Part shown: piece after piece, positions 1 to 27,295 of the stretch
How the letters are laid out: every line of letters starts with the position of its first letter
How positions within the stretch are numbered: the stretch's first letter is position 1
Translations under genes and position numbers: made by a program
Virus genome (UHGV): UHGV-0068847
Reading direction: 5' to 3' (one strand)
DNA length: 27,295 nt
Origin: a virus
The notes under the pieces: model-generated
Told to the model about the DNA's origin: nothing
Seen by the model: only the letters and a program-made list of their open reading frames with translations
Databases searched by the model: none

Positions 1-1149
1 TTACCCCGTTTTTACCCCAACAACGACCCAGTCTTTCCCTCGATCGTCGTTATACTTATCCGTCATTTTTCTGGACTTGTGCCCCAGCAGTTTCTGAGTA
101 TCCAGACCCTGTTCACGATACAGTCGCTCCGATAAAGAACGCTGTTCATGGAAAGTTGGGGGCGTACCGTTTTTCCACTCTAGGCCGCTTTTGTCTCTGG
201 CTTTTTTAAAAGTGGATGTCAGGCAGCTGCTCGACACTCGATCACCTCTATTGGCCTGGGATGTGGTGTGCCTGAAATGGACAAGATATTTACTGACAAC
301 CGCATCCCGACATTTTGAAATAACATCCCTGAGAGTGAGGCCCAGCACCTCGCATCTAAGATCTAACGGAATAGCCAGACGAGAACCTGTTTTTTCCTGC
401 TCGATATGGAGCATGTCATCCCATACATCGGTGAATTTCATATTGCATATATCACCAAGACGCTGACCAGTGATTAGGGCTAATAACATGCCACACTGAA
501 GATAAGGCTGCTGCTGTTCCGCCGTCTTATAAATAACACTCCATTCATCAAAGGAAAGACGCTGCCTTGTTATTCTATTTCTCGGTTGCTTAGTGGCTTG
601 CGCCGGATTGTATCCGGGGGCAACGTGTCCGGCATGTTGCGCCTCTTTAAAAACATCGATGAGCACCATTCTAACTACCTGAGCCATGCGATTGTGGCCT
701 TCGGCTTTAATGGCATCAGTTATTTCTGCAATATCGAGAGCTGAAATATCCTTTAGATGCTGCAGGCCGCAGTGTTCTCTGAATAAACGGACAGGCTTAC
801 CTTTTTGAAGAAAGGAGTTTGGTTTAAGCTCGTTATTTTTAAGCCTTTCCTCCTGAATGCCTATGTATTTATCGAGCCACTCAGTAACCGTAATATCAGT
901 GCGCCTGCCTTTCATCCGTGCCAGGCGATCATTCACGCTCAAGATCTGCCTAGTTCGCTGTTCAGCTATGATTATGTTAGCTTCTGTGGCGACTTGTTTA
1001 GCCTCGGATTCATCGGTTCCAAGGCTGTGAAAACGACCTGAAATAGGATGTTTATATTGCCAATATACCTTACCGGTGCGCTTATCCAATTTGCAGTACA
1101 GGTTAGGGATTGGTATTTTGTGAGTGCGTGGTCTAGCAGCCATCAGCAA
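1..1149 (-). CDS. int: Tyrosine recombinase / phage integrase
   Basis: 382-aa ORF with typical lambda-family integrase layout; stop codon is at 1..3; overlaps the upstream xis-like ORF by 17 nt as in lambda xis-int. Confidence 0.85.
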   Translation of the reverse strand: MLMAARPRTHKIPIPNLYCKLDKRTGKVYWQYKHPISGRFHSLGTDESEAKQVATEANIIIAEQRTRQILSVNDRLARMKGRRTDITVTEWLDKYIGIQEERLKNNELKPNSFLQKGKPVRLFREHCGLQHLKDISALDIAEITDAIKAEGHNRMAQVVRMVLIDVFKEAQHAGHVAPGYNPAQATKQPRNRITRQRLSFDEWSVIYKTAEQQQPYLQCGMLLALITGQRLGDICNMKFTDVWDDMLHIEQEKTGSRLAIPLDLRCEVLGLTLRDVISKCRDAVVSKYLVHFRHTTSQANRGDRVSSSCLTSTFKKARDKSGLEWKNGTPPTFHEQRSLSERLYREQGLDTQKLLGHKSRKMTDKYNDDRGKDWVVVGVKTG

Positions 1150-1369
1150 TTATCCGTTGTAATCTTGGGCTGGCCGAAGTCGGAATTTTCGGTTCTGCAA
1201 GCATTCCTACAAATCGGGCATTACGATCAACCATCCAGCAGCGACCAACCTTAATTGCTGGAGGAGCCATCATTTTTCCCTTTGCATATTTTTTCAATAT
1301 GCGTTCACTTGGTGCTTGCTCTCCAAATTCCTCTTTTGCCCAGTCAAGTAAAGGGATCATTCGCGACAT
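1133..1369 (-). CDS. xis: Excisionase-like protein (Xis-type fold)
   Basis: ORF track 1133..1396; internal ATG at 1369 is preceded by GGAG; product MSRMIPLLDWAKEEF...PPAIKVGRCWMVD resembles the lambda Xis pattern; position immediately upstream of and overlapping int. Confidence 0.65.
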   Translation of the reverse strand: MSRMIPLLDWAKEEFGEQAPSERILKKYAKGKMMAPPAIKVGRCWMVDRNARFVGMLAEPKIPTSASPRLQRIIADGC

Positions 1370-1410
1370 TATTTTCTCCATACAACCCGGCTGCACCCGG
1401 GCTTACAAAA

Positions 1411-1713
1411 TTATAATTTACTGCTGGTTGGCATAAGTGGGACAGCATAGAGCGGACCAGGCGCAACATCGTGATGACGCCATCGGATATCGCAGGTTCT
1501 TTCCTCGTTCGGCGATGACCATGCCACGACGTCAGCCACAGGCTCAGCATCAAACGCCGCAATAGCCCCATCAATCACCTTCACAGCATCAGCCATTGCG
1601 TAGCCGAGATTACCGCCGTCGCTTTGTGCTACTGCTTTGCTGAGTATTTCGTGTATCTGGTGCAGGCGATCGAGTGATACAGGACCGTGCGCCGGGTGGT
1701 TGTTAGTTGTCAT
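1411..1713 (-). CDS. Hypothetical phage protein (100 aa)
   Basis: ORF with AAGGA-type RBS upstream of ATG at 1713; 3-nt gap to the upstream gene, same strand operon. Confidence 0.5.
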   Translation of the reverse strand: MTTNNHPAHGPVSLDRLHQIHEILSKAVAQSDGGNLGYAMADAVKVIDGAIAAFDAEPVADVVAWSSPNEERTCDIRWRHHDVAPGPLYAVPLMPTSSKL

Positions 1714-1716
1714 GGG

Positions 1717-2193
1717 TTAGTCCTTCACAAAGATAATCCAGTGGGTTTTGTCGTTCTTCCCGGTACGCTGACCAATTGCAGGTTTCACATCTGTAAGAGC
1801 CAGAATCTGGCTAACTGGGATTTGTGTTTCGTTCCATTTGAAAATAAGCACGCCGCGTGGCCACAGCACCCGAAACGCTTCTTTGAAACCGGCGCGCAAA
1901 TCAGAACGCCACGTTTTTTTGTTCAATCGCCCGTACTTTTTACCCATCCAGGCAGACTGGCCCACGCGTTCCAGGTGCGGCGGGTCAAACACCACAACCG
2001 GAAAAGAAGAATCAGCGAACGGCAATGAACGAAAGTCGGCAATCAGGTCTGGACTGATAACCAGGCGGCGACCGTCGCACAGTTCGTGCTCTTCGGCGCG
2101 GATATCAGTGAACACGGCGCGGGTGTCCTGCTTGTTGAACCAGAACATGCGGGAGCCACAACACACATCCAAAATTATTTGCTCTGCCATCAT
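1717..2193 (-). CDS. Small DNA methyltransferase (N6-adenine or N4-cytosine type, DPPH motif)
   Basis: Translation contains DVCCGS (motif I-like) and VVFDPPH (motif IV DPP[YH]); start ATG at 2193 overlaps the upstream stop (ATGA) and follows GAAGGGGGA; ORF track extends to 2238. Confidence 0.6.
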   Translation of the reverse strand: MMAEQIILDVCCGSRMFWFNKQDTRAVFTDIRAEEHELCDGRRLVISPDLIADFRSLPFADSSFPVVVFDPPHLERVGQSAWMGKKYGRLNKKTWRSDLRAGFKEAFRVLWPRGVLIFKWNETQIPVSQILALTDVKPAIGQRTGKNDKTHWIIFVKD

Positions 2194-2660
2194 TCCCCCT
2201 TCACGCCAATGCCAGCGGCGCGGATTGCGTCGGCACATTCTTCCAGTGCAAAGTTATATTTATCAGAAACTAGCCCGTAACCTTTCGGGTACGGCGTCGG
2301 CAGCGTCACGGTCCGCGCCACCAGTTCTGCTATGCGCTTCTCTGCAATTTCCAGCTCATCCAGCAGCGCCAGCACAGTGGCAGGGTTAGCGGCGGCGATG
2401 AATTCTGCGTTGCGTTTGGCTGTCTCATCCCAAGCCATGTGGTAATCGTGATCCAACTCTTCGTGAATGCACGCTGCTGTGGAATTGGTCATGTCGAGCA
2501 ATGACTCGCTACCGACGTAAACCGCGTATGAGTGGTATCCAGACGCTCTGTCTTCACCCTCGCCGTATTCACCGTCAGTTTCGACAACATCGGACCACCA
2601 TTCGCCCTGGGTGGCTTTCTCTGCTGTTTGGCGCAGCGCCTGTTTGTTGAGTGCTGTCAT
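2190..2660 (-). CDS. Ead/Ea22-like early protein
   Basis: 156-aa acidic protein with NPATVLALLDELE-type C-terminal region recalled from Ea22-like proteins of lambdoid phages; ATGA-coupled to neighbours. Confidence 0.5.
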   Translation of the reverse strand: MTALNKQALRQTAEKATQGEWWSDVVETDGEYGEGEDRASGYHSYAVYVGSESLLDMTNSTAACIHEELDHDYHMAWDETAKRNAEFIAAANPATVLALLDELEIAEKRIAELVARTVTLPTPYPKGYGLVSDKYNFALEECADAIRAAGIGVKGE

Positions 2661-3733
2661 TGGGCTGCCTCCATTGCGAATGTCCCTGCTGTGATAGCCA
2701 TTGCAAGCCTTTGTGCTGCAGCTTTCTGTGCCGGAACGCTGGCAATTACCGTGGCTCTTTCTTTGCTGGCATCAGCACAAACACCATCCCATGAAGAGAT
2801 AAGGAAGAAGTCTTCCAGCTCGGTCATTGTGGCTTTTGTTACCAGTTCTTCGATCATCTGCACGATGATATGCGCAGGGCGACGCCTCAGTAGTTCCTGG
2901 ACTGCATAGCCAAACGCATTGATCATCACCGCATGGAATTGGATGTAATCTCGCTTGTATTCAGCTGGTGATACACCGTGTCGGATACCATCAATAGCCG
3001 TCAGCTTCAGCCACGCTTCCCAAAGGTCATAAATATCGCCAGTAGACAGCGCATCGTCCCCGTTACCCGCGAATTTAGCAGTTGCATCACCAACGGCCTT
3101 AAAACTAATCCAGAGGTCACTTTTTGCCGGAACCACGCTGTGTTCAAAATCGGTGATCTCGGAGAACACTGAGTGAGTGGAGAGGAATGACACCATTGTC
3201 TGGGCAACCTGATCCCTGCCGTTATAAGCCATATTTATTGCTGCAGAAGGCTTAGATACGTTGTTATTGATATCAGAGAAAAATTGCTGGCGTGTCTTCA
3301 GTGGTAGTTGCAGAGTCATCATCAAAGGTACAAACAGGGGTGTATCGTATTCTCTGCAGAACATGGTTATACCTGCACCACGATGTTGCCCATCAAAAAG
3401 TTTAATTTCTGCGTCCATTGGGAACCGAACAACGCCTACGTTTGTATTGCCGAACTCTTCAAACTCCACATGTGAAGCACAGTTACCAACCAGTGGTGGG
3501 ATGATGAAAGGCTCCTTATTTTCAGCAGCTGCCACTAGGTATTCGTAAAAATTTTTTACGCGTGATTTATTGAGTTCACGCTGAGAACGCTCAAGCGTGT
3601 GTCCGTAATTATCAGATGCCAGTACGCGGGATAGGGTTCGTCCTGGAACGTTCATCAAAAGAATAAGCGTATCCCCCTGCAAGCCGCGAGAGGCAGGGAA
3701 CTCGAAGTAATACTCCATACTCGATTTGCTCAT
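2657..3733 (-). CDS. DGQHR-domain protein (DndB-like)
   Basis: 358-aa ORF containing the literal motif LFDGQHRGAGI; no DndA/C/D/E-like partners anywhere in the window; start overlaps the upstream stop. Confidence 0.65.
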   Translation of the reverse strand: MSKSSMEYYFEFPASRGLQGDTLILLMNVPGRTLSRVLASDNYGHTLERSQRELNKSRVKNFYEYLVAAAENKEPFIIPPLVGNCASHVEFEEFGNTNVGVVRFPMDAEIKLFDGQHRGAGITMFCREYDTPLFVPLMMTLQLPLKTRQQFFSDINNNVSKPSAAINMAYNGRDQVAQTMVSFLSTHSVFSEITDFEHSVVPAKSDLWISFKAVGDATAKFAGNGDDALSTGDIYDLWEAWLKLTAIDGIRHGVSPAEYKRDYIQFHAVMINAFGYAVQELLRRRPAHIIVQMIEELVTKATMTELEDFFLISSWDGVCADASKERATVIASVPAQKAAAQRLAMAITAGTFAMEAAQ

Positions 3734-3984
3734 AGCGCGCTTCCCTGTCTGGCTCTATTCAATAGCTGGTTAAACATCATGGTTAGGCTGTTACTACACC
3801 CAAACGGCATATCGTTAACACGGTATGTTGGAATGCCCTTGCGAACACCAGACTTCACGATCCGGCCTGTGCCATAGAGTTGCGATAATGCTCCGGCGAC
3901 CGCTGGCGTAGTTTTGTTCATACCTTTGGCGATTTCACCGCTGGTGGTATTCGGATGAGCCTGGAGATATTCAAATACGGTCAT
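3730..3984 (-). CDS. Small winged-helix-like DNA-binding protein (84 aa)
   Basis: Short ORF with HTH-like segment TSGEIAKGMNKTTPAVAGALSQLYGTGRIV; ATGA-coupled on both sides. Confidence 0.45.
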   Translation of the reverse strand: MTVFEYLQAHPNTTSGEIAKGMNKTTPAVAGALSQLYGTGRIVKSGVRKGIPTYRVNDMPFGCSNSLTMMFNQLLNRARQGSAL

Positions 3985-4148
3985 GGCGTTTTACCTTTAC
4001 GTTCCTGTTCCAGTTGCACCAGAGACTCTTTTAATGCTGCGAACGTAGTGTCCAGTCTGGTGGCGACTTCGCGCATAAGCGGTGCATGCTTTGGTGGCAA
4101 TTCAGCAACGGAGGCAAAAGCCTCCGCTACGAGTTCTTTTACCTTCAT
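3981..4148 (-). CDS. Small hypothetical protein (55 aa), translationally coupled
   Basis: Not in ORF track (below 60 aa); hand-translated MKVKELVAEAFASVAELPPKHAPLMREVATRLDTTFAALKESLVQLEQERKGKTP; start ATG overlaps the stop of 4145..4711 and its stop overlaps the start of 3730..3984. Confidence 0.35.
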   Translation of the reverse strand: MKVKELVAEAFASVAELPPKHAPLMREVATRLDTTFAALKESLVQLEQERKGKTP

Positions 4149-4684
4149 GCGGCACATTGGCGCTGCTCCATCAACTCATTAAAGCGATTTATGAACATGC
4201 CGTATGACTGGCCTGGACGAACTGGGTTGATGATGAATAGGTCCGTCGGGACAACGCCATTGAGGCATGGCCACACGGAACCTTCGTCAATTTCAAAATC
4301 GCGGCGTTCGCTGGCGAGCATCACCAGATCGGCATATTTCACGGTTGGGTGTTGCTCCATAGGAAGGCCAAATTTCTGGCGAATAGCAGCGTCTACGCGA
4401 GCTTCGATCACCTGGTAATCCGGTAACAGGCGCTTAAGCGGTGAGGGGATATCCTGCAGGTATGCTTCGGCGGCATCATGAAGCAGTGCTTCTAATGCAA
4501 ACTCCTGCGGAACGAGATGGCTGGTTAAAACGCTATGCTGGCCGACGCTGTAAAACTCAGGAAGATGCCCAGCAAAGCGGCAGATATGAGACAACGCGGT
4601 AGCGATATCTTCGATCACGATATCGTCCTGTTGGATATCGAGGTAATTAAAATGTTTGCCGGATAATGTCTGAATGTAGCTCAT
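4145..4684 (-). CDS. HD-domain phosphohydrolase, YfdR-like (CPS-53 prophage type)
   Basis: Motifs ALSHICRFAGH and ALLHDAAEAY (H...HD) in translation; ATG at 4684 preceded by GGAG; ORF track start at 4711 is a GTG. Confidence 0.6.
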   Translation of the reverse strand: MSYIQTLSGKHFNYLDIQQDDIVIEDIATALSHICRFAGHLPEFYSVGQHSVLTSHLVPQEFALEALLHDAAEAYLQDIPSPLKRLLPDYQVIEARVDAAIRQKFGLPMEQHPTVKYADLVMLASERRDFEIDEGSVWPCLNGVVPTDLFIINPVRPGQSYGMFINRFNELMEQRQCAA

Positions 4685-4777
4685 GGTTTTCTCCATATTG
4701 GCGCGCTGCACCGCGCAGATTTTGGTTGCACGAATCCCTCGCCGGTTGGCGATAATTAATGGAATTACGCTTCAATA

Positions 4778-4801
4778 AATCCCCGCGGCGCCGGGGATTT
4801 A
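4778..4801 (-). terminator. Hairpin just downstream of the YfdQ-like gene (possible attenuator or weak terminator)
   Basis: AAATCCCCG-cggcgc-CGGGGATTT inverted repeat about 12 nt past the stop at 4813; the U-tract on the minus strand is weak. Confidence 0.3.
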
Positions 4802-4812
4802 ATGCAGAGCAA

Positions 4813-5640
4813 TTAGGCTTTAAAGTTACCGATGAAAGTTTCCACTGATTCACCGTCGAACTTGCTGATCAGCAAATCGCGGAATTCGTTGGCGATCTCT
4901 TCTTCCTGGGCTTCAAGTTGGATGATGCGCAGAACAAAGCAGGGTTCATCGCTGGTCAGCAGGCTGTTACGCAAGCTAAAGCGGCGTTCGCCCAGACCTT
5001 CATACGGCACACATTTGAACTCGAATGCCACAGGCATTACGTCTTTGCTGCTTGCTTCAACGCTTTGCATCAGGGATTTTTTACCAGCGAAATCACTAGT
5101 TTCATGGTCCTGCTGGGTTGCTTGTTGAATGGTGATACGACGCACTGCCTGAGCCGCCTGGGAAATCTGCATCGTATTACCATCGGCATCAAACGCCAGC
5201 AGGTAATCACTCCAGTCTTCCAGCCATTCAGCAATTTGCTTTTGCTTCAGACGTTGACCATCGATCTGCAGTAACGCGCGGAACGGGGCGGTTTTCTTCA
5301 GGGTGATTGAAGCAACGTTATCGGCGTGACCGGGATTATCCAGGGTGCCGATGTTGAACACTGAACGGGCGGTCATATTGTCAGCGTCAATGAAGCAACG
5401 AGCTGGCTCACTGTCGCTGGCGTAACCTTTAGAATAACGTGCGAAGTCGTCAATACTGGTTGTGGTCATTGCGCCACGAAAGCGGAAACGCTCCAGAGAA
5501 AAGCGCTCAAGGCTTTCAACGCCAGTACCATCTGGCAGCAATGCGGTCGGGCAAGCCAGGCCATGAATATCATTCAGGTGATAACCTGAAAGAACCAGGT
5601 CTTTGACCTGCTTGAAGGTACCGCTGTCTAACTGAGACAT
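4813..5640 (-). CDS. DUF2303-type protein, YfdQ-like
   Basis: 275-aa ORF with AAGGA RBS; length and position next to the HD-domain gene match the yfdP-yfdQ-yfdR arrangement recalled from E. coli CPS-53; similarity not verified by search. Confidence 0.5.
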   Translation of the reverse strand: MSQLDSGTFKQVKDLVLSGYHLNDIHGLACPTALLPDGTGVESLERFSLERFRFRGAMTTTSIDDFARYSKGYASDSEPARCFIDADNMTARSVFNIGTLDNPGHADNVASITLKKTAPFRALLQIDGQRLKQKQIAEWLEDWSDYLLAFDADGNTMQISQAAQAVRRITIQQATQQDHETSDFAGKKSLMQSVEASSKDVMPVAFEFKCVPYEGLGERRFSLRNSLLTSDEPCFVLRIIQLEAQEEEIANEFRDLLISKFDGESVETFIGNFKA

Positions 5641-5696
5641 AAAAATTCCTTATTAACTGATGATCAAAGTGGTATCAGTGAGTTTGTTGTTGCGGA

Positions 5697-6068
5697 TCAC
5701 TGTGCCGCTTTAAGCTTTCCATCCACCGCGCCAGTGATCCCGAACAGCTGACCCTGATCTTCCTGCAGGATGGTTAGCTTCCCGCCTTTGTTGACCCACA
5801 TCGGGGTTTCGGTTGTGTCCTCTTCGGAGGCTTTACCACGCGGTGTCGGGGTGCTGTAGTTCAGCTTGTGCTTGATCTTCACGCGCTTCTCTTCAACGGA
5901 ATTACCCATACGCTCAAAATCAAATGTGAGGACTACTTTGCCTTTGTTGCCGTTGTTCAGAACGCCAAGCGCGGTAGTATTAAGTGCTGCCGCGATTTTG
6001 TTCATGAACACGCCGGCATCCAGTTCGCCAAGAAAATCTGGCACTACGGTCATGCGGTCATTACTCAT
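5697..6068 (-). CDS. Hypothetical early protein, possibly YfdP-like (123 aa)
   Basis: First gene of the leftward operon; GAGGG RBS before ATG at 6068. Confidence 0.45.
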   Translation of the reverse strand: MSNDRMTVVPDFLGELDAGVFMNKIAAALNTTALGVLNNGNKGKVVLTFDFERMGNSVEEKRVKIKHKLNYSTPTPRGKASEEDTTETPMWVNKGGKLTILQEDQGQLFGITGAVDGKLKAAQ

Positions 6069-6341
6069 GGTTTTACCCTCGTTAAGGCGGCTGCAACCGC
6101 CGAACTTTCTCCATACACAACAGAGAAGGGCACCTGCATTGGTCGGCGGCTTGCAGAGACCGCTTTCTTTTTGCCCGGGTGGATTGGGTTATGAGCCCGT
6201 CGCCCGGTGATGCCCTTTTCTGTTGTGCCTTGAAAAAGGCTGGCGGTTACCGGACAAGTGGGAAAACACCGGGCCGCCAGAATAGTGGTACAAGGCATTT
6301 GTTATCCTCACCAAACGTACCAATGATTACGTTTGATGATT

Positions 6342-6400
6342 TAAATGTACCTTTAGTTACCTTTGCGGTCAAGCGAGTAATGTACTTTATGTTACCTTTG
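6342..6400. promoter_or_regulatory. Putative left operator region (two 21-bp repeats)
   Basis: ATGTACCTTTAGTTACCTTTG (~6345-6365) and ATGTACTTTATGTTACCTTTG (~6380-6400); same motif recurs at OR. Confidence 0.5.
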
Positions 6401-6407
6401 GGAATGT

Positions 6408-6441
6408 AAAAAAGCCGAGGCTATGCTCGGCTCTTAATTTT
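6408..6441 (-). terminator. Rho-independent terminator downstream of the repressor gene
   Basis: GCCGAG-gctatg-CTCGGC hairpin (6414-6431) with a TTTTTT run on the minus strand and TCTTAATTTT on the plus strand; possibly bidirectional. Confidence 0.55.
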
Positions 6442-6448
6442 GAAGGGA

Positions 6449-7108
6449 TTAAATGTTTTGAGTGATTTGTACAACTTTTCCGACAATGCGACAGTTACCA
6501 TCAATTTGGATTGGCTTAAATAACGGATTCAGTGGCATTAGGTATGAGTAGGGGCTATCCCAAACTAATTTTTTAACCGTTGCTTCTGATGTCCCATCCA
6601 ATATAGCAACGACTATTTTCCCATATAGATCATCAAGCTGCCCATAATGGGGCTCGACTATAACAATAGAACCTTCTGGTATAGATGGAAGTCCTTGCGG
6701 GTTAGTCATCGACTCACCGCGGACTACTAACCCAAACGCTTCATCCGATACATTTGCAGTTGTTTGAGTCCAGGAAATCACGTCTGTAAGTCTTGAGCAG
6801 GCATAGCTATCCGTCCATAAACCGGCTTGAACTGCCGATATGATCGGTACAGCTACAGGGGGTTTCAAAAAAGGCACGACGCGCGTGTCGTCAATGGCCT
6901 CATCACCGCTTCCATAGAGTATCCACTCTGGTGTTGTTGATAGAGCCTGAGCCAACTGGTGAAGGTTCTCACCATCAGGCTTTGTCGTGCCGTTTTCCCA
7001 TTTTGTAACCGATACACGGCTTACACCAAGCTTTTTAGCCAGTGCTAATTGGGTTATATCCAGCTGGATTCGTCTGGATCTGATGCGGTCTTTCATCTCT
7101 GTTTTCAT
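6449..7108 (-). CDS. cI: CI-like repressor (HTH plus S24/LexA-type peptidase domain)
   Basis: N-terminal HTH (ITQLALAKKLGVSRVSVTKWENG), C-terminal GESM serine motif and downstream Lys; divergent from the cro-like gene across the operator region. Confidence 0.85.
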   Translation of the reverse strand: MKTEMKDRIRSRRIQLDITQLALAKKLGVSRVSVTKWENGTTKPDGENLHQLAQALSTTPEWILYGSGDEAIDDTRVVPFLKPPVAVPIISAVQAGLWTDSYACSRLTDVISWTQTTANVSDEAFGLVVRGESMTNPQGLPSIPEGSIVIVEPHYGQLDDLYGKIVVAILDGTSEATVKKLVWDSPYSYLMPLNPLFKPIQIDGNCRIVGKVVQITQNI

Positions 7109-7116
7109 GTAACCAA

Positions 7117-7176
7117 TGTTACACCCTTTGCTTGTAACTGTTGTTTGCTATTTAATGTACCTTTTGTTACCTTTGG
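7117..7176. promoter_or_regulatory. Putative right operator / divergent promoter region
   Basis: Palindrome GTTACAccctttgctTGTAAC (~7117-7138) and the repeat ATGTACCTTTTGTTACCTTTG (~7155-7175) between cI and cro. Confidence 0.5.
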
Positions 7177-7200
7177 TTCATTCATCACACCGGAGGAACT

Positions 7201-7404
7201 ATGTATAAGTCCGAAGTCGTAAAGCATTTTGGCGGTATCTCTAAAACCGCTGTTGCTTTGAATATCTCACACCCTGCCGTATGTCGTTGGGGAAAGGTCA
7301 TCCCTGAGAAGCAAGCCTTCGTAATAGAGAGAATTACTAATGGGAAACTTAAGTATGACGCATCCCTATATCACAAGGTTACAGGCGTATCTGCTAACCA
7401 GTAA
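7201..7404 (+). CDS. cro: Cro/YdaS-like HTH regulator
   Basis: 67-aa ORF with GGAGG RBS, directly right of the operators and divergent from cI; HTH-like segment ISKTAVALNISHPAVCRWGK. Confidence 0.7.
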   Translation: MYKSEVVKHFGGISKTAVALNISHPAVCRWGKVIPEKQAFVIERITNGKLKYDASLYHKVTGVSANQ

Positions 7405-7426
7405 CCACAGGAAAAAGGAGTAAGCC

Positions 7427-7978
7427 GTGGGTAACGAACCTATTTGGAAAGTCGAACGTCAGCCAGCCTGGCTGGTAGCGGCGATAAAAAAAACGATCAC
7501 CGATCTACCTGGTGGTTATGCCGAGGCGGCGGAATGGTTGGGCGTGACAGAGAACGCATTGTTTAACCGCCTTCGTGTTGACGGCGACCAGATCTTCCCA
7601 CTGGGCTGGGCAATGGTTTTACAACGTGCTGGTGGTTCAACTCATATCGCTGATGCCGTTGCGCGCCATTCTCAGGGCGTATTTGTACCACTGGCAGATG
7701 TTGATGATCTGGATAACGCCGATATAAATCAGCGCCTGATGGAGTCCATCGAATGGATAGGCCGTCATTCGAATTTTGTACGTAAAGCCACGGCTGATGG
7801 GGTAATTGACGCAGATGAGCGTGGTCAGATTGAGGAAAACAGCTATCAGGTTATCGCTAAGTTCCAGGAGCACGTAACGCTTCTGTATCGAGTTTTTTGT
7901 GTCGCTGAAAAGAGTGACGCCCGCGAGTGTGCAGCTCCGGGCGCCTTGGCGAACAACTCTTCGAGTATGGAGAAATAA
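7427..7978 (+). CDS. CII-like / YdaT-like early regulatory protein
   Basis: 183-aa ORF with GTG start preceded by AAGGAG; occupies the cII position after cro; family assignment is tentative. Confidence 0.45.
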   Translation: MGNEPIWKVERQPAWLVAAIKKTITDLPGGYAEAAEWLGVTENALFNRLRVDGDQIFPLGWAMVLQRAGGSTHIADAVARHSQGVFVPLADVDDLDNADINQRLMESIEWIGRHSNFVRKATADGVIDADERGQIEENSYQVIAKFQEHVTLLYRVFCVAEKSDARECAAPGALANNSSSMEK

Positions 7979-8150
7979 TCCGCATGAGCAGTTTAACGGC
8001 TTTTGACCGTCTACCGCAACTCAGGATGATCCCGGTTTCGGGTACTCCGTTGTTTCGGTATGAACGCAGATTATCAAACCGCTGGGTTCCGTGTAACCAC
8101 AGTAGGGCGGTTTCAATTGTGGGGGTCTACAACCGGAGGGCAAAACGCCT

Positions 8151-8330
8151 GTGCGCGAACTTAATCGAAGGTTCAAAGACAACCGCGGAGTGCCAGTCCG
8201 TGTTATCCGCTGGGAGCCAGAAACACAGCGCGTTATCTATCTGCGTGATGGCTACCCGCACGAATGCTTCAGCCCACTTGAGCATTTCAGGCAAAAGTTC
8301 AGGGAGATAACGGACGATCATGAGCACTAA
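8151..8330 (+). CDS. Candidate small protein (59 aa, GTG start)
   Basis: Hand-translated VRELNRRFKDNRGVPVRVIRWEPETQRVIYLRDGYPHECFSPLEHFRQKFREITDDHEH; GGAGG 9 nt upstream; ends overlapping the next start; competes with the Ser/Arg-rich ORF 7984..8310. Confidence 0.3.
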   Translation: MRELNRRFKDNRGVPVRVIRWEPETQRVIYLRDGYPHECFSPLEHFRQKFREITDDHEH

Positions 8331-9186
8331 ATTAACCGGCTACGTATGGGATGGTTGCGCAGCGTCGGGCATGAAGTTGTCTAGTGTCGCGATCATGGCT
8401 CGCCTTGCTGATTTCAGCAGCGATGAAGGTGTGTGCTGGCCGTCCATTGAAACTATTGCTCGCCAGCTTGGCGCAGGGCCGAGCACTATCAGAACGGCAA
8501 TCGCAAAGCTTGAAAAAGATGGCTGGCTCACGCGCACACAGCGCCGTAATGGTAACCGTAATGCTTCGAACGTGTACCGCCTGAATGTGGCGAAACTTCA
8601 GGCTGCCGCATTTTCTCAACTGTCAGATTCTGACACGTCAAAATCTGACGCATCAAAATTTGACGCCTCAAAAACTGACCCGTCGAAATCTGGCAAAAAC
8701 GGCGGTTTTGACCCGTCAGAATCTGGCGGGGATCCGTCAGTAAAATCAACACAAGATCCACAAGTAACTTCAAAACCCTCTTGTCCGGTTGCGGCGCAAC
8801 CCGACCCTGAGATTGTGATTACTGATCAGGCCAGACAGGTTTTGTCTTACCTGAACCAGACAACTGGTTCACGCTATCAGGTATGCAGCACGTCGCTGGA
8901 GAACATTCGTGCCCGTCTGCGGGAACGGTTCACTGTTGATGATCTGTGCCTTGTGGTGGATTACAAAAACGCTGATTGGCGTGATAGCGAGCAGGCTCAA
9001 TATCTCCGTCCGGCAACTCTGTTTATTCCAAAAAACTTCCCTGGTTACCTGCAAAGCGCGACCAAATGGTCTGCCGCTGGGCGACCTGAGCGCGTTAACG
9101 GTAAATGGACGGCTAACTCAGCCAGCCGCGCAAGCTTCCAAAATGTTGACTACTCACTTCCAGAACATTCGGGGTTCCGCTCATGA
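8320..9186 (+). CDS. Replication initiator-like protein (N-terminal HTH, phage conserved C-terminal domain)
   Basis: N-terminal HTH-like region; central low-complexity S/D/K repeat encoded by the iterons; position after cII-like as in lambda O. Confidence 0.55.
   Translation: MSTKLTGYVWDGCAASGMKLSSVAIMARLADFSSDEGVCWPSIETIARQLGAGPSTIRTAIAKLEKDGWLTRTQRRNGNRNASNVYRLNVAKLQAAAFSQLSDSDTSKSDASKFDASKTDPSKSGKNGGFDPSESGGDPSVKSTQDPQVTSKPSCPVAAQPDPEIVITDQARQVLSYLNQTTGSRYQVCSTSLENIRARLRERFTVDDLCLVVDYKNADWRDSEQAQYLRPATLFIPKNFPGYLQSATKWSAAGRPERVNGKWTANSASRASFQNVDYSLPEHSGFRS
8621..8723. repeat. Tandem 15-bp iterons (putative replication origin) inside the initiator gene
   Basis: TGACACGTCAAAATC, TGACGCATCAAAATT, TGACGCCTCAAAAAC, TGACCCGTCGAAATC in tandem at 8631-8690, with degenerate copies at 8621-8630 and 8709-8723. 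Confidence 0.55.
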
Positions 9187-10064
9187 TGCCAAATAAATAT
9201 TGCCAGTCGCTGGCAGAACTGCGCAGTAAACCAGCTCACGAATTGAAAGAAGTTGGCGATCAGTGGCGAACACCGGATCTGCTGTTTTGGGGGATCAACG
9301 CGCTATTTGGTCCATTAGTTCTGGATTTGTTTGCTGACGACGACAACGCGAAATGCCCGGCATGGTACACCGCCGAAGATAACGCGCTGACCCAGGACTG
9401 GTCTGAACGTCTGGCAGAACTGGGTGGCGCAGGTTATGGCAACCCACCGTATAGCCGTTCGCAGTACCACGAGAAACAGGCGATCACTGGTATGACGCAC
9501 ATCATGAAGTACGCAGCAGCCCAGTGCGAGAAGGGCGGTCGCTATGTATTCCTGATAAAAGCCGCGCCAAGTGAAACGTGGTGGCCGGAAGATGCCGATC
9601 ACATTGTATTCATTCGCGGGCGCATTGGGTTCGATCTGCCAGTGTGGTTTGTACCTGCTGACGAAAAACAGAAGCCCACCAGCGCGTTTTTTGCCGGTGC
9701 CATAGCTGTATTCGATAAGTCATGGCGTGGTGAGCGGTTCAGCTATATCAACCGCACAGAACTGGAGGCAAAAGGTCGGGCATTTATGGCGCTGGCTCAA
9801 TTCGCTGTTGGCAAAGAGCCGACAATTGCAATGCGAGCACCCCAGGAGCCAGTCATACCATCGGAAACTGAGTCACGTATCTGGCCTCTCGAGGTTGGTC
9901 TGGTGTTTAACCAGGTGGAAGGCGTTGACGTATTGAGTGAGGCTCAGCAGAACAAGCTGAAAGCCAACATCAATCAACTCTGGCTGGAACGAACGGCCAC
10001 CAGCGAAATTATCACAATTGCGCGTGGTCTTGTCGGCAGCATGCAGGGGGTAACCCATGCGTGA
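9183..10064 (+). CDS. Dam-family DNA N6-adenine methyltransferase
   Basis: NPPY catalytic motif (GYGNPPYSRS) and phage Dam-like N-terminal region (WRTPDLLFWGINALFGP). Confidence 0.8.
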   Translation: MMPNKYCQSLAELRSKPAHELKEVGDQWRTPDLLFWGINALFGPLVLDLFADDDNAKCPAWYTAEDNALTQDWSERLAELGGAGYGNPPYSRSQYHEKQAITGMTHIMKYAAAQCEKGGRYVFLIKAAPSETWWPEDADHIVFIRGRIGFDLPVWFVPADEKQKPTSAFFAGAIAVFDKSWRGERFSYINRTELEAKGRAFMALAQFAVGKEPTIAMRAPQEPVIPSETESRIWPLEVGLVFNQVEGVDVLSEAQQNKLKANINQLWLERTATSEIITIARGLVGSMQGVTHA

Positions 10065-11946
10065 GATTATCGTTGATAACTTTGCTGGTGGCGGTGGCGC
10101 ATCAACGGGTATTGAACTGGCGATCGGACGCAGCGTGGATATTGCGATCAACCACGACGAAAACGCCATTGCGATGCACAAGACGAATCACCCGGAAACA
10201 CTGCATTACTGCGAATCCGTATTTGACGTGGATCCGGTAGCCGCCACCGGAGGTAATCCTGTCGGCCTGGCATGGTTTAGCCCGGACTGCCGACACTTCT
10301 CGAAGGCAAAAGGCGCCAAGCCTGTGAAAAAAGAGATACGCGGTCTGGCCTGGATTGTTCTGCGTTGGGCACTGGCAAAGCGACCGCGCGTGATGATGCT
10401 GGAGAACGTGGAAGAGTTCAAAACGTGGGGACCGCTATTACCAGCTGAGCCACAAAATCCCAATCTGGTGGGGGATGATTTGGCTGCATTTGTTGGCCCA
10501 GTTATACCGCCTTATGATGCGCAGCGTCCGGATCCGGCACGAGCTGGTGAAACATTTGAGGCATTTGTCGGCATGCTATCCACTGGTATTCCTGCTGATC
10601 ACCCGGCACTGGCTGAGGTTTGTGAGTTTCTGTCTATCGAAAGAGGTAGCGAGCAGGCGCAAAAGCTGGTGGATGGGCTTGGATATGATGTTGATTATCG
10701 CGAACTACGCGCGTGTGATTACGGCGCGCCGACGATCCGCAAACGCTTCTTCATGGTTATGCGCTGCGATGGCTGCCCAATCCAGTGGCCTGCAGTTACC
10801 CATGGGGATCCTAAGTCTCTGGAGGTGCAGAGCGGCAGGCTGATGCCATGGCGTACCGCTGCGGAATGTATCGACTGGAATGTTCCGGCCCTGTCCATCT
10901 TCGACCGCAAAAAAACGCTGGCGGAGAACACGCTGAAGCGGATCGCGCGCGGCATACAGCGCTTTGTTATCGAAAGTGCGTCGCCGTTTATCGTGAAGTG
11001 CAATCACACCAGCACCAAAACGAGTTACGACTGTTTCCGTGGTCAGAAGCTGGACGAGCCTTTGCAAACTATTACTAAAACCCACGGTTACGCGTTAGCT
11101 GTTCCACACCTGACAAAATTCCGCACTGGGGCAACCGGGCAGCCCGTTACCGAACCTGTCCCGACGGTAACCGCTGGCACGTCAAAACGCCCGGGTGGGA
11201 ATGGGCATGCACTCGGGATTGTTGAGGCTGCACTGACGCCATTCCTGGCGGGTAATGGTGGTAGTGAATACCAGGCTAAACCGCGCCCGCTGGATAAACC
11301 TGCTCATACCATTATGAAGCAATCCCGCGCCTGTCTTGTTGCGCCAGTGATAGCCCGCCAGTTTGGGGCCAGCGTCGGCCACCGGGCAGACGAACCGAGC
11401 GCCACAATTACAGCTGGTGGTGGAGGTAAATCACAATTGGTGGGCGCGTTTCTGGCTAAACACTACGGCGGTAACTATACGGGACCGGGTGTCAGTATGG
11501 ATGAACCCGCACACTCAGTGACCACTGTCGATCATCATGCGGTTGTTGCCTCTCATTTGGTGAAACTGCGTGGAACATGCCGCGACGGGCAACGTCTTGA
11601 TGTGCCCATGCCAACAATCACCTCTGGTGGCCAACACGTGGGTGAGGTACGCACATTTCTCGAGACGTATTGCGGGGAAAGTGACGATGAATGGCTGGTA
11701 ACGATCGATGGGGTTAAATACCAGATCGTTGATATCGGAATGCGCATGTTGCAGCCGCATGAACTCTACAAAGCGCAGGGCTTCCCGGATGGATACGTTA
11801 TTGATCAGGACTACCGTGGAAATCGCTATGCAAAAGATAAGCAGGTAGCCCGCTGTGGTAATGCGGTACCACCACCATTCGCCAGGGCGCTGGTGGAGGC
11901 AAATCTTCCGGAACTGTGTGCAGTGCAACATCAGGAGGTGGCATGA
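10057..11946 (+). CDS. DNA cytosine-5 methyltransferase (629 aa)
   Basis: Motif I FAGGGG, ENV, QxRxR-like IRKRFF, GNAV; catalytic Cys lies in SPDCRHFS instead of canonical PCQ; start overlaps the Dam stop. Confidence 0.8.
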   Translation: MREIIVDNFAGGGGASTGIELAIGRSVDIAINHDENAIAMHKTNHPETLHYCESVFDVDPVAATGGNPVGLAWFSPDCRHFSKAKGAKPVKKEIRGLAWIVLRWALAKRPRVMMLENVEEFKTWGPLLPAEPQNPNLVGDDLAAFVGPVIPPYDAQRPDPARAGETFEAFVGMLSTGIPADHPALAEVCEFLSIERGSEQAQKLVDGLGYDVDYRELRACDYGAPTIRKRFFMVMRCDGCPIQWPAVTHGDPKSLEVQSGRLMPWRTAAECIDWNVPALSIFDRKKTLAENTLKRIARGIQRFVIESASPFIVKCNHTSTKTSYDCFRGQKLDEPLQTITKTHGYALAVPHLTKFRTGATGQPVTEPVPTVTAGTSKRPGGNGHALGIVEAALTPFLAGNGGSEYQAKPRPLDKPAHTIMKQSRACLVAPVIARQFGASVGHRADEPSATITAGGGGKSQLVGAFLAKHYGGNYTGPGVSMDEPAHSVTTVDHHAVVASHLVKLRGTCRDGQRLDVPMPTITSGGQHVGEVRTFLETYCGESDDEWLVTIDGVKYQIVDIGMRMLQPHELYKAQGFPDGYVIDQDYRGNRYAKDKQVARCGNAVPPPFARALVEANLPELCAVQHQEVA

Positions 11947-12329
11947 AACTTGTGCTCCCGTTCCCTCCGAGCGTGAACACCTACTGGCGCGCCCCTAACA
12001 AGGGGCCGCTGGCCGGTCGTCACCTCATTAGCGCTGATGGCCGTAAATACCAGAGCGCTGCCTGCGTGGCGATCATTGAGCAATTACGACGTCTCCCGAA
12101 GCCATCGACTGAACTGGCAGCGGTAGAAATCACTCTGTACCCGCCGGATGCGCGCCGCCGGGATATCGATAATTACAACAAAGCCCTGTTTGACGCGCTG
12201 ACGCATGCGGGTGTCTGGGAAGACGACAGCCAGATTAAGCGCATGCTGGTGGAATGGGGACCCGTAGTGCCGAAAGGTCGGGTAGAGATAACGATCAGCA
12301 GATATGAACCGGCGGGTGCAGCCGCCTGA
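11943..12329 (+). CDS. rusA: RusA-type Holliday junction resolvase
   Basis: MKLVLPFPPSVNTYWR start typical of RusA; ATG at 11943 overlaps the upstream stop and follows GGAGGTGG. Confidence 0.8.
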   Translation: MKLVLPFPPSVNTYWRAPNKGPLAGRHLISADGRKYQSAACVAIIEQLRRLPKPSTELAAVEITLYPPDARRRDIDNYNKALFDALTHAGVWEDDSQIKRMLVEWGPVVPKGRVEITISRYEPAGAAA

Positions 12330-12342
12330 TATGGAGAAAAGT

Positions 12343-13029
12343 ATGAGCCAGTTAATCGTGAATGGTGTAGTAACAATGTCCAGCCGTGATATTGCGGATC
12401 TGGTTCAGAGTAAACACAGTGACGTGAAACGCTCGGCTGAGCGTCTTGTTGCTGCGGGAATTTTAACCGCGCCGTTGGCGCAGTTCGATTTTGAGCATAA
12501 CGGCAATGTTTACCAGGAGTATCGTTTTAACAAACGCGACTCTCTGGTGATTGTTGCCAGACTGTCACCAGAATTTACCGCTGCGGTTGTTGATCGGTGG
12601 CAGGAACTGGAAGAAGGGCAGAGTGTCAGTGTTCCCCGCTCATTGCCGGAAGCGCTTCGCCTGGCTGCTGATTTAGCCGAGCAGAAAGAGCAACTGACCA
12701 TCCAGCTGGCAGCTGCGGCGCCAAAAGTGGAGTTTGTTGATCGTTATTGCTCTGCAAAAGGCTCCATGTCATTCCGGCAGGTAGCCAAATTGCTCAACGC
12801 AAAAGAAACTGAGTTCCGCCTGTTCCTTATTGAACGCAATATCCTGTATCGCCTCGGCGGCACACTTACCCCTATGGCGCAGCACATTTCCGCAGGAAGA
12901 TTTGAAGTTAAGACGGGAACATCGAACACATCCAATCACGCATTTAGCCAGACGCGTTTCACTGCCAAGGGAGTACGCTGGATTGGTGGTTTGTGGGCTG
13001 AACATATTGCAGGGGGGCAGGCGGCGTGA
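12343..13029 (+). CDS. Rha-family regulator / KilAC-domain antirepressor-like protein
   Basis: Rha-like N-terminus (LIVNGVVTMSSRDIADLV) and KilAC-like C-terminal region; ATG at 12343 follows GGAG. Confidence 0.6.
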   Translation: MSQLIVNGVVTMSSRDIADLVQSKHSDVKRSAERLVAAGILTAPLAQFDFEHNGNVYQEYRFNKRDSLVIVARLSPEFTAAVVDRWQELEEGQSVSVPRSLPEALRLAADLAEQKEQLTIQLAAAAPKVEFVDRYCSAKGSMSFRQVAKLLNAKETEFRLFLIERNILYRLGGTLTPMAQHISAGRFEVKTGTSNTSNHAFSQTRFTAKGVRWIGGLWAEHIAGGQAA

Positions 13030-14021
13030 GGGCTTTGTTAACTCCTGAAGTAGCCCATCGTATGGGGATTGTGTTGTTTCGTCCCGGCGCGGAACTGATG
13101 CACCTCTTCATGCGTGGTCGCGTTCTGCTCGAACCTGAACCAGAAGAAATGGCGTCATTCAGTACCGGGGCTGTTCCGGCAGCCATTCAGCCGCTGGCTG
13201 ATGATCCGGTAATGCGGCAGGTCTTCGGGAATGAGCGGGTTATTCAGCGTGCCGGTGGGCTTCCTTCCCTTGAGCAGTGGCTGAGTTCTCGGTTTGAATG
13301 CCAGTGGCCACATTCATCGTGGCACGACAAGAACTTCACAACAATGCGGCACCCACCAGGAAGCATTCGCCTGTGCTGGCATTGCGATCACACTTTGTCG
13401 GGGCAGCATACCGAACAGCTTGCAGGTATAGCGGCAGGAAACCTGGTATCCTGGATTCTGGAAGTCATTCGGCGTGATTCTGGTTTTCCCGAGTCGCATA
13501 TCCTGACGCTTCCGGAACTGTGCTGGTGGATGGTCAGAAACGACCTGGCTGATGTTATTCCGGAAAGCGTTGCGCACAAAGGGCTGCGCCTCCCGGATGA
13601 GAACATCCGCTCTGTCATGAGGGAAAGCGACATTGTGCCTTCAGCGTCTGCAACCAGCCTCGTGCAGGAGAAGGCGAAGAAGATCCTCACGCTCTCTGTT
13701 GATCCGGAGTCTCCAGAATCTTTCATGCTCAGGCCAAAGCGACGCCGCTGGATAAATGAGACGTACACCCGCTGGGTTAAAACACAACCCTGTGAGTGTT
13801 GCCGACGGCCAGCAGATGATCCGCACCATATCGTAGGGCACGGTATGGGTGGTACAGCAACAAAAGCCCATGACCTCTTCGTGATCCCTCTGTGCAGAGA
13901 GTGCCACGACGAGTTACACGCCGATGTACCAGCATTCGAGCAGAAGCATGGTACGCAGCTTGAGCTGCTACTGCGTTTTATGGATCGGGCGCTGGCGATC
14001 GGCGTAATTGCGAAAGCTTAA
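13026..14021 (+). CDS. DUF968-type protein with C-terminal Cys/His (HNH-like) motif
   Basis: C-terminal CECCRRPADDPHHIVGHGMGG...CRECHDELH; sits directly upstream of the Q-like gene, as ydfU does next to quuQ in Qin. Confidence 0.55.
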   Translation: MRALLTPEVAHRMGIVLFRPGAELMHLFMRGRVLLEPEPEEMASFSTGAVPAAIQPLADDPVMRQVFGNERVIQRAGGLPSLEQWLSSRFECQWPHSSWHDKNFTTMRHPPGSIRLCWHCDHTLSGQHTEQLAGIAAGNLVSWILEVIRRDSGFPESHILTLPELCWWMVRNDLADVIPESVAHKGLRLPDENIRSVMRESDIVPSASATSLVQEKAKKILTLSVDPESPESFMLRPKRRRWINETYTRWVKTQPCECCRRPADDPHHIVGHGMGGTATKAHDLFVIPLCRECHDELHADVPAFEQKHGTQLELLLRFMDRALAIGVIAKA

Positions 14022-14732
14022 GTGTATGGAGCGCAAAGAAGCATGAATCAACAAGACCTGAATTTTGTAAGAATAGAATTGCGCCGCGCGCTACCTGACC
14101 TCTCTGGGGGAACAAAAGGGCAGCTTGAGGCTTTCAGTGAACACCCACCAGCAGACAAAAATGCCACCCCGCGCCGTGGAATTCATCTCGTCGAACTCGA
14201 AGGAGAGAAGGGGCCACGCTTTGTTAACTCGCTTTCCGCGCCACTGTATGTGCTGGAAACACGCAGCCGCCGCAGGCCAATGCCGCCGATAAAAGATGCG
14301 GAATTTGAGTCCGCGCCGTGGCGTAGGGCAGTGTCCGCGCTTAGTGGATACCAGCAGGCCTGGTTGCGGTACTGCTACGGTTTTGACCTTAGCTATAAGC
14401 ACCAGGTGATGATGTGTGAATACGTCTGGAAAACTTATCAGAAATGCCTGGGTGAAAACTCGCTTCAGGAGCGTGTAGTAAAGAAACTGATAGGTCTGGT
14501 ATGGCTGGCAGGGCAGGAAATTGCCGCAAACAGAAATAATGAAACCTATAAAGACTATGCTGGTGCAGCGTTGGCCCGCATGGTTAGCGTTGACCGTTCG
14601 ACATGGTTGCGTGTCTATTCATGGCACTGGGCTGGGTTAAAGGCCGCTTTTACCCAGCTTGATGAATCTGCGTTGGCAATGGCTCTTGAATACTATGAGG
14701 AAGAAGAAGCCCTCAAAGTGGCAGAAATGTGA
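14022..14732 (+). CDS. Putative late-gene antiterminator (QuuQ/Q-like)
   Basis: Positional: last nin-region gene, after DUF968, followed by a tR'-like terminator and the lysis cassette; no motif-level confirmation. Confidence 0.5.
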   Translation: MYGAQRSMNQQDLNFVRIELRRALPDLSGGTKGQLEAFSEHPPADKNATPRRGIHLVELEGEKGPRFVNSLSAPLYVLETRSRRRPMPPIKDAEFESAPWRRAVSALSGYQQAWLRYCYGFDLSYKHQVMMCEYVWKTYQKCLGENSLQERVVKKLIGLVWLAGQEIAANRNNETYKDYAGAALARMVSVDRSTWLRVYSWHWAGLKAAFTQLDESALAMALEYYEEEEALKVAEM

Positions 14733-14825
14733 AGTAAATTTCACTATCTCCTTCAAACGCGCTTGCAAAATGCAACAAAATAAGCCATATTTTAAGCATA
14801 TTTGATATGTTGCCAAAATTTTATA

Positions 14826-14853
14826 AACCCGCCGATGAGCGGGTTTTATTATT
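14826..14853 (+). terminator. Rho-independent terminator (tR'-like) downstream of the Q-like gene
   Basis: AAACCCGC-cgatga-GCGGGTTTTATTATT hairpin plus U-tract. Confidence 0.55.
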
Positions 14854-14948
14854 GTTGTTGGATGAAACTGAGGGGAAAGGTTAAAATTTGCCCTTCACCC
14901 GCCGGGTGATGTGCACATGAGTGCTATAAACTCCACATGGAGAGCATC

Positions 14949-15242
14949 ATGGTTAATTTAGATAGTCACCATTTTCATACCCTACGTTTTATTCATTCTT
15001 GTTATTTGTCTAATGAAGGTATGAATACTTTTGTGCAATTGTTATTCGTATCCAATCATCAGGATCCTGACGGCACATACCATGGGGTATTTCCAGATAC
15101 CAAGGTTGGTATAAGTATGACTGAATACCTATACCAAAAAACTTGCTCATCATCAGAGAAGGCTAAGTCATTAAAACCAACCTGGTTGCATTGGCGACAA
15201 CAGGAAGCTCTGGAGCTAAAACGAAATCCCTTTGATATTTAA
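14949..15242 (+). CDS. Moron ORF of unknown function (97 aa from ATG 14949; ORF track starts at 14937)
   Basis: GGAG 7 nt upstream of ATG 14949; own terminator immediately downstream; region looks AT-rich by eye; sits between tR' and the holin. Confidence 0.4.
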   Translation: MVNLDSHHFHTLRFIHSCYLSNEGMNTFVQLLFVSNHQDPDGTYHGVFPDTKVGISMTEYLYQKTCSSSEKAKSLKPTWLHWRQQEALELKRNPFDI

Positions 15243-15256
15243 ATTTGAGATTTACC

Positions 15257-15287
15257 AGCCCTGGCATTCGCCGGGGCTTTTTTATTT
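15257..15287 (+). terminator. Rho-independent terminator after the moron ORF
   Basis: AGCCCTGGC-attc-GCCGGGGCT hairpin followed by TTTTTTATTT. Confidence 0.55.
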
Positions 15288-15391
15288 CAGGCTCACGGGA
15301 ATCATCCACGATACATATTGTTGATAAATCCAGCCCGTGAAGCCTGACCCTTTCATCACACAGCGCCATCCGAATAATCGGAGGTAGGGCT

Positions 15392-15670
15392 ATGACCAGA
15401 ATGAGCACCATTTACAGCAGACTTTCATATGGATCAGGAACCACGCTTGCCGGCTGCGGTGTATCAGCGAAGGCATATGCCGAAACAGCTAAAACAGCAA
15501 AAGAGGTGTCCTGGATGTTGGCCGACAGAATTGCAGGGTTAAGCCTGAGCGACTGGGCAATTATTGTCGGTATCGCATGCACAGTTATCACTTGTGCAGT
15601 GAACTGGTATTTCCGCTGGAAAGAACGGGAGGATCGGCGCAATGGCTATGCCACCAAAGCTGAAGAATAA
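15392..15670 (+). CDS. Class II holin (phage 21 S-like pinholin candidate)
   Basis: C-terminal TM plus YFRWKEREDRR resembling phage 21 S; M-T-R-M dual-start motif; GGAGGT RBS. Confidence 0.7.
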   Translation: MTRMSTIYSRLSYGSGTTLAGCGVSAKAYAETAKTAKEVSWMLADRIAGLSLSDWAIIVGIACTVITCAVNWYFRWKEREDRRNGYATKAEE

Positions 15671-16190
15671 ACTGAGCGCAGCGGTCGTTGGTTTGATTCT
15701 TGCGGGGGCTTCCGCGCCCGTGATTCTCGATCAGTTTCTGGATGAGAAAGAGGGTAACAGCCTGACAGCATATCGCGACGGCGGCGGAATCTGGACTATT
15801 TGCCGTGGCGCCACGATGGTTGATGGTAAGCCAGTAGTTCAGGGCATGAAGCTGTCTGCTGAGAAATGCGCCAAGGTGAACGCCATAGAACGCGACAAGG
15901 CGCTGGCGTGGGTTGAGCGAAATATCAAAGTACCACTGACCGAACCACAGAAAGCGGGTATTGCGTCATTTTGTCCTTACAACATCGGCCCCGGAAAATG
16001 TTTCCCTTCTACGTTCTATAAGCGCATTAACGCTGGTGACCGTAAAGGCGCCTGTGAAGCGATCCGCTGGTGGATTAAAGACGGCGGCCGCGACTGTCGT
16101 CTGACCAAAGGCCAGAAAAATGGGTGCTATGGGCAGGTCGAGCGGCGCGATCAAGAAAGTGCGCTGACGTGCTGGGGGATTGACCGGTGA
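15642..16190 (+). CDS. SAR endolysin (T4-lysozyme-type muramidase with N-terminal signal-arrest-release segment)
   Basis: Hydrophobic N-terminus [19 protein letters not shown] followed by E-x8-D-x5-T catalytic spacing ([16 protein letters not shown]); overlaps the holin 3' end. Confidence 0.85.
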
Positions 16191-16651
16191 GTCGACTAAC
16201 AAACATCATCATTACTGTGATCATCTGCATAATCTTATCTCTAGGCTGGGCCGTTAACCACTACCGCGACAACGCGATCACCTACAAAGACCAACGCAAC
16301 AAAGCAACTGAAAAGCTCAGCCTAGCTAACGTTACTATCACCGACATGCAAACCCGCCAGCGCGATGTCGCTGCACTGGATGCCAAATATACGAAGGAGT
16401 TAGCTGATGCGAAAAACACCATTAGCGGTCTACGTGGCGATGTTGAGTCTGGGCGCAAGCAGCTGCGCGTTGCAGCCGCCTGCAATAAAGTGCGTCAAAC
16501 CACCGACACCGCCAGCATGGATGATGCAACCGGCCCCAGACTTACTGACACCGCTCAACGGGATTATTTCACTCTCAGAGAGCGAATAGAAACTGTCACC
16601 AAGCAACTTGCCGGATTACAAGAATATGTCAGTGCGCAGAATTTAAAATGA
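16187..16651 (+). CDS. Rz: Rz i-spanin
   Basis: N-terminal TM ([28 protein letters not shown]) highly similar to lambda Rz; GTG start overlapping the endolysin stop. Confidence 0.8.
16407..16589 (+). CDS. Rz1: Rz1 o-spanin lipoprotein, embedded in Rz in the +1 frame
   Basis: Signal peptide ending in a Cys lipobox-like LGASSC, then a proline-rich segment; nested entirely within Rz. Confidence 0.7.
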
Positions 16652-16711
16652 CTTGTCACCTATTTCGCTGTCTGATTAGTTATTCAATATTAGTTGGCAT
16701 AGCGTTAGTAA

Positions 16712-16957
16712 TTAACTGCAATGGCTATGACTGCAATTAATTATGGCATCAGCTTTGCTTGATGAGGATGATGGATATTTTTCGGATAAGAATTTCTGTA
16801 TGTCTTCAACAGCTTCGATGCTGACTCTAATATTTGTATGGCCATTGTTTTTTAAATAATTAACTGCTTCATCTATAAGGTTGTTTTCTGATAGAAATTT
16901 GATAACAATGGCAAAGTTATCAACGCCGGTTTCGGTTAAAAGTTCACAGTTAGGCAT
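16712..16957 (-). CDS. Cargo ORF of unknown function (81 aa) with C-terminal CSHSHCS tail
   Basis: GGAG 8 nt upstream of ATG; apparently AT-rich segment between Rz and cos; last gene of a three-ORF minus-strand cluster. Confidence 0.4.
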   Translation of the reverse strand: MPNCELLTETGVDNFAIVIKFLSENNLIDEAVNYLKNNGHTNIRVSIEAVEDIQKFLSEKYPSSSSSKADAIINCSHSHCS

Positions 16958-16962
16958 GGTTG

Positions 16963-17211
16963 TTACTCCAGTGATGTAAATGAGATTTTATTTTGGATTG
17001 TTTTTTTATCAGCGTGGGTGATATGTTTGTATGATTTTTGAGGTTGCCTAAACACAAAAGTTGTATTCAAAGTAATCGAGCTAATTAGGGTGGGCCGCTG
17101 GTTTGGTAAGGTCAGGGGATTAACTCTTATTCTATTACCTTTCTGCGTTGCCATAACCATGGGCAGACCCATCGTAATGGTAGTTTTTGAATAGGCCGCT
17201 AATGAATTCAT
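16963..17211 (-). CDS. Possible small ORF (82 aa) in cargo operon
   Basis: ATGA-coupled to the upstream ORF but no clear RBS; composition is only weakly protein-like. Confidence 0.25.
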   Translation of the reverse strand: MNSLAAYSKTTITMGLPMVMATQKGNRIRVNPLTLPNQRPTLISSITLNTTFVFRQPQKSYKHITHADKKTIQNKISFTSLE

Positions 17212-17456
17212 GGCGCATGGTTTTGGGAGGCGATTTGCAAGCAGGCATCTCGGACTTGTATCGCAAGACGAAGCCCTTCCTGAAATCTTGCTGATGCGTT
17301 GGGATCGTTTGCTGAATTTAGATAGACATTAAAAAGCTGCATGATGGTAACGCTATATGCTTGCTTAATAGCATTTTCAGTAATTGTTTCGTCCATCGAG
17401 AATCTCCTCGGTAGCATAGATGACAGGTTTACTTCCGTCTTACCATAGGTCATCAA
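17208..17456 (-). CDS. Cargo ORF of unknown function (82 aa)
   Basis: First ORF of the minus-strand cluster; TTG/ATG start pair; plausible composition. Confidence 0.35.
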   Translation of the reverse strand: MMTYGKTEVNLSSMLPRRFSMDETITENAIKQAYSVTIMQLFNVYLNSANDPNASARFQEGLRLAIQVRDACLQIASQNHAP

Positions 17457-17482
17457 TGGGATTACTTTAATAGGAAAGAAGC

Positions 17483-17767
17483 ATGAGCAAGCCGGACTGG
17501 GAGGTCATCGGGGCGGCGTACTGTGCCGGAGTGATGGCCCTCCGTGAAATTACATCGCAGCACGACATTAGTGAAGGGACAATGCAGAACCATACTAACT
17601 ACTGAGTGAGTGAAACAGACAATATCATCGGTAAGGATGATGGCAATAGCCCCCGACTTACTGACGCCGCTAAACGGGATTATTTCACCCTCAGAGAGCG
17701 AATCAGCACCATCACCGGGCAAGTGAGTTACTTACAGGATTACATCAGGCAGCAATGTTTGAAGTGA
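17483..17767 (+). pseudogene. Chimeric remnant: 40-codon HTH-like fragment, in-frame TGA, then 53-codon Rz C-terminal homolog
   Basis: 17483..17605 encodes MSKPDWEVIGAAYCAGVMALREITSQHDISEGTMQNHTNY after an AGGA RBS; 17606..17767 continues in the same frame and encodes ...[39 protein letters not shown], a divergent second copy of the Rz 3' end. Confidence 0.5.
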
Positions 17768-17801
17768 ATGGCCGCTAGACTTAGCCAGCCATTTTAAAGA
17801 G

Positions 17802-18227
17802 TTAACCAACGGTTAATGTGGAAAGCAAATGCGAAGTTTCCCCAGAGCAGTTAACAGTGGTTTCGTTGTAAGGGAATTCACCCGTATACTCGCTATTTGC
17901 AGGGGGAGTCATTTTGTTAATCAATGCAGCTTCTGCGCGCACCCGATCATCTTTTCCAGTAATAGTAGCGACGGAATAGCAGAGAGTCTCACCGACCATT
18001 AAATGTTCATTCCAGTCACCCAGCCTGTCGTGCGTGGCCACACGGGATCGGACGTTCGATGATTCGCCGATATAAATCAACTTACGAATTTCGAGTGTTG
18101 TCTTGGAGCCATTAGTAACAGCTTTGCATGCGTATACGCAGTAGATTCCTGACTGATCTGGAACGCCACTCTTATTGGCTTCACGCCAATACCCATCAAA
18201 TTGCAGATTAATTGTTTTACCAGTCAT
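17802..18227 (-). CDS. Standalone GIY-YIG nuclease-domain protein (141 aa)
   Basis: SGIYCVY ... LIYIGESSNVRSRVATH ... RVRAEAALINKMTPPAN matches the GIY / YIG / Arg / Glu...Asn motif series. Confidence 0.55.
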   Translation of the reverse strand: MTGKTINLQFDGYWREANKSGVPDQSGIYCVYACKAVTNGSKTTLEIRKLIYIGESSNVRSRVATHDRLGDWNEHLMVGETLCYSVATITGKDDRVRAEAALINKMTPPANSEYTGEFPYNETTVNCSGETSHLLSTLTVG

Positions 18228-18647
18228 TTATAGCTTCTCCTAATTACGCCAACAATAGCGCAATAGGGAAGTGGGGAGATAAATCCAAGTTACAATGAGC
18301 AATCAGTATTTCAATGACTTATGTCATGATTTTCTTATTAATTATAGAAAATATGGGGTTTTTCCATGATGACTGCCATCGTGATAGCAGGTCGCTCAGC
18401 CATTGAACGGTAGGTTGTTTGTTACACAGGCTGCCATTACAGAGGCATTCACTGAGCGCCTGAGATAATGCACAATAACTCCCCCTGTACTGAAGGAAAT
18501 GTGGAAGAGAAAAATTCCATAGGGAGCAGACTAATCTGTAGGGATTGTCTCGATATCATTAGCGCGGTCATCCGGAAAGAATGGTTGATATGTACTGATT
18601 AGTCAAAATCATGCAGAATAGTCACAGTATAAATATGCGAGGCTATC

Positions 18648-19151
18648 ATGAATTATATTTACCAATTAGTGATCTCTGTAGTAGCGGGTGGACTTGGTGC
18701 ATGGATTGCAATGTTATTTGCTTTAAAACGTTTTTATAGTGAAAAGTGGTGGGAGAAGAGAGCAGGGGCCCTTATTGAATTAACTAATGCAATTTATCAG
18801 GTAAAGGTTCTACAAGATTATTATTCTGATTTGAAAGAGTATCAACGATTAGGTCCAGATGAATATCCAAACTTTATCAAATTGAGTGCTGAGAAACTTA
18901 GTAAATTACAAATCTCAGCTGCTGAGGCAAAAGATTTAATAGTAAAATATAGCAATATCGGCCCCTTGCTGGTTACTGAATCAGTATCAAAACTTCTAAC
19001 TGATTATTTGAAACGAGAAGATAAGGTTGACTATGAAGTTAATTTTCAGGGGTTAGATACAGATGATGCTGAAGAACATCTCTTATCGTTGACAAATAAA
19101 CTTCTGGAAGATTTAGTTAAAGAATCAAAAAGCGTTCTTAAAGCAAAGTAA
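18648..19151 (+). CDS. Membrane-anchored protein of unknown function (N-terminal TM plus helical domain)
   Basis: N-terminal hydrophobic helix LVISVVAGGLGAWIAMLFAL; GAGG RBS; TATAAAT -10-like element about 20 nt upstream; coding region looks strongly AT-rich. Confidence 0.5.
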   Translation: MNYIYQLVISVVAGGLGAWIAMLFALKRFYSEKWWEKRAGALIELTNAIYQVKVLQDYYSDLKEYQRLGPDEYPNFIKLSAEKLSKLQISAAEAKDLIVKYSNIGPLLVTESVSKLLTDYLKREDKVDYEVNFQGLDTDDAEEHLLSLTNKLLEDLVKESKSVLKAK

Positions 19152-19289
19152 TCTAGAAGAAAACCTAAGGGCACTAAATGTGATGTGCCCATTTAATTGT
19201 GCATACGCTAAGAGAATCATTATAGGGATAGCTTATAAATCGAATTGTGAAATTGATATTTATTATCGTTTGCGGGTCCTTTCCAGCGA

Positions 19290-19480
19290 TCCGCTCCGTT
19301 ACGGGGCGGCGACCGCGCAGATTCTCGCTATTTATGAAAATTTTCAGGCATTTGCCGTTTCCGTTCTTCTTCTCGCTAATTCATTGTTTTAACTGTAAAC
19401 ACCCCCTGAAAAGAAAGGAAATGATAAGCCTTAAAAACGGCTAAATAGCCAGAGGGCGTTTCCTTTCTCTGTTTTTGTGC
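19290..19480. other. cos site (cosN plus cosB) of lambda-type packaging
   Basis: GGGCGGCGACCG at ~19304-19315 against lambda cosN GGGCGGCGACCT; downstream CTCGCTATTTATGAAAATTTTC and TTTCCGTTCTTCTTC closely match lambda cosB; directly upstream of Nu1. Confidence 0.8.
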
Positions 19481-19492
19481 ATGGAGTGAGCT

Positions 19493-20038
19493 ATGGAGGT
19501 CAACAAAAAGCGTCTTTCTGAAATATTTGGGGTCAGCGTGCGAACCATTCAGAACTGGCAGGATCAGGGAATGCCTGTAGCACGTGGCGGCGGAAAAGGT
19601 AATGAGGTCCTCTATGAATCTTCCGCGGCTATTGAATGGTATTCCGCACGCGACGCGGCGATTGAGAATGAGAAATTACGGAAGGAGGTGGAAGACCTTC
19701 GTCTTGCATCGGAATCCGACCTTCAGCCTGGTACGATTGACTATGAGCGTCATCGCCTCACCCGGGCACAGGCTGACGCCCAGGAACTAAAAAATGCAAA
19801 AGATTCCGCTGAGGTGGTGGAAACCGCATTCTGCACGTTCGTGCTGTCGCGGATGGCCGGAGAAGTAGCCAGCATTCTTGATGGAGTTGCTCTGTCTGTT
19901 CAGCGGCGCTTCCCGGAGCTGGAAAACCGACATATTGATTTCCTCAAGAAGGACATCATTAAAGCCATGAACAAAGCAGCTGCGCTGGATGAAATAATAC
20001 CGGGGTTGCTGAGTGAATATATCGAACAGTCAGGTTAA
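19493..20038 (+). CDS. nu1: Terminase small subunit
   Basis: Near-identical to lambda Nu1 over its length (MEVNKK...EYIEQSG). Confidence 0.95.
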   Translation: MEVNKKRLSEIFGVSVRTIQNWQDQGMPVARGGGKGNEVLYESSAAIEWYSARDAAIENEKLRKEVEDLRLASESDLQPGTIDYERHRLTRAQADAQELKNAKDSAEVVETAFCTFVLSRMAGEVASILDGVALSVQRRFPELENRHIDFLKKDIIKAMNKAAALDEIIPGLLSEYIEQSG

Positions 20039-21935
20039 GGGGCTGCAGCACTCTGCGCGCGCGGGTCTACTTTCGCTGTACCGACCTGAGCCGCAAACGG
20101 CGGTTGAATGGGCAGACGATAATTACTATCTCCCCAAAGAGTCGGCCTACCAGGAAGGGCGCTGGGAAACATTGCCATTTCAGCGCGCGATCATGAATGC
20201 GATGGGTAACGACTACATTCGTGAAGTTAACGTTGTTAAGTCTGCCCGTGTTGGCTATTCAAAAATGTTGCTGGGTGTTTATGCGTATTTTATACAGCAC
20301 AAGCAGCGAAATTCCCTTATCTGGCTGCCCACGGATGGTGACGCCGAAAACTTCATGAAGTCGCATGTTGAACCCACGATCCGTGATATTCCGTCACTTC
20401 TGGCGCTGGCCCCCTGGTATGGCAAAAAGCACCGGGACAATACGCTCAGTATGAAACGCTTCTCCAACGGTCGCGGGTTCTGGTGTCTGGGGGGTAAGGC
20501 GGCGAAAAACTATCGCGAAAAGTCAGTGGATGTTGCCGGCTATGACGAACTCGCTGCTTTTGATGAGGATATTGAGAAAGAGGGTTCCCCGACGTTTCTG
20601 GGTGATAAACGTATTGAGGGCTCTGTCTGGCCTAAATCTATTCGTGGCTCAACGCCAAAAACAAAGGGGACCTGCCAGATTGAGCGTGCTGCCAGCGAGT
20701 CCGGGCATTTCATGCGCTTTCATGTTGCCTGTCCGCACTGTGGTGAAGAGCAGTACCTTAAGTTCGGCGACAAAGAAACCCCGTTCGGGTTCAAATGGAC
20801 ACCGGGCGAACCCTCCAGCGTCTTTTACCTGTGTGAACATAATGCCTGCGTCATTAAGCAGCAGGAGCTGGATTTCACTGAAGCTCGTTACATCTGCGAC
20901 ACCACCGGGATCTGGACGCGCGATGGTTTATCCTGGTTTTCATCAACAGGCACAGAAATCGACCCGCCGGACAGCGTGACGTTTCACATCTGGACGGCAT
21001 ACAGCCCATTTACCACCTGGGTACAGATCGTCAAAGACTGGCTAAAAACGAAAGGGGATACCGGAAAGCGTAAAACCTTCGTGAACACTACGCTGGGCGA
21101 AACATGGGAGCCTAAAATTGGTGAACGGCCTGACGCGGAGCTCATGGCCGAACGCAAAGAGTTTTTCGGGGCATCCGTACCGGATCGTGTTGCTTATCTG
21201 ACAGCCGGGATTGACTCCCAGCTGGATCGATATGAAATGCGCGTCTGGGGATGGGGACCCGGAGAGGAAAGCTGGCTGATTGACCGGCAAATCATTATGG
21301 GCCGTCATGATGATGAAGCGACCCTCGTCAGGGTGGACGAGGCGATTAACAAAACCTACTCCCGAAAGAATGGCGTGGAAATGTCGGTATCCCGTATCTG
21401 CTGGGATATCGGCGGTATTGACCCGACCATTGTCTACAATCGCTCAAAAAAGCATGGCCTGTTTCGCGTGATCCCGATTAAAGGGGCTTCCGTTTACGGT
21501 AAGCCCGTCGCGAATATGCCGCGTAAACGCAACAAGAACGGCGTTTATCTGACGGAAGTGGGGACTGATACCGCAAAGGAGCAGATTTATAACCGCTTCA
21601 CACTTCAGCCGGAAGGGAGTGAACCTCTTGCCGGAGCCGTGCATTTTCCCAATAACCCCGAAATTTACGATCTGGCTGAGGCTCAGCAACTGACTGCTGA
21701 GGAGCAGGTTGAAAAATGGGTGGACGGGCGTAAGAAAATCGTCTGGGACAGCAAAAAGCGACGAAATGAAGCGCTGGACTGCTTCGTTTATGCGCTGGCG
21801 GCCCTGCGGATCAGTATTTCGCGATGGCAACTGAATCTTGATTCACTGCTCGCGAGCCTGCAGGAGGAAGAGGGGAGCCGGACCAATAACAAAACCCTGG
21901 CTGATTATGCCCGGGCATTATCTGGAGATGAATAA
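20013..21935 (+). CDS. A: Terminase large subunit
   Basis: Close match to lambda gpA; GTG start overlapping the Nu1 3' end as in lambda. Confidence 0.95.
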
Positions 21936-22141
21936 TGGCGACACAGACTGATCTGGATGCCGCCCGCGCTGCGTTGCATGACCTCATGATGGGAAAGCGG
22001 GTGGCAACGGTGCAGAAAGACGGCCGGCGGGTTGAGTTCACTGCGACTTCAGTCAGTGACCTGAAGAAATACATTGCCGAACTTGAGTCACAGGTTGGCA
22101 CCACTCCACGACGCCGGGGACCGGCAGGATTTTACGCATGA
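21935..22141 (+). CDS. W: Head completion protein W
   Basis: Close match to lambda W ([42 protein letters not shown]). Confidence 0.9.
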
Positions 22142-23730
22142 AAACACCTGCTTTGTTAGGACCGGACGGTAAAACCGCTCTGCGGGATTATGCCGGATAT
22201 CATGGCGGTGCTGGTGGCTTTGGCGGTCAGCTCCGCGCCTGGAACCCACCGAGTGAAAGCGCAGATGCTGCGTTATTGCCTAATTTTTCCCGTGGTAACG
22301 CGCGCGCTGACGATCTGGTCCGCAATAACGGCTATGCGGCAAACGCGGTACAGCTCCACCAGGATCACATTGTCGGGTCGTTTTTCCGACTCAGTTATCG
22401 GCCCAGCTGGCGTTTTCTGGGCATTGGGGAGGAAGAGGCCCGGGCGTTCTCCCGTGAAGTTGAGGCGGCCTGGAAAGAATTTGCGGAGGACGATTGCTGC
22501 TGCATTGATGCGGAACGTAAGCGTACATTCACCATGATGATCCGTGAAGGTGTTTCCATGCATGCGTTTAACGGTGAGTTATGTGCACAGGCCACCTGGG
22601 ACAGTGATTCCACGCGTCTTTTCCGCACACAGTTCAAAATGGTGAGCCCAAAACGCATCAGCAACCCCAATAACGCCGGAGACACGCGAAACTGTCGGGC
22701 AGGTGTCAGAACAAATGACAGTGGCGCCGCGCTGGGATATTACGTCAGCGAGGATGGCTATCCGGGGTGGATGGCGCAGAAGTGGACCTATATTCCGCGT
22801 GAACTGCCCGGCGGGCGGCCTTCCTTTATCCACGTATTTGAACCCCTGGAAGATGGGCAGACACGCGGTGCCAACGTGTTTTACAGCGTCATGGAGCAAA
22901 TGAAAATGCTCGATACGCTGCAGAATACGCAGCTCCAGAGCGCGATTGTCAAGGCGATGTATGCCGCCACGATTGAAAGTGAGCTGGATACGCAAACCGC
23001 GATGGACTTTATTCTTGGCTCAGACAGTAAAGAGCAGCAAAGCAAGATGACCGGCTGGCTGGGGGAGATGGCCTCGTACTATACCGCGGCGCCGGTTCGT
23101 CTCGGCGGCGCGAAGGTGCCGCATCTGATGCCGGGCGACTCCCTGAATCTTCAGTCAGCGCAGGATACTGATAACGGCTATTCGACGTTTGAACAATCAT
23201 TGCTGCGCTACATTGCTGCAGGGCTGGGTGTGTCATATGAGCAACTCTCTCGCAACTATTCGCAGATGAGTTATTCCACCGCCCGCGCCAGTGCTAACGA
23301 GTCCTGGGCGTACTTTATGGGGCGTCGCAAATTTGTTGCCTCCCGCCAGGCCTGTCAGATGTTTTTATGCTGGCTGGAAGAGGCCATTGTTCGCCGGGTA
23401 GTGACATTACCGTCTAAAGCCCGGTTCAGTTTTCAGGAGGCGAGAAGCGCCTGGGGAAATGCTGACTGGATCGGCTCCGGGCGAATGGCCATTGACGGAC
23501 TGAAGGAGGTGCAGGAGGCCGTCATGCTCATTGAGGCGGGGCTGAGCACCTATGAGAAGGAATGCGCCAAACGCGGGGAAGACTATCAGGAAATCTTTGC
23601 CCAGCAGGTTCGTGAAACGATGGAGCGCCGCGCTGCGGGACTTAAACCGCCAGCGTGGGCGGCTTCGGCCTTTGAGTCTGGACTGAAAAAATCGAATGAG
23701 GAGGGGACCGATGACGCCAGAGCTGCGTAA
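22138..23730 (+). CDS. B: Portal protein
   Basis: Close match to lambda gpB along the whole length. Confidence 0.95.
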
Positions 23731-25048
23731 TCTCCCGCACATTGCCAGTATGGCTTTCAATGAGCCGCTTTTACTTGAACCCGCCTATGCGCGGGTTTTC
23801 TTTTGCGCGCTCGCTGGCCAGTTAGGTATCACCCGTCTGACCGACACCGTGTCGGGCGTTACGCTTGGCGCAGAGCAGATGGCTGAACCGCTGGCACTCT
23901 TTGGTGATGATGAGGAAATGGGGCCAAAGCCGGCGCGAAGCTACCAGATCACTGATGGTATCGCAGTGCTGCCTGTTTCCGGGACGCTGGTCAGTAAAAC
24001 CCGCTCACTCCAGCCGTATTCGGGGATGACGGGGTACAACGGCATCATCGCGCGCCTCCAGCAGGCCATCAGTGACCCGGGTGTAGACGGCATTCTTCTG
24101 GATATGGATACGCCAGGTGGAATGGTGGCGGGTGCCTTTGACTGTGCGGACATCATCGCCCGCATGCGGGATATCAAACCCATATGGGCGTTAGCCAACG
24201 ATATGAACTGCAGCGCTGGCCAGCTGATTGCCAGTGCGGCATCGCGTCGGCTTGTGACGCAGACGGCCAGAACTGGATCCATCGGGGTCATGATGGCCCA
24301 CAGCAATTACGGCGCCGCCCTTAAAACCAGCGGCGTTGAGGTCACGTTGATTTACAGCGGCGATCACAAGGTGGACGGGAACCCCTACGAGAAATTACCC
24401 AAAGAGGTACGTGCAGATTTTCAGGCGCGTATCGACGCTACCCGGCAGATGTTCGCTGAAAAGGTGGCGGGTTATACCGGCATGTCGGTTCAGGCCGTTC
24501 TTGATACTGAAGCCGCTGTGTTTTCAGGCCAGGAATCAGTAGACAACGGCCTGGCGGAGCAGCTGGTCAACAACATGGATGCGCTGAACGTTATGCGCGA
24601 TGCAATTAACAAACGAACGATGATTTCCCGAGGAGGAAGCATGAAAGGTACTACTGCATCCGCAGATACCACTCAACCAGCAGCATCTGCTGACCAGACC
24701 GTGACCACCGTTGACGTGCCTGCTGCGGTCGTTACTGACCCTGCAGCGGGTGCAACTGTTGATATCAGCAGCCAGCTGGCAGCGGCGGTCGCAGCCGAAA
24801 ACGGTCGCATTATGGGGATCCTGAACTGTGAAGAGGCGAAAGGGCGTGAATCACAGGCGCGCGCGCTGGCGGAAACGCCAGGGATGACGGTGGAAAGTGC
24901 CCAGCGCATCCTTGCCGCGGCTCCTCAGAGTGCCCAGGCGCGTACGGATACCGCGCTGGATCGTCTGATGGAAACCGCACCCGGCACCGTAACGGCAGGT
25001 AGCGCTTCTGCCGAAGCGGGTGACGATTTGTTAAATACGCCTGTTTAA
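23711..25048 (+). CDS. C: Prohead protease / head protein C
   Basis: [20 protein letters not shown] matches the lambda gpC N-terminus; GAGGAGGGG RBS; ORF track begins at 23696. Confidence 0.9.
   Translation: MTPELRNLPHIASMAFNEPLLLEPAYARVFFCALAGQLGITRLTDTVSGVTLGAEQMAEPLALFGDDEEMGPKPARSYQITDGIAVLPVSGTLVSKTRSLQPYSGMTGYNGIIARLQQAISDPGVDGILLDMDTPGGMVAGAFDCADIIARMRDIKPIWALANDMNCSAGQLIASAASRRLVTQTARTGSIGVMMAHSNYGAALKTSGVEVTLIYSGDHKVDGNPYEKLPKEVRADFQARIDATRQMFAEKVAGYTGMSVQAVLDTEAAVFSGQESVDNGLAEQLVNNMDALNVMRDAINKRTMISRGGSMKGTTASADTTQPAASADQTVTTVDVPAAVVTDPAAGATVDISSQLAAAVAAENGRIMGILNCEEAKGRESQARALAETPGMTVESAQRILAAAPQSAQARTDTALDRLMETAPGTVTAGSASAEAGDDLLNTPV
24641..25048 (+). CDS. nu3: Scaffold protein Nu3 from an in-frame internal start within C
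   Basis: Internal ATG at 24641 in the C frame preceded by GGAGGAAGC; C-terminal region matches lambda Nu3. Confidence 0.6.
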   Translation: MKGTTASADTTQPAASADQTVTTVDVPAAVVTDPAAGATVDISSQLAAAVAAENGRIMGILNCEEAKGRESQARALAETPGMTVESAQRILAAAPQSAQARTDTALDRLMETAPGTVTAGSASAEAGDDLLNTPV

Positions 25049-25057
25049 GAGGTCAAT

Positions 25058-25390
25058 ATGTCTAACACTGAACAATTTACGCACAATCAGCCCCTCGGGA
25101 ACAGTGATCCGGCGCATACCGGTTTTGCACCTGGTGAACTGACGAAAGCAGTACCGGCGATGACGCCTCTGATGCTGGATGCCACTTCCGGCAAGCTGAC
25201 CGTCTGGGATGGCCAGCATGCTGGGGCTGCCTGTGGCGTTCTGGCGGTGTCTGCCGACCAGAGCAGCACTGAGCTGGCATTCTATAAGTCCGGCTCTTTC
25301 CGTATTGAAGATGTGCTCTGGCCGGATGCGGTGACGGATGAACACATCAAACGCAACGCATTCGCAGGTACAGCCATCAGTATCGTCTGA
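25058..25390 (+). CDS. D: Head decoration protein
   Basis: Close match to lambda gpD. Confidence 0.9.
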
Positions 25391-25457
25391 CATCCGACTT
25401 AATACTAACCATCATCCACAGAAGCCGCCATCGCGGCTTTTTTTACAGGAAACATCT

Positions 25458-26483
25458 ATGTCAATTTACACAACGGCCCAACTGCTGGCGGTCAATGAGA
25501 AGAAATTCAAGTTCGATCCGCTTTTCCTGCGTATCTTCTTCCGTGAAAGCTACCCTTTCAGCACTGAGAAGGTGTATCTGTCGCAAATTCCGGGCATGGT
25601 CAACATGGCGCTGTACGTCTCGCCTGTTATTTCCGGCAAGGTTATCCGCTCCCGCGGCGGCGCAACGTCAGAGTTTACGCCGGGTTACGTCAAGCCCAAG
25701 CACGAGGTAAACCCGCAGATGACGCTGCGCCGCCTGCCGGATGAAGACCCGCAAAATCTGGCTGACCCGGCCTACCGCCGCCGTCGCATTATCCTGCAGA
25801 ACATGAAGGATGAAGAACTGGCGATTGCTCAGGTGGAAGAGAAACAGGCTGTGGCTGCTGTTCTCAACGGTAAATACACCATGACCGGCGAAGCGTTTGA
25901 ACCGGTTGAGGTGGATATGGGACGCAGTGCCGGAAACAACATCATCCAGGCAGGTGCTGCGGCATGGAGCACCCGCGACAAAGAAACCTATGATCCCACT
26001 GACGATATTGAAACCTATGCGCTGAACGCCAGCGGCGTGGTCAATATTATCGTCTTTGATCCGAAGGGCTGGGCGTTGTTCCGTTCATTCAAAGCGGTAA
26101 AAGAGAAGCTCGACACCCGTCGCGGTTCTAACTCTGAACTGGAAACGGCGCTGAAGGATCTGGGTGAAGCGGTCTCCTATAAGGGAATGTATGGCGATGT
26201 GGCCATTGTCGTTTACTCCGGGCAATACATTGAAGACGACACCAAAAAGAACTACCTGCCGGATTTGAGCATGGTGCTGGGTAATACCCAGGCGCGCGGT
26301 TTGCGCACCTACGGCTGCATTCAGGATGTTGATGCCCAGCGTGAAGGCATTAACGCTTCCACGCGTTATCCGAAAAACTGGGTACAGACAGGCGATCCGG
26401 CGCGTGAGTTCACCATGATCCAGTCTGCACCACTGATGCTGCTGGCTGACCCGGATGCGTTCGTGTCTGTCAAACTCGCCTGA
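25458..26483 (+). CDS. E: Major capsid protein
   Basis: MSIYTTAQLLA... closely matches lambda gpE; ORF track start 25338 is an upstream in-frame extension. Confidence 0.95.
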   Translation: MSIYTTAQLLAVNEKKFKFDPLFLRIFFRESYPFSTEKVYLSQIPGMVNMALYVSPVISGKVIRSRGGATSEFTPGYVKPKHEVNPQMTLRRLPDEDPQNLADPAYRRRRIILQNMKDEELAIAQVEEKQAVAAVLNGKYTMTGEAFEPVEVDMGRSAGNNIIQAGAAAWSTRDKETYDPTDDIETYALNASGVVNIIVFDPKGWALFRSFKAVKEKLDTRRGSNSELETALKDLGEAVSYKGMYGDVAIVVYSGQYIEDDTKKNYLPDLSMVLGNTQARGLRTYGCIQDVDAQREGINASTRYPKNWVQTGDPAREFTMIQSAPLMLLADPDAFVSVKLA

Positions 26484-26528
26484 TGTCCATTCTGTGGCCC
26501 TGCGGGGCCCTGTTCCGGAGTTGTTCTT

Positions 26529-26933
26529 ATGACAGAAAAAGAAAAGTTGATTGCGCGGCTTAATGAGCTTGGCGCGCAGCTTGGTCGGGAAGTGAATACC
26601 AGTGGCACCATTCAGGAGCTCTCTATGCGCATTGCAGAGCTGGAGGAAGAACTGAATGACGGCACTGATACCGATAGTGTTGAAAATGGTGGCGTAAGTG
26701 ATGGTAGTGCATCCACCGGCGCCGCAGAACCCGTGCCGCCAGTGGATACTGTGTTAAGCGGCAGAACAGATAGCGCGCTGATGGCCGTCGAAACGCTGGC
26801 CACGCTGCACATTGAGGCGCTGCACGCGACCCGCGATGAACGGGTATCTATTGTGGAAGCGGGGACCGTGATCCGCGTGACACAAGCGGATGCGGACAGC
26901 CTGGTTGCACTCGGACTGGTCCGCGAGTACTAG
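26529..26933 (+). CDS. FI: DNA packaging / head assembly protein FI
   Basis: Matches lambda FI in its conserved N- and C-terminal segments. Confidence 0.8.
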   Translation: MTEKEKLIARLNELGAQLGREVNTSGTIQELSMRIAELEEELNDGTDTDSVENGGVSDGSASTGAAEPVPPVDTVLSGRTDSALMAVETLATLHIEALHATRDERVSIVEAGTVIRVTQADADSLVALGLVREY

Positions 26934-26944
26934 CAGGGGGCTGT

Positions 26945-27295
26945 GTGGCTGATTTCGATAACCTTTTTGATGCTGCAATAACACAGGCCGATGACACTAT
27001 TCGGCAGGTTATGGGGACTTCTGCAACGGTAACGTCCGGCGCGATTTCTGGCGTCACGTTGAGTGGTGTTTTCGATGATCCGGAAAATATCGGTTACGCC
27101 ACACCCGGCATCCGTGTCGAGGGGACCAGCCCGTCGTTGTTTGTGAAATCAGCAACGATTGGGCAGCTGGCGCGGCTGGACACGCTGGATATTAACGGAA
27201 AACCTTTCTGGGTTGATCGTATTGGTCCTGATGACTGTGGCTCCTGCCATATCTGGCTTGGTACGGGTTCTCCTCCCGCAGCGACCCGGCGCCGT
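26945..27295 (+). CDS. FII: Head-tail joining protein FII, partial (stop lies beyond the window)
   Basis: GTG start after GGGGG; translation ADFDNLFDAAI...PSLFV matches lambda FII; 117 codons reach the window edge with no stop. Confidence 0.75.
   Translation, partial: MADFDNLFDAAITQADDTIRQVMGTSATVTSGAISGVTLSGVFDDPENIGYATPGIRVEGTSPSLFVKSATIGQLARLDTLDINGKPFWVDRIGPDDCGSCHIWLGTGSPPAATRRR

Follow-up and report, generated by a model that had tools for sequence, protein, structure and literature searches.

A protein of 158 amino acids (aa), encoded on the minus strand at positions 1717 to 2193 of UHGV virus genome UHGV-0068847, is a class I SAM-dependent methyltransferase of the phage family PHROG 954. 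Its gene is genuine and under purifying selection, the fold and the catalytic and SAM-binding motifs are conserved, the family is spread across phages, and, in other phages, the enzyme is positionally equivalent to a Dam-type DNA methyltransferase. We lean towards the reading that it is a minimal, self-contained amino-methyltransferase that methylates phage DNA against host restriction. Throughout, "the window" denotes the whole stretch of 27,295 nucleotides that was analyzed.

The methyltransferase gene and the leftward early operon

The window covers the left and central portions of a lambdoid prophage from an enterobacterium, and the proteins closest to the methyltransferase come from Salmonella and Citrobacter. 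A minus-strand open reading frame (ORF) extends over positions 1717-2238. We assigned the start to the ATG at 2193 because it overlaps the TGA stop codon of the upstream gene (ATGA), is preceded by a Shine-Dalgarno-like purine-rich stretch, GAAGGGGGAA, and agrees with the N-termini of homologues. The resulting coding sequence (1717..2193, minus strand) coincides exactly with the coordinates given in the original prediction of a small DPPH-motif methyltransferase, and the DPPH motif occupies residues 70-73 of the 158-aa product.

The distal end of the operon consists of genes for an integrase (1-1149, minus strand; phrog_7244 at 2.7e-107) and an excisionase, xis (1133-1396, minus strand; phrog_629 at 2.2e-33). 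The methyltransferase had been described as lying next to int; it is close to int but not adjacent, being the third gene from it, with xis and a 100-aa ORF (1411..1713, minus strand) in between. The latter begins 3 nt past the methyltransferase stop codon. On the upstream side, an Ead/Ea22-like gene (2190..2660, minus strand; PF13935 at 1.3e-18) ends with the TGA that overlaps the methyltransferase ATG, and this overlap suggests that the two genes may be translationally coupled. Further upstream on the minus strand are a DndB-like gene (2657-3733; DGQHR, PF14072 at 4.8e-47; phrog_7901), a small MarR-like gene (3730-3984), a 58-aa ORF (3981-4157), an HD-type, YfdR-like 5'-deoxynucleotidase (4145-4711), a YfdQ-like DUF2303 gene (4813-5640), a 123-aa ORF (5697-6068), and a cI-like repressor (6449-7108; phrog_4 at 7.4e-52).

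This leftward early operon is tightly packed, and the methyltransferase has no promoter-like site of its own. In a consensus scan, the only promoter-like site upstream on the methyltransferase strand and outside the repressor gene was a PL-like sigma-70 candidate (6344..6372, minus strand; TTGACC, 17-nt spacer, TACATT) located between the cI-like repressor and the first leftward gene. Transcription of the methyltransferase is presumed to start from this candidate. Given that the operon is the early-left operon controlled by the repressor and that the gene lacks its own promoter-like site, the methyltransferase should be silent in the lysogen. An Rfam scan of the window yielded no matches.

The plus strand carries genes resembling cII and the replication gene O, a Dam-type and a C5 methyltransferase, RusA, an antirepressor, a DUF968/HNH gene (13026-14021), Q, the lysis genes, and genes for terminase, the portal, and the head. 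Five small minus-strand ORFs (81, 82, 82, 86, and 141 aa) at 16712-18227 separate the lysis genes from terminase and run against the late operon; no PHROG matches the 141-aa ORF, and the set looks like a moron or cargo island. Positions 1-3 of the window are exactly the integrase stop codon, so that the attachment site and the host flank are outside the window.

Several features of the region upstream of the methyltransferase are of separate interest. The DUF2303 and HD-type 5'-deoxynucleotidase genes form a pair (4145-5640, minus strand), and the order DUF2303, yfdR, hypothetical gene, methyltransferase recurs in a prophage remnant of E. coli O157:H7 (L087, 4555-6446), where the methyltransferase has an internal stop. 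The DndB-like gene is two genes upstream of the methyltransferase. We considered DndB, a ParB-like protein, as a recognition partner and dropped this candidate, the DndB-like gene being absent from all 80 related IMG/VR loci; in a phage it may serve, for example, counter-defense or regulation. One 266-aa protein (P0011, from a 5961-bp contig) is a chimera: it starts with the N-terminal 133 residues of the DndB-like protein and continues, in frame, with the methyltransferase from its residue 16 onwards. The joint falls at a peptide common to both proteins, (GIT)MF / (SR)MFW, and the chimera appears to be a deletion that took out the Ead/Ea22 gene. It shows that the DndB-Ea22-methyltransferase arrangement exists elsewhere too.

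Conserved motifs, predicted structure, and selection

We aligned the protein with 97 diverse homologues (41-82% identity; alignment A1). Motif I, the SAM-binding loop LDVCCGS, comprises residues 8-14 (2152..2172, minus strand); in this motif D9 is invariant, and L8, C12, and G13 are at least 90% conserved. Motif IV, DPPH, is the presumed catalytic loop for exocyclic amino methylation and corresponds to positions 1975..1986 on the minus strand (plus strand gtgcggcgggtc, reverse complement GAC CCG CCG CAC). Both of its prolines, P71 and P72, are invariant, and the flanking D70 and H73 reach a conservation of at least 90%. Invariant among the 97 homologues, too, is D30, at the end of strand 2, and D49, D53, E105, R108, K119, and W120 are invariant or nearly so.

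The AlphaFold2 (AF2) model (pLDDT 96, pTM 0.90) shows alternating strands and a reduced Rossmann-type methyltransferase fold in which helices are sparse around strands 1-3. The Rossmann-like fold, the glycine-containing motif I loop, and the acidic residue of strand 2 are those of class I SAM-dependent methyltransferases, and DPPH directly follows the fourth strand (residues 64-70), as motif IV does in enzymes that methylate exocyclic amino groups. Motif I precedes motif IV, an order shared with gamma-class DNA enzymes and with small amino-methyltransferases that act on RNA or protein. The catalytic fold takes up all 158 residues, leaving none for a target-recognition domain.

The window copy has an intact frame with every invariant residue present, and its pairwise dN/dS, computed against the 18 relatives whose dS is unsaturated, is 0.07 at the median (range 0.03-0.10). 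A word-indexed search retrieved 4107 homologues, and an exhaustive HMMER scan 1989 clusters at 50% identity. This abundance of relatives, together with the low dN/dS and the pLDDT of 96, shows that the gene is not a chance ORF.

Distribution and genomic context of PHROG 954

By tblastn, 253 phage records carry the protein. They represent phages of many bacterial phyla (Proteobacteria, Firmicutes, Actinobacteria, and Bacteroidetes) and one archaeal virus, the haloarchaeal HSTV-1. Hosts include Streptococcus, Vibrio, Acinetobacter, Porphyromonas, Listeria (A118 ORF50), Gordonia, Enterococcus, Lactobacillus, Staphylococcus pseudintermedius, and Salmonella. Most members, in all phyla, are well-conserved proteins of about 150-170 aa. 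Of 5426 complete E. coli genomes, about 900 proved to have a copy in a distant blastn search; a single genome has as many as five, and the copies occupy 958 chromosomal places against 7 on plasmids. The O157:H7 copy inspected and one other E. coli copy are pseudogenes with a frameshift or stop.

In the annotated phages that we inspected, which infect Listeria, Streptococcus, Gordonia, Pectobacterium, and a haloarchaeon, the gene is found among replication and recombination genes. It follows a DnaD-like loader in A118, SSB in a pneumophage, and the MCM helicase in HSTV-1, and it abuts a large DNA methyltransferase in ZF40 (gp20 then gp21) and Nymphadora (gp66 then gp67). In Salmonella phage Oslo, the gene is in the ea region by int, as in the window. 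Among 80 IMG/VR loci, no neighbor is conserved: the commonest neighboring family occurs in 19, and the commonest immediate neighbor in 8. The enzyme thus seems to need no dedicated partner.

Listeria A118 ORF50, Pectobacterium ZF40 gp20, Salmonella vB_SosS_Oslo AMBK_36, and Gordonia Nymphadora gp67 share 45-90% identity with the window protein over 96-100% of its length, along with the DPPH motif and the small size. Nothing essential sets the window copy apart; it differs from other members in its int-proximal location, shared with Oslo, as opposed to the replication or nin module. Proteins 97% identical to it are already present in public databases under a generic name.

The window contains two other methyltransferases that, as originally proposed, form a Dam/Dcm pair separate from the small gene: a Dam-type N6-adenine DNA methyltransferase with an NPPY motif and a C-terminal module (9183..10064, plus strand; PF05869 at 1.2e-43) and a C5 cytosine DNA methyltransferase (10057..11946, plus strand; PF00145 at 3.4e-20). 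At 629 aa, the C5 enzyme is unusually long, and its PF00145 match is split into two stretches, which implies that the conserved halves are separated by a large insertion or a variable region. No restriction endonuclease was recognized among the ORFs scanned in the window, which ends in head genes and so covers only part of the prophage; for the window, this bears out the earlier statement that the methyltransferases lack cognate restriction enzymes. The immediate neighbors of the small gene are the Ead/Ea22-like gene and the 100-aa ORF, with no adjacent endonuclease; the DUF968/HNH gene is a common gene of the lambdoid nin region.

Family assignment and likely substrate

The protein matches the PHROG 954 profile over its full length (E 7.6e-85; residues 1-157 against profile positions 48-201 of 229). 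In PHROGs v4, phrog_954 is labeled "DNA methyltransferase", which, as in the phage records, is annotation, not experiment; the same applies to the note in the A118 record that ORF50 "methylates cytosine residues". At NCBI, the family goes by no more specific name than "class I SAM-dependent methyltransferase". We surveyed the literature on the DPPH motif, on small phage methyltransferases and those devoid of a recognition domain, and on A118-like methylomes, and found no experimental characterization of any PHROG 954 member.

Among Pfam families, the generic Methyltransf_11 alone reached the threshold (21.4 bits against a cut-off of 21.2), Methyltransf_25 was a sub-threshold match, and an NCBIfam scan returned nothing significant. 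The protein matches none of the DNA-methylase families PF01555, PF02384, PF02086, and PF05869. The profile search that had been suggested for determining the methyltransferase class thus placed the protein in PHROG 954 and, at threshold, in Methyltransf_11, but in no curated DNA-methylase family; the count of three methyltransferase genes holds, whereas identification of the third as a DNA methyltransferase goes beyond its generic Pfam match. The protein likewise contains no target-recognition domain or recognizable DNA-binding element. N-terminal extensions of distant homologues, considered as a possible DNA-binding domain, were set aside as heterogeneous and likely to be start-site or fusion noise; extensions at the C-terminus of relatives vary as well.

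When the 97 relatives were scanned singly, 33 matched N6_N4_Mtase (PF01555), all weakly and below threshold (best E 3e-4), making it the commonest specific Pfam family besides the generic Methyltransf_11 and Methyltransf_25; RsmD-like and UPF0020 had four matches each. The resemblance to the beta class represented by PF01555 is confined to motif IV and the following segment, and the alignment with SpSL1_16, a DPPY protein, covers the same motif IV region. The motif order of the beta class, however, is permuted (IV before I), and the window protein itself has no PF01555 match. SpSL1_16, the "N6-adenine methylase" of a pneumophage, was also evaluated as a potential family member and rejected as an unrelated beta-class DPPY enzyme; m6A was not detectable in that case (PMC6755750).

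Searches of PDB sequences with the single protein and with the 97-sequence profile identified no solved relative, all matches being generic or insignificant; the best was PH0226 (E 7e-6, over the SAM-binding half), and the tRNA m2G10 enzyme Trm11 gave a weak profile match (E 0.2). A Foldseek search of the AF2 model against PDB gave probability 1.0 to many class I methyltransferases, the nearest at TM 0.5-0.6 only. With similar E-values, the neighbors include PH0226 and nucleomethylin, whose substrates are unknown, the RNA enzymes Bud23, Trm11, TrmM, and Trm9, the protein methyltransferase KMT9, and the DNA methyltransferase M.TaqI. Because these neighbors span DNA, RNA, and protein methyltransferases, the structural comparison does not discriminate the substrate. 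In BFVD, the sole close structural relative is a member of the family.

With M.TaqI and the gamma class (Foldseek E 2e-4, TM 0.53; sequence identity 18-20%), the window protein shares the class I Rossmann fold, the order of motifs I and IV, and a motif IV of the (D/N)PP(aromatic) type. It differs from M.TaqI in that the large C-terminal DNA-recognition domain is wholly missing, the tyrosine of motif IV is replaced by histidine, and the helices around strands 1-3 are predicted to be reduced. Histidine in the fourth position of motif IV is atypical of characterized DNA enzymes, in which this residue is usually Tyr, Phe, or Trp. Aspartate in the first position speaks for adenine N6, or for guanine N2 in the case of RNA enzymes, rather than for cytosine N4, with which serine is usual.

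RNA or protein is the typical substrate of small stand-alone enzymes that have a (D/N)PP(Y/F) motif but lack a recognition domain, and the family could, conceivably, be an amino-methyltransferase of this kind that acts in early infection on rRNA or tRNA (guanine N2 or adenine N6) or on protein glutamine or lysine, for instance, blunting a tRNA- or ribosome-directed defense. The structural neighbors Trm11, TrmM, Bud23, KMT9, and nucleomethylin, the weak profile match to Trm11, and the few relatives with weak matches to RsmD-like and UPF0020 are compatible with such an activity, and Trm11, TrmM/TrmN6, RsmD, and KMT9/N6AMT1 resemble the window protein in size, in lacking a large recognition domain, and in their (D/N)PP(aromatic) motif (Foldseek E ~1e-4). 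Nevertheless, we consider an RNA or protein substrate unlikely. There is no significant match to these families, the structural matches are no better than that to M.TaqI, and matches to PF01555 outnumbered those to the RNA families about eightfold. Unlike those enzymes, the PHROG 954 proteins are phage-borne and consistently encoded in DNA replication modules, beside DNA methyltransferases, and in a position that is swapped with Dam upstream of the same C5 enzyme (see below). A conserved Trm112-like partner was not found in the 80 loci.

DNA methylation by an enzyme this small has a precedent. PamA of a S. aureus prophage, a 141-aa protein with NPPY at residues 64-67, methylates GATC, as judged from DpnI sensitivity and point mutants (PMC11042277). 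Thus, a phage methyltransferase of about 150 aa without a separate recognition domain can be an active, sequence-specific DNA enzyme. We tentatively assigned PamA to PF05869, by its size and the position of NPPY.

A C-terminal module shared with Dam and a common slot upstream of the C5 methyltransferase

Of the best 120 homologue clusters, 32 consist of proteins of 246-255 aa, compared to about 158 aa for the window protein, and 31 of these 32 carry a C-terminal extension of about 90 aa. In the long variants (248 aa), the extension matches phrog_16025 (4.6e-50) and is homologous to residues 222-288 of the window Dam (BLASTP, 37% identity, E 3e-13), with 11 invariant positions in the module alignment (A2). 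In Dam, the module comprises residues 222-293 (9846..10061, plus strand), and AF2 modeling yielded a three-helix bundle (pLDDT 81). This fold has no significant structural match in PDB, which leaves a DNA-binding role for the module unsupported. A database search with the 79-aa module retrieved 41 short fragments, mostly of Dam-type proteins. The catalytic domains of PHROG 954 and the window Dam (PF05869) are unrelated (hhalign probability 0.4%), whereas the extensions are homologous; hence, two distinct methyltransferase cores carry one and the same accessory module.

In the window, the Dam stop codon overlaps the ATG of the C5 methyltransferase. In eight IMG/VR loci (L014, L034, L035, L036, L040, L041, L043, and L044), the gene directly after the small methyltransferase with the module encodes a C5 methyltransferase that shares 64-74% identity with that of the window. 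The module ends exactly at the start of the homologous C5 gene, whether the core is Dam-type or PHROG 954. The shared module and slot indicate that a cassette consisting of an N-methyltransferase core, the module, and the C5 methyltransferase can have either the PHROG 954 enzyme or the Dam domain in the core position. PHROG 954 enzymes thus resemble the phage Dam family PF05869 in being small orphan phage enzymes that, in different phages, occupy the same slot upstream of the C5 gene with the same module, but differ in their unrelated catalytic domains and in having DPPH in place of NPPY. The common slot and module are the strongest argument, albeit an indirect one, that the PHROG 954 enzyme performs Dam-like DNA methylation.

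A further cassette locus, L030, encodes a small methyltransferase 98% identical to that of the window. In this locus, an ORF lies between the enzyme and a module remnant, and the N-terminus of this ORF matches that of the 100-aa ORF of the window. This arrangement suggests that the window methyltransferase and the adjoining ORF came from such a cassette and moved, as a block, to the int-proximal arm. The module might contact DNA, contact the C5 enzyme, or be a mere recombination joint, and its function could be tied to the C5 gene that follows it instead of the enzyme that precedes it.

The presence of the module in a quarter of the close homologue clusters raises the question of whether the small enzyme is a DNA-methylating catalytic subunit that needs a partner, be it the three-helix module, the C5 enzyme, or another early protein, so that the module-less window copy would be weak or inactive. 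The window and L030 copies indeed look like derivatives split from the module, and E. coli copies are sometimes pseudogenes. However, the well-conserved members of about 150-170 aa that make up most of the family lack the module, the dN/dS of 0.03-0.10 between the window copy and its relatives is low, no neighbor is conserved in the 80 loci, and the module fold has no significant structural match. We regard dependence on a partner as quite improbable.

The common module and slot weigh also on the chance, which we rate as low, that the protein is a small-molecule methyltransferase of the Methyltransf_11 type that modifies a metabolite, nucleotide, or signaling molecule. This reading could draw on the two generic families, Methyltransf_11 and Methyltransf_25, being the only ones that reach Pfam significance, on the name UbiE-like that JGI gives to some members, and on the 5'-deoxynucleotidase encoded a few genes away in both the window and the O157:H7 prophage remnant. 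Against it, a nucleotidase is encoded within 4 kb of the methyltransferase in only 10 of the 80 loci, the module and slot are common to PHROG 954 and Dam, and DPPH after strand 4 is nearly invariant. A DPPH-type motif IV in this place is the signature of nucleobase or amide nitrogen methylation and is not found in UbiE-like enzymes. Finally, a decaying, non-functional remnant, for which the frameshifted or stop-containing copies in E. coli prophage remnants could speak, is hardly credible for the window gene, with its intact frame, full complement of invariant residues, strong purifying selection, and apparent translational coupling within the operon.

Predicted role and implications

For a self-contained enzyme that methylates phage DNA, we infer early expression, DNA as the substrate, the base that is modified, and the role in anti-restriction as follows. 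The gene would be transcribed within the leftward early operon upon prophage induction or infection. The protein would bind SAM through motif I (LDxCCG, with D9), the acidic D30 at the end of strand 2, and D53; the DPPH loop after strand 4 would hold a flipped-out base, and the methyl group would be transferred to its exocyclic amino group. The target would most likely be adenine N6, and less likely cytosine N4, in replicating phage DNA. As the enzyme has no target-recognition domain, its sequence specificity may be short or relaxed. The modification would be an extra protective mark against host restriction, on top of the Dam-type and C5 marks. The broad anti-restriction self-protection put forward in the original prediction is, accordingly, to be read as a plausible interpretation; the observation behind that prediction is confirmed, and its interpretation is partly supported.

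Taken alone, the window gene is another candidate orphan phage methyltransferase, an ordinary member of a catalogued family. Its value lies in that family, which is very widespread and unusually small and for which we found no characterized member. The alternation with a Dam-type domain ahead of the same module and C5 enzyme provides a concrete handle on its role. It is conceivable, if doubtful, that PHROG 954 enzymes are the smallest natural DNA methyltransferases, with relaxed or no specificity, or else methylate host RNA, protein, or nucleotides as a counter-defense that has not been described. With so little specificity, one tiny gene could cover phage DNA in m6A or m4C and overcome many restriction systems at once. 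If the enzymes act on DNA, the family would offer a compact tool and be a common but overlooked factor in the escape of phages from restriction. Under either reading, a function would be gained for a family present in hundreds of phages and in about one in six complete E. coli genomes.

Follow-up and report, generated by a model that had tools for sequence, protein, structure and literature searches.

The gene at positions 2657 to 3733 of the window (the whole stretch of 27,295 nucleotides analyzed here, UHGV virus genome UHGV-0068847) encodes an orphan member of the DGQHR/DndB family with a ParB/sulfiredoxin-type fold. It forms a cassette with defined boundaries, is embedded in the leftward early operon of a lambdoid prophage, and has its closest relatives outside phages on plasmids. 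The reading that best explains these observations as a whole, and to which we give somewhat less than even confidence, is a self-contained, shuffled cassette that would encode an NTP-gated DNA switch aiding the establishment of the element.

Family and fold of the DGQHR protein

The initial annotation placed the 358-aa product among the DndB-type proteins on the basis of a literal DGQHR motif, and this assignment holds. The motif occupies residues 114-118 (translation around it: EIKLFDGQHRGAG), and the protein matches the TIGR03187 profile (DGQHR domain) with 191.6 bits (E 2e-56, cutoff 58.85) and the PF14072 profile (DndB) with 161.1 bits (E 5e-47, cutoff 29.1). Since both scores lie far over the curated cutoffs, the pentapeptide does not occur by chance. 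Profile searches against Pfam and NCBIfam returned nothing besides DndB and DGQHR, and no nuclease or other effector domain was found by profile search.

The N-terminal half of the protein shows a ParB/sulfiredoxin-type fold and the C-terminal half is predicted to be helical, which would correspond to a nucleotide-binding core followed by a helical C-terminal domain. The AF2 model is of moderate quality (pLDDT 79, pTM 0.56), with low confidence in loops 41-52 and 157-172, two among the most conserved of the protein, and the C-terminal helical domain gave no convincing match in the structure search. The protein differs from the CTP-dependent clamps ParB and KorB in having no match to ParBc/TIGR00180, no ParB-type HTH, and no parA partner, no parA being found in the window.

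Judged from its sequence, the protein belongs to the DndB family but is not DndB proper. It shares with DndB (DptB) the PF14072 and TIGR03187 superfamily, the two-domain layout, and a similar length (358 vs 361 aa). The core residues that remain invariant from the window protein through the plasmid and phage orphans to E. coli DndB are D41, R49, Q51, R52, R58, the identical D114-G-Q-H-R118 motif, Q149, F152, D154, N156, and E197; overall, DGQHR114-118 and 14 other positions are invariant among phage orphans, plasmid orphans, and canonical DndB. Nevertheless, the two proteins are only 27% identical, the score for the DndB equivalog TIGR03233 (111.3 bits) is below the cutoff of 328, and the window gene is a lone phage/plasmid cassette, with no dndC/D/E or iscS-type partner in the window or among the neighbours in related loci. 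Within the DGQHR family, 109 columns are invariant across 21 sequences that share 57-88% identity. Conservation of this strength counts against the anti-defence reading, being more typical of an enzyme or of an activity directed at DNA than of a rapidly evolving protein that inhibits host defence.

Position in the leftward early operon

The CI-like repressor gene (6449-7108, minus strand) faces cro (7201-7404, plus strand) and a cII-like gene, and the leftward gene order is phrog_204, DUF2303, HD, orf55, wHTH, DGQHR, Ead/Ea22, methyltransferase, xis, int. The three ORFs described in the initial annotation (DGQHR, wHTH, and 55-aa) are all present on the minus strand, and the features that matter here are the following:

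1717..2238, minus strand: small orphan DNA methyltransferase, separated from DGQHR by the Ead/Ea22-like gene (PADLOC MTase_II, 236.7 bits; phrog_954)
2190..2660, minus strand: Ead/Ea22-like gene, downstream of DGQHR (PF13935, 68 bits)
2657..3733, minus strand: orphan DGQHR/DndB-family gene, 358 aa, autonomous single-gene cassette
3730..3984, minus strand: 84-aa basic protein (pI 10.1), probably winged-helix (phrog_1687, E 1e-24), adjacent but separate mosaic unit
3981..4148, minus strand: 55-aa ORF, or 58 aa from an earlier ATG (3981..4157) (phrog_12248, E 7e-34)
4145..4711, minus strand: HD-domain phosphohydrolase of the YfbR-like 5'-deoxynucleotidase family (phrog_318, E 8e-98; PF12917, 22 bits, sub-threshold)
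6344..6372, minus strand: promoter-like site TTGACC-17-TACATT, candidate pL by consensus scan only, immediately to the left of the repressor gene

Four consecutive ATGA start/stop overlaps can be read in the sequence (HD/orf55, orf55/wHTH, wHTH/DGQHR, and DGQHR/Ead), and the consensus scan of the coding strand from 6372 to 1297 revealed no further promoter-like site. These overlaps and the CI/cro-type layout confirm the placement in an ATGA-overlapped early operon, with which the DGQHR gene would be co-transcribed and translationally coupled. Such an arrangement suggests that the protein is made in lytic development or early infection and not in the lysogen. The initial annotation regarded this location as the expected one for anti-defence or host-takeover functions, and an anti-defence or establishment role is indeed plausible by context.

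The orphan status of the gene was correctly recognized as well. Profile searches of the 27-kb window found no DndA/C/D/E, DpdA/TGT, PAPS-reductase, or preQ0-synthesis genes, and no dndC/D/E-like or TGT-like/queuosine-pathway cluster occurs among the annotated recurrent neighbours in 108 related loci; as a contrast case, locus L198 contains a genuine dndBCDE operon. DpdB, likewise a ParB-fold ATPase of the DGQHR type, acts on DNA together with a modification enzyme. The setting of the window gene differs in that DpdA/TGT-like and preQ0-synthesis genes are absent both from the window and from the recurrent neighbours. We conclude that the DGQHR protein belongs to no Dnd or Dpd modification system, and that it does not work as a unit with the wHTH and 55-aa products.

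Accessory genes are often located at the variable int-proximal ends of prophages, which counts for another reading of this position, namely a prophage defence or superinfection-exclusion factor in which a ParB/DUF262-like sensor of foreign or modified DNA shields the lysogen. The protein is picked up by the DndB model of PADLOC, and ParB-fold relatives, the DUF262 modules of GmrSD, SspE, and DndI, serve as sensing or NTPase modules in defence nucleases (PMC11662687). DUF262 proteins (GmrSD, SspE, DndI, BrxU) are distinct from the window protein, as their motif is DGQQR (PMC4619093) and they are fusions with a DUF1524/HNH nuclease. Against a defence function, the window protein, with its DGQHR motif, contains neither a nuclease nor any other effector domain. 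It is also unlikely to be expressed in the lysogen, because its gene lies in a repressed early operon, linked there to its neighbours through ATGA overlaps, and no promoter-like site belongs to the gene itself. In addition, the examined plasmid relatives are found among ssb, antirestriction, and psiA genes and not in defence islands. We consider a defence function quite improbable.

A cassette of a single gene

Junction mapping by blastn showed that the DNA homology of the window with loci L001, L033, and L032 is restricted to the DGQHR ORF. Sibling prophages L115 and L117 lack the segment 2176-3722 of the window, homology breaking at 2175 and 3723. They have neither DGQHR nor the Ead/Ea22-like gene; the latter shows no link to DGQHR elsewhere, being found in just 2 of the 108 DGQHR loci. 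Homology that starts and stops exactly at the ORF points to an autonomous one-gene cassette, and the gene at 2657-3733 would thus be self-contained and horizontally shuffled.

The neighbours of DGQHR are highly variable over the 108 loci. Elsewhere, the genes that precede it are mutually unrelated and often not DNA-binding (ParB-like, PerC, Xre-type HTH, exonuclease, DUF1317), so that the idea of any small upstream HTH protein as an analogous partner is unsupported. A ParB-like gene (cluster c14/c27) precedes DGQHR in about 20 loci, but it was rejected as a specific partner on control prophages: c14 is present in 33 control prophages with the same integrase family, just 6 of which have DGQHR. 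What recurs is the arrangement, with upstream neighbours co-oriented with DGQHR in 101 of the 108 loci, a median gap of -4 nt on both sides, and an integrase downstream in 71 loci at a median of 2 kb.

The initial annotation went further and coupled DGQHR to the wHTH protein and the 55-aa ORF as one functional three-gene module, for which the ATGA-overlapped adjacency in the window and in a near-identical twin prophage (L031, DGQHR protein 99% identical) could be cited, together with wHTH84-like genes located 0.4-0.9 kb upstream of DGQHR in four further loci of the closest clade (L033, L035, L036, L040). The co-occurrence of the three genes in related prophages, on which this coupling had been staked, is essentially absent. 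By tblastn, the complete trio was found in 1 of the 108 loci, the twin L031, with wHTH84 in 5 and orf58 in 8, and at megablast sensitivity it was found in none of 5,426 complete E. coli genomes. Conversely, orf58-wHTH84 occurs without DGQHR in some 45 E. coli genomes and, with the exception of L114, in siblings L111-L117, and the closest sibling prophages keep HD-orf58-wHTH without DGQHR. The recombination junctions fall exactly at the DGQHR start codon, and the preceding genes elsewhere are mutually unrelated, as described above. Taken together, the tblastn, megablast, int-anchored sibling, and junction data led us to reject the three-gene module, which we regard as largely refuted by this comparison and very improbable.

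The two neighbours have affiliations of their own. By sequence comparison, the 55/58-aa ORF is a genuine small gene under conservation, and its usual companion is the HD gene, the upstream neighbour with which it forms a block: in int-anchored loci, it mostly follows HD directly, whether a wHTH84 or a ParB-like gene comes next. The wHTH label of the 84-aa protein is moderately supported. The protein matches phrog_1687 (E 1e-24), labelled 'MarR family', while its Pfam matches are sub-threshold, every one of them winged-helix (FaeA/PapI, HTH_24, MarR). Single-sequence AF2 gave an H-H-H-strand-strand topology with low confidence, and a fold search with this model was dropped because a pLDDT of 59 is too poor.

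The cassette structure and the distribution of the clade, which is widespread in Enterobacterales prophages and plasmids, also bear on the hypothesis of a DndB-like, NTP-dependent transcriptional repressor or regulator, whose targets would be phage genes or a locus of the host, for instance a resident operon for dnd or another modification. DndB is a negative regulator of PT modification that binds the dnd promoter (PMC4507180) and represses dndBCDE, and the full-length architecture of the window protein is like that of DndB. Nevertheless, at 27% identity, with conservation concentrated in the N-terminal NTP-binding core, a DNA specificity shared with DndB is unlikely. Furthermore, dnd clusters occur in about 2% of genomes (PMC8569181), whereas the clade is widespread; this rarity and the weak similarity outside the N-terminal core argue against a Dnd-specific role, also for the modification-sensing or anti-modification factor that the initial annotation suggested the protein may be. 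Finally, the cassette has no intergenic region, leaving no room for a cognate operator beside the gene. A regulatory function thus seems unlikely to us.

Methyltransferases near the cassette

With its three DNA methyltransferases, the prophage invests heavily in the evasion of restriction, which is in line with the establishment role proposed below; one of the three lies two genes downstream of DGQHR. The DGQHR protein might be an accessory or targeting factor for the orphan DNA methyltransferases of the element, that is, a split version of the ParB-domain-methyltransferase fusions that are common in phages, loading or stimulating the methylase so that phage DNA escapes restriction. Fusions of a ParB-CTPase fold to a methylase are enriched in prophages. 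In 35 of 109 loci, a methyltransferase is found one to three genes downstream of DGQHR, against a single locus with one upstream, and these methylases belong to at least five unrelated families (D12 Dam, PF05869 Dam, MT-A70, N4/N6-type, and C5). The pattern recurs in very divergent members, such as those of Rheinheimera at 27-35% identity, of Salmonella phage SPN1S (gene SPN1S_0033; order DGQHR, MT-A70, int), and of Vibrio phage Va_PF430-3_p42 (DGQHR, C5 methylase, int).

However, two thirds of the loci have no nearby methylase, and the IMG/VR loci lack phylogenetic independence. In the int-anchored control, a methylase was present within 8 kb in 18 of 63 DGQHR-less prophages and in 0 of 6 DGQHR-positive ones of that lineage, counts that show no enrichment of methylases with DGQHR. 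The DGQHR-less siblings, too, end in a methylase before xis/int, and the order may be merely positional. We therefore regard a role as methylase helper as rather unlikely.

Relatives on plasmids

Outside phages, the closest relatives are orphan DGQHR genes of plasmids, whose products share 37-40% identity with the window protein along about 350 aa; the IncL/M protein reaches 40%, compared to 27% for E. coli DndB. These homologues are carried by the IncL/M pOXA-48/pCTX-M3 family, by IncHI2 plasmids, and by Edwardsiella and Vibrio plasmids. With a 39%-identical plasmid-type protein as the query, a relative was found in no fewer than 1,078 plasmid records, of which 887 are from conjugative plasmids. 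Most of the examined plasmid proteins have a C-terminal extension of about 70-95 aa (427-453 aa in total), which is absent from the IncHI2 protein (356 aa).

The gene context was looked at closely in a handful of records from three types of conjugative or mobilizable plasmid, IncL/M (pOXA-48 family), Edwardsiella, and Vibrio. Across these types, the gene is co-oriented with genes such as ssb, antirestriction, psiA, hok, radC/JAB, or ParB-domain genes, in neighbourhoods near mobA or mobC whose orientation relative to oriT is inferred. The plasmid genes resemble the window gene in being orphans, and they are found among early-entry genes (ssb, antirestriction, psiA, radC), a context that strengthens the anti-defence or establishment reading. 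The DUF4942 neighbour in IncL/M plasmids has no PDB relative by sequence. In the epidemic pOXA-48 lineage, the DGQHR gene is broken by IS1, so that under some conditions at least the plasmid can spread without an intact copy; IncL/M plasmids such as p721005-3 and pEC545_KPC do have the gene intact. Our literature search found no paper or experiment on this orphan DGQHR clade, the sole trace of the plasmid proteins being a supplementary table of PMC11541004 that lists a 'DGQHR domain-containing' family of 7 members.

Proposed function

A bacterial DndB-like protein binds ATP and GTP (bioRxiv 10.1101/2025.10.10.680097). By analogy to DndB, DpdB, and other ParB-fold proteins, we infer that the DGQHR protein may bind ATP or GTP as well as DNA and work as a switch that is associated with DNA and gated by NTP. 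It might assist the establishment of an incoming or replicating element, for example by weakening host immunity that targets DNA, or by some other conditioning of the element's DNA. Such a function would have its parallel in the leading regions of plasmids, which contain anti-defence and establishment genes and in which the closest non-phage relatives appear to reside. This establishment or anti-defence role, and its target, are speculative: the step from context to function is guilt by association alone, and early-left operons and leading regions also house genes unrelated to defence.

A broader possibility, which we put forward as doubtful, is that orphan DGQHR proteins constitute an unrecognized, widespread establishment or anti-defence class of NTP-gated ParB-fold DNA switches, common to temperate phages and conjugative plasmids. 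The phage copies would occupy the distal end of the early-left operon and the plasmid copies, including those of pOXA-48/IncL-M, apparent leading regions, and the switches would protect incoming DNA or condition it, perhaps in concert with orphan methyltransferases.

To our knowledge, DndB-family proteins are known only as accessories of Dnd and Dpd DNA modification. Here, the same NTP-binding core is found as a lone, exactly ORF-sized cassette where elements keep the genes for the first minutes after entry, and the pOXA-48 family, which spreads carbapenem resistance, is among the plasmids that carry a relative beside ssb, antirestriction, and psiA. If the establishment role proves false, the protein is one more annotated 'DGQHR domain-containing protein'. 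If it proves true, the anti-defence repertoire would gain a new biochemical class, that of a ParB-fold NTPase, and the finding would offer a testable handle on the host range of plasmids and phages.

An orphan member of the DndB family

The 358-aa product of the gene at 2657-3733 (minus strand) carries the literal DGQHR motif at residues 114-118 (KLFDGQHRGAG), and the DndB-type affiliation proposed for it in the initial annotation is borne out by matches far above chance to TIGR03187 (191.6 bits, E 2e-56, cutoff 58.85) and to PF14072 (161 bits). With TIGR03233, the DndB equivalog, it reaches 111 bits, where the cutoff is 328. From these profiles, the predicted product is a full-length DndB-family member, not DndB itself. 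Its relatives are numerous: a library of 1.84 billion cluster representatives yields 521 matches at E<=1e-3, of which 43 reach E<=1e-30. Our literature search found no paper addressing this orphan clade.

We aligned the window protein with orphans from phage SPN1S, plasmids, a Vibrio phage, Rheinheimera and Gilliamella, and with canonical DndB. Residues D41, R49, Q51, R52, R58, Y65, G100, the DGQHR motif, L145, Q149, F152, D154, N156, Y170 and E197 are invariant throughout. The biochemical core of DndB-like proteins is ATP/GTP binding (bioRxiv 10.1101/2025.10.10.680097), and the invariance from orphans to canonical DndB therefore suggests that this core is kept in the window protein. Identity is 40% to the IncL/M plasmid protein and 37% to the IncHI2 plasmid protein described below, whereas DndB from a real E. 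coli dndBCDE operon shares 27%, mostly in the nucleotide-binding core. The window has no gene of the Dnd, Dpd, TGT or PAPS-reductase kinds, in agreement with the earlier remark that Dnd-type partners are missing. The protein is firmly an orphan DndB-family, ParB-fold protein and, like its relatives, presumably binds NTP and DNA.

In an AF2 model of moderate quality, the two lowest-confidence loops, residues 41-52 and 157-172 (about 3578-3613 and 3218-3265, minus strand), belong to the best conserved parts of the family. The first includes an RSQRE motif, invariant in close homologues, and the second VSKP, inside the stretch NNNVSKPSAAINMAYNGR. These loops are likely to be ligand- or DNA-ordered elements.

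The family also occurs in other settings. In the dnd island of E. coli NADC 6564 (L198 6608-7501), a second DGQHR domain-containing protein of 281 aa is encoded on the opposite strand right after dndBCDE, beside another gene annotated DndB; thus, extra DGQHR paralogues occur in canonical dnd islands. Some 20 Vibrio phages with genomes of about 83 kb, most of them from V. crassostreae hosts or from seawater/oyster samples, have a 490-aa version (33% identity) whose C terminus is much extended (L191 5998-7470); nearby in L191 are a DNA ligase gene and an RdgC-like gene.

Position in the early-left operon

The window is a lambdoid prophage, in which a CI-like repressor opposes cro and a cII-like gene.

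Features of the prophage around the DGQHR gene
leftmost, past the small methyltransferase, minus: 100-aa ORF, xis, int
1717-2238, minus: small DNA methyltransferase, type-II-like or orphan, in the early-left operon
2190-2660, minus: Ead/Ea22-like gene
2657-3733, minus: DGQHR protein, 358 aa (TIGR03187, PF14072)
3730-3984, minus: 84-aa protein, phrog_1687 ('MarR family'), E 1e-24
3981-4148 or 3981-4157, minus: 55/58-aa ORF, phrog_12248
4145-4711, minus: HD phosphohydrolase, phrog_318, deoxynucleotide monophosphatase family
4813-5640, minus: DUF2303 gene
5697-6068, minus: phrog_204 gene
6449-7108, minus: CI-like repressor
7201-7404, plus: cro
8320-9186: replication-initiator-like gene (HTH_36 and Phg_2220_C)
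9183-10064, plus: PF05869 Dam methyltransferase (phage Dam)
10057-11946, plus: C5 cytosine methylase, 629 aa, directly after the replication gene

Replication genes, RusA, an antirepressor, DUF968 and Q are also present, and the remaining ORFs are probably lysis and morphogenesis genes. The three methyltransferases of different families represent an unusually heavy investment in self-methylation. Within the replication-initiator-like gene, a 15-bp unit, TCTGACGCGTCAAAA, is repeated in 4.3 copies (8629-8692); these are probably ori iterons, a typical lambdoid arrangement.

The ATGA-overlapped string reported earlier can be read directly from the sequence at four junctions (HD/orf55, orf55/84-aa gene, 84-aa gene/DGQHR and DGQHR/Ead). 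A consensus scan found a promoter-like site at 6372-6344, just left of the repressor, and no second one on the same strand from 6344 until 1297. The DGQHR gene is therefore firmly embedded in the early-left operon and would be expressed as part of the leftward early transcript.

Inheritance as a single-gene cassette

The initial annotation had also coupled the DGQHR gene to its two small neighbours, and this coupling fails in comparison. We searched 108 loci encoding relatives 27-99% identical, 28 from species-representative genomes and 80 from IMG/VR, the latter redundant and phylogenetically non-independent. By tblastn with the window proteins, the trio was found only in L031, a twin prophage with a 99%-identical DGQHR protein. 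Homologues of the 84-aa protein were found in 5 loci, of the 58-aa protein in 8 and of the HD protein in 13; very divergent 58-aa homologues can be overlooked by tblastn, but neighbour clusters nonetheless vary from locus to locus. At megablast sensitivity, none of 5,426 complete E. coli genomes matches most of the 1.5-kb region and 46 match part of it: one has the DGQHR gene alone, beside a different ParB-like gene, and the others, such as Nissle 1917, have HD-orf58 and the 84-aa gene followed by unrelated genes. In a second set of 79 further prophages, anchored on the window's integrase, the closest siblings (integrase 97-99% identical) have no DGQHR gene; most run CI-phrog204-DUF2303-HD-orf58-84-aa gene and then directly methyltransferase/orf100/xis/int.

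By blastn, homology to siblings L115 and L117 covers window 1-2175 and 3723-6225, with about 340 bp in place of 2176-3722. In the unrelated prophages L001 and L033, homology is confined to exactly 2657-3733, and in L032 to 2638-3733; thus, the recombination joints fall at the ORF start and stop. The upstream neighbour is co-oriented in 101 of the 108 loci, the median gap is -4 nt on both flanks, and an integrase lies downstream in 71, at a median distance of 2 kb. We conclude firmly that the gene is an autonomous one-gene mosaic cassette, inherited without relation to either small neighbour and typically inserted, translationally coupled, at the distal end of the early-left operon. Ordinary mosaicism of the lambdoid kind accounts for the "trio".

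The 55/58-aa ORF mostly travels with the HD gene. The two form a conserved pair in many prophages (L111-L117, L154-L189; window 3981-4711, minus strand), whether the 84-aa gene or a ParB-like gene comes next, and the functional partner of the small ORF may be the HD enzyme, not DGQHR. For the 84-aa protein, all Pfam matches are sub-threshold and to winged-helix families, and a low-confidence model has helix-helix-helix-strand-strand topology, making the wHTH label plausible, not firmly established.

Clustering of neighbour genes, called with a simple longest-ORF greedy caller that got some overlapping genes wrong (among them the window's Ead and methylase), showed highly varied neighbours. The commonest upstream genes encode ParB-HTH proteins (position -1 in about 20 loci). 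The same ParB-like gene is also present in 33 control prophages, only 6 of which carry DGQHR, and we rejected it as a partner, attributing it to lineage background. Other small upstream genes are mutually unrelated (Xre-type HTH, PerC, HTH_11-like, DUF1317, exonuclease, proteins without match).

Linkage to a methyltransferase is a rival to the main explanation. Of 109 loci, 35 have a methylase at positions +1 to +3 and only 1 has one upstream; at least five unrelated methylase families are represented, and the order recurs in very divergent members and isolated phages (DGQHR-MT-A70-int in SPN1S, DGQHR-C5 methylase-int in Vibrio phage Va_PF430-3_p42). However, two thirds of the DGQHR loci have no methylase, and prophages without DGQHR carry one at a similar overall rate (18/63), there too as the last gene before xis/int, so that the order can be positional.

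Relatives on conjugative plasmids

Buttiauxella and Dryocola contigs encode 39%-identity homologues directly upstream of psiA, and at least 1,078 PLSDB plasmid records, 887 of them conjugative and mainly from Klebsiella, Enterobacter and Escherichia, match this protein by tblastn. An Edwardsiella plasmid has the DGQHR gene, then psiA, hok and an antirestriction gene, with MobC nearby; in a Vibrio plasmid, radC and a gene for a ParB-N-domain protein follow. In IncL/M plasmids (pOXA-48/pCTX-M3 family), the interval from parM to mobA holds a gene for a 427-aa DGQHR protein, in the same orientation as JAB/RadC, DUF4942, hha, DUF1380, an antirestriction gene and ssb. By gene content, these neighbourhoods look like putative leading-region, establishment-type ones. 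Leading regions are anti-defence islands rich in orphan methylases, ssb and SOS inhibitors, with genes oriented for early expression; the supplement of the same study includes, uncommented, a 'DGQHR domain-containing' family of 7 members (PMC11541004).

Some plasmid forms differ in detail. An IS1 insertion splits the gene in the common 63.6-kb form of pOXA-48, a natural knock-out, and the gene is intact at 427 aa in other IncL/M plasmids (L193 7998-9281). The psiA-adjacent proteins are 434-438 aa long (L014-L017; Edwardsiella plasmid L195 7004-8978), and their extra C-terminal 80-90 aa have no Pfam match. They occupy what we take to be the normal place of psiB, directly upstream of psiA, and no psiB is annotated at these loci. 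On IncHI2 plasmid p680_1 (L196 5977-9499), DGQHR lies two genes upstream of a gene for a 669-aa PAPS-reductase-family protein, a pairing reminiscent of DndB-DndC and IbrB-IbrA, possibly a two-gene system in its own right.

Possible function

A Dnd-specific role is unlikely as the general function, because dnd clusters occur in about 2% of genomes (PMC8569181) and the likeness to DndB is concentrated in the nucleotide-binding core. The reading best supported by context, a speculative one, is that the DGQHR protein would serve the establishment of an incoming or replicating element, through an anti-restriction/anti-defence function or through DNA conditioning. We favor this reading because phages and plasmids alike repeatedly carry the gene in their first-expressed compartments, the inspected plasmid homologues adjoin known anti-defence genes, the gene has no effector domain, and the scan shows no nearby promoter-like site for expression in the lysogen. 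Against it, the conservation is strong and enzyme-like, unlike that of fast-evolving protein inhibitors, and epidemic pOXA-48 evidently manages without the gene. The initial observations are confirmed, and their interpretation is supported in part, without the coupling to the small neighbours. The orphan DGQHR cassette has a testable link to the genes that phages and conjugative plasmids alike use early on entry.

Follow-up and report, generated by a model that had tools for sequence, protein, structure and literature searches.

Three adjacent minus-strand genes were analysed at positions 4145-6068 of the virus genome UHGV-0068847, together with the region from which they are probably transcribed. 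Throughout, the window refers to the whole stretch of this genome under study (27,295 nucleotides). The genes and the control elements preceding them were the following:

5697-6068, minus strand: yfdP-like gene (123 aa; Pfam PF27127 / phrog_204), the upstream partner of yfdQ in every pair
4813-5640, minus strand: yfdQ-like gene (275 aa; DUF2303)
4145-4684, minus strand: yfdR-like gene for an HD-domain phosphohydrolase (179 aa from the conserved ATG at 4684)
6344-6372, minus strand: putative PL-like early-left promoter, TTGACC-17-TACATT (promoter scan)
about 6340-6400, overlapping PL: putative OL operator repeats, CAAAGGTAAC-N5-GTACATT (repeat inspection)
6410-6435: hairpin of the cI terminator (sequence inspection)

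The longest open reading frame of the yfdR-like gene spanned 4145-4711, with a possible GTG start at 4711; the ATG at 4684 was taken as the start because the homologues and the PGAP annotation begin there. The proteins were compared by BLASTP with those of the CPS-53 element of E. coli K-12 MG1655 (taken from NC_000913.3), and identities of 59% for YfdP (E=2e-49), 57% for YfdQ (E=2e-113) and 63% over 178 aa for YfdR (E=3e-89) were obtained. The sequence-only reading had named the genes YfdP, YfdQ (DUF2303) and YfdR (HD domain), had likened their sizes and order to those of the CPS-53 genes and had proposed this comparison as a check. The names were borne out by these identities, by the DUF2303 profile match and by the HD ligands (see below), while the open reading frames were found at the limits it had given, in the same order and orientation as in K-12. 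The locus is a genuine yfdP-yfdQ-yfdR cassette, a further copy of a cluster known from Stx2-converting phages, the Shigella serotype-converting phages SfII, SfIV and SfV, ST64B, LLS and K-12 CPS-53. Within this cluster experimental data exist for YfdR alone, and for the window itself little is new beyond one more copy of the cassette.

The resemblance to CPS-53 (KpLE1; yfdP-yfdQ-yfdR(-yfdS-yfdT)) comprised the three genes, their order and orientation, a protein identity of 57-63% and a yfdQ-yfdR spacer of equal length (127-128 nt, 128 nt in the window) with homologous hairpins. However, yfdS and yfdT were missing from the window, where tblastn of K-12 YfdS and YfdT gave nothing better than E=0.4. 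The gene sets yfdQRS and yfdQRT are thus incomplete, with yfdQ and yfdR being present, and a 58-aa open reading frame, a winged-helix open reading frame and a DndB-like gene appear downstream instead. Moreover, CPS-53 is a decayed remnant with no leader RNA upstream of its yfdP, whereas the window resembles an intact prophage (int, xis, cI, cro, cII, replication, Q-like and terminase-region genes).

The layout of the window was int/xis/cI/cro/cII/O-like/Q-like, with cI and Cro identified by Pfam. The PL-like promoter and the operators at 6340-6400 lie directly upstream of the cassette, in agreement with the early-operon placement proposed from the sequence, and the OL repeats were found again at OR (7151-7176). 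The cassette forms the first three genes of a repressor-controlled PL operon in a lambdoid prophage of Citrobacter freundii, of the LLS/ST64B/phiNP type; host and phage type were assigned from a C. freundii YfdQ that is 100% identical, from the gene layout and from the likeness to LLS. In particular, the YfdQ proteins encoded in the early-left operons of LLS (gp37-39) and phiNP were 78% and 92% identical, respectively, to that of the window, and the one of Salmonella phage 118970_sal3 was 90% identical. LLS, a phage able to grow on E. coli K-12, also carries a homologous leader RNA, and LLS, ST64B and phiNP share with the window the lack of an N gene between PL and yfdP, the lack of a Rec module and an abundance of oriented Chi sites, while differing in the host, which is Citrobacter for the window, and in the genes downstream. 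No N gene was found in the window between PL and yfdP, nor were Rec-module genes found among its minus-strand open reading frames from int (1-1149) to cI (6449-7108) using Pfam, PHROGs and NCBIfam. Furthermore, 13 Chi sites were counted (1.25 expected), and three DNA methyltransferase genes accompany the DndB-like gene. A 77-aa open reading frame at 6065-6298 was taken as spurious because of its overlap with the leader, the lack of any family match and its absence from the annotation of the relatives.

The three genes had been read as a single module; instead, the locus survey divided them into two separable units, since yfdR was missing from distant loci and was kept where rdgC replaced the other two genes. 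The yfdP and yfdQ genes were adjacent in 125 of 132 loci, a sample skewed to close relatives by keeping the best 80 IMG/VR matches, and among the loci with sufficient upstream DNA only two were without a detectable yfdP. This old pair travels with the structured spacer that follows yfdQ, and it extended from enterobacterial lambdoid phages to phages of Vibrio, Xanthomonas, Pseudoalteromonas and Psychrobacter, and in Vibrio and Xanthomonas phages the DUF2303 gene was preceded by a YfdP partner with 35-46% identity. On the other hand, yfdR was absent from all the distant (non-enterobacterial) loci and accompanies the pair in Enterobacterales alone. In near-identical E. coli prophages, rdgC stood in place of yfdP, yfdQ and most of the spacer (4717-6080 in the window), with yfdR retained. 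The cassette is therefore a composite of a yfdP-yfdQ pair and an independent yfdR, a division that can guide the choice of deletions and of genes to be expressed together. Among the neighbours of the pair in distant phages, an SSB gene was adjacent in four contexts and a DEDD/DnaQ exonuclease gene in two.

Two conserved folded RNA segments without a database description flank the cassette genes, one between PL and yfdP and the other between yfdQ and yfdR:

6083-6228, about 145 nt, minus strand: structured leader RNA (fold z-score -5.7; covariation; covariance model)
4682-4815, about 134 nt, minus strand: conserved structured spacer after the yfdQ stop codon (covariance model R1; covariation)
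4762-4814, minus strand: H1, a long stem with a GC-rich terminator-like core at 4778-4801, AAAUCCCCG..CGGGGAUUU followed by UAUUG
4739-4752, minus strand: H2, a stem
4701-4716, minus strand: H3, the stem GCGCG-GUGCAG-CGCGC, just upstream of the yfdR ribosome-binding site
4691-4694, minus strand: yfdR ribosome-binding site
4682-4684, minus strand: ATG of yfdR

The leader presented a stem of about 20 bp (CACAACAGAAAAGGGCA / UGCCCUUCUCUGUUGUG) that closes off two hairpins, and a further hairpin (CGGCGG..CCGCC) just before the yfdP ribosome-binding site. It was kept upstream of yfdP in more than 90 loci and also upstream of rdgC in one locus (L002). Pairing was maintained in 92.8% of the cells of the alignment, compared to 41-54% when the partners were slid; both sides had changed in 15 pairs, and G.U outnumbered A.C (127 vs. 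28). The leader matched its covariance model (R2) with 122.8 bits and occurred in the window as a single copy, no twin in the PR operon being detected with this model or by sequence search. The put RNAs of phage HK022 bring about N-independent processive antitermination, and a put-like mechanism has been suggested earlier for LLS. Like put, the leader is a structured RNA located soon after PL, in a lambdoid phage whose first gene follows PL without an intervening N gene; it is larger, however (about 145 nt), and has a multibranch fold. Homology with HK022 put was rejected, as R2 matched nothing in HK022 and no putR-like second copy was present.

For the yfdQ-yfdR spacer, two hairpins had been predicted; their reality was upheld by folding, conservation and compensatory changes, while their number was revised to three stem-loops. 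Across 72 distinct homologous spacers, pairing was maintained in 94.8% of the cells, compared to 36-52% with the partners slid, and 11 pairs had changed on both sides. As the observed values were reached in 0 of 500 shuffles, the hairpins exceed what chance would give. Moreover, G.U was found 42 times and A.C 14 times. The covariance model R1 gave 73 full-length matches, all of them directly after yfdQ, even where the next gene was not yfdR, while H3 stayed with yfdR in the rdgC variant. The H1 core (9 bp, GC-rich, -14.6 kcal/mol) had the tail UUUAUUG and was not called as a terminator by the consensus scan of the minus strand. When the whole window was scanned at gathering thresholds, neither RNA had an Rfam counterpart, and at E<=1 over 4600-6460 only a chance-level RsmY match on the opposite strand appeared.

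With regard to the YfdP-like protein, membership of its family was indicated by the similarity to YfdP and the place immediately upstream of a DUF2303 gene, as well as by a PHROGs match to phrog_204 (E=1e-41). Its homologues bear the precomputed assignment PF27127, for which the local Pfam copy held no matching model. An AF2 model (pLDDT 81) predicted two helices, three long strands and a disordered tail. No PDB entry was found for YfdP, and the neighbouring CP2 ORF36 was likewise absent from the PDB. The YfdQ-like protein matched Pfam PF10065 (DUF2303) with 224.7 bits (cut-off 26.6; E=1.7e-66) over profile positions 28-269 of 269. It is related to the 'YfdQ Protein' of PDB entry 9o7m, a single entry with 36 chains of a YfdQ homologue, which hints at oligomerization. 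A YfdQ model of moderate quality (pLDDT 70) yielded no informative fold match; a second homologue profile search gave mostly the same close relatives, so that the alignment behind the model was shallow. The DUF2303 family comprised 1520 representative clusters (about 1500 at 50% identity), and the best-scoring 150 of these 1520 representatives were nearly all single-domain proteins of 264-288 aa (about 275 aa), for which reason domain fusions were dropped as a functional clue. A seeming YfdP-YfdQ fusion of the Rosetta-stone kind (P0149), with both Pfam families, was set aside, as it proved to be the product of an in-frame deletion by which residues 1-53 of YfdP became linked to YfdQ. The PADLOC defence models matched none of YfdP, YfdQ, YfdR and phage RdgC. 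The most likely role of YfdP and YfdQ is a joint one, as an oligomeric factor that takes part in a DNA transaction.

The YfdR-like protein carries the H...HD...D ligands of the HD-domain metal-dependent phosphohydrolase superfamily (H50, H69, D70 and D119), so that the absence of metal-binding residues, which would have spoken against the HD assignment, was not observed. In a set of 95 distinct homologues, 91-92 had kept these ligands, together with E73 and D78, and the residues aligned with the HD...D.P.P.K motif of YfbR. Both the 5'-deoxynucleotidase YfbR (PDB 2paq) and Atu1052 (PDB 2gz4) share the ligands and the HDxxE...D.P.P.K motif with it. However, the solved relative was the uncharacterised Atu1052 (E=1e-24), whereas YfbR in the PDB was marginal to the YfdR-like family profile (E=0.2). 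In addition, the match to Pfam PF12917 (YfbR-like) reached 22.1 bits, under the cut-off of 25.9, and covered profile positions 49-117 only, while phrog_318 ('deoxyribonucleoside 5' monophosphate phosphatase') was matched with E=7e-96. By these comparisons, the yfdR product is classed among the HD-superfamily phosphohydrolases of the Atu1052/YfdR type, is independent of the pair and has an intact metal site.

The K-12 protein binds domain I of DnaA in a Phe46-dependent manner (Noguchi & Katayama 2016, PMC4776307), and its affinity for nucleotides is far lower than that of YfbR (PMC4776307 citing Zimmerman 2008). Replication initiation in K-12 was inhibited by yfdQRS or yfdQRT; this effect on DnaA required YfdQ and YfdR plus YfdS or YfdT, was seen under overexpression only, and may be an artefact according to the authors themselves, whose pull-downs gave no strong affinity of YfdQ, YfdS or YfdT for YfdR or DnaA (PMC4776307).

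On balance, we lean, with modest confidence, towards a composite PL-operon cassette in which yfdR would serve an early takeover of host replication via DnaA and an oligomeric YfdP-YfdQ would act in a DNA transaction. Upon loss of the repressor, transcription from PL would run through the structured leader of about 145 nt and yield YfdP and YfdQ, would then encounter the terminator-like hairpin located at the stop codon of yfdQ, and would continue into yfdR, whose ribosome-binding site is preceded by the conserved stem with the GUGCAG loop. Homology to K-12 YfdR (63% identity) makes it most likely that the HD protein binds domain I of the host DnaA at the Phe46 site; this would dampen the recruitment of DnaB and DiaA at oriC, so that the protein would serve to take over host replication early in lytic growth. 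The conserved catalytic residues suggest that a phosphohydrolase activity is kept too, weak on dNMPs in the K-12 protein.

The sequence-only reading proposed that an HD enzyme of the 5'-deoxynucleotidase type could remodel nucleotide pools or counter nucleotide-based defences. In a fuller form of this idea, YfdR would act mainly as a 5'-deoxynucleotidase, altering the dNMP/dNTP pools or removing the nucleotide signals on which host defence systems rely, and YfdP and YfdQ would be its accessories. The almost invariant HD residues would place catalysis under selection, the PHROGs label is deoxyribonucleoside 5'-monophosphate phosphatase and RefSeq calls K-12 YfdR a 5'-deoxynucleotidase; anti-defence genes occur near the yfdP-yfdQ pair in some loci (a Tad2-like gene in L049, methyltransferases), and the window has its own three methyltransferases and DndB-like gene. 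Nevertheless, this idea is not the best-supported one, because K-12 YfdR binds DnaA (PMC4776307) and has only a weak affinity as a nucleotidase (PMC4776307 citing Zimmerman 2008). Moreover, the protein fell under the Pfam YfbR-like threshold with YfbR itself at E=0.2, PADLOC gave no match, and the pair travels without yfdR in all distant phages; we consider this explanation unlikely.

It is quite improbable, in our estimation, that YfdP and YfdQ supply an unrecognized recombination or ssDNA-handling function, or modulate RecA/RecBCD, in replacement of the missing Rec module of a Chi-rich phage. The excess of Chi sites (13 vs. 1.25) fits such a role, as does the replacement of the pair in sibling prophages by RdgC, a RecA-modulating DNA-binding protein. 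SSB and DEDD exonuclease genes flank the pair in Vibrio, Pseudoalteromonas and Limnohabitans loci, deletion of yfdQ caused mild sensitivity to MMS and H2O2 (PMC4776307), and the many-chain PDB assembly recalls annealase rings or filaments, though as a mere resemblance. However, a survey of 314 lambdoid phages found the cluster also beside a complete Rec module (ArgO145) and missing from some Rec-less phages, and its authors judged such a role unlikely (PMC12315714). Vibrio phage 1.232.O carries the pair plus a separate Rad52-type annealase, and neither in sequence nor in fold did YfdQ resemble RdgC (hhalign probability 0.3%) or any solved annealase. Very improbable, on the other hand, is a superinfection-exclusion or defence cassette like lambda RexAB and the phage RdgC/RexA-like proteins of the same slot. 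The pair does share one slot with phage rdgC, whose product is structurally RexA-like and is encoded just left of cI (PMC12315714), and it is a two-gene cassette exchanged as a unit. Yet both the OL/PL operators and the cI terminator precede it, so that in the lysogen, in contrast to rexAB, it should be repressed; PADLOC again gave no match, and the pair also occurs beside replication genes in apparently virulent podophages of Vibrio and Xanthomonas.

Besides the takeover of host replication favoured above, a tentative reading, which we hold to be possible rather than probable, places the emphasis on the RNAs and on the yfdP-yfdQ pair. The leader and the spacer would be new cis-regulatory RNAs of lambdoid phages with no N gene heading the left operon, and YfdP and YfdQ would form a large homo- or hetero-oligomeric DNA-handling machine of a kind not yet described. 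The leader would then be an N-independent device controlling the early-left operon at the level of read-through or translation, put-like in function with an unrelated fold, while the spacer would combine a terminator or processing site with a translational operator and set the ratio of YfdP/YfdQ to YfdR. Both conserved structures hint at how the early-left operon might be controlled in phages without an N gene at that place.

The proteins of the E. coli K-12 MG1655 CPS-53 region were aligned directly with those of the window, where three consecutive minus-strand ORFs were found at exactly the limits that a sequence-only reading had assigned to a YfdP/YfdQ/YfdR-like module (4145-6068):

5697-6068, minus strand: yfdP-like ORF, 123 aa
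4813-5640, minus strand: yfdQ-like ORF, 275 aa
4145-4711, minus strand: yfdR-like ORF, 188 aa if started at a GTG, 179 aa if started at ATG 4684

The identities to the K-12 proteins were 59% for YfdP (E=2e-49), 57% for YfdQ (E=2e-113) and 63% for YfdR (E=3e-89), with the same gene order and orientation. Moreover, the middle protein belonged to DUF2303 (Pfam, 224.7 bits), as had been proposed, and the three proteins fell into PHROGs families phrog_204, phrog_210 and phrog_318, respectively. Homologues of yfdR start at the ATG, as does the gene in near-identical E. coli prophages annotated by PGAP. Since both the similarity to yfdPQR and the HD-type metal residues of the YfdR-like protein (H50, H69, D70 and D119) were found, the observation stands, and the cluster is real and was correctly named. 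As yfdPQR is already known, the copy in the window is a new member, carried by a Citrobacter prophage; a Citrobacter freundii protein was 100% identical to the window YfdQ, while the YfdQ of the lambdoid phage LLS showed 78% identity to it.

Family scans of the ORFs revealed the layout of a lambdoid prophage. Besides int and xis, the window carries a small DNA methyltransferase, Ead/Ea22, a DndB/DGQHR-like gene and two small ORFs, then yfdR, yfdQ and yfdP; beyond cII, an O-like initiator, Dam and C5 methyltransferases, RusA and a Q-like antiterminator were found. The landmarks were:

1-1149: int, with xis
6449-7108: cI, followed by cro and cII
6410-6435: terminator hairpin of cI, between cI and yfdP
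6372-6344, minus strand: sigma-70-like promoter TTGACC-17-TACATT, the predicted early-left promoter (PL), between cI and yfdP
about 6340-6400, recurring at 7151-7176 between cI and cro: operator repeats CAAAGGTAAC-N5-GTACATT

Because this promoter and the operators lie between cI and yfdP, yfdPQR would be the first genes of a repressed early-left operon, in agreement with the early-operon placement proposed before. Furthermore, a total of 13 Chi sites (GCTGGTGG) appeared in the whole window compared to 1.25 expected, 10 of them on the plus strand, and no Rec module was found in the left operon, which together indicate that the prophage is of the 'LLS functional type' of lambdoid phage. This type was described in PMC12315714, where LLS gp37-39 are yfdR/yfdQ/yfdP-like and a recombination role of such a cluster was considered unlikely; it is thought to rely on the host RecBCD.

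The organization of the cluster was surveyed in 132 loci drawn from K-12, seven annotated phages, 45 species-representative genomes and the best 80 IMG/VR contigs, a sample biased to close relatives, so that its fractions are descriptive only. A YfdP homologue lay immediately upstream of YfdQ in 125 of the 132 loci, and only two loci having enough upstream DNA showed no detectable YfdP. This pair appeared in Vibrio phages VvAW1, 24E30.2, D93, 1.232.O and 1.151.O, in Xanthomonas phage CP2, and in Pseudoalteromonas, Limnohabitans and Psychrobacter, with the YfdP of three distant phages, compared directly, being 35-46% identical to that of the window. YfdR followed YfdQ in 112 loci, all from Enterobacterales, and was absent from every non-enterobacterial locus of the sample. 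Moreover, in sibling E. coli prophages, whose backbone was otherwise 92-96% identical, rdgC replaced yfdP and yfdQ while yfdR was kept. In particular, window positions 4717-6080 were replaced (counterpart in E. coli strain 1943, NZ_CP023359.1, 4793-5710), removing yfdP, yfdQ and most of the yfdQ-yfdR spacer and leaving the leader RNA upstream of yfdP, the last spacer hairpin and yfdR in place; most of the 307 matching E. coli records covered only the shared flanks. Thus, the three genes of the proposed module are all present, but they represent two units, and the genomic evidence says that YfdP and YfdQ would work as a pair, independent of YfdR. Among these near-identical E. coli prophages, rdgC and the pair were exchanged cleanly, as a cassette. 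In the distant phages, the neighbours of the pair included SSB (four contexts), a DEDD/DnaQ exonuclease (two contexts), methyltransferases, a Tad2-like gene and integrases, and one phage with the pair had a separate Rad52-type annealase.

The two RNA structures bracketing yfdP-yfdQ are conserved, covarying and unannotated, and are the most novel elements here. The yfdQ-yfdR spacer, 128 nt long in the window, measured 126-138 nt in nearly all loci with both genes, and the K-12 spacer aligned with it about as well as coding DNA. Its stems were:

4762-4814, minus strand: long stem, beginning in the yfdQ stop codon
4778-4801, minus strand: terminator-like GC-rich core of the long stem
4739-4752, minus strand: short stem
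4701-4716, minus strand: stem whose GUGCAG loop is invariant, 10 nt ahead of the yfdR ribosome-binding site

The hairpins noticed earlier in this spacer are therefore present and conserved, but their number was given as two instead of the long, short and GUGCAG stems. A covariance model of the element matched 73 of 73 selected loci, always directly 3' of yfdQ, including seven loci in which the next gene was other than yfdR; it had no match in the rdgC locus, where the last stem alone persists, with yfdR. Among 72 distinct sequences, in an alignment fitted to the covariance model, which favours structure, 94.8% of cells were paired compared to 36-52% for slid partners, eleven pairs had changed on both sides, and none of 500 shuffles reached the observed values. 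The excess of G.U over A.C pairs (42 vs. 14) points to a sense-strand RNA. The long stem may act as a partial terminator or a processing/stability hairpin, and the last stem could exert translational control of the next gene.

On the other side, the leader from PL to yfdP had a predicted fold of -111.9 kcal/mol (z=-5.7 vs. shuffles), with these elements:

6083-6228, minus strand: leader core of about 145 nt, outside the limits of the sequence-only reading
6082-6114, minus strand: 10-codon mini-ORF
6065-6298, minus strand: 77-aa ORF, probably no gene

Over 90 loci had the conserved core before yfdP; it also preceded rdgC in the sibling prophage and occurred in LLS, ST64B, SfII/SfIV/SfV, cdtI and Stx2 phages. 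Its RNAalifold consensus comprised two hairpins enclosed by a closing stem of some 20 bp, with an extra hairpin before the yfdP ribosome-binding site. Pairing was found in 92.8% of cells (41-54% when slid), with fifteen double-changed pairs (2-12 in slid controls) and 127 G.U against 28 A.C. No Rfam match was obtained for the leader, and its covariance model hit the window once but neither HK022 nor K-12 CPS-53. Although a put-like mechanism was suggested for LLS (PMC12315714), the leader has no detectable homology to HK022 put and, given the lack of an HK022 match, is not a recognisable put element. As no N gene was found from PL to yfdP, the leader may have a role in operon control. The mini-ORF (AUG GAG AAA GUU CGG CGG UUG CAG CCG CCU UAA) overlaps the last leader hairpin and stops 13 nt before the yfdP start; its start position is AUG or GUG in relatives, and the changes seen keep the hairpin, not the peptide. 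The 77-aa ORF overlaps both the leader and the start of yfdP; it had no family match and is unannotated in relatives.

Regarding YfdR, it had been proposed that an HD-type nucleotidase could remodel nucleotide pools or counter nucleotide-based defences, which is possible. The known ligands of the nucleotidase YfbR (H33, H68, D69 and D137) align to YfdR H50, H69, D70 and D119, and these four, together with E73 and D78, were kept in 91-92 of 95 distinct homologues (the remainder being truncated or frameshifted), indicating an intact metal site that is under selection. The YfdR family profile matched the uncharacterised HD protein Atu1052 (PDB 2gz4, E=1e-24); its match to YfbR (2paq) covered the HDxxE..D.P.P.K motif and reached just E=0.2, and YfdR scored 22.1 bits against Pfam YfbR-like, below the threshold of 25.9. 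As PMC4776307 reports from Zimmerman 2008, the nucleotide affinity of K-12 YfdR is much lower than that of YfbR. Furthermore, purified K-12 YfdR bound DnaA domain I in a Phe46-dependent manner and competed moderately with DiaA and DnaB (PMC4776307). In the same work, multicopy yfdQ and yfdR plus yfdS or yfdT inhibited oriC initiation, yfdP being dispensable, an overexpression effect that its authors cautioned might be an artefact; no yfdS or yfdT homologues were found in the window. Hence, the nucleotidase or anti-defence role is not the best-supported reading, as the sole experimental evidence, obtained with the K-12 protein, points to DnaA binding.

No functional assignment was found for YfdP or YfdQ, and neither had a PADLOC match. 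The BFVD matches of YfdQ were all DUF2303 or uncharacterised phage proteins, some from actinophages, and its comparison with phage RdgC gave an hhalign probability of 0.3%. The DUF2303 family comprises 1520 representative clusters, and nearly all of the best 150 listed were single-domain proteins of about 275 aa. A PDB sequence search retrieved 9o7m ("YfdQ Protein"), whose 36 chains all share a 274-aa sequence of the Xanthomonas CP2 type that matched the window YfdQ (E=4e-40) and the family profile (E=6.5e-114), from which it can be said only that a YfdQ homologue forms, or belongs to, a many-copy assembly. The YfdP model (pLDDT 81) presented two N-terminal helices, then three long strands, with roughly 18 residues of disordered tail.

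Finally, other genes of the prophage were annotated:

2657-3733, minus strand: DndB/DGQHR-domain protein (Pfam DndB E=5e-47; TIGR03187; PADLOC DndB)
3730-3984 and 3981-4157: ORFs upstream of it, an 84-aa winged-helix protein (MarR-like PHROG) and a 58-aa protein
1717-2238, minus strand: small Type II/orphan methyltransferase-like gene
9183-10064, plus strand: Dam-type N6-adenine methyltransferase
10057-11946, plus strand: C5-cytosine methyltransferase, 629 aa

The DndB-like protein, encoded in the same early operon as yfdPQR, reached 111 bits in NCBIfam, well short of the 328-bit cut-off that applies to true DndB. The scanned ORFs had no further Dnd-family matches; this gene could be anti-defence or DNA-modification-related. 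Moreover, the presence of three DNA methyltransferase genes in one prophage arm suggests a heavy anti-restriction investment.

Follow-up and report, generated by a model that had tools for sequence, protein, structure and literature searches.

Repeats flanking a cI/c2-like repressor gene read as imperfectly palindromic operators of a lambdoid immunity region

The window analysed here, 27,295 nucleotides of the viral genome UHGV-0068847, carries a repressor gene with short repeated elements on both sides, and the question is in which symmetry these elements are recognised. The original prediction described operators built from direct repeats, with one palindromic variant, a mixed architecture that might separate repressor from Cro binding. 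We put at about 80% the probability that these repeats serve a lambdoid prophage as its OL and OR immunity operators, with one 18-bp, approximately two-fold symmetric site per repressor dimer. The same sites would very probably also be bound by a Cro dimer. Judged from sequence, they are imperfect palindromes of the P22/lambda type and no new direct-repeat design, and the locus is a lysis-lysogeny switch of the ordinary kind; its sequence specificity is uncharacterised.

The genes, candidate promoters and terminator of the region are the following.

6344-6372, minus strand: PL candidate from the promoter scan; -35 TTGACC (6372-6367), 17-bp spacer, -10 TACATT (6349-6344)
6407-6432, minus strand: intrinsic terminator 3' of the repressor gene; stem 6413-6432, minus-strand T-run 6412-6407
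6449-7108, minus strand: repressor gene, cI/c2-like, 219 aa; HTH_3 (N-terminal) and Peptidase_S24 (C-terminal)
7145-7173, plus strand: PR candidate; -35 TTGCTA (7145-7150), 17-bp spacer, extended -10 TGt-TACCTT
7201-7404, plus strand: cro, 67 aa, P22_Cro family; GGAGG at 7192-7196

The repressor matches the Pfam families HTH_3 (4.4e-16) and Peptidase_S24 (5.6e-22), and in the PDB lambda CI (3bdn, 2.8e-22) and the N-terminal domain of P22 C2 (1e-13; structures 2r1j and 1adr); the best match of its C-terminal domain is lambda CI. Cro matches P22_Cro (3.4e-22) and the structure of P22 Cro (1rzs, 2.6e-12). Its gene is divergent from the repressor gene and is followed by a CII gene (Phage_CP76, 4.2e-09), i.e. 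both an HTH plus S24 repressor and a divergent cro with a cII-type gene behind it are found, as in other lambdoid immunity regions.

For the comparison with relatives we used 96 loci from about 95 related prophages, with repressors 75-100% identical, and counts of relatives are over distinct sequences unless loci are named. The hexamers of the PL candidate (GGTCAA and AATGTA) are invariant among these relatives. The extended -10 of the PR candidate was read from the sequence, with the TG at 7165-7166 and the hexamer at 7168-7173; the promoter scan does not list this promoter because the -10 agrees with the consensus at only 3/6 positions. No convincing PRM candidate was found; there are two in-frame ATGs, at 7108 and 7096, weak hexamers and no Shine-Dalgarno sequence. 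The terminator scan lists 6407-6432 on the plus strand, the A-run at 6407-6412 was read from the sequence, and the relatives also show a hairpin and A-run. A search of the whole window against Rfam at gathering thresholds gave no matches.

The three repeat copies are not random. ATGTACCTTTAGTTACCTTTG at 6345-6365 is found again at 6380-6400 with three mismatches and at 7155-7175 with one, i.e. three matches compared with 0.00 expected from 100 shuffles. They flank the repressor gene, two on the left and one on the right, all on the plus strand. In our map these three copies are OL1, OL2 and OR1, respectively.

6316-6331: OL3-like operator, CGTACCAATGATTACG, just downstream of the predicted PL start
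6345-6362: OL1, ATGTACC-TTTA-GTTACCT, 16-bp core 6346-6361; covers the spacer and -10 of PL
6380-6397: OL2, ATGTACT-TTAT-GTTACCT, core 6381-6396; upstream of the PL -35
7107-7124: OR3, TGTAAC-CAAT-GTTACA, a perfect palindrome with its core at 7108-7123; adjoins and overlaps the start codon of the repressor gene (7108-7106)
7133-7148: probable OR2, TGTAAC-TGTT-GTTTGC; good left half, weak right half
7155-7172: OR1, ATGTACC-TTTT-GTTACCT, core 7156-7171; inside PR, between its -35 and -10

The frame of the palindrome at 7108-7123, the probable OR2 and the OL3-like site had been overlooked earlier. Multiple sites overlapping the early promoters are found at both OL and OR. That they are immunity operators is supported: they flank an HTH_3 plus Peptidase_S24 repressor that faces a P22_Cro protein, they overlap the PL and PR candidates, and across the related prophages they are conserved together with the recognition helices of both proteins. 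The repressor helix LGVSRVSVTKWE is identical across all related prophage loci, and only that of Pectobacterium phage ZF40 differs (LGLSRVTITKWE). In Cro, the HTH segment HPAVCRW shows no change among 36 distinct relatives. Both helices are fixed in all related prophage loci while the rest of each protein varies, and only the ZF40 repressor and Cro carry a few substitutions in theirs.

Within the window, an internal direct repeat can indeed be seen, as originally described: at period 10, ATGTACCTTT and AGTTACCTTT of the first copy match at 8/10 positions, and the other two copies score 5/10 and 7/10. A repressor could then read two head-to-tail GT(T)ACCTTT units one helical turn apart, resembling P2 C or lambda CII, with the palindrome near the repressor start as a different kind of site. 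The common orientation of the three copies fits such an arrangement, and so does the T-run between the units, which is invariant at OL1 and OR1. However, the copies are not without symmetry. The core GTACC-N4-GTTAC forms an inverted repeat, each arm having one mismatch, and shares its 16/18-bp register with the perfect palindrome at 7108-7123. The two proposed units also differ from each other by an indel (GTAC vs GTTAC).

Conservation separates the two readings. What the related prophages have in common is the core (A)TGTAC-N5-GTTAC(C)(T) alone, while positions 19-21 of the 21-mer are not conserved at OL1 and OL2. At OL1 (55 distinct relatives) the core positions are invariant and the bases past GTTAC(C/T) vary; 55/55 retain the first unit GTACCTTT intact, just 15/55 the second, GTTACCTTT, and the same 15/55 both together. 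At OL2 the core GTAC-N5-GTTAC is present in 58/61 distinct relatives and the other three carry TGTTCCAAAAGTTACC, yet the first unit is intact in 1/61, the second in 13/61 and both in 0/61. Only at OR1 is the second unit mostly kept (26/29), and the block there is invariant up to TACCTT in 29 distinct relatives; this hexamer, at the one site that keeps the second unit, is likely the -10 of PR. The base past GTTACC is a T in 64-100% of the relatives, as a second unit would have it, and the flanks of the sites are symmetric, AA...TT. Among the relatives the period-10 direct self-similarity is 6.6/10 at OL1 and 6.9/10 at OR1, compared with inverted values of 5.7/9 and 5.0/9, but such raw counts fail to separate the two readings and are not used as evidence.

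From this conservation, and from the register shared with 7108-7123 and with the palindromes of ZF40, it follows that each 21-mer would consist of two inverted ATGTAAC half-sites. The layout would be 7 contacted, 4 central and 7 contacted base pairs, with the consensus ATGTAAC-NNNN-GTTACAT. The left half-sites are ATGTAcC (ATGTAcT at OL2) and the right ones, on the other strand, AgGTAAC; each agrees with the consensus at 6/7 positions in all three 21-mers, except the left half of OL2 with 5/7. Over the contacted positions OL1 and OR1 score 12/14, OL2 11/14, and OR2 and the OL3-like site 10/14. The sites are of dimer length and pseudosymmetric, with a common half-site consensus. The appearance of a direct repeat then has three sources: GTAC and GTWAC come close to being their own complements, the T-run is the spacer at the centre, and the T's past GTTACC mirror the AA in front of TGTAC and, in the case of OR1, also belong to the PR -10 (TACCTT).

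Searching the window with GTAMC-N4-GKTAC, allowing one mismatch, gave 8 matches compared with 1.43 expected, and 5/8 are in the immunity region; the OL3-like site is matched with one mismatch. A symmetrised PWM was trained on the four sites at 6346, 7156, 7108 and 6381, which take its top ranks. Among about 27,000 positions, the untrained sites at 6316 and 7133 rank 7th and 8th. The site ranked 6th, at 7165-7180, overlaps OR1 and was rejected as a by-product of the repeat, since the bases past ACCTT are not conserved.

The OL3-like site has counterparts in the relatives, where a comparable site is found 30-32 bp from OL1 in 39/65 distinct sequences (0.39 expected). There the half-sites are in reverse order (GGTAAC-N4-nGTACC), the centres are not T-rich and the T-run is missing, an arrangement at odds with head-to-tail units. 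ZF40 provides further evidence. This phage has the same gene order (gp10 cI, gp11 cro), similar repressor and Cro helices, and the same operator family at the same positions, with OR3 TGTAACTAACGTTACC, OR2 TGTAAAAAGTGTTTGC and OL1 TGTACCTCTTGTTACC. It differs in its repressor N-terminal domain, which is only 60% identical, and in its OR1, where the aligned sequence is a perfect 7-4-7 palindrome, ATGTAACCATTGTTACAT (ATGTAAC-CATT-GTTACAT). The PR of ZF40, TTGCAT-17-TACATT, is at the homologous place, with its -10 over the right half-site of OR1. A scan of IMG/VR with the ZF40 repressor gave, besides ZF40, four loci of the window's group and no further examples of a palindromic OR1.

The known precedent for direct-repeat operators, P2 C, is likewise an HTH phage immunity repressor with an operator overlapping the early promoter (PMC2995052). 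It is a 99-aa protein whose 8-bp repeats are 22 bp apart and bind one dimer each, and among its relatives the repeats are 2 to 3 helical turns apart (PMC2995052). P2 C has no S24 domain, whereas the protein here, at 219 aa with S24, is a two-domain repressor of the lambda/P22 type, and the putative units here are 10 bp apart and unequally conserved. In other words, we found neither repeats conserved alike, nor a spacing of 2-3 turns, nor a protein of about 99 aa. Taken together with the poorly kept second unit, the reversed OL3-like halves and the palindromic OR1 of ZF40, this makes operators built from direct repeats very improbable.

The repeats might also be kept as -10-like hexamers with their spacers and not be operators at all. 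TACATT, the -10 of PL, lies inside OL1, and TACCTT, the candidate -10 of PR, inside OR1, the only site where the trailing CTT is conserved. Against this, OL2 and OR3 share the core with no matching promoter role, the conservation of the core extends well past the hexamers, and the sites cluster only around the repressor gene. We consider conservation for promoter function alone extremely unlikely.

Of the palindromic operators that we prefer, there is no doubt about OR1 and OR3 as elements of the sequence, and OR2 is probable. OR3 is invariant in 30 distinct relatives except for its centre (C/T, A/G), i.e. TGTAAC-YRAT-GTTAC. OR2 lies between OR3 (25 bp away) and OR1 (23 bp away), and the agreement of its right half with the consensus is 4/7. 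Its GTAAC is invariant in the relatives, while the bases to the left vary freely; in one relative it is GTACC, the A/C alternation seen in the other half-sites. The right end of OR2 overlaps the PR -35 (7145-7150), and its conservation could stem in part from this promoter element. The fourth, palindromic site of the original prediction does exist as a pair of motifs, GTTACA at 7118-7123 and TGTAAC at 7133-7138, but its two motifs belong to different operators, the first being the right half of OR3 and the second the left half of the probable OR2, and the 9 bp between them are the most variable stretch of the OR region.

Two visibly distinct forms of site are present in the window, and the repressor and Cro could divide them, with the asymmetric T-tract sites for the repressor and the symmetric OR3 essentially for Cro only, or the reverse. 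OR3 lies over the repressor start codon, the expected place of Cro action, and for phage phi11 a repressor has been described that does not bind all three homologous operators (PMC3991615). However, every site fits one half-site consensus, at 10-13/14 contacted positions, and the P22 repressor discriminates similar symmetric sites mostly via their central bases (PMC4267663). In ZF40 both OR1 and OR3 are symmetric, so a mixture of forms is not conserved as a feature of the switch. We therefore regard such a partition as unlikely, and the proposal that a mixed architecture separates the two proteins is not supported. Graded affinities of repressor and Cro for the same sites are likely, by analogy with lambda and P22.

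The centres of OL1 (TTTA), OL2 (TTAT) and OR1 (TTTT) are A/T-only, while that of OR3 contains C-G pairs. At OL1 and OR1 the centre and the C at position 6 of the left half are invariant, and OL1, OL2 and OR1 share one chromosomal orientation. The symmetric model explains this fixed asymmetry and common orientation only as tuning of affinity. It is doubtful that the asymmetry has a function beyond such tuning; if it has, the T-tract sites might be favoured by the repressor and the symmetric ones by Cro, a partial partition of the operators, or the oriented A-tracts might set the bend direction for looping between OL and OR.

From the positions, the conservation, the protein families and the geometry of the sites, a mechanism can be proposed. 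In the lysogen, repressor dimers would sit on OL1 and OR1, over the spacer and -10 of PL and PR, and also, probably cooperatively, on OL2 and OR2. With these sites occupied, RNA polymerase would be blocked at PL and PR alike. In analogy with the P22 repressor, the A/T tracts at the centres of OL1 and OR1 may raise affinity through a narrow minor groove. OR3, over the repressor start codon, would when occupied shut off repressor synthesis; its occupant would be Cro in the early lytic phase, or repressor that is in excess. Induction of the prophage would proceed through RecA-stimulated self-cleavage of the S24 domain.

The closest characterised system is P22. Its repressor binds 18-bp rotationally symmetric sites, contacts positions 2-7 and 12-17 and not 8-11, and binds an A-tract centre most tightly, with a KD of 4.3 nM vs 14.4 and 57.6 nM for the others (PMC4267663). 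The predicted sites here are also of 18 bp and 7-4-7, with the A/T-rich centres that are favoured in P22 (PMC4267663). The N-terminal domain of the repressor has the same fold and is about 48% identical, and Cro belongs to the P22_Cro family. The differences are in the half-site sequence, here ATGTAAC, in the recognition helix (VSRVSVTKWE here, VSNVAISQWE in P22), in the C-terminal domain, here closest to lambda CI, and at OL, where the PL -35 lies between OL1 and OL2, 35 bp apart.

As in lambda, cI and cro diverge around a tripartite OR, here with spacings of 23 and 25 bp, OR3 lies where the repressor gene begins, no Shine-Dalgarno sequence separating the two, and an S24 autocleavage domain is present, the one matching 3bdn. 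Counted upstream from the inferred PR start, the centres of OR1, OR2 and OR3 are at 16.5, 39.5 and 64.5 bp, close to those of lambda at about 17, 41 and 64 bp. OR3 here is about 10 bp nearer to the repressor start codon than OR3 of lambda. Lambda further differs in its 17-bp sites, in the folds of its N-terminal domain and Cro, and in its OL geometry.

Our literature search for lambdoid direct-repeat, ZF40 and TGTAAC operators found nothing on this specificity, no binding data for this immunity type and no published operator study of ZF40; a TGTAAC match in PMC8460599 is only a primer sequence. An operator consensus, ATGTAAC-N4-GTTACAT, a site map and the likely promoters are now defined for an uncharacterised immunity group that is widespread in prophages of Enterobacterales (Kluyvera, Klebsiella, Escherichia, Buttiauxella, Edwardsiella) and includes ZF40. 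They may be useful for annotation, immunity typing and as orthogonal repressor/operator parts; the understanding of how a lysis-lysogeny switch functions is unchanged. There is also a lesson of method: with a near-self-complementary core (GTAC, GTWAC) and a homopolymer spacer, a pseudo-palindrome mimics a direct repeat in a single sequence, and conservation across genomes resolves the ambiguity.

The OL1-OL2 distance is 34-36 bp in 93 loci of the relatives. This gap is unlike the 23-25 bp of OR and counts against the palindromic-operator explanation; in the PWM ranking of the window there is no second OL site 23-25 bp from OL1 and no OR site 35 bp from OR1. The OL3-like site is enclosed by a longer palindrome found by the repeat search at 6308-6339, with arms TCACCAAACGTA and TACGTTTGATGA. 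On the leftward PL transcript this palindrome would form a 5'-terminal 10-bp hairpin, and the enclosing palindrome could act as an RNA hairpin instead of an operator. RNA folds of the window and of the relatives show differing stems at the same place.

The locus is a lambdoid immunity region, and copies of a 21-bp element lie on both sides of its repressor gene.

6372-6344, minus strand: candidate PL, the leftward early promoter (TTGACC-17-TACATT, promoter tool), its -10 lying over the left end of OL1
6345-6365, plus strand: 21-mer copy 1 (OL1), ATGTACCTTTAGTTACCTTTG
6380-6400, plus strand: 21-mer copy 2 (OL2), three mismatches to ATGTACCTTTAGTTACCTTTG
6449-7108, minus strand: repressor gene, 219 aa, Pfam HTH_3 and Peptidase_S24, flanked by the 21-mers
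7155-7175, plus strand: 21-mer copy 3 (OR1), one mismatch to ATGTACCTTTAGTTACCTTTG
7201-7404, across the right-hand 21-mer from the repressor gene: cro, 67 aa, P22_Cro family (1rzs, 2.6e-12)

The C-terminal part of the repressor matches lambda CI (3bdn, 2.8e-22) and the N-terminal part the P22 C2 DNA-binding domain (about 1e-13); a CII (CP76) gene comes next after cro. A search for ATGTACCTTTAGTTACCTTTG allowing three mismatches gave three copies in 27.3 kb, compared with none in 100 shuffles. The original prediction that these elements are operators is supported by their position around an HTH_3 and Peptidase_S24 repressor gene opposite a P22_Cro gene, and the name is reasonable.

The relatives compared were three GenBank phages (about 74% DNA identity), 12 genome loci and 80 IMG/VR loci, with repressors 75-100% identical to that of the window; the closest is a Kluyvera sichuanensis prophage (99%). 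The repressor helix LGVSRVSVTKWE is identical in all related prophage loci, and so is the Cro segment HPAVCRW, also in Pectobacterium phage ZF40, while the rest of both proteins varies. In ZF40 the repressor helix is LGLSRVTITKWE. Invariant recognition segments are what a single immunity group should show. A literature search turned up no paper describing this operator specificity.

All sites can be read in one symmetric register, ATGTAAC-N4-GTTACAT, with seven contacted, four central and seven contacted base pairs (7-4-7). When up to one mismatch is allowed, GTAMC-N4-GKTAC matches the window 8 times (1.43 expected), and five of these matches are inside the immunity region (6317, 6347, 6382, 7109, 7157). 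The 18-mers were scored at the 14 contacted positions.

OR3: ATGTAAC-CAAT-GTTACAc, 13/14
OL1: ATGTAcC-TTTA-GTTAcCT, 12/14
OR1: ATGTAcC-TTTT-GTTAcCT, 12/14
OL2: ATGTAcT-TTAT-GTTAcCT, 11/14

From its sequence, each 21-mer is two inverted copies of ATGTAAC around four A/T pairs; the half-sites of OL1 and OR1 are each one base from ATGTAAC, and the left half of OL2 is two bases off. A symmetrised PWM, trained solely on OL1, OL2, OR1 and OR3 of the relatives, places these four training sites at the top in the window and ranks the untrained 6316-6331 (CGTACCAATGATTACG) seventh and 7133-7148 (TGTAACTGTTGTTTGC) eighth of about 27,000 positions. Its fifth-best match, TGTGGCTTTTGTTACC (2828-2843), lies inside a 358-aa ORF (2657-3733, minus strand).

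The three 21-mers had been described as direct repeats rather than palindromes. Raw self-similarity at OL1 (on average 6.6/10 direct, 5.7/9 inverted) does not separate the two readings, since GTAC and GTWAC come close to being self-complementary, and these counts were given no weight. The symmetric reading was examined by three independent tests. First, ZF40, which shares the gene order and whose repressor N-terminal domain has 60% identity to that of the window, carries a perfect 7-4-7 palindrome (ATGTAACCATTGTTACAT) at the aligned OR1 position, so palindromic and direct-repeat-like forms are interchangeable at one homologous operator; it retains OR3 (TGTAACTAACGTTACC), OR2 (TGTAAAAAGTGTTTGC) and a window-like OL1 (TGTACCTCTTGTTACC). 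Second, 39 of 65 distinct relatives have an OL3-like site 30-32 bp past OL1 and downstream of where PL starts, versus 0.39 expected from shuffling; most of these sites have their half-sites reversed (e.g. GGTAAC-TGTC-AGTACC) and no T-run. Third, AA ahead of TGTAC and TT behind GTTACC are similarly conserved at OL2, where no overlapping promoter was seen. The original observation is partly confirmed: the three copies stand, and a direct-repeat architecture for them is unsupported. The region is an ordinary switch of the lambdoid type whose specificity is new and previously uncharacterised.

Conservation in the relatives was read site by site. At OL1 (n=55 distinct sequences) AA-TGTACCTTT(A/G)GTTAC is invariant; the following position has C in 36 sequences and T in 18, the two after it have T in 43 and 45, and further positions are unconstrained. 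At OL2 (n=61) the core is TGTAC(T/C)T(T/A)(T/A)(T/A)GTTACC with variable bases beyond it, and TGTTCCAAAAGTTACC is present in three loci. The second direct-repeat unit, GTTACCTTT, is intact in 15/55 distinct relatives at OL1 and 13/61 at OL2, so at OL the 21-mer has a window-specific 3' end; at OR1 it is intact in 26/29, where the trailing CTT is plausibly kept as part of a candidate PR -10, TACCTT. The asymmetric form is strictly invariant at OL1 and OR1, for which affinity tuning is offered as explanation. The starts of OL1 and OL2 are separated by 35 bp in the window (6346-6396) and by 34-36 bp across 93 related loci, and the PL -35 falls in between. This separation exceeds the OR spacings of 23 and 25 bp by about one helical turn.

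The OR region aligns without gaps. The OR3 palindrome TGTAAC-YRAT-GTTAC (7108-7123) is invariant, the 9-10 bp directly after it vary freely, and the block from GTAAC (7134) to GTTACCTT (7173) is essentially invariant. A palindromic fourth site had also been proposed; its inverted repeat, GTTACA (7118-7123) and TGTAAC (7133-7138), exists, but the 9 bp between are the least conserved part of OR, and in the register common to all sites it joins OR3's right half to the left half of a probable OR2. The idea that a mixed architecture separates repressor and Cro sites is unsupported. The site at 7133-7148, probably OR2, is spaced 25 bp from OR3 and 23 bp from OR1; its left half GTAAC is invariant, save GTACC in one relative, and its right half is weak (4/7). 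We grade it only as probable because part of the conservation may stem from the PR -35.

The conserved block across OR1 contains TTGCTA (7145-7150), a 17-bp spacer and TACCTT (7168-7173), with TG at 7165-7166, plausibly an extended -10 promoter for cro (PR); at the aligned position ZF40 reads TTGCAT-17-TACATT. This candidate was assigned from conservation and was not reported by the promoter tool, because its -10 is only 3/6 to consensus. Taking the PR start near 7180, OR1, OR2 and OR3 are centred at about -16.5, -39.5 and -64.5, close to the lambda operator arrangement. The repressor start codon (7108-7106) shares sequence with OR3, and no Shine-Dalgarno precedes it. Two in-frame ATGs (7108, 7096; MKTEM..., window 7094-7108), neither with a Shine-Dalgarno, are conserved in relatives; if the transcript were leaderless from the second, OR3 would lie at about -19.5, a lambda-like position relative to PRM, the repressor-gene promoter.

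Repressor dimers on OL1/OL2 and OR1/OR2 would block PL and PR, OR3 occupied by Cro or excess repressor would turn off repressor synthesis, and the S24 domain would allow RecA-dependent induction. The P22 repressor dimer binds 18-bp rotationally symmetric operators, contacts positions 2-7 and 12-17 and not 8-11, and favours A/T-rich, above all A-tract, centres (KD 4.3 nM versus 14.4 and 57.6 nM) (PMC4267663). The window sites share this 7-4-7 layout, and the T-run behind the direct-repeat reading falls in the non-contacted centre. By analogy with P22, OR1 and OL1, with TTTT and TTTA centres, are predicted to be strong sites, and OR3 to be weakened by the C in its centre. The known direct-repeat binder P2 C, of 99 aa, uses 8-bp repeats 22 bp apart with one dimer per repeat (PMC2995052); neither protein nor spacing fits the window.

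The 6316-6331 site is enclosed by a palindrome with 12-nt arms (6308-6339); transcribed from PL, the palindrome would fold into a 10-bp hairpin at the RNA 5' terminus. Relatives carry other stem sequences in this place, a hint that the element has a structural role as RNA besides or instead of an operator role; 6316-6331 could be an operator or belong to the hairpin. The PL leader (6075-6337, minus strand) forms a long fold (-105.4 kcal/mol, z = -4.39 versus shuffles) with an inverted repeat, 6095-6132/6211-6248. Rfam gave no match for the structure, and Pfam none for the 77-aa ORF (6065-6298) that overlaps it; the structure may act as a regulatory or antitermination RNA. In many relatives a conserved segment, GGCGGCTACTTCGTGGGCGTCCTGCCTGTTCGCTG, replaces this leader just downstream of PL, and loci with it are without the OL3-like site; carriers are L005, L006, L008-L012, L014, L015 (numbered related loci) and ZF40 (L099, about 2255-2295, minus strand).

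Follow-up and report, generated by a model that had tools for sequence, protein, structure and literature searches.

The long cytosine methylase gene of virus genome UHGV-0068847 (ORF2) most probably encodes an intact and ordinary member of a large clade of C5 methylases. This clade is very large and mostly phage- and prophage-borne, with a motif IV of the form S-P-(D/E)-C-x-H-(F/H)-S replacing P-C-Q. Judging from its sequence, the ORF2 protein would most likely use SAM and Cys78 in an ordinary covalent attack on C6, helped by Glu116 of the ENV motif, Arg228/Arg230, and Asn602, and would most likely methylate cytosines within a number of short or degenerate contexts, with partial protection at many sites. 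Its transcription presumably accompanies that of the early-right replication genes, it is translationally coupled to an upstream Dam-type adenine methylase, and it may serve to pre-protect replicating phage DNA from host restriction. The window, i.e., the whole stretch of 27,295 nucleotides that was analyzed, is a lambdoid prophage, with Citrobacter as the probable host. The genes concerned are the following:

8320..9186, plus strand: replication initiator gene, lambda O-like (HTH_36 and Phg_2220_C domain matches)
8629-8692: iteron-like array, 15 nt x 4.3, inside the replication initiator gene
9183..10064, plus strand: ORF1, 293 aa, phage Dam-type N6-adenine methylase, followed by a disordered linker and, at the C-terminus, a three-helix module
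10057..11946, plus strand: ORF2, 629 aa, C5-cytosine DNA methylase from the large "SP(D/E)C-x-H" clade of phage enzymes
11943..12329, plus strand: RusA Holliday-junction resolvase gene (Pfam), likely ATG at 11943, preceded by AGGAGGTGG

Rep, ORF1, ORF2, and rusA are consecutive, with a stop/start overlap at each junction. The replication gene stop and the ORF1 ATG (9183) overlap as ATGA, ORF1 (TGA at 10062-10064) and ORF2 (ATG at 10057-10059, with GGGGG 6 nt 5' of it) share 8 nt (ATGCGTGA), and the ORF2 stop overlaps the SD-preceded rusA ATG, again as ATGA. The original prediction of two overlapping methyltransferase genes, placed right after the replication gene and translationally coupled, thus agrees with both the ORFs and their junctions. 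It had also called the methyltransferases orphans, and since no restriction endonuclease was found among the scanned window ORFs of at least 90 aa, the term holds as far as the window goes. The order of rep, adenine methylase, and large C5 methylase is found again, with overlaps, in phages phiNP, F116, and ZF40 and in 72 of the 73 usable IMG/VR loci; the phiNP counterpart of the replication initiator gene is annotated as "replication protein O".

All of motifs I, IV, VI, VIII, IX, and X are present in ORF2 in canonical order and could be aligned to 3g7u, DNMT1, and HhaI. Motif I reads FAGGGG (aa 9), motif VI ENV (aa 116), and motif VIII APTIRKRFF (TIRKR, aa 226-230); the other landmarks are listed below.

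10279..10302, plus strand: motif IV, SPDCRHFS, aa 75-82
11044..11688, plus strand: array of six tandem units of about 33 aa, consensus QSLDEPLPTITAGGGHHALVAAFLAKYYGGSVG ("DEPxxTIT...LV"), in the variable region between motifs VIII and IX
11743-11790, plus strand: motif IX, RMLQPHELYKAQGFPD (QGFPD, aa 574)
11854-11877, plus strand: motif X, CGNAVPPP (GNAVPP, aa 601), with Asn602 kept

The protein matches PF00145 at 73.2 bits (cut-off 22), with the long variable region breaking the match into three parts, and NCBIfam TIGR00675 (dcm) at 53.8 bits, below the cut-off of 100.65. Its catalytic domain (aa 1-300) was modeled by AF2 with a pLDDT of about 80-98, and a Foldseek search with the ORF2 model returned C5 methylases exclusively (MET1, DNMT1, 3g7u, HhaI, and HaeIII; E 1e-8 to 1e-5). 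Asn602 is invariant in set A1. When ORF2 is aligned to 3g7u, a prophage methylase of solved structure, SPDCRHFS lies on GPPCQGFS, which puts Asp77 (GAC, 10285-10287) in place of the usual Pro before the catalytic Cys78 (TGC, 10288-10290). The earlier description of a 629-aa enzyme with its catalytic Cys in a noncanonical SPDCRHFS context is therefore sound, Cys78 being aligned on the catalytic Cys of 3g7u. The motif IV Pro-Cys dipeptide is absent from ORF2 (SPDC versus PPC in 3g7u and CmoX), and this holds clade-wide.

Textbooks treat the Pro-Cys dipeptide of C5 methylases as invariant, and on this ground the Pro-to-Asp change could be thought to cripple catalysis, so that ORF2 would be a methylase that is inactive or in decay, or else a pseudo-enzyme that binds DNA; the TIGR00675 score under the cut-off points the same way. 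The ORF is intact, however, and its relatives share the substitution. Asp precedes the motif IV Cys in 380 of the 382 relatives with a readable motif IV, so that Asp77 is not a lesion, and 375 of these 380 have His at Cys+2. Among the best 150 of 1231 clusters (50% identity, E<1e-30), nearly all carry SPDC[KRT]HFS, and a homologue in Bacillus phage phi105 also belongs to the SPDC clade, whereas more distant relatives in Gordonia phage Zirinka, Cellulophaga phi4:1, and Halobacterium phiH have Glu-Cys. Across thousands of homologues, from enterobacteria to alphaproteobacteria, there is little or no variation at Asp77, Cys78, His80, and the remaining catalytic residues, and one representative carries an intein directly after motif IV, as is typical of sites critical for function. 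The idea that Asp77 arose by a one-off mutation or is a sequencing artefact was rejected in view of its invariance in close and distant homologues. Searches of the literature on Pro-Cys exceptions (PDC/SPDC) in C5 methylases and of recent methylome work on such prophage C5 enzymes yielded nothing on point.

Assays of homologues give indirect evidence on activity. Aeromonas phage ARM81mr_p29 is 46.7% identical to ORF2 over 100% of the length (motif SPDCKHFS) and ARM81ld_p31 is 40.9% identical (SPDCRHFS); both are referred to as relaxed-specificity m5C methylases in a passage of PMC5537653 that cites other work. Homologues of about 700 aa are widespread in replication modules (PMC5537653). The motif IV of Pyei1_p05 is SPDCKHFS, and that of Paracoccus aminophilus P0344 and P0345 is ASPDCKHFS, with P0345 being 37% identical to ORF2 (E 3e-133). 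Matched by organism and percent identity, not by locus tags, P0344 and P0345 appear to be JCM7686_0772 and JCM7686_2655. These two enzymes conferred partial protection against many m5C-sensitive restriction enzymes, among them AluI, BsuRI, EcoRII, HpaII, MspI, Hin6I, NciI, PvuII, and TaiI (PMC3925955 with its Additional file 8). The partly protected sites include AGCT, GGCC, CCGG, GCGC, ACGT, and CCWGG, whereas CGCG, ACGCGT, CCATGG, and GGNNCC stayed fully cleavable despite containing C (PMC3925955), so that modification by the homologues is not random. Throughout these assays, which relied on expression in E. coli, protection was partial only and was read by the authors as m5C. One homologue, Phi2LM21_p23 (38.6% identity to ORF2), was inactive in E. 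coli and gave no protection (PMC5537653), as would be expected if the substitution were crippling. Given the conservation described above and the in vivo protection by homologues with the same motif, we regard a crippled ORF2 as extremely unlikely. The original prediction had questioned whether a Pro-to-Asp change next to the catalytic Cys is compatible with C5 methylation. This doubt is not upheld, since alignment finds PDC to be common among active phage enzymes, and it is homology, rather than a methylome, that provides the answer, because same-motif homologues protect DNA. Where homologues have been assayed, specificity was relaxed and not confined to one known motif.

Alternatively, the Asp and His could signal altered chemistry, with ORF2 adding a group other than methyl (e.g., carboxymethyl from Cx-SAM) or acting on another substrate. 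The conserved acidic residue and His beside the nucleophile are otherwise unexplained, E. coli makes Cx-SAM, and protection assays cannot separate 5mC from 5-carboxymethyl-C. Moreover, CmoX (PDB 8yf3), a phage DNA cytosine C5-carboxymethyltransferase that travels with cmoA and has SPPC and Arg350 in motif X (PMC12783734), is among the structural and sequence neighbors of ORF2: it is likewise a phage C5-methylase homologue with a FAGGGG motif I, and the two are weakly similar in sequence and fold. However, the use of Cx-SAM by CmoX needs Arg at the motif X Asn position (SpCmoX R350; PMC12783734), and ORF2 has SPDC instead of SPPC and Asn602, in GNAVPP, instead of Arg. No cmoA, ligase, or TET-like gene was found among the Pfam-scanned window ORFs (small ORFs in part), and the published homologue assays were interpreted as m5C. 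Altered chemistry thus appears very improbable, and ordinary methylation remains our preferred reading. As a candidate in its own right, a CmoX-like carboxymethyltransferase was rejected, the defining Arg and SPPC being absent.

ORF2 owes its length (629 aa) to a tandem array between motifs VIII and IX, whose six 33-aa units span aa 330-361, 362-402, 410-441, 442-475, 480-510, and 512-544. This region lacks a usable structural model (AF2 with 71 sequences from two clades; pLDDT <50 for aa 307-562). Among homologues with at least 75% identity, the array grows or shrinks in steps of one full unit and holds between 5 and 8 copies, and copy number goes with protein length; a search of ORF2 for DNA-level repeats, as a test for recent unit duplication, found none. 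A profile of the unit, which may resemble the HhaI "ITLSAYGGG" loop, matched no C5-methylase TRD when compared with all PDB sequences; the suggestion that the units are recognition modules therefore draws on position and analogy. The array sits exactly where multispecific Bacillus-phage methylases have their contiguous TRDs. By this analogy, the units may well be recognition modules, and the variation in whole-unit number among close relatives is as expected of exchangeable modules. It is also quite possible that the units form one extended, low-specificity DNA-binding platform, and that relaxed specificity reflects near non-specific sampling of sites. Such a platform would fit the partial protection by homologues at many unrelated sites, the resemblance to one another of the units within a protein, and the lack of detectable similarity to known TRDs; it fits less well with the C-containing sites that stay fully cleavable, with the changes in unit number, and with the placement of the array.

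The first of the two genes, ORF1, had been predicted to be Dam-like, which is confirmed by its domain content and its NPPY motif.

9228..9782, plus strand: Dam catalytic domain (PF05869), aa 16-200, Pfam 1.2e-43
9870..10061, plus strand: C-terminal module, aa 230-293 (about 64 residues; ESRIWPLEV...NQLWLER...)

ORF1 scores 206.2 bits against the equivalog TIGR01712 (phage_N6A_met; cut-off 97.05), its catalytic motif is YGNPPYS (9435-9455), and PADLOC classes it as MTase_II. The C-terminal module, a three-helix bundle in the AF2 prediction, occurs in enterobacterial relatives either as a stand-alone ORF of about 85 aa or fused to different adenine methylases, and always immediately 5' of the C5 gene. 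It has no match in Pfam, and even the best Foldseek hit in the PDB was not significant (E 1.2); a protein search with the module alone recovered only 43 close relatives, fragments for the most part, and revealed no new architectures. No copy of the module was detected beside the more distant C5 genes of F116, ARM81, and phi2LM21, or beside that of Pyei1. There is a weak match (16.7 bits) to the N-terminus of ZF40 gp21, which the ZF40 restriction paper (PMC8989522) does not mention. The module is a companion of the C5 enzyme specific to this clade, and we infer that it acts as a docking or accessory element.

These observations could be joined into a broader scheme, which we consider tentative and somewhat doubtful. 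In this scheme, the acidic-Cys-x-His enzymes would be a mechanistically distinct C5 branch, found in enterobacterial prophages and extending as far as actinophages and haloarchaeal viruses. Beside the nucleophile, Asp or Glu together with His (Asp77 and His80 in ORF2) would take over thiol activation or C5 deprotonation. The copy-number-variable array would specify short targets in a programmable way, and in enterobacterial phages the three-helix adaptor might tether interchangeable Dam, MT-A70, Methyltransf_11-like, and PAPS-reductase-Dam methylases, yielding a two-base "methylation complex". No discussion of the distinct branch, the programmable unit array, or the adaptor was found in the searchable literature.

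The window gene itself is nothing out of the ordinary: thousands of enterobacterial prophages carry members of its family, and it already bears the annotation of a DNA cytosine methyltransferase. The SPDC family as a whole has received little study. It is an exception to the "invariant Pro-Cys" rule, seems to protect broadly but partially against restriction, and varies in length by whole units that look like recognition modules. Should these units be exchangeable modules that set specificity, they would provide natural tools for the engineering of cytosine methylation patterns and could explain prophage-dependent 5mC signals in the methylomes of Citrobacter, Salmonella, and Enterobacter. The three-helix module, which accompanies the C5 gene and occurs in fusions with unrelated adenine methylases, provides a lead for physical coupling of adenine and cytosine methylation.

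ORF2 shares the fold and motif order of canonical C5 methylases (M.HhaI, M.HaeIII, E. coli Dcm, CP-933R 3g7u, and DNMT1), as well as their catalytic Cys, the Glu of ENV, the motif VIII Arg, and the motif X Asn. It differs in having Asp for Pro before the Cys and, across the clade, Lys, Arg, or Thr at Cys+1 and His at Cys+2 in place of PCQ, and in a variable region of about 330 aa of tandem units where the canonical enzymes have one TRD. Likewise, ORF1 has the full-length domain and NPPY motif of the phage Dam family (PF05869/TIGR01712), whereas its linker and three-helix module (aa ~205-293) lie outside the family model. The closest parallels are the JCM7686_0772/JCM7686_2655 and ARM81mr_p29/ARM81ld_p31 enzymes, to which ORF2 is homologous over the full length at 37-47% identity, with a common SPDC-x-HFS motif IV, a common array of 33-aa units, and a common setting as orphan genes within or beside phage replication modules. 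Unlike these, ORF2 has an extra insertion of about 50-75 aa between motifs VI and VIII; it has six units, compared with 5 to 8 detected in those enzymes, and is coupled to a Dam gene bearing the module, which was not detected beside the ARM81, phi2LM21, and Pyei1 genes. Finally, the orphan enzymes of Bacillus phages SPR, phi3T, rho11s, and H2 carry several consecutive modules of about 40 aa between motifs VIII and IX and protect DNA against several host restriction specificities. Their position and modular copy-number variation would suit the ORF2 units as independent TRDs with one defined target each, but the unit profile matches no solved TRD. The Bacillus phage enzymes have a canonical PCQ, mutually dissimilar TRDs, and sharply defined targets.

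Both methylase genes of the original prediction were recovered as described, and ORF2 belongs, as a typical member, to a family of large orphan C5 methylases of phages that is already known and in part characterised. In keeping with its Dam-like identity, ORF1 has an NPPY motif and matches PF05869 (1.2e-43) and TIGR01712 (206 bits; cut-off 97). ORF2 passes PF00145 as a C5 enzyme, and its motifs I, IV, VI, VIII, IX and X follow the canonical order. Its motif IV is indeed non-canonical: SPDCRHFS aligns on GPPCQGFS of the solved prophage methylase 3g7u and on SPPCSAFS of CmoX (8yf3), so that Asp77 occupies the place of the Pro normally preceding the catalytic Cys. The term orphan also holds within the window, with no restriction enzyme gene seen among the ORFs scanned.

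The window is a lambdoid prophage with the gene order integrase, early-left genes, cI/cro/cII, replication initiator (rep), two methylases, RusA, antirepressor, DUF968, Q, lysis genes, Nu1/gpA terminase and portal, and its closest database proteins come from Citrobacter. Stop-to-start overlaps join four consecutive genes, rep, ORF1, ORF2 and rusA:

9183-9186, rep/ORF1 overlap, ATGA
9183-10064 (+), ORF1, Dam-type methylase, 293 aa
10057-10064, ORF1/ORF2 overlap, ATGCGTGA, with GGGGG 6 nt 5' of the ATG
10057-11946 (+), ORF2, C5 methylase, 629 aa
11943-11946, ORF2/rusA overlap, ATGA, preceded by AGGAGGTGG

In the mechanical ORF list, RusA begins at GTG 11916 (11916-11946, +); ATG 11943, behind AGGAGGTGG and overlapping the ORF2 stop, is the likelier start. 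Within the rep gene, 4.3 copies of a 15-nt unit (TCTGACGCGTCAAAA; 8629-8692, +) form an array that looks like an iteron-type origin; lambdoid phages carry such an origin within the O gene. The early-left operon encodes a putative third DNA methylase of 173 aa (1717-2238, -; PADLOC MTase_II PDLC03288 at 3e-71, weak Methyltransf_11/25 match), similar to small methylases adjoining the C5 gene in ZF40 (gp20) and in the retrieved locus L035. The early-left region also contains a DndB-like protein (2657-3733, -; PF14072, 4.8e-47; PADLOC DndB, 2.4e-39), and no other dnd genes were seen in the window. The AT-rich stretch between the lysis and terminase genes (16500-19500; GC 0.37-0.45 versus ~0.53 elsewhere) resembles a moron or cargo region; Pfam gave no match for its ORFs 17802-18227 (-) and 18648-19151 (+).

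More than 8000 database proteins are closely related to ORF2; they come from prophages of Citrobacter, Salmonella, Enterobacter, Klebsiella, Kluyvera and E. coli. An exhaustive HMMER search with the first 250 residues of ORF2 gave 5504 clusters at 50% identity for E<1e-3 and 1231 for E<1e-30. Motif IV could be read in 382 retrieved proteins; 380 have Asp before the Cys, and 375 of these 380 also have His at Cys+2. In the homologue alignment, Asp77 is nearly invariant, and Cys78, His80, Phe81, Ser82, Lys83, Ala84, Lys85, Gly86, Glu116, Asn117, Val118, Arg228, Arg230, Gly601 and Asn602 are invariant. Distant relatives retain an acidic residue before the Cys, as in Gordonia phage Zirinka gp60 (SPECTNHS), Cellulophaga phage phi4:1 (SLECTHFS) and Halobacterium phage phiH dcm5a (GPECTHFS). 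This conservation in near and distant relatives rules out the Asp as an anomaly and marks the motif as a clade signature under strong constraint; no discussion of it was found in the searchable literature. The cluster representative P0247 (1113 aa) is interrupted directly after motif IV by an intein, with Hint and Intein_splicing domains starting near aa 90. The phiH enzyme is split over two ORFs (L089, 283-2168), with motifs I to VI in dcm5a and, in dcm5b, motifs IX and X together with six repeat units.

The initial doubt about the catalytic competence of a Pro-to-Asp enzyme is countered by this family-wide conservation together with the published activity of homologues. Dziewit and co-workers cloned both m5C methylases of Paracoccus aminophilus JCM 7686 prophages into E. 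coli and observed partial protection against AluI, BsuRI, EcoRII, HpaII, MspI, Hin6I, NciI, PvuII, TaiI, BglI and others (PMC3925955, text and Additional file 8), with CGCG, ACGCGT, CCATGG, GATC and like sites still cleavable (PMC3925955). Two retrieved proteins, P0344 (703 aa) and P0345 (685 aa), both with ASPDCKHFS, are encoded on a 3.61-Mb contig and share 68-69% identity with Pyei1_p05 (SPDCKHFS), exactly as described for JCM7686_0772 and JCM7686_2655 (PMC6536676). They are assigned to these two by organism, contig size and percent identity rather than by locus tag; P0345 aligns with ORF2 end to end (37% identity, E 3e-133). Phage proteins of this type, of ~700 aa, have been called widespread (PMC5537653). 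Aeromonas phage ARM81mr_p29 (SPDCKHFS; 46.7% identical to ORF2 over the whole length) and ARM81ld_p31 (SPDCRHFS) are m5C methylases of relaxed specificity, as cited in PMC5537653, and Phi2LM21_p23 (SPDCKHFS) was inactive in E. coli (PMC5537653). Since tested homologues with Asp-Cys modify DNA in vivo, the pair is compatible with in-vivo cytosine modification, as judged from assays that show partial protection only and in which the base was not identified chemically.

The defining features of CmoX, a natural C5-carboxymethyltransferase described in 2025, are SPPC and Arg350 in place of the motif-X Asn (PMC12783734); E. coli supplies its cofactor Cx-SAM. A CmoX-like carboxymethyltransferase activity was therefore considered for ORF2. 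However, ORF2 differs from CmoX in carrying SPDC and retaining Asn602 (in GNAVPP), and no cmoA, ligase or dioxygenase genes were found among the window ORFs scanned. Together, these features favour ordinary SAM-dependent methylation as the best-supported, sequence-predicted chemistry of ORF2. Speculatively, the conserved Asp and His might help to activate the thiol or to deprotonate C5.

The ORF directly upstream of the C5 gene matches ORF1, with an overlap of 4-8 nt, in 72 of the 73 usable IMG/VR loci (C5 gene 53-88% identical to ORF2). In about 30 loci this ORF is only ~85 aa long, and the match is limited to the last ~64-85 residues of ORF1. The corresponding module, phrog_16025, occurs alone or fused to diverse partners:

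Window, 9870-10061 (+), last ~64 aa of ORF1, fused to PF05869 Dam, as in phiNP
L026, 3744-4004, module locus
L035, 3246-3992, fused to a Methyltransf_11/25-like methylase
L043, 1294-2250, fused to MT-A70
L048, 2268-4004, fused to PAPS-reductase and Dam

In enterobacterial relatives, the module always lies directly upstream of the large C5 gene and overlaps it. The AF2 model, a three-helix bundle (pLDDT >90) that follows a disordered linker of ~25 residues, has no significant neighbour in the PDB. In ZF40, the C5 enzyme itself (gp21) matches the module weakly at its N-terminus (16.7 bits); no copy was detected next to the C5 genes of F116, ARM81 or phi2LM21. We infer that the module is a putative docking or accessory element for the C5 methylase, specific to this clade. 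Overlap of a small or adenine methylase gene with a large SPDC-type C5 gene also recurs with unrelated upstream enzymes:

L005 (F116), 572-3486, D12-class Dam (PF02086)
L006 (ZF40), 779-3405, Methyltransf_25-like protein

ORF2 carries six tandem units of 32-48 aa (aa 330-544; consensus QSLDEPLPTITAGGGHHALVAAFLAKYYGGSVG) in the region from motif VIII (aa ~230) to motif IX (aa 563). The units are old, given that the array shows no repetition at the DNA level. Homologues at least 75% identical have 5, 6, 7 or 8 units, and the unit number accounts for protein length:

Unit number and protein length
5 units, 570-594 aa
6 units, mostly 605-642 aa, plus three shorter, probably partial sequences
7 units, 640-685 aa
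8 units, 679-695 aa

The differences between arrays amount to whole internal units; arrays of the Paracoccus clade contain 5 to 11, and units are also present in Zirinka, phiH dcm5b and phi105. The catalytic domain is well modelled by AF2, and the array has pLDDT <50. An extra segment of ~50-75 aa between motifs VI and VIII (10429-10656, +; ORF2 aa ~125-200), which Paracoccus-clade proteins lack, is modelled with low confidence at aa ~131-160 and high confidence at aa ~161-200 (mean pLDDT 92-98).

The array occupies the usual TRD position, and no solved TRD matching the unit profile was found. From this position, the modular variation and the published relaxed specificity, our preferred reading is that the units may form a set of exchangeable recognition modules; about equally likely, they form a single low-specificity platform. 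As candidate recognition modules, the units vary in a manner that recalls the multispecific methylases of Bacillus phages.

Follow-up and report, generated by a model that had tools for sequence, protein, structure and literature searches.

Gene neighbourhood of the repeats

The DNA analysed here is a stretch of 27,295 nucleotides from the virus genome UHGV-0068847 (hereafter the window). It is a lambda-like, temperate (pro)phage of Citrobacter/Escherichia. Citrobacter freundii and related enterobacteria supply its best protein matches, and 2752 of 5426 complete E. coli genomes matched some part of positions 7000-10100 in a megablast comparison. The genes that define the region are:

1-1149, minus strand: integrase
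6449-7108, minus strand: cI-type repressor
7201-7404: cro
7427-7978: cII/YmfL-like gene
8151-8330, plus strand: DUF4222 open reading frame (ORF; Pfam DUF4222, E = 4e-17)
8320-9186, plus strand: initiator gene holding the repeats (288 amino acids)
9183-10064, plus strand: Dam-like N6-adenine methyltransferase
10057-11946, plus strand: C5 methyltransferase (629 amino acids)

The genes 3' of the methyltransferases encode RusA, an anti-repressor, a Q-like antiterminator, lysis proteins, terminase, portal and protease. The annotated ORFs of the 27-kb window were found to include neither a loader nor a helicase. The Dam-like and C5 methyltransferase genes lie directly 3' of the initiator, at the position of the loader gene P in lambda, and the window carries a third DNA methyltransferase gene at 1717-2238 on the minus strand. 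The DUF4222 ORF and the start of the initiator gene share 11 nt. Matches in E. coli chromosomes and in plasmids have this ORF annotated next to the initiator as well, and it is possibly an accessory of the replication module. The matches in a plasmid collection are prophages in megaplasmids or phage-sized 'plasmids', with no characterised replicon among them, and a paper on pIGRK proved to be unrelated. Between the lysis and terminase genes, a 141-amino-acid ORF (17802-18227, minus strand) had no PHROG match and is possibly a moron (cargo gene).

Domains of the initiator protein

The initiator gene encodes two domains joined by a linker:

Amino acids ~1-97: N-terminal winged-helix domain (Pfam HTH_36, E = 8.5e-12, match at amino acids 23-70)
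Amino acids ~98-160: low-complexity linker
About amino acids 172-245: C-terminal Phg_2220_C domain (Pfam, E = 1.7e-25)

Both halves of this HTH_36 + Phg_2220_C/TIGR02220 architecture were recovered above the curated cut-offs, with the TIGR02220 match in the C-terminal domain. The N-terminal domain gave weaker matches to GntR, MarR and DnaD_N, and the protein matched PHROG 11896, 428 and 391, which are annotated as primosomal or O-like replication initiation proteins. A putative recognition helix was assigned by its position in the HTH_36 match. In a sequence search against solved structures, the initiator returned only marginal MarR/PaaX winged-helix matches (E of at least 0.026), and lambda O returned nothing. 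When the C-terminal domain was scanned against Pfam at E ≤ 10 for relatives of DnaD/DnaB_2 or DnaT, only Phg_2220_C was found. An AlphaFold model, whose input alignment was shallow and contained only sequences of 81% identity or more, had a mean pLDDT of 48. In this overall poor model amino acids 97-158 appear unstructured, with a pLDDT of about 30, which suggests that the linker is probably disordered.

The initiator ends in a conserved tail, ...VDYS-x-(I/L/V)P-x-GFR(G/S), at amino acids 276-288 (window positions 9145-9183). The same tail occurs in proteins P0173, P0181, P0193, P0202, P0211, L001 and L262, so that it is found at or near the initiator end across three unrelated types of C-terminal domain. 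The phiP27 protein L17, with its own DnaC-like loader and DnaB encoded behind it, lacks the tail. Possibly the tail serves as a short recruitment motif for a host replication factor.

Iteron array

Tandem Repeats Finder detected an array with a 15-bp period at 8629-8692 (4.3 copies, 79% matches, score 79). Allowing at most one mismatch, the motif TGACNCNTCRAAA matched the window seven times against 1.07 expected, a number reached in none of 100 shuffles. Hence, the tandem repeats noted in the original prediction are real and their 15-bp period was correct, but at about 79% similarity between units 'near-perfect' overstates them. Six of the seven matches fall within 8631-8721. The remaining one, with one mismatch, is isolated at 11175, leaving no second site cluster in the 27-kb window, nor did Tandem Repeats Finder detect another substantial repeat array there.

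The informative register of the array is a 13-bp dyad, GTCA-N5-TGAC, plus a 2-bp spacer. Six such sites, with the consensus GTCAAAATCTGAC, start at 8622, 8637, 8652, 8667, 8682 and 8715 and together span 8622-8727. The array and the elements to its right are:

8622-8694: five contiguous iterons with a 15-bp period (GTCAGATTCTGAC, GTCAAAATCTGAC, ATCAAAATTTGAC, CTCAAAAACTGAC, GTCGAAATCTGGC)
8715-8727: sixth iteron, 33 bp after the fifth (GTCAGAATCTGGC)
8731-8754 and 8755-8778: two 24-bp direct repeats, each starting with GATCC (GATCCGTCAGTAAAATCAACACAA and GATCCACAAGTAACTTCAAAACCC)
8783-8805: GC-rich palindrome at the right edge of the constrained zone (GTCCGGTTGCG and CGCAACCCGAC)

Sites 1 and 6 are nearest to the perfect palindrome GTCAGAWTCTGAC. 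The sixth site is preceded by an inverted half-site, TTTTGAC, at 8706-8712. Its centre, CAGAATCTGG, is kept in all subfamilies of the initiator, and its flanks track the iteron type of each subfamily. In the gene frame the array encodes the peptide SDSDT-SKSDA-SKFDA-SKTDP-SKSGK, in agreement with the predicted S/D/K pentapeptides within the initiator ORF. The iterons occupy gene nt 303-408 of 867 (35-47%), between the HTH_36 and Phg_2220_C domains. The constrained feature is larger than the extent first given for the repeats (8621-8723), reaching to about 8608-8805 and including the GATCC repeats and the palindrome.

Elements flanking the iterons

The two 24-bp GATCC repeats agree at 16 of 24 positions; of the adjacent 24-mer pairs in the window, only 0.015% do as well. 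The least stable 40-mer of the initiator gene falls in this stretch and ranks in approximately the top 5% of the window for instability. The repeats are A-rich, but with 62% AT (over 8735-8782) they are much weaker than a classical AT-rich region. Of 146 unique relatives, covering all iteron types, 143 contain the first GATCC element, GATCCNYCAGTA, and 103 have a second GATC at +24. We therefore consider the GATCC repeats at 8731-8778 a candidate DNA-unwinding element, since subfamilies that differ in specificity have this element in common, which is easier to reconcile with a role in unwinding or loading than with recognition by one particular initiator. The GATC pair at 8731/8755 is itself conserved within the candidate element, which suggests a possible tie to methylation.

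In 94% of the relatives, as compared to 11% of shuffles, the position of the palindrome is occupied by an inverted repeat whose perfect arms measure at least 6 bp. A mosaic breakpoint lies close to the palindrome, with aligned similarity fading by about 8800.

Positions 8300-9200 contain no DnaA box (TTATNCACA) with at most one mismatch. A DnaA-box-like sequence at 8754-8762 (AGATCCACA) was dropped on account of its two mismatches and its lack of conservation among the relatives (TGATCCATC). A scan of Rfam gave no match, and a scan of the array for promoters and terminators gave nothing convincing, the lone promoter-like match (8630-8659) being weak (9/12) and inside the repeats.

The main use of the initiator sites might instead be to regulate the initiator itself, to control copy number or to exclude related phages, by titration or handcuffing, with the origin located elsewhere. 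Titration of initiators and inhibition of replication are known for plasmid iterons and lambda ori fragments (PMC3349717, PMC6118388). However, the lack of another site cluster or comparable array argues against a separate origin within the 27-kb window, which is only part of the phage, and the sites are directly flanked by a conserved element of low stability and a palindrome, as an origin would be. We regard this explanation as improbable.

Selection on the DNA of the linker

Sequence variation was studied in 99 relatives with at least 80% identity in the N-terminal domain, of which 87 were unique, after alignment by codon. Synonymous heterozygosity dropped from 0.427 in codons 4-97 to 0.091 in codons 98-160 (Mann-Whitney p = 3.5e-17 for the 87 unique relatives), and returned to 0.389 after codon 160. 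Amino-acid heterozygosity showed the opposite pattern, with 0.231 in the linker versus 0.085 in the folded domain. Low synonymous diversity combined with increased amino-acid diversity implies selection on the DNA rather than on the peptide. The constrained zone extends over approximately 8608-8790 (roughly 190 bp), and synonymous diversity is lowest, at 0.01-0.02, over 8716-8769. Because this minimum lies outside the tandem array, concerted evolution of the repeats cannot explain the constraint.

A matrix of 460 sites from 85 unique relatives revealed that the conserved positions form a dyad, with an invariant TCA...TGA and an A-rich centre. It is the spacers separating the sites that vary, regardless of codon position. 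Two other subfamilies with different repeats clearly show the same synonymous dip; in a third, which has little diversity, it is less pronounced. Lambda O, used as a positive control for the synonymous-site test, had no power, because the 80 loci were 99-100% identical in protein with a third-position heterozygosity of at most 0.10. Lambda O genes less than 93% identical over ori are few in the phage collection. The array offers a clear example of dual coding, in which selection at the DNA level dictates the sequence of a protein linker.

These patterns bear on the idea that the repeats are a low-complexity S/D/K linker made by slippage, with no function at the DNA level. The peptide is indeed compositionally simple and disordered-looking in the poor structural model, and close relatives differ in unit number by multiples of 15 bp. 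Yet synonymous sites within the linker are less free to vary than those of the flanking coding sequence, the opposite of a neutral coding repeat; they are near-invariant, whereas the amino acids vary more than in the folded domain. The conserved positions follow a DNA dyad instead of a codon pattern, and the constraint continues through non-repetitive DNA at 8716-8790. Furthermore, the repeats of other subfamilies always occur at the same place although their peptides differ in both sequence and length. The pattern of constraint in the linker leads us to reject a neutral low-complexity linker, and we consider the slippage explanation highly improbable.

An RNA element (mRNA structure or antisense RNA) or an overlapping reading frame could also constrain synonymous sites. 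Both strands of the array fold far better than shuffles (z = -4.1 and -4.7), and open frames cover part of it (the +2 frame at 8585-8743 and the minus strand at 8528-8773). Tandem dyads would, however, be expected to fold in this way, and the pairing partners are not the same at different copy numbers (3-8). The negative Rfam scan and the weakness of the promoter-like match inside the repeats speak against an RNA element as well. None of the alternative frames covers the whole constrained zone, those over gene nt 200-470 contain stops in 98 of 99 relatives, and a second coding frame does not predict dyad-symmetric conservation. An RNA element or second frame is accordingly a very improbable source of the constraint.

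Co-variation and modular inheritance

The repeats vary in step with the putative recognition helix. All 80 unique genes with the helix motif GAGxST[VI]RT carry CTGAC-NN-TCARA repeats, and all 58 unique genes with GAGRSTVIT carry CTGRAC-NTYCAR repeats. A GAKSESTVKA-type helix goes with TTGAC-N3-TCAA repeats. Type-B repeats have the sequence GTTCAGAATCTGGAC. No cross-pairings occurred among the callable genes, and for nine genes the pattern matches were too few to assign a repeat type. Physical linkage and shared ancestry confound this co-variation, which therefore counts as support but not as proof.

Among close relatives, the number of units ranges from 3 to 8, in steps of 15 bp, and the proteins have 283, 288 or 293 amino acids. 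More distant relatives, at 35-70% identity, have short repeats of other kinds in the corresponding part of the gene, and in these other subfamilies the repeat peptides measure 5, 7, 8 or about 20 amino acids and differ in sequence. The genes annotated as 'replication protein O' in phiP27, SfII, SfIV, phiNP and e14-type phages belong to the same initiator family as the gene in the window, as do the genes for the HTH proteins of Eru5/Eru6 Stx phages. Identity to the N-terminal domain of the window initiator is 60-89% in phiP27 and SfII/SfIV-type phages and 35-40% in Eru5/Eru6 phages, and in all of these phages tandem repeats are found at the same gene position. The repeats are 15 bp long in the relative from the Stx2e phage phiP27 and 24 bp long in the relatives from Eru5 and Eru6 Shiga-toxin phages. 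None of the examined phage records of the initiator family carries an origin annotation. For the non-lambda (Eru) Stx phages, to which distant members of the family belong, a 2022 survey states that nothing is known of their replication proteins (PMC8951638).

The downstream partner differs between these phages. In SfIV the initiator is followed by a gene with a PerC domain and in Eru5 by a large 'replication protein'; phiP27 has genes for a DnaC-like loader and for DnaB helicase there. The arrangement in phiP27 supports an initiator role for the HTH_36/Phg_2220_C family, and shows that the unit of N-terminal domain and putative origin combines with different solutions for helicase loading. 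In SfII/SfIV-type phages, megablast homology to the window is limited to gene nt 1-440, and the C-terminal half and the downstream gene differ. Judged from these comparisons, the N-terminal domain and the repeats are inherited as one recombination block, with C-terminal halves and downstream partners being swapped.

For lambdoid phages, the idea that modules are separated by conserved boundary sequences is known, and together with the mosaic breakpoint at the right edge of the zone it would favour a recent recombinational sweep of a shared 'linker sequence' for mosaic module exchange as the cause of the low diversity. A sweep would flatten all variation, however, whereas in this zone the spacers, the unit number and the amino acids (heterozygosity 0.231) vary freely, the iterons of different subfamilies change along with the helix motif and the same dip recurs independently in other subfamilies, which makes this a most improbable cause.

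Comparison with lambda and plasmid origins

In lambda, the ori iterons lie inside gene O, in the flexible-linker sequence between the coding sequences of the DNA-binding N-terminal and the C-terminal domains, and the array in the window is placed likewise. The annotated iterons of lambda occupy gene nt 349-433 of 900 (39-48%), similar to nt 303-408 of 867 in the window (NC_001416). In both cases the iterons have dyad symmetry with A residues between the half-sites, but lambda spaces them by roughly two helical turns and the window by approximately 1.4 (PMC6022878). The original prediction contrasted its 15-bp units with 19-bp units in lambda. The units do differ, although the annotation of lambda gives four units of 18 bp spaced 20-24 bp apart rather than 19-bp tandem units, against six 13-bp sites, five of them at 15-bp spacing, in the window (NC_001416). 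To the right of the iterons, the easily melted region of lambda has a putative counterpart in the two GATCC-led 24-bp repeats with only 62% AT. Moreover, lambda O has a mosaic break at nt 434-471, just after ori, and the family in the window has one near nt 440; in both, the C-terminal half recombines independently of the unit of N-terminal domain and iterons. The predicted lambda-like layout, with iterons inside the initiator gene, is thus borne out by relative position, dyads and co-inheritance of N-terminal domain and repeats.

The proteins themselves are not detectably related. Lambda O matched Phage_rep_O (PF04492) with E = 5.7e-36, whereas the window initiator gave no match to this family at E ≤ 0.01, and a BLASTP comparison of the two proteins gave E = 0.95. 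The label 'O-like' therefore suits the architecture and function of the initiator, but does not extend to detectable homology. The same results support the predicted initiator-iteron specificity distinct from that of lambda. In addition, the P loader gene downstream of O in lambda is replaced in the window by the Dam-like methyltransferase, the C5 methyltransferase and RusA.

Plasmid iterons are normally intergenic, 17-22 bp long and about two helical turns apart, often with DnaA boxes. The iterons in the window are instead located in coding sequence, phased at 15 bp and without DnaA boxes. According to two reviews, theta origins of plasmids with a winged-helix Rep protein, such as R6K pi and RK2 TrfA, contain multiple direct repeats in variable number next to an unwinding element (PMC4980987, PMC5043065). 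The repeats in the window likewise vary in number and adjoin a candidate unwinding element, and presumably are bound by a winged helix.

Proposed origin and its mechanism

The synonymous constraint, the co-variation of helix and repeats, the dyads and the position agree with the original prediction of an origin-type array in the initiator gene. On this comparative evidence, the repeats are very probably the replication origin of a lambda-like prophage, located inside the DNA that encodes the initiator's own flexible linker. It is likely, more specifically, that the linker-coding segment of the phage's own initiator gene serves as a vegetative (theta-type) origin. An origin embedded in the initiator gene is textbook knowledge for lambda, but we found no description of one for the HTH_36/Phg_2220_C family in the searchable literature, where older work in subscription journals may have been missed. 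The searched literature likewise yielded no published binding or initiation data for any member of the initiator family.

This interpretation provides a precise, testable origin of ~190 bp for a replication module that is very common in enterobacterial prophages. Relatives of the module occur in the Shigella serotype-converting phages SfII and SfIV, in the Stx2e phage phiP27 and, more distantly, in Eru5/Eru6 Shiga-toxin phages. For phages with HTH_36-type initiators, a practical rule would be to look for the origin directly behind the winged-helix segment, in the DNA that encodes the linker.

In the proposed mechanism, initiator dimers would bind each dyad site via the winged helix and assemble into a higher-order complex, which would destabilise the adjacent A-rich GATCC repeats. 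We conjecture that the C-terminal domain and/or the conserved tail would then recruit host DnaB, probably with host DnaC, because neither a helicase nor its loader was found among the annotated phage genes. Transcription running rightward from the promoter on the cro side would read through the origin and probably help its activation, as in lambda. The 15-bp phasing corresponds to about 1.4 helical turns, which would place neighbouring dimers on nearly opposite faces of the helix. The higher-order complex may therefore differ from the O-some of lambda.

A more detailed joint reading, which we consider doubtful, combines three elements. Firstly, sites on opposite faces and only 2 bp apart would favour a continuous helical filament over a wrapped O-some. 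Secondly, opening of the origin could be gated by adenine methylation, as suggested by the conserved GATC-led repeats and the Dam-like methyltransferase next door; adenine methylation gates opening at P1 oriR or oriC. Thirdly, in a phage without its own loader the helicase might be recruited through the ...IPxGFRG tail, which is common to otherwise unrelated C-terminal domains.

Additional repeat structures in the window and its relatives

The Stx2a phages F403 and WGPS2 (Eru5/Eru6) carry their 24-bp tandem repeats at L261 2729-2792 and L262 2748-2808. An example of this repeat, GGTGGGGCAGGAGCTGCCCAGG, has an internal dyad, and a second short tandem repeat comes after the array. The repeats of Eru5/Eru6 phages are candidate origins. 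A much longer array is present in one subfamily (L084), at about gene nt 300-600, with a period of ~60 bp and alternating TCTGGAC and TCAGA sub-sites; the encoded protein has 371 amino acids and peptide repeats of about 20 amino acids. In the window, the whole array at 8621-8695 also forms a large imperfect palindrome centred near 8658, with 37-nt arms that are 70% complementary. Hairpins or a cruciform could form in the DNA of the array when it is unwound.

Follow-up and report, generated by a model that had tools for sequence, protein, structure and literature searches.

A probable self-contained moron with a conserved promoter-like element and structured leader between the antiterminator Q and holin genes of a lambdoid prophage

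The 660-nt gap between the antiterminator Q and holin genes of a lambdoid prophage is filled by what is very probably a genuine self-contained coding moron, located at positions 14853-15288 of the 27,295-nt stretch of viral DNA analysed here (the window). This reading, first put forward in a first-pass annotation of the letters alone, is borne out by breaks in homology at the terminators that bound the unit, a drop in GC content, an open reading frame (ORF) with evidence of coding, and a conserved promoter-like element and leader. The gene is the representative of a novel family of small proteins carried in a classical moron package, the notable part of which is the strong conservation of its promoter and leader. 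The explanation that best accounts for the locus as a whole, and that we consider reasonably likely, is an autonomous accessory transcription unit with its own promoter, dual expression and an accessory role.

Gene content identifies the whole 27-kb window as a lambdoid prophage. It carries a CI-like repressor gene on the minus strand (6449-7108; HTH_3 and Peptidase_S24 domains), as well as genes for a C5 DNA methylase, RusA and a DUF968 protein. The plus-strand Q gene (14043-14732; PF06323, E = 1.2e-36) encodes 229 amino acids from the ATG at 14043; the mechanically called Q ORF is longer, beginning at an upstream GTG at 14022, and the Q homologues in at least 10 loci are called at 229 amino acids. 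On the far side of the gap, the lysis cassette opens with a plus-strand holin gene (15392-15670; PF16080, E = 1.9e-11), followed by the genes for lysozyme (15642-16190) and Rz (16187-16651), and 3' of Rz the late region continues with Nu1/gpA terminase, portal and head genes. A 60-codon plus-strand ORF lying inside Rz in another frame (16407-16589) has a lipoprotein-like N-terminus and probably encodes the Rz1 o-spanin.

A candidate for the late promoter pR' of the Q module can be read from the plus strand at 14763-14791, where TTGCAA (14763-14768) and CATATT (14786-14791) are separated by a 17-nt spacer and followed, in the initially transcribed region, by repeated -10-like CATATT/GATATG motifs. 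The promoter scanner made no call at 14763-14791; this segment shares 97% identity with a prophage of E. coli Nissle that also carries this Q. Where relatives have a lambda-type Q, the equivalent place upstream of the first terminator is taken by a lambda-like pR' and an AACGAT pause element, and for this reason the first terminator of the window (T1) is regarded as an analogue of tR' and the promoter of the moron as distinct from pR'. A strong minus-strand sigma-70-like match (TTGGCA-16-TAAAAT, 10/12) at 14789-14816, between the candidate pR' and T1 and facing Q, recalls the lambda anti-Q promoter paQ, a single match of this kind being within chance expectation (2.1 ± 1.6). Downstream of pR' lies a site at which the insertion of morons is tolerated (PMC4104026).

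Intrinsic terminators on the plus strand delimit the unit on both sides. T1 (14825-14852), its left boundary, is some 50 nt downstream of the start of the candidate pR' and consists of a stem at 14825-14846 and a U tract (-12 kcal/mol, z = -3.5). The right boundary, T2 (15257-15288; -18.3 kcal/mol, z = -5.3), contains a 9-bp stem at 15257-15278, an ATTC loop and TTTTTTATTT, and is conserved across the family. The first-pass annotation had placed the ORF downstream of a tR'-like terminator and assigned it a hairpin/U-tract terminator of its own, and T1 and T2 agree with both statements.

A BLAST comparison with 5,426 complete E. coli genomes and 50,697 phage records returned matches to the flanks of the block and none to the block itself. 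A prophage of E. coli Nissle 1917 matches the window at 97% identity through the end of Q, the candidate pR' and T1; this homology ends in the U tract of T1, past which the Nissle prophage carries unrelated genes for a 68-aa protein, an SDH-family Clp-fold protease and a methyltransferase. On the right, the match to phage mEp237 (88%) sets in again inside the 3' arm of T2 and runs into the holin gene, and in mEp237 the shared terminator is preceded by an unrelated gene of 213 codons. In E. coli, a 31-nt copy of the T2 hairpin also closes an unrelated moron of 112 aa that follows a Q gene (L039); kinship between the two moron products was rejected at an hhalign probability of 0.1%. The interval is therefore a cargo-exchange slot jointed at terminators, which matches what has been published on the pR' moron site (PMC4104026). 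Unrelated Q-holin cargo in E. coli prophages and phage mEp237 (L039, 2501-2531; L013, ~2490-2520) has the T2 hairpin, or the 3' arm of that hairpin with the U tract, in common with the window unit, and T2 may be a common recombination joint for cargo exchange. Database DNA searches found no empty site in which this Q is joined directly to this holin; the flanking modules carry other cargo elsewhere (Q and T1 in Nissle, the holin in mEp237).

The coding sequence occupies 14949-15242 of the plus strand and specifies a protein of 97 amino acids (11.4 kDa). A Shine-Dalgarno (SD) sequence, GGAGAG (14939-14944), stands 4 nt before the ATG at 14949; relatives have AAGGTG at this position, and both the SD sequence and the start codon are conserved. 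An in-frame ATG at 14937 would yield 101 amino acids; GGAGAG serves the start at 14949, which is also the choice of public gene callers and the start of the homologues. N-terminally extended forms of 107 or 101 amino acids were rejected, because other lineages lack the extension or have it interrupted or out of frame. The 107-aa database entries P0009, P0013, P0014, P0018, P0021 and P0022 begin at an ATG inside the conserved leader (MRAGCAVRLYEGE..) and are probably start-codon miscalls, since the extension is interrupted or out of frame elsewhere in the family.

The block is also set apart by composition. GC content drops to 0.37-0.40 (0.387 over 14733-15290), compared with a mean of 0.51 for the window, and within the ORF it is 0.367, with a GC3 of 0.316 versus 0.50-0.58 in five neighbouring genes; about 6% of 438-nt segments in the 27-kb sequence are equally AT-rich, all of them within a few accessory islands. 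The reading frame is intact in lineages down to 26% identity, and dN/dS is 0.19-0.53 (Nei-Gojobori) among unsaturated pairs, synonymous sites being saturated between the clade of the window and the rest of the family (pS 0.68-0.92). As far as sequence comparison goes, these patterns show the ORF to be a real gene under purifying selection. An AT-rich block, a 97-codon ORF with its own ribosome binding site and conservation of that ORF as coding sequence, the first and the last named beforehand as points on which the proposal could fail, are thus all present at the locus. Minus-strand ORFs at 15010-15153 and 15163-15411 were discarded, having no family-level support; plus-strand coding accounts for the conservation there. 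An imperfect inverted repeat inside the ORF at 15107-15136 (GGTATAAGTAT...ATACCTATACC; -12.6 kcal/mol, z = -3.7) gave a sub-threshold Rfam match to mir-1302 and is not conserved in other lineages of the family.

The exact 97-aa protein occurs in about 195 database blocks and 99 contigs, and its NCBI label is that of a MULTISPECIES Enterobacteriaceae / Citrobacter freundii hypothetical protein. An exhaustive HMMER search of 1.84 billion representatives revealed three real relatives (52, 39 and 29% identity); a further match, to the 1915-aa repeat protein P0011 with the motif PDGTY, was spurious and reflected low complexity. Two profile iterations converged on 23 clusters, all unannotated, from prophages of Citrobacter, Kluyvera, Leclercia, Enterobacter, Cronobacter and Atlantibacter or from related metagenomes, and the relatives found by the exhaustive and profile searches are at 26-58% identity. 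No family member was present among GenBank phages or PLSDB plasmids, and a DNA search of 5,426 complete E. coli genomes likewise found none.

In ten sampled loci, a 700-nt segment is 98.6-100% identical and is found with two lysis cassettes and at least three head/packaging modules; where the same moron sits on a different lysis cassette, homology extends to position 15384 of the window. All lineages but one share the order Q, ~200 nt, ORF, holin. This position is kept with two unrelated Q families (PF06323 and PF03589), with several head modules and with at least five types of lysis cassette, namely holin_2_3 with lysozyme, holin_3_1 with GH19, holin_3_1 with lysozyme, holin_8 and holin_3_7 with GH19, and holin_2_1 with lysozyme. 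The orientation of the gene is always that of the late operon. The exception is the most divergent member, P0012 (26-30% identity), which lies outside the slot at a locus without a recognisable Q or holin (L018; Citrobacter sp. wls613, SZXN01000036.1, 4300-9650). Besides AIPR, DUF4224 and DinI genes, the L018 island contains a weakly Rem-like ORF and several others that match nothing; it retains the layout of promoter, 12-bp 5' hairpin, ORF and terminator.

Additional cargo is found near the gene in some relatives. A tRNA gene (Arg-tct, Gly-tcc) and the sRNA STnc100 (RF02076, 60-85 bits) lie between the moron terminator and the holin gene at L014 (4956-5210), L015 (6340-6662) and L021 (5588-5809); anti-sRNA, STnc100 and tRNA cargo were all absent from the slot of the window. 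Genes of the Acb2/Tad1-hairpin family (anti-CBASS / anti-Thoeris) occur downstream of the lysis cassette in related prophages (L021, L023 7338-7619; L025 7850-8131), whose late region can therefore accommodate counter-defence cargo.

Conservation extends to the 95 nt upstream of the ORF, a feature that had escaped the first-pass annotation. A candidate sigma-70-type promoter can be recognised there by conservation on the plus strand (14858-14887), with a -35 element TTGGAT (14858-14863), an 18-nt spacer and a -10 element TAAAAT (14882-14887). The -10 element conforms to TAnAAT in 11/11 aligned lineages, positions 1, 2, 4, 5 and 6 being invariant and position 3 free, as is expected of a sigma-70 -10 pattern, and a TTG-type -35 element is found 17-18 nt from it in most lineages. 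The window promoter itself matches the consensus at 8 of 12 positions (3/6 in the -35 TTGGAT, with the 18-nt spacer) and is under the threshold of the scanner, as is that of the L015 lineage despite a perfect TATAAT; the orthologous sites are called in L025 (TTGGCT-17-TAAAAT) and L018 (TTGATT-18-TAGAAT). These patterns make it somewhat likely that the moron has an active promoter of its own. The order of a terminator U tract that abuts a TTG-type -35, TAnAAT, two hairpins (HP1 and HP2), SD and ATG is common to all lineages, except that in L018 the nearest terminator lies ~130 nt upstream.

HP1 (TCACCC-GCC-GGGTGA, 14895-14909, plus strand) begins 7 nt after the -10 element in the window and 6-8 nt after it in all lineages, which places it at the predicted 5' end of the mRNA. 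It is followed by a small stem-loop, HP2 (GCAC-ATGA-GTGC, 14913-14924, plus strand), which in relatives reads CGCGCA-GGA-TGTGCG and which is situated inside the most conserved core of the leader, where GC.CA.GA.GTGC is invariant. In the alignment, 97.7% of the cells of HP1 and 98.5% of those of HP2 are paired, and the overall figure of 98% compares with 22-59% in slid controls. HP1 shows a U-A to C-G double change and many switches from G-U to G-C or A-U. Such wobble pairs favour a function of the plus-strand RNA over one of a DNA palindrome. The hairpins show few compensatory changes (2 pairs, 3 cells) because the leader sequence is itself highly conserved; what is constrained could therefore be the sequence, e.g., as the target of a binding protein, and not the structure.

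The promoter-like element and the leader are more tightly constrained than synonymous sites. Change in the leader is 3-4 times slower than at synonymous sites and proceeds at about the rate of nonsynonymous sites: its p-distance is 0.08 versus a pS of 0.29 within the 93-aa subfamily, and that of its core is 0.15-0.30 versus a saturated pS of 0.68-0.92 between subfamilies. A degenerate pattern for the leader gave 15 matches (11 viral, 4 metagenomic contigs), all of them directly upstream of a family ORF, which argues against a portable element that serves other genes; its single occurrence in the window likewise speaks against an operator repeated in the prophage. Rfam searches of the whole window returned nothing at gathering thresholds, and searches of 14600-15450 on both strands yielded sub-threshold matches only, driven by terminators.

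The arrangement of these elements suggests how the unit may be expressed. Positions 14853-15288 would constitute a transcription unit with a sigma-70-type promoter, a leader of ~55 nt, an SD sequence, a gene of 97 codons and a strong intrinsic terminator; it stands within the late operon, directly after the first terminator downstream of pR' and directly before the lysis cassette. In the lysogen, the short pR' transcript would stop at T1, and transcription from the promoter of the unit would give a monocistronic mRNA of ~390 nt, which the 5' stem-loop and the 3' terminator hairpin may stabilise, while T2 would keep transcription out of the holin gene. After induction, Q-modified RNA polymerase would pass both T1 and T2, making the moron gene the first and most strongly transcribed of the late genes, a high level of expression that its position would predict. 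The combination of an own promoter with Q-dependent read-through is an accepted dual mode of expression for cargo at the pR' site (PMC4104026), and during lysogeny the accessory loci of prophages typically have a transcription of their own (PMC7067206).

The alternative that fares best is that of a purely late gene, transcribed by Q-modified polymerase from pR' only and without an independent promoter. The TAnAAT motif and the hairpins would then be RNA elements of the late transcript, involved in processing, stability or a sigma-dependent pause, and the protein would serve the lytic cycle, e.g., in counter-defence, host takeover or the timing of lysis. Because the orientation of the gene always matches that of the late operon, its position, directly upstream of the holin gene in nearly all loci, would suit a purely late-lytic role equally well; the weak match of the window's promoter to the consensus and the presence of Acb2/Tad1-like anti-defence genes in the late region of relatives also fit such a role. 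The features of the upstream region nevertheless make this alternative unlikely. The conservation of the -10 element is typical of sigma-70, with TTG 17-18 nt upstream in most lineages, and the placement of HP1 at 6-8 nt past the -10 element in all lineages is that expected of a 5'-terminal stem-loop. In addition, L018 preserves the syntax of promoter, leader, ORF and terminator away from any recognisable Q or holin, and terminators on both sides, superfluous for a plain late gene, fit a self-contained unit.

The leader might also be a cis-regulatory RNA that gates expression of the ORF, whether as a translational switch or by binding a regulator, an explanation that is compatible with the moron reading and that we consider rather improbable. 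Its slow evolution, at a rate similar to that of nonsynonymous sites, and the retention of sequence as well as pairing in the invariant core agree with such a function, and in the minimum free energy (MFE) folds of several lineages the SD/AUG region is paired with the 3' half of HP2. The hint of occlusion of translation initiation in these folds was rejected, however, when the accessibility of the SD-AUG region proved no different from that of shuffled leaders in 7/7 lineages (fraction at or below the observed value, 0.11-0.97), and it is for this reason that no translational switch is claimed. The absence of an Rfam match, the sparse covariation and the failure of the motif to recur anywhere else in the window also count against a regulatory leader.

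The product of the moron gene has a near-neutral pI of 6.6 and is hydrophilic (GRAVY -0.54), with no signal peptide, lipobox, transmembrane segment or hydrophobic segment, the maximum of the Kyte-Doolittle profile over 19 residues being 0.58. AlphaFold2 modelling on the 23-sequence alignment (pLDDT 86.6, pTM 0.73) predicted a long N-terminal β-hairpin (residues 10-35) together with three short helices and two strands that are likewise short. The product is probably a soluble, β-rich protein of 11 kDa with short C-terminal helices. Invariant or nearly invariant residues fall in two clusters, F-P-D-T-G-V...M-T-E-Y.Y and a C-terminal, aromatic and basic segment, W-L-H-W-R-Q...L.L-K.N-P-F (WLHWRQ..L.LK.NPF), and no catalytic motif is evident among the conserved residues of the family. 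The protein most likely acts by binding another macromolecule, or as an inhibitor. Searches of Pfam, PHROGs, NCBIfam, PADLOC and PDB sequence profiles with the window protein and the 23 family members gave no significant match, in keeping with the earlier remark that the product resembles nothing recognised.

That remark had been accompanied by a suggestion of toxicity or virulence, based on the toxin genes of Stx phages and the hok/rel genes of Qin, for which the protein offers no support. By analogy with stx, hok or relF in the slot of other lambdoid phages, the cargo could be conceived of as a toxin or virulence factor, and the grounds for this highly improbable reading are the slot analogy only (PMC4104026, together with what is established about Stx phages and the prophage Qin) and the foreign, AT-rich composition of the block. 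Against it stand the hydrophilic character of the protein, which is without signal peptide, lipobox or hydrophobic segment, the lack of matches to toxin, toxin-antitoxin or defence families, and the fact that no partner gene, partner ORF or antisense RNA was found, Rfam reporting nothing above threshold on either strand. Within the moron reading, the most probable role of the protein, though still a tentative suggestion, is that of an accessory factor expressed in the lysogen and involved in conflict between phages or between phage and host (superinfection exclusion, defence or counter-defence), with specificity for Enterobacteriaceae other than E. coli; it amounts to a prior, since it derives from the logic of the slot and of expression.

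The last alternative, that the ORF is spurious and the AT-rich block a non-coding spacer or the source of an sRNA only, could appeal to the small, taxonomically narrow and unannotated family and to the anti-sRNAs known from pR' moron sites of EHEC prophages (PMC4104026), but is effectively refuted by the frame that stays intact to 26% identity with dN/dS below 1, the confident AlphaFold model obtained from the family alignment, the conserved SD sequence and start codon, and the failure of any Rfam family, anti-sRNAs included, to reach threshold.

Other accessory features are distributed along the prophage. A second AT-rich island (16650-17460, GC 0.33-0.40) directly follows Rz and contains three tandem minus-strand ORFs of 81, 82 and 82 codons (16712-16957, 16963-17211 and 17208-17456) without Pfam matches; located between lysis and packaging genes, it has the look of an antisense accessory cluster. 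A further stretch of low GC content extends over 17917-19573. The 141-codon minus-strand ORF at 17802-18227 matches GIY-YIG below threshold (E = 0.0019; 18.9 bits, the cut-off being 22.6) and could be a homing-endonuclease-like gene upstream of Nu1, and a 167-codon ORF at 18648-19151 has no match.

The locus provides a clean and compact example of how lambdoid prophages package cargo at exact terminator boundaries, here in the part of the late operon that is most strongly transcribed. The gene is found in Enterobacteriaceae other than E. coli and went undetected in E. coli genomes, though the flanking Q and holin modules circulate there, a distribution that points to a benefit that is specific to the host or to a competitor. 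It is one among very many uncharacterised morons and leaves current understanding unchanged; a promoter and leader better conserved than the protein, together with a confident structure prediction that is unmatched, nevertheless make it a reasonable and cheap candidate for functional screens.

The closest known counterparts are the morons of lambdoid phages as defined by Juhala and Hendrix, e.g., bor and lom of lambda and the morons of HK97 and HK022. Like these, the unit brings together one extra gene, a promoter-like element and an intrinsic terminator, is inserted between conserved modules that carry other cargo elsewhere, and deviates in base composition; unlike them, its protein is in no described family. 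To our knowledge, conservation of promoter and structured leader across a whole family that exceeds conservation of the protein, as is seen here, has not been described as a general feature of morons. Its place after Q, pR' and tR' and before the lysis genes is that of stx1/stx2 and of cargo in cryptic prophages of E. coli (PMC4104026). As with Stx-phage cargo, an own promoter and Q-dependent read-through would be expected, and relatives of the locus resemble Stx phages in carrying tRNA genes in the slot. The product differs from such cargo, which includes secreted AB5 toxins and membrane peptides, in being a small protein predicted to be cytoplasmic. By Rfam, the convergent anti-sRNA pair of EHEC prophages (PMC4104026) was not detected at the window locus. 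Small β-barrel (SH3/Tudor-like) domains also count among the closest known systems. For the leader, the comparison is with the 5' UTR of ompA, an example of an mRNA stabiliser formed by a 5'-terminal stem-loop. Like it, the moron leader has a conserved stem-loop a few nucleotides from the transcript start, here a predicted one, and shows G-U to G-C switches; unlike stabilisers of the ompA type, it adds a second hairpin and an invariant GC.CA.GA.GTGC core that have no counterpart there.

Follow-up and report, generated by a model that had tools for sequence, protein, structure and literature searches.

The stretch of viral DNA analysed here (UHGV virus genome UHGV-0068847; 27,295 nucleotides, referred to as the window) is a lambdoid prophage of the Citrobacter type. 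Its positions 17472-17767 most probably constitute a non-functional scar, in which the RBS and codons 1-32 of a small terminase gene (terS) are followed by ∼27 nt of filler and the last 53 codons of Rz/Rz1, and which would have originated by illegitimate recombination and spread thereafter by homologous recombination. Both pieces are read as pseudogene stubs (terS′ and ′Rz). The scar is old and it travels: the same junction lies beside different spanins, different cargo, and different packaging modules, and the scar is in decay. As a record of phage genome shuffling, it is of an ordinary kind, though unusually clear, and it belongs to the known mosaicism of phages, for which reason its novelty as a phenomenon is modest.

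Organization of the window

The integrase gene occupies positions 1-1149 (− strand). A DndB-like gene, a CI-like repressor gene, replication genes, and methylase genes lie to the left of DUF968 and Q (14022-14732). The holin (15392-15670, + strand; Pfam Phage_holin_2_3) and endolysin genes (15642-16190, + strand; Phage_lysozyme in relatives) form a module (15392-16190) with 91-93% nucleotide identity to other scar-carrying phages; according to blastn, the mosaic boundary is the endolysin stop codon at 16190. The gene for the Rz i-spanin (16187-16651, + strand; 154 aa) is intact (PF03245, E 1.4e-41; phrog_13, E 2e-67 over positions 1-153 of 154), and Rz1 is embedded in its +1 frame (16407-16589, + strand; ORF list). 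About 2.65 kb of small genes lie between Rz and cos. The two Rz ends of the window enclose AT-rich cargo on the − strand (16712-17396; ORF list), consisting of genes for proteins of 81 aa (16712-16957), 82 aa (16963-17211), and 62 aa (17208-17396), the last of which moves together with the scar. None of the three proteins has a significant family match in Pfam, PHROG, or PADLOC, the 81-aa protein matching only phrog_18434 marginally (E 0.0057). Downstream (3′) of the scar, a second cargo block with genes on both strands (17802-19151) is 99% identical to that of a phage with Terminase_4 (L020); it includes a GIY-YIG-like gene (141 aa; 17802-18227, antisense, − strand) and a gene for a 167-aa protein (18648-19151, + strand). 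The GC content of the cargo on both sides of the scar is 33-42%, whereas that of the scar is ∼50%, as in core phage genes.

Further downstream, the cos site is of the phi80 type (cohesive end from ∼19304; 99% match to the phi80 left end). The actual small terminase of the phage is Nu1 (19493-20038, + strand; PF07471, E 1.7e-92), which is unrelated to the terS stub. The large terminase gpA (640 aa; 20013-21935; GpA_ATPase/GpA_nuclease) and the portal protein (530 aa; 22138-23730) were assigned from the Pfam marks that their counterparts in relatives carry; head genes lie 3′ of Nu1. The relatives sit beside icd, their host flank is 82.8% identical to E. coli, and the 53-aa stub ORF is annotated in an assembly of Citrobacter freundii. 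Judged from these features, the host is an enterobacterium other than Escherichia, most likely Citrobacter.

The second copy of the Rz 3′ end

A preliminary description of the window had pointed out that the 3′ end of Rz recurs as a diverged copy (∼75% identity by eye), and the alignment bears this out: 94 of 131 positions (71.8%) are identical between 16521-16651 and 17636-17767, and the global alignment score is 54, compared with −30.8 ± 5.5 for random segments of the window (z = 15.6). The second copy is thus real, but it begins ∼30 nt earlier than had been noted, at Rz codon 102. Copy 1 corresponds to Rz codons 102-154 (16489-16651, + strand), and copy 2, the ′Rz stub, to the equivalent 53 codons (17605/17606-17767, + strand). 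A repeat search paired 16489-16606 with 17605-17722 at 75% identity without gaps, with a spacing of 1116 nt and in frame; in the core of the repeat (16519-16587), 60 of 69 positions are identical (87%; blastn E 4e-18). The ending that had been read for the second copy, QQCLK followed by a stop codon, is correct, and the stub matches the last 41 positions of the PF03245 profile (Phage_lysis; positions 85-125 of 126, E 1.6e-14) as well as phrog_13 (positions 110-154 of 154) and phrog_2934. The Rz gene of Klebsiella phage ST147-VIM1phi7.2 has a 3′ end with 90% nucleotide identity to the stub.

Like the corresponding part of the lambda Rz/Rz1 spanin (PF03245; phrog_13), the stub is homologous to the periplasmic C-terminal domain of Rz, has kept the near-terminal Cys, and has kept the Rz1 C-terminus in its +1 frame (17610-17726), where only the C-terminal half of Rz1 is present (tblastn, residues 30-54). 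Unlike the lambda spanin, it comprises nothing but codons 102-154, without TMD and without RBS (no Shine-Dalgarno sequence precedes the GTG at 17606), and signal peptide and lipobox are absent from the Rz1 remnant. Moreover, the Rz part is broken by a stop or a frameshift in three groups of variants: in the L028 group by deletions of 2 nt and 1 nt and by a stop that lies between the two, in the L025 group by one more 1-nt deletion, and in L032 by a different frameshift. Across the variants, the Rz part of the scar has accumulated at least four indels, the 40-codon ORF upstream of it none. The two Rz ends of the window are in-frame direct repeats; if they recombined with each other, the cargo would be lost and an intact hybrid Rz would remain.

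The terS stub and the junction filler

The ′Rz copy had been described as lying in frame with an upstream 40-codon ORF, from which a single TGA separates it, and this is indeed the case (the distance from 17483 to 17606 is divisible by 3; TGA at 17603-17605). The ORF (17483-17605, + strand) is preceded by an AGGA Shine-Dalgarno sequence 9 nt ahead of its ATG. Its presumed likeness to the N-terminus of terminase small subunits is substantiated by a match of residues 1-36 to the terS family phrog_1206 (E 1.2e-11) and by blastn, which found 85% nucleotide identity of 17472-17577 to the beginning of terS in Klebsiella phage ST101-KPC2phi6.1 and 83% of 17489-17577 to HK639 terS. On the basis of blastn, codon comparison, and phrog_1206, positions 17472-17577 (+ strand) were assigned to the RBS and codons 1-32 of an HK639-type small terminase; a tail of eight codons (TMQNHTNY) and the TGA complete the ORF. 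A word-indexed protein search with the 40-aa sequence returned only other 40-aa stubs and no parents.

The terS homology ends at 17577 (codon 32), that is, within the recognition helix of the N-terminal HTH, the remainder of which is replaced by the junction filler (about 27 nt; 17578-17605, + strand; ACAATGCAGAACCATACTAACTACTGA). The filler matches neither parent clearly (12 of 27 positions identical, by eye, to HK639 codons 33-41) and is constant in all carriers but for one synonymous change; no match covering it was found among complete E. coli genomes and INPHARED phages. Whereas the stub shares the RBS and the first 32 codons with the small terminases of HK639 and ST101-KPC2phi6.1 (phrog_1206), it lacks the end of the recognition helix, and the oligomerisation core and C-terminal TerL-binding region of the ∼200-aa protein are absent from an ORF of 40 codons. 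A neighbouring TerL is missing as well: the next terminase genes, Nu1 and the 640-aa ORF, lie 1.9 kb downstream, past cos, and neither is a cognate large terminase adjacent to the stub.

In all six known variants, the 40-codon ORF is open, has its RBS and stop codon, and lies on the strand of the late transcript. However, the stubs vary at residues that are invariant in HK639, ST101-KPC2phi6.1, and the least-decayed stub, L032 (E10G, Y13C/H, R14C/W, S19A/F, and G28D). Between the window and L028, there are five non-synonymous and no synonymous differences in the ORF, at few sites. The pN/pS ratio is 0.2-0.5 among the stubs versus 0.06 between the functional genes of HK639 and ST101-KPC2phi6.1, a comparison that likewise involves few sites and is possibly confounded by gene conversion. 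The designation as a mosaic scar and chimeric pseudogene can be retained: there are two gene fragments, which are non-functional as a fused gene, and breaks occur in three variant groups.

The same junction in other phages

By exact-protein look-ups and a pattern scan, the scar was recovered from many assemblies, and it is regarded as inherited. The comparison with related prophages that had been proposed shows that the terS′/′Rz junction is shared: it was found in at least six sequence variants and in at least five flanking contexts with four packaging or spanin combinations. In the window, it is combined with an Rz spanin and Nu1 packaging; in L016/L018/L023/L024 with a 180-aa or DUF2514 spanin, other cargo, and Terminase_2; in L020 with Terminase_4; in the L025/L027/L034 and L028-L031/L033 contexts with Terminase_2 and other cargo; and in L032 with Terminase_4 and Rha-type cargo. 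None of the relatives compared carries an intact gene across 17483-17767, and all variants keep the TGA. In complete E. coli genomes and INPHARED phages, the two halves occur apart and the junction never; exact-pattern scans of the GTDB species representatives with two patterns did not detect it either. Near-identity between a stub and its intact parent was not observed in any phage; the arrangement of Rz, a short interval, and an HK639-type terS exists in L002 and L040, neither of which is a near-identical parent.

L016, L018, and L020 have no Rz-type spanin, and since the stub is their only Rz-like sequence, there is no Rz duplication in these phages. According to the difference map, 464 nt of the window (17241-17704) are 100% identical to L016/L018/L023/L024. 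To the left of this block (17147-17240), 7 of 94 positions differ (∼93% identity); to the right (17705-17763), 22 of 59 differ (∼63%), the tail belonging to a different Rz allele, and homology to these phages stops at the stop codon of the stub. The switch at 17705 lies in or just after the box GGGATTATTTCACCCTCAGAGAGCGAAT, a conserved stretch in which Rz and Rz1 are both encoded and to which over 4000 E. coli genome records have a match. The homology of L025 to the window sets in at the start codon of the terS stub, the first 55 nt of which represent a different terS allele. L020 is 99% identical to the window from 17147 to 19371, just past cos. What sets the window apart from its closest relatives is the segment 16190-17147 (Rz/Rz1, the 81-aa gene, and the greater part of the 82-aa gene, which in the relatives is cut at about codon 22-24, the boundary at 17147).

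These data are at odds with the origin that had been proposed for the scar, namely that a lysis cassette was swapped in by recombination within Rz. The junction connects terS codon ∼32 to Rz codon ∼102, and hence two non-homologous genes; the window-specific segment runs from the endolysin stop codon to a position within the 82-aa cargo gene, with neither boundary inside Rz; and the scar did not form in the phage of the window, since phages devoid of an Rz-type spanin share 17241-17704 with it at 100% identity. That the Rz 3′ end appears duplicated in the window results from an Rz-type spanin having been placed upstream of an older, travelling scar.

A second junction and other stubs between Rz and terS

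In Klebsiella prophages, a different terS′/′Rz junction is present (L038 from K. quasipneumoniae, and L040/L041), in which terS codons 1-18 (MAKPDWEAIETAYRAGVM, identical to HK639) are joined to approximately codon 108 of Rz, with microhomology of 3-4 nt and without filler. L040 has, in addition, a complete terS of this type 480 nt downstream of the joint. Because this joint differs from that of the window, the same two gene ends appear to have been joined independently at least twice; that one of the joints is a trimmed derivative of the other is less likely.

Other remnants occur in the same place. L018/L023 carry a 170-aa remnant of an HK639-like terS upstream of the scar, and L025/L034 a 19-codon Terminase_2 stub. 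One PHROG, phrog_2934, consists solely of C-terminal pieces of Rz, and the hits of a protein search were all short C-terminal ORFs of Rz, from Klebsiella, Enterobacter, and Citrobacter. These ORFs, annotated as ‘lysis protein’ in prophages of the three genera, are the same kind of Rz C-terminal stub as that of the window, and several of them carry a frame-shifted terS stub at their N-terminus: they start with LGGHRDGVP, which is the HK639-type terS stub read out of frame. In the two that were examined (L038 and L040), the joint is unlike that of the window in its position at terS codon 18, its microhomology, and its lack of filler, as described above. That such stubs recur in other phages fits the notion that Rz 3′ stubs mark past exchanges in the zone between Rz and terS, and supports the view that this interval is an accretion zone. 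The ‘Rz1 lytic protein’ ORFs of two Klebsiella phages (L002 and L004) had also been considered as stubs; they encode an unrelated small protein.

Origin and spread of the scar

The order of the pieces, terS′ and then ′Rz, is the reverse of that which a simple deletion across cos would leave. Such a joint would be expected from an out-of-register exchange or, equivalently, from a tandem duplication of the interval bounded by the 3′ end of Rz and the 5′ end of terS. We infer a single illegitimate exchange of this kind, involving two phage genomes or else two concatemer units, within the non-essential interval between Rz and terS (the moron zone). All sequence as far as terS codon ∼32 would stem from the left parent, and all sequence beginning with Rz codon ∼102 from the right one. 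The order in the resulting genome would have been intact Rz, cargo, terS′ joined to ′Rz, cargo, intact terS, which is exactly the order in the window, and two moron slots would have been created. With an intact spanin upstream and an intact terminase downstream, the stubs in the middle would have cost nothing, and nothing essential would have been lost. From there, the scar would have spread by homologous or homeologous recombination, for which, judged from the mosaic boundaries, its two halves and the neighbouring genes may have served as patches of homology; crossovers appear at 17705, in the conserved Rz/Rz1 box, and at or within the terS stub.

According to what is reportedly the model of Hendrix and Juhala, mosaic junctions of lambdoid phages come from out-of-register illegitimate recombination. 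Junctions of this type are usually inferred at gene boundaries. The scar resembles them in that pieces of unrelated genes abut, intact copies flank the joint, the interval is non-essential, and the residue is decaying junk. It differs from them in that the joint lies inside both genes, has been preserved, and can be traced through many phage backgrounds, and in that the same two gene ends were apparently joined by a second, independent junction.

A different signature, a hit plus shoulders, marks homeologous exchange (Martinsohn et al, 2008 [PMC2327257]; De Paepe et al, 2014 [PMC3945230]). The identical block at 17241-17704, the hit of a recent exchange, with its shoulders of ∼93% and ∼63% identity fits this signature of Red-type recombination: as in the mosaics of these authors, a block of 100% identity, here of 464 nt, is flanked by moderately diverged shoulders, and in the window one crossover lies in the conserved Rz box. 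Unlike in those mosaics, a shoulder here is a dead gene stub, not a functional orthologue. The illegitimate-recombination model of mosaic junctions is debated in both papers (PMC2327257, PMC3945230); the junction of the window, together with the second and seemingly independent one, supports both sides of the debate on illegitimate versus homeologous mosaicism.

Alternative explanations

The scar could also have arisen by tandem duplication in situ, from Rz codon ∼102 to terS codon ∼32 in the lineage of the window, the copies having since diverged and their contents having been replaced. A tandem-duplication joint would show exactly the gene order of the window (intact Rz, cargo, terS′, ′Rz, cargo, intact terS), the offset of the repeats is in frame, and L040 has its stub with an intact terS of the same type just downstream. 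Yet identity between the two Rz ends of the window is no higher than 72%, against 100% between the scar and that of phages without an Rz-type spanin; the stub is of the HK639 type, while the terS of the window is Nu1; and the 90% identity to Rz of ST147-VIM1phi7.2 suggests that the stub and the Rz 3′ end of the window are not closest relatives. A duplication in this lineage is therefore unlikely and, if there was one, it took place in an ancestor elsewhere. Programmed read-through of the TGA to yield a terS-Rz fusion protein would be in keeping with two in-frame ORFs separated by a single stop, but an in-frame arrangement has a 1-in-3 chance, the two ORFs are no longer in frame in the L025 and L032 groups, and L028 has a further stop downstream; given the broken frames in these three groups, read-through is for practical purposes refuted.

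That one or both of the small ORFs are real genes is very unlikely. The 40-aa HTH peptide would then be a terS N-terminal decoy or regulator made from the late transcript, or the 53-aa product a functional soluble domain of Rz. The persistence of the 40-codon ORF with RBS and stop on the late-transcript strand in all variants, and the separate PHROG of short Rz C-terminal ORFs (phrog_2934), agree with such a role, and the absence of indels from the ORF in six variants, as opposed to at least four in the Rz part, is weakly compatible with selection (p ∼0.1 from length alone). Against it stand the non-synonymous changes at residues invariant in functional terS (E10G, Y13C/H, R14C/W, and G28D), the filler in place of the recognition helix, the lack of RBS and TMD in the 53-codon ORF and its breakage in three variant groups, and the absence of any defence-family match in PADLOC for the 40-aa or 53-aa ORF. 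Even less probable is retention of the scar for a regulatory element, for example, a promoter of the antisense cargo operon. An antisense gene lies directly to the left of the stub in every context compared, and a sigma-70-like site with an extended −10 is present on the − strand (17646→17619; TTGCCA-16-TATTGT). However, promoter-like sites are no more numerous than expected from shuffled sequence, no Rfam element was found in the scar, and both hexamers are mutated in L028-L031, which retain the same 62-aa gene; because of these carriers, the site was rejected as the cause of retention. There is also a quite unlikely reading in which the scar is not neutral junk but has been selected as a two-sided homology adaptor, or in which the 40-codon ORF yields an HTH micropeptide directed against the packaging of HK639-type rivals. 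An adaptor would pair through its terS stub with any HK639-type phage and through its Rz stub with any Rz-type phage, and phages with unrelated packaging modules could thereby swap lysis and moron modules. Illegitimate joining followed by homologous spread of a non-functional scar thus remains the preferred explanation.

Significance

In the literature searched, no earlier account of terS′/′Rz scars was found. The value of this fossil lies in its clarity, traceability, and recurrence: non-homologous out-of-register joining with subsequent homologous spread is ordinarily known by inference alone, whereas here a single junction is traceable across phages with four kinds of spanin and three kinds of small terminase. 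For the annotation of genomes, it follows that small ORFs designated ‘lysis protein’, ‘Rz1’, or ‘HTH’ at this location in prophages of Klebsiella, Citrobacter, and Enterobacter are often stubs.

Terminase remnants and a second terS'/'Rz junction

The zone between the lysis and packaging genes, in which the scar of the window is located, also contains terminase remnants in relatives carrying the same junction. An HK639-like terS remnant of 170 aa is present at L018 3211-3750 and also at L023 1132-1644, and L025 contains a 19-codon N-terminal stub of a Terminase_2 gene (4366-4422), flanked by antisense cargo genes. In the functional Terminase_2 small terminases of L016 (7226-7798) and L025 (6664-7227), the C-terminal ∼70 residues are 42-51% identical to residues 142-216 of HK639 terS, which makes terS itself a mosaic. 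Its N-terminal DNA-binding part has been swapped, with the C-terminal part, presumably the one binding TerL, being kept.

A second type of terS'/'Rz junction, independent of that in the window, was found in the Klebsiella-type prophages L038 (3987-4165) and L040 (3975-4153), where microhomology joins terS codons 1-18 to Rz at approximately codon 108. Junctions of this type are annotated in databases as ORFs of 50-67 aa, designated either "lysis protein" or "hypothetical". The lysis-to-terminase zone of L038 also harbors a gene of the Acb2/Tad1-hairpin family (1135-1419; PF24729), a family of anti-CBASS/Thoeris sponges.

Rz of phage lambda has a cysteine near its C terminus. Such a residue is present in the 'Rz stub of the window (17606-17767), which ends in QQCLK, and absent from the intact Rz (16187-16651), which ends in ...EYVSAQNLK. 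Rz1, which is embedded in intact Rz, retains a second cysteine (AIKCVKPP).

Cargo genes flanking the scar

To the left of the scar lies an AT-rich antisense operon of three genes (62, 82, and 81 aa; window 16712-17396, - strand), the 62-aa and 82-aa ORFs of which overlap by 4 nt (17208-17211). Searches of Pfam, PHROG, and PADLOC returned no significant match for the three proteins, that of the 81-aa protein to phrog_18434 being marginal (E 0.0057). The 62-aa gene is 97-98% conserved at the protein level over many phage backgrounds, and the 82-aa gene is truncated in relatives at approximately codon 22-24. The operon could be an uncharacterised moron, a toxin-antitoxin pair, or a defence unit.

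To the right, a 141-aa GIY-YIG-like protein (17802-18227, - strand), matched by Pfam at E 0.002, which is below the cut-off, and weakly by PADLOC PDC-S14, is encoded next to a 167-aa protein (18648-19151, + strand; phrog_17948). The window shares this pair, at 99%, with the Terminase_4 phage L020; the two genes are candidates for a moron or a defence pair based on a nuclease.

Early region, Q-proximal region, and integration site

The early regions of the window (2657-3733, - strand; 9183-11946, + strand) encode a DndB-like protein (PF14072, E 5e-47) and a C5 cytosine methylase (PF00145, E 3.4e-20). The latter is 629 aa long and is adjoined by an ORF of 293 aa, the counterpart of which carries a Dam mark (PF05869) in relatives. 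Just 3' of Q, a weak match to the Rfam Trp_leader (14758-14852, + strand; E 0.15; 23.8 bits, where the gathering score is 41) is probably the late-promoter/terminator hairpin region, not a trp leader. Relatives of the window prophage are integrated beside icd (L035/L036 13847-19200), with a host flank in the order rluE, nudJ, mnmA, hflD, purB that is ∼83% identical to E. coli.

What the first reader, a model, noticed from the sequence alone, without database searches (positions are those of the whole stretch)
16652..17460. Three-ORF minus-strand cargo operon immediately after Rz
Three ~82-aa ORFs (17208..17456, 16963..17211, 16712..16957) run antiparallel to the lysis genes in an apparently AT-rich stretch; two are ATGA-coupled and the last has a good RBS. 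Small coupled ORFs in a moron slot could be a toxin-antitoxin or immunity-type module, but none resembles a family I recognise.
Basis: partly seen in the sequence, partly recalled or inferred. Interest (0 to 1): 0.5.

Follow-up and report, generated by a model that had tools for sequence, protein, structure and literature searches.

The report
One mobile small gene, not an operon
The supposed three-gene operon after the phage lysis genes is one small, portable prophage cargo gene of unknown function (62 aa), a lineage-specific orphan gene carried on an AT-rich insertion, and a middle reading frame that is probably not a gene; it is ordinary prophage cargo, not a toxin-antitoxin module.

Summary
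The three minus-strand ORFs, the ATGA overlap, the ORF3 Shine-Dalgarno site and the low GC are all present. The window is a lambdoid, phi80-like prophage of the Citrobacter freundii complex.

- **ORF1** is a real gene, but of 62 aa (17208-17396), not 82. pN/pS is 0.27 in frame. It is predicted to be a two-helix hairpin (pLDDT 89). It travels as a roughly 380-bp cassette found between the lysis and packaging genes of many different prophages, always antisense to them and usually alone. In every other lineage the cassette ends in a GC hairpin.
- **AT-rich segment.** In the window lineage that hairpin is replaced by a 496-bp, 35.5% GC segment (16652-17147).
- **ORF3** (81 aa) lies on this segment. 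It is an orphan with a good RBS and low divergence.
- **ORF2** is ORF1's 3' tail fused to spacer DNA. It has no RBS. The equivalent frame is broken or truncated in the other lineages, its substitutions are mostly non-synonymous, and PGAP does not call it.

No family, defence or structure library matches any of the three ORFs. The toxin-antitoxin idea fails the conserved-pair test. Function is unknown; the best guess is a prophage-expressed cytosolic binding protein.

The parts
17208..17396 (-). ORF1 as corrected: a 62-aa protein gene (MDETITENAIKQ...QNHAP), predicted two-helix hairpin. It belongs to a small unannotated family of 62-66-aa proteins.
   Evidence: Homologues are 62 aa and 82-96% identical. 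pN/pS is 0.27 in frame, against 1.05 and 1.68 off frame. AF2 gives pLDDT 89 with helices 7-26 and 34-59. A profile search of 1.8 billion representatives finds only 10 hits, seven of them further small proteins of 62-66 aa.
17404..17407 (-). Shine-Dalgarno GGAG, 7 nt upstream of the ORF1 ATG.
   Evidence: Read from the sequence. GGA is invariant in 9 loci; the last G varies in three (L012 A, L013/L014 T).
17442..17470 (-). Candidate sigma-70 promoter of ORF1: TTAAAG, 17 nt, TATGGT. It matches 7 of 12 positions here and 9 of 12 (TTAAAA-17-TATAGT) in relatives.
   Evidence: The scan tool calls the equivalent site in L003 and L013. The window version is below that tool's threshold. The block is 88% conserved across lineages. 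It is a consensus match only, not shown to function.
17148..17523 (-). The conserved ORF1 cassette: about 40 nt of a terS 5' end, the intergenic/promoter region, the CDS and a 60-nt 3' tail. Homology ends sharply at 17147/17148 in every locus.
   Evidence: blastn of 20 loci, alignment A3 and segment identities of 0.83, 0.88, 0.92 and 0.84, dropping to 0.39 beyond 17148.
16652..17147 (-). A 496-bp AT-rich segment (35.5% GC) specific to this lineage. It sits where other lineages have a GC hairpin (terminator-like) directly after GATGGCAA.
   Evidence: Composition. No DNA match in phages, plasmids or E. coli genomes. Hairpins of varying sequence occupy the same position in all other lineages.
16712..16957 (-). 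ORF3: an 81-aa orphan protein gene, probably real. It is acidic, predicted helical, and ends in CSHSHCS.
   Evidence: One 90%-identity cluster only, from the Citrobacter freundii complex plus a Hafnia MAG. GGAG lies 8 nt before the ATG. GC1>GC2>GC3. It has 3 substitutions in 246 nt, against 11 plus 3 inserted bases in the adjacent 249 nt, in the diverged copy. PGAP and other gene callers call it. Single-sequence AF2 gives only pLDDT 62.
16985..17012 (-). Promoter-like site CTGATA, 16 nt, TAAAAT, 28 nt upstream of the ORF3 ATG and inside ORF2.
   Evidence: It matches 9 of 12 positions, but the number of such sites in the region is no more than shuffles give.
16963..17211 (-). ORF2: an 82-codon frame made of ORF1's 3' tail (codons 1-21) plus AT-rich spacer. 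Most likely not a gene.
   Evidence: No SD site. The equivalent frame elsewhere is 18, 29 or 35 aa, or has an ATA start. In the diverged copy the start is ATG to TTG, there are +1 and +2 indels in C-runs, and 7 codons changed the amino acid against 1 synonymous change. GC1<GC2,GC3, pI 10.8, 12 Thr. Not called in 4 of 5 loci, and the PGAP locus tags of ORF3 and ORF1 are consecutive. Only one protein cluster.
17483..17577 (+). Remnant of a small terminase gene (first 32 codons, phrog_1206 type). This is the gene that normally lies divergent from ORF1.
   Evidence: PHROG 1.2e-11. It is 81-83% identical to the terS 5' ends of L001 and L013. Full 200-aa terS genes sit next to ORF1 in L001-4, L013, L014, L016, L025 and L026.
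17635..17767 (+). Remnant of the 3' end of a second Rz/Rz1 gene, joined to the terS remnant. It is a scar of a module swap.
   Evidence: Pfam Phage_lysis 1.6e-14. It is 87% identical to 16519-16587. The same junction is present in L012.
16187..16651 (+). Intact Rz spanin gene (Rz1 is embedded at 16407-16589). It is the convergent neighbour of ORF3.
   Evidence: Pfam Phage_lysis 1.4e-41 and phrog_13 2.2e-67.

Best explanation
The locus is a layered cargo ('moron') slot between the lysis cassette and the packaging genes of a lambdoid Citrobacter prophage. It is not a three-gene operon.

(1) ORF1 is a genuine 62-aa cytosolic protein that folds as a two-helix hairpin. It moves between prophages as a self-contained cassette of about 380 bp: a weak sigma-70-like promoter, an SD site, the CDS, a 60-nt tail and, in other lineages, a GC hairpin. 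It is always antisense to the late operon.

(2) In the window's lineage the hairpin has been replaced by a 496-bp AT-rich segment. That segment brings a second, orphan gene (ORF3, 81 aa) with its own SD site and a promoter-like site.

(3) ORF2 is an accidental open frame across ORF1's 3' tail and the spacer.

Inferred, not shown: both genes are transcribed from the repressed prophage, as lambda bor is, and are damped by convergent Q-antiterminated late transcription during lytic growth. Because the hairpin is missing, ORF1 transcripts probably read through into ORF3. The ORF1 product probably acts by binding another protein, plausibly as a dimer, in a role that benefits the lysogen such as exclusion of or interference with other phages. 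Its target is unknown.
For: - **Context.** The window carries CI, Q, holin, endolysin, Rz, Nu1 and A genes, and phi80 homology starts at about 19304.
- **ORF1 is coding.** Homologues are 62 aa, pN/pS is 0.27 in frame against more than 1 off frame, and AF2 gives pLDDT 89.
- **The cassette has sharp ends.** They recur in prophages with Mu-F/portal_3, Terminase_2, Terminase_4/HNH, Nu1/gpA and sheath-type neighbours, always on the strand opposite the lysis and packaging genes. A 58%-identical relative (P0013) keeps the same position and orientation.
- **A hairpin ends the cassette elsewhere.** It has a conserved position but variable sequence (CCGCC/GGCGG, GCCACC/GGTGGC, GCCACTAG/CTAGTGGC) in all other lineages, though degenerate in L017-L020, and is absent only from the window lineage.
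- **ORF2 does not behave as a gene.**
- **ORF3 is more constrained than ORF2.** Fisher p = 0.011 counting the indels and 0.054 for substitutions alone. It also has an SD site.
Against: - There are no expression data, and the ORF1 promoter-like site in the window matches only 7 of 12 positions.
- ORF2 stays open (83 codons) in the diverged copy despite 11 substitutions and two indels that sum to +3. This would happen in roughly 1 in 5 neutral cases: 0.60 for the substitutions times about one third for the indel phase.
- ORF3 has no sequence diversity beyond 3 substitutions (2 non-synonymous, 1 synonymous). A stop-free run of its length arises in 16-24% of shuffles, and its AF2 model is poor.
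- The function of either protein has no support from any homology or fold search.
Confidence: 0.62

Rival explanations
1. ORF1 and ORF3 form a new two-gene functional module. Loss of ORF1's hairpin made a bicistronic transcript, and the two products work together, for example as effector and partner.
For: ORF3 is never seen without ORF1 directly upstream in the same orientation. No terminator-like hairpin lies between them in the window. The pair is carried intact into at least four different downstream contexts.
Against: All ORF3 copies trace to one insertion event, being 95-100% identical over the whole block, so co-occurrence is not independent evidence. ORF1 functions alone elsewhere. ORF3 has its own SD site and promoter-like site.
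Confidence: 0.2
2. Only ORF1 is a gene. The whole 496-bp AT-rich segment, including ORF3, is non-coding debris of a past recombination event, and its open frames are by-products of a strand that is poor in T and G.
For: A stop-free run of at least 80 codons occurs in 16-24% of shuffles. ORF3 has no homologue outside one cluster among 5.8 billion proteins and none in 50,697 phage records. AF2 gives pLDDT 62. The region is full of recombination scars.
Against: ORF3 has a well-spaced GGAG, a coding-like GC1>GC2>GC3 pattern and balanced composition. Its divergence is about 4-fold lower than that of the adjoining spacer. Two long frames together are rare in shuffles, at 1.2%. Several gene callers, including PGAP, call it.
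Confidence: 0.18
3. One reading: three translationally coupled genes forming a toxin-antitoxin or immunity-type operon.
For: There is an ATGA overlap between ORF1 and ORF2, and ORF2's stop lies 5 nt before the ORF3 ATG. All three frames remain open in the diverged copy L029.
Against: There is no conserved pairing. ORF1 is solo in most lineages. The first 21 codons of ORF2 are ORF1's 3' tail, whose frame is broken in L010-L016. ORF2's substitutions are mainly non-synonymous: 7 changed codons against 1 synonymous change. No TA, defence or immunity family matches. ORF1's fold is not an HTH, RHH or AbrB antitoxin fold.
Confidence: 0.06

Closest known systems
Phage 'morons' as defined for lambdoid phages. 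The definition is quoted in the epsilon34 genome paper (PMC2629481). The textbook example in this very slot is lambda bor, downstream of Rz and antisense to the late operon; that example is from my own knowledge.
   Same: An extra, non-essential small gene lies between the lysis and packaging modules. It is present in some related phages and absent or different in others. It is oriented against the late operon and has its own promoter-like and terminator-like elements. Its base composition is lower in GC than the flanks.
   Different: There is no sequence or family relation to Bor or any named moron product. ORF1 has no signal peptide or lipobox and is predicted to be a soluble helical hairpin. 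Expression from the prophage is untested.
Type II toxin-antitoxin modules
   Same: Small adjacent co-oriented ORFs with a 4-nt ATGA overlap, carried on a mobile element.
   Different: The ORFs are not conserved as a pair, the middle ORF is probably not coding, there is no family match, and there is no DNA-binding antitoxin fold.
Small two-helix hairpin proteins that act as dimers or oligomers, for example ColE1 Rop (63 aa) or the helical phage 'sponge' protein T4 Vs.4/Acb2. This is a recalled resemblance and a weak Foldseek row, a lead only.
   Same: Similar size and a helix-loop-helix hairpin. Vs.4 appears among the non-significant Foldseek rows.
   Different: There is no significant structural or sequence match: all Foldseek E-values exceed 0.7, and the PDB profile searches give only partial-stretch matches, with E-values above 1 for A2 and down to 0.002 for A5, none on a single matched stretch. 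A bare helical hairpin matches many unrelated folds.

Membership tests
Type II toxin-antitoxin module | Two adjacent co-transcribed genes that co-occur as a pair across unrelated genomes | tested here: not met
   ORF1 occurs without ORF2 or ORF3 in L001-4, L010-L028, with unrelated or convergent neighbours. ORF3 occurs in one lineage only.
Type II toxin-antitoxin module | At least one partner belongs to a recognised toxin or antitoxin family | tested here: not met
   No match in Pfam, PHROGs, NCBIfam or PADLOC for any of the three ORFs, apart from chance-level rows.
Type II toxin-antitoxin module | The antitoxin has a DNA-binding fold (HTH, RHH, AbrB or Phd-like) | tested here: not met
   The ORF1 model is a plain two-helix hairpin with no significant PDB match. 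The ORF3 model is of low confidence.
Type II toxin-antitoxin module | One product is toxic and the partner neutralises it | not testable with these tools
   Needs expression and rescue assays.
Moron (independently expressed cargo gene in a phage operon) | Present at a site where related phages lack it or carry something else | tested here: met
   The slot between Rz and the packaging genes holds different genes in each lineage. ORF1 is absent from all 50,697 phage records and 5,426 E. coli genomes.
Moron (independently expressed cargo gene in a phage operon) | Own promoter and terminator flanking the gene | tested here: inconclusive
   Relatives have a 9-of-12 promoter-like site and a GC hairpin. 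The window copy has a 7-of-12 site and no hairpin. These are consensus matches only.
Moron (independently expressed cargo gene in a phage operon) | Base composition unlike the surrounding phage genes | tested here: met
   35.5% GC for the insert and 45.5% for the ORF1 cassette, against 52% for the lysis and terminase genes.
Moron (independently expressed cargo gene in a phage operon) | Transcribed in the lysogen independently of the late operon | not testable with these tools
   Needs RNA-seq or TSS mapping of a Citrobacter lysogen.
Bor-like lipoprotein (the canonical lambda gene in this slot) | Bor family sequence with a lipoprotein signal peptide and lipobox cysteine | tested here: not met
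   No Pfam or NCBIfam match. The N-termini MDETITEN... and MPNCELLTE... have no hydrophobic signal segment.

The most novel reading that the evidence does not exclude
ORF1 may found an undescribed family of 62-66-aa helical-hairpin prophage proteins. The family spreads as a promoter-gene-hairpin cassette and keeps one fixed address, the lysis/packaging junction antisense to the late operon, even at 58% identity. Such positional fidelity could reflect a specific role. Examples would be a prophage-expressed inhibitor of incoming phages or of a host defence, or a modulator of late transcription entering terS. In the same reading, ORF2 would be a newly born coupled ORF created when the terminator was replaced.
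Probability: 0.15. Interest if true: 0.45.

Novelty: new member of a known kind. Interest (0 to 1): 0.2.

Why it matters
It matters mainly as a correction. A tidy-looking 'three coupled small ORFs' pattern dissolves once related prophages are compared, which warns against calling toxin-antitoxin modules from ORF geometry alone.

The positive result is modest. ORF1 defines a small, unannotated protein family. It has no Pfam, PHROG or NCBIfam entry, and is absent from all deposited phage genomes and from the complete E. coli genomes searched. It has a confident fold prediction, clear purifying selection and a strikingly constant position and orientation in Citrobacter, Klebsiella, Enterobacter and Buttiauxella prophages. 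That makes it a reasonable, cheap candidate for screens of prophage-encoded exclusion or anti-defence factors.

The locus also records cleanly how moron slots grow: a terminator is replaced by AT-rich DNA, with terS'/'Rz scars alongside.

Tried and rejected
- **Family searches.** Pfam, PHROGs, NCBIfam and PADLOC gave nothing for ORF1-3 beyond chance-level rows.
- **PDB by sequence profile.** Only weak partial-stretch matches: E above 1 for A2, best 0.002 (RBL4) and 0.028 (lysozyme) for A5, none on a single matched stretch.
- **Foldseek.** The ORF1 model against PDB and BFVD, and the ORF3 model against PDB, gave no match with E below 0.7. A helical hairpin matches non-specifically.
- **DNA searches of the block.** Phage, plasmid and E. 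coli collections, near and distant modes: no match.
- **tblastn.** ORF1 against phages and plasmids, and ORF3 against phages: none.
- **GTDB species representatives.** Only one ORF1 locus.
- **Rfam.** Nothing at E up to 1 over 16300-19500.
- **RNA structure in ORF1's conserved 3' tail.** No compensatory pairs and z = -1.8. The ORF2 region folds no better than shuffles, z = -1.5.
- **Repeats.** Only short chance-level pairs, plus a 12-bp AT-rich inverted repeat at the end of ORF3.
- **ORF3 versus the 77-aa gene that fills the same slot in L001.** No similarity.
- **The 141-aa genes next to ORF1 in the window and in L029.** Unrelated.
- **Literature search by protein accession.** Nothing.
- **A small hydrophobic type-I-toxin-like peptide from the ATGA-coupled frame.** Considered and rejected, because its sequence and frame are not conserved.

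Full report
**Context.** The window is a lambdoid prophage. It carries a CI-type repressor (6449-7108, minus strand), replication and methylase genes, and antiterminator Q (14022-14732). Next come the holin (15392-15670), the endolysin (15642-16190) and Rz (16187-16651), with Rz1 embedded. After a 2.65-kb gap come phi80-like packaging and head genes. phi80 position 1 (cos) aligns at about window 19304, and Nu1 is 19493-20038. Identical proteins are annotated in Citrobacter braakii, C. freundii and relatives. Locus L007, from an NCBI assembly, is 99.85% identical over 16101-19400.

**Observation.** The three minus-strand ORFs exist at the stated coordinates.
- ORF1's TGA overlaps ORF2's ATG as ATGA at 17208-17211.
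- ORF2's TAA lies 5 nt before the ORF3 ATG.
- ORF3 has a GGAG 8 nt upstream of its ATG.
- GC is 0.345-0.372 over 16600-17199, against 0.52 in the lysis and terminase genes.
- The minus strand here is 39% A and only 14% G. Stop-free runs of at least 80 codons therefore appear in 16-24% of shuffles of the 560-nt ORF2+ORF3 stretch, and two such runs appear in 1.2%. ORF length alone is weak evidence.

**ORF1 is a real gene, but of 62 aa.**
- A search of 5.8 billion proteins returned 11 clusters at 82-96% identity. Nine are 62 aa long and start at MDETIT/MGEKIT, which is the ATG at 17396 preceded by GGAG at 17404-17407.
- The 5' extension to 17456 is interrupted by 1-nt indels in L001, L003, L013 and L017.
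- Across ten loci, pN/pS is 0.27 in the ORF1 frame and 1.05 and 1.68 in the other two frames.
- With a 10-sequence alignment, AlphaFold2 gives mean pLDDT 89 and two helices, 7-26 and 34-59.
- An exhaustive profile search of 1.84 billion cluster representatives found only ten hits. Seven are further small proteins of 62-66 aa, 34-58% identical to the window protein.
- No Pfam, PHROG, NCBIfam, PADLOC or PDB match exists.
- Foldseek against PDB and BFVD gives nothing below E = 0.7.

**ORF1 travels as a cassette.** blastn of the window against 20 fetched loci shows one shared block, window 17148 to about 17523-17577. In every locus its 3' edge lies at 17147/17148.
- Mean pairwise identity among six lineages is 0.83 for the terS 5' piece, 0.88 for the intergenic/promoter region, 0.92 for the CDS and 0.84 for the 60-nt 3' tail. 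It drops to 0.39 beyond 17148.
- The block sits between the lysis genes and the packaging genes of prophages with quite different head modules: Mu-F/portal_3 with a 200-aa terS, Terminase_2, Terminase_4+HNH, Nu1/gpA, and even a sheath-type contig. It is always on the strand opposite to those genes.
- The 58%-identical relative P0013 keeps the same address and orientation in a gpA-type phage.
- In L010, L012, L013, L014 and L017 the next gene downstream is convergent and unrelated. In L001-L004 it is an unrelated 77-aa gene. ORF1 therefore has no conserved partner.
- Directly after the conserved ...GATGGCAA and an A-run, every non-window lineage has a GC hairpin, though it is degenerate in L017-L020. 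Its sequence differs between lineages: CCGCC-CGGA-GGCGG, GCCACC-AGAA-GGTGGC, GCCACTAG...CTAGTGGC and GCCAYTGG...CCAGTGGC.
- The scan tool calls this hairpin terminator-like in L003 and L013, with the T-run on the late-operon strand.
- A promoter-like TTAAAA-17-TATAGT (L003; ATGAAA-18-TATAGT in L013) precedes ORF1. The window's version, TTAAAG 17470-17465 and TATGGT 17447-17442, matches only 7 of 12 positions and is not called by the tool.

**The window lineage replaced the hairpin with AT-rich DNA.** In the window, L005-L009 and L029-L032 the sequence after GGCAAC is instead a 496-bp, 35.5% GC segment, 16652-17147, that runs to the Rz stop codon. It has no DNA match in 50,697 phage records, 72,556 plasmids or 5,426 E. 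coli genomes. It contains ORF3 and codons 22-82 of ORF2.

**ORF3 is probably a real, lineage-specific orphan gene.**
- It forms a single protein cluster, from the Citrobacter freundii complex plus a Hafnia MAG. It has no tblastn hit in phage genomes.
- In its favour are a well-placed SD site, a promoter-like CTGATA-16-TAAAAT at 17012-16985, a GC1>GC2>GC3 pattern and an ordinary acidic composition. Several pipelines, including PGAP, call it.
- In the one diverged copy (L029-L032) it has only 3 substitutions in 246 nt: V18I, S64P and one synonymous change. ORF2's 249 nt have 11 substitutions plus 3 inserted bases. Fisher p is 0.011 counting the indels and 0.054 for substitutions alone.
- Against it are a single-sequence AF2 model of only pLDDT 62, no fold match and too little diversity for a selection test.

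**ORF2 is probably not a gene.**
- Its first 21 codons are ORF1's conserved 3' tail. In other lineages the ATGA-coupled frame gives 29 aa (L001-4), 18 aa (L010-12) or 35 aa (L013-20, in two different sequences because of 1- and 2-nt indels). In L025-28 it starts with ATA.
- It has no SD site.
- Its composition is odd: pI 10.8, 12 Thr, 2 acidic residues, and GC1 below GC2 and GC3.
- In L029 the start codon is TTG, and two C-run indels (+1 and +2, 24 nt apart) rewrite nine residues. Outside that stretch, 7 codons changed the amino acid against 1 synonymous change, while 23% of random changes would be synonymous.
- Four of five gene-call sets skip it, and the PGAP locus tags of ORF3 and ORF1 are consecutive (ACTM7X_16830 and 16835).
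- The one point in its favour is that the frame is still open in L029. Random substitutions alone would leave it open 60% of the time, and an indel sum divisible by three has about a one-in-three chance.

**Scars around the block.** Upstream of ORF1, on the plus strand, lie two remnants.
- The first is the opening 32 codons of a phrog_1206-type terS (17483-17577; PHROG 1.2e-11; 81-83% identical to the intact terS of L001 and L013).
- The second, after about 57 nt, is the last third of a second Rz/Rz1 (17635-17767; Pfam 1.6e-14; 87% identical to 16519-16587).

The window is therefore a recombinant. Its left part is lysis genes, cargo, ORF1 and terS'. That part was joined to 'Rz, further morons, cos and Nu1 of a phi80-like phage. 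L012 shares this junction, whereas L005, L010 and L017 have other joins within about 10 nt of 17523.

**Mechanism (inferred).**
- ORF1 and ORF3 point against the late operon, which is silent in a lysogen. The expected pattern is therefore expression from the prophage and suppression by convergent Q-antiterminated transcription during lytic growth, as for lambda bor (my own knowledge of bor).
- With the hairpin gone, ORF1 transcripts should run on into ORF3, making a de facto bicistronic message, and onward antisense into Rz.
- ORF1 is soluble, with no signal or transmembrane segment, and is a bare helical hairpin. It most likely works by binding another protein, plausibly as a dimer.
- None of this has been tested, and no homology points to a target.

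**Comparison with known systems.**
- The locus meets the comparative and compositional criteria of a moron (definition quoted in PMC2629481). Promoter and terminator evidence is only by consensus, and expression is untested.
- It fails three testable criteria of a type II toxin-antitoxin module: a conserved pair, family membership and an antitoxin fold.
- It is unrelated to Bor.

**Verdict.** This is an ordinary prophage cargo slot. The finding is partly right about location and orientation and wrong about the operon and toxin-antitoxin reading. The only mildly new item is the unannotated 62-aa family and its portable cassette.

Noticed in passing
window 17483-17767 (+): A truncated small-terminase 5' end (32 codons) is fused through about 57 nt to a second, partial Rz/Rz1 3' end. 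It is a recombination scar showing that the lysis and cargo part and the phi80-like packaging part come from different phages. The same junction is in IMG/VR contig L012.
   Followed up: yes
window 17802-18227 (-) and 18648-19151 (+): There are two more cargo genes in an AT-rich stretch (33-42% GC) between the Rz remnant and cos. One is a 141-aa protein with weak GIY-YIG nuclease signatures (Pfam E = 0.0019; PADLOC candidate PDC-S14 1e-4). The other is a 167-aa protein with an N-terminal hydrophobic segment (phrog_17948, 6.7e-21, function unknown). They could be a defence or exclusion pair.
   Followed up: partly
window 14733-15391: An AT-rich gap (39-43% GC) between antiterminator Q and the holin is the slot where Stx phages carry stx. 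It holds a 101-aa ORF (14937-15242) with no Pfam match and no tRNA genes.
   Followed up: partly
L001-L004, L010-L017, L025-L028, directly after the ORF1 3' tail: A GC-rich hairpin with a conserved position but at least four different stem sequences is preceded by an A-run. The scan tool scores it as a terminator for the late-operon strand. It may act in both directions and mark a hotspot where new cargo is added.
   Followed up: partly
window 16709-16743: A 12-bp AT-rich inverted repeat spans the ORF3 stop codon. It also encodes the palindrome-like C-terminus CSHSHCS. No T-run follows, so it is not a canonical terminator.
   Followed up: no
window 9183-11946 (+): A Dam-type N6-adenine methylase (293 aa) is directly followed by a 629-aa protein with an N-terminal C5-cytosine methylase domain. 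These are two adjacent phage-borne methylases, probably anti-restriction.
   Followed up: no
L029 6363-7352 (-): A related prophage that carries the same ORF1-ORF3 block has a RelA/SpoT-domain gene just upstream of its Q gene. It may be a toxSAS-like or alarmone-related cargo gene.
   Followed up: no
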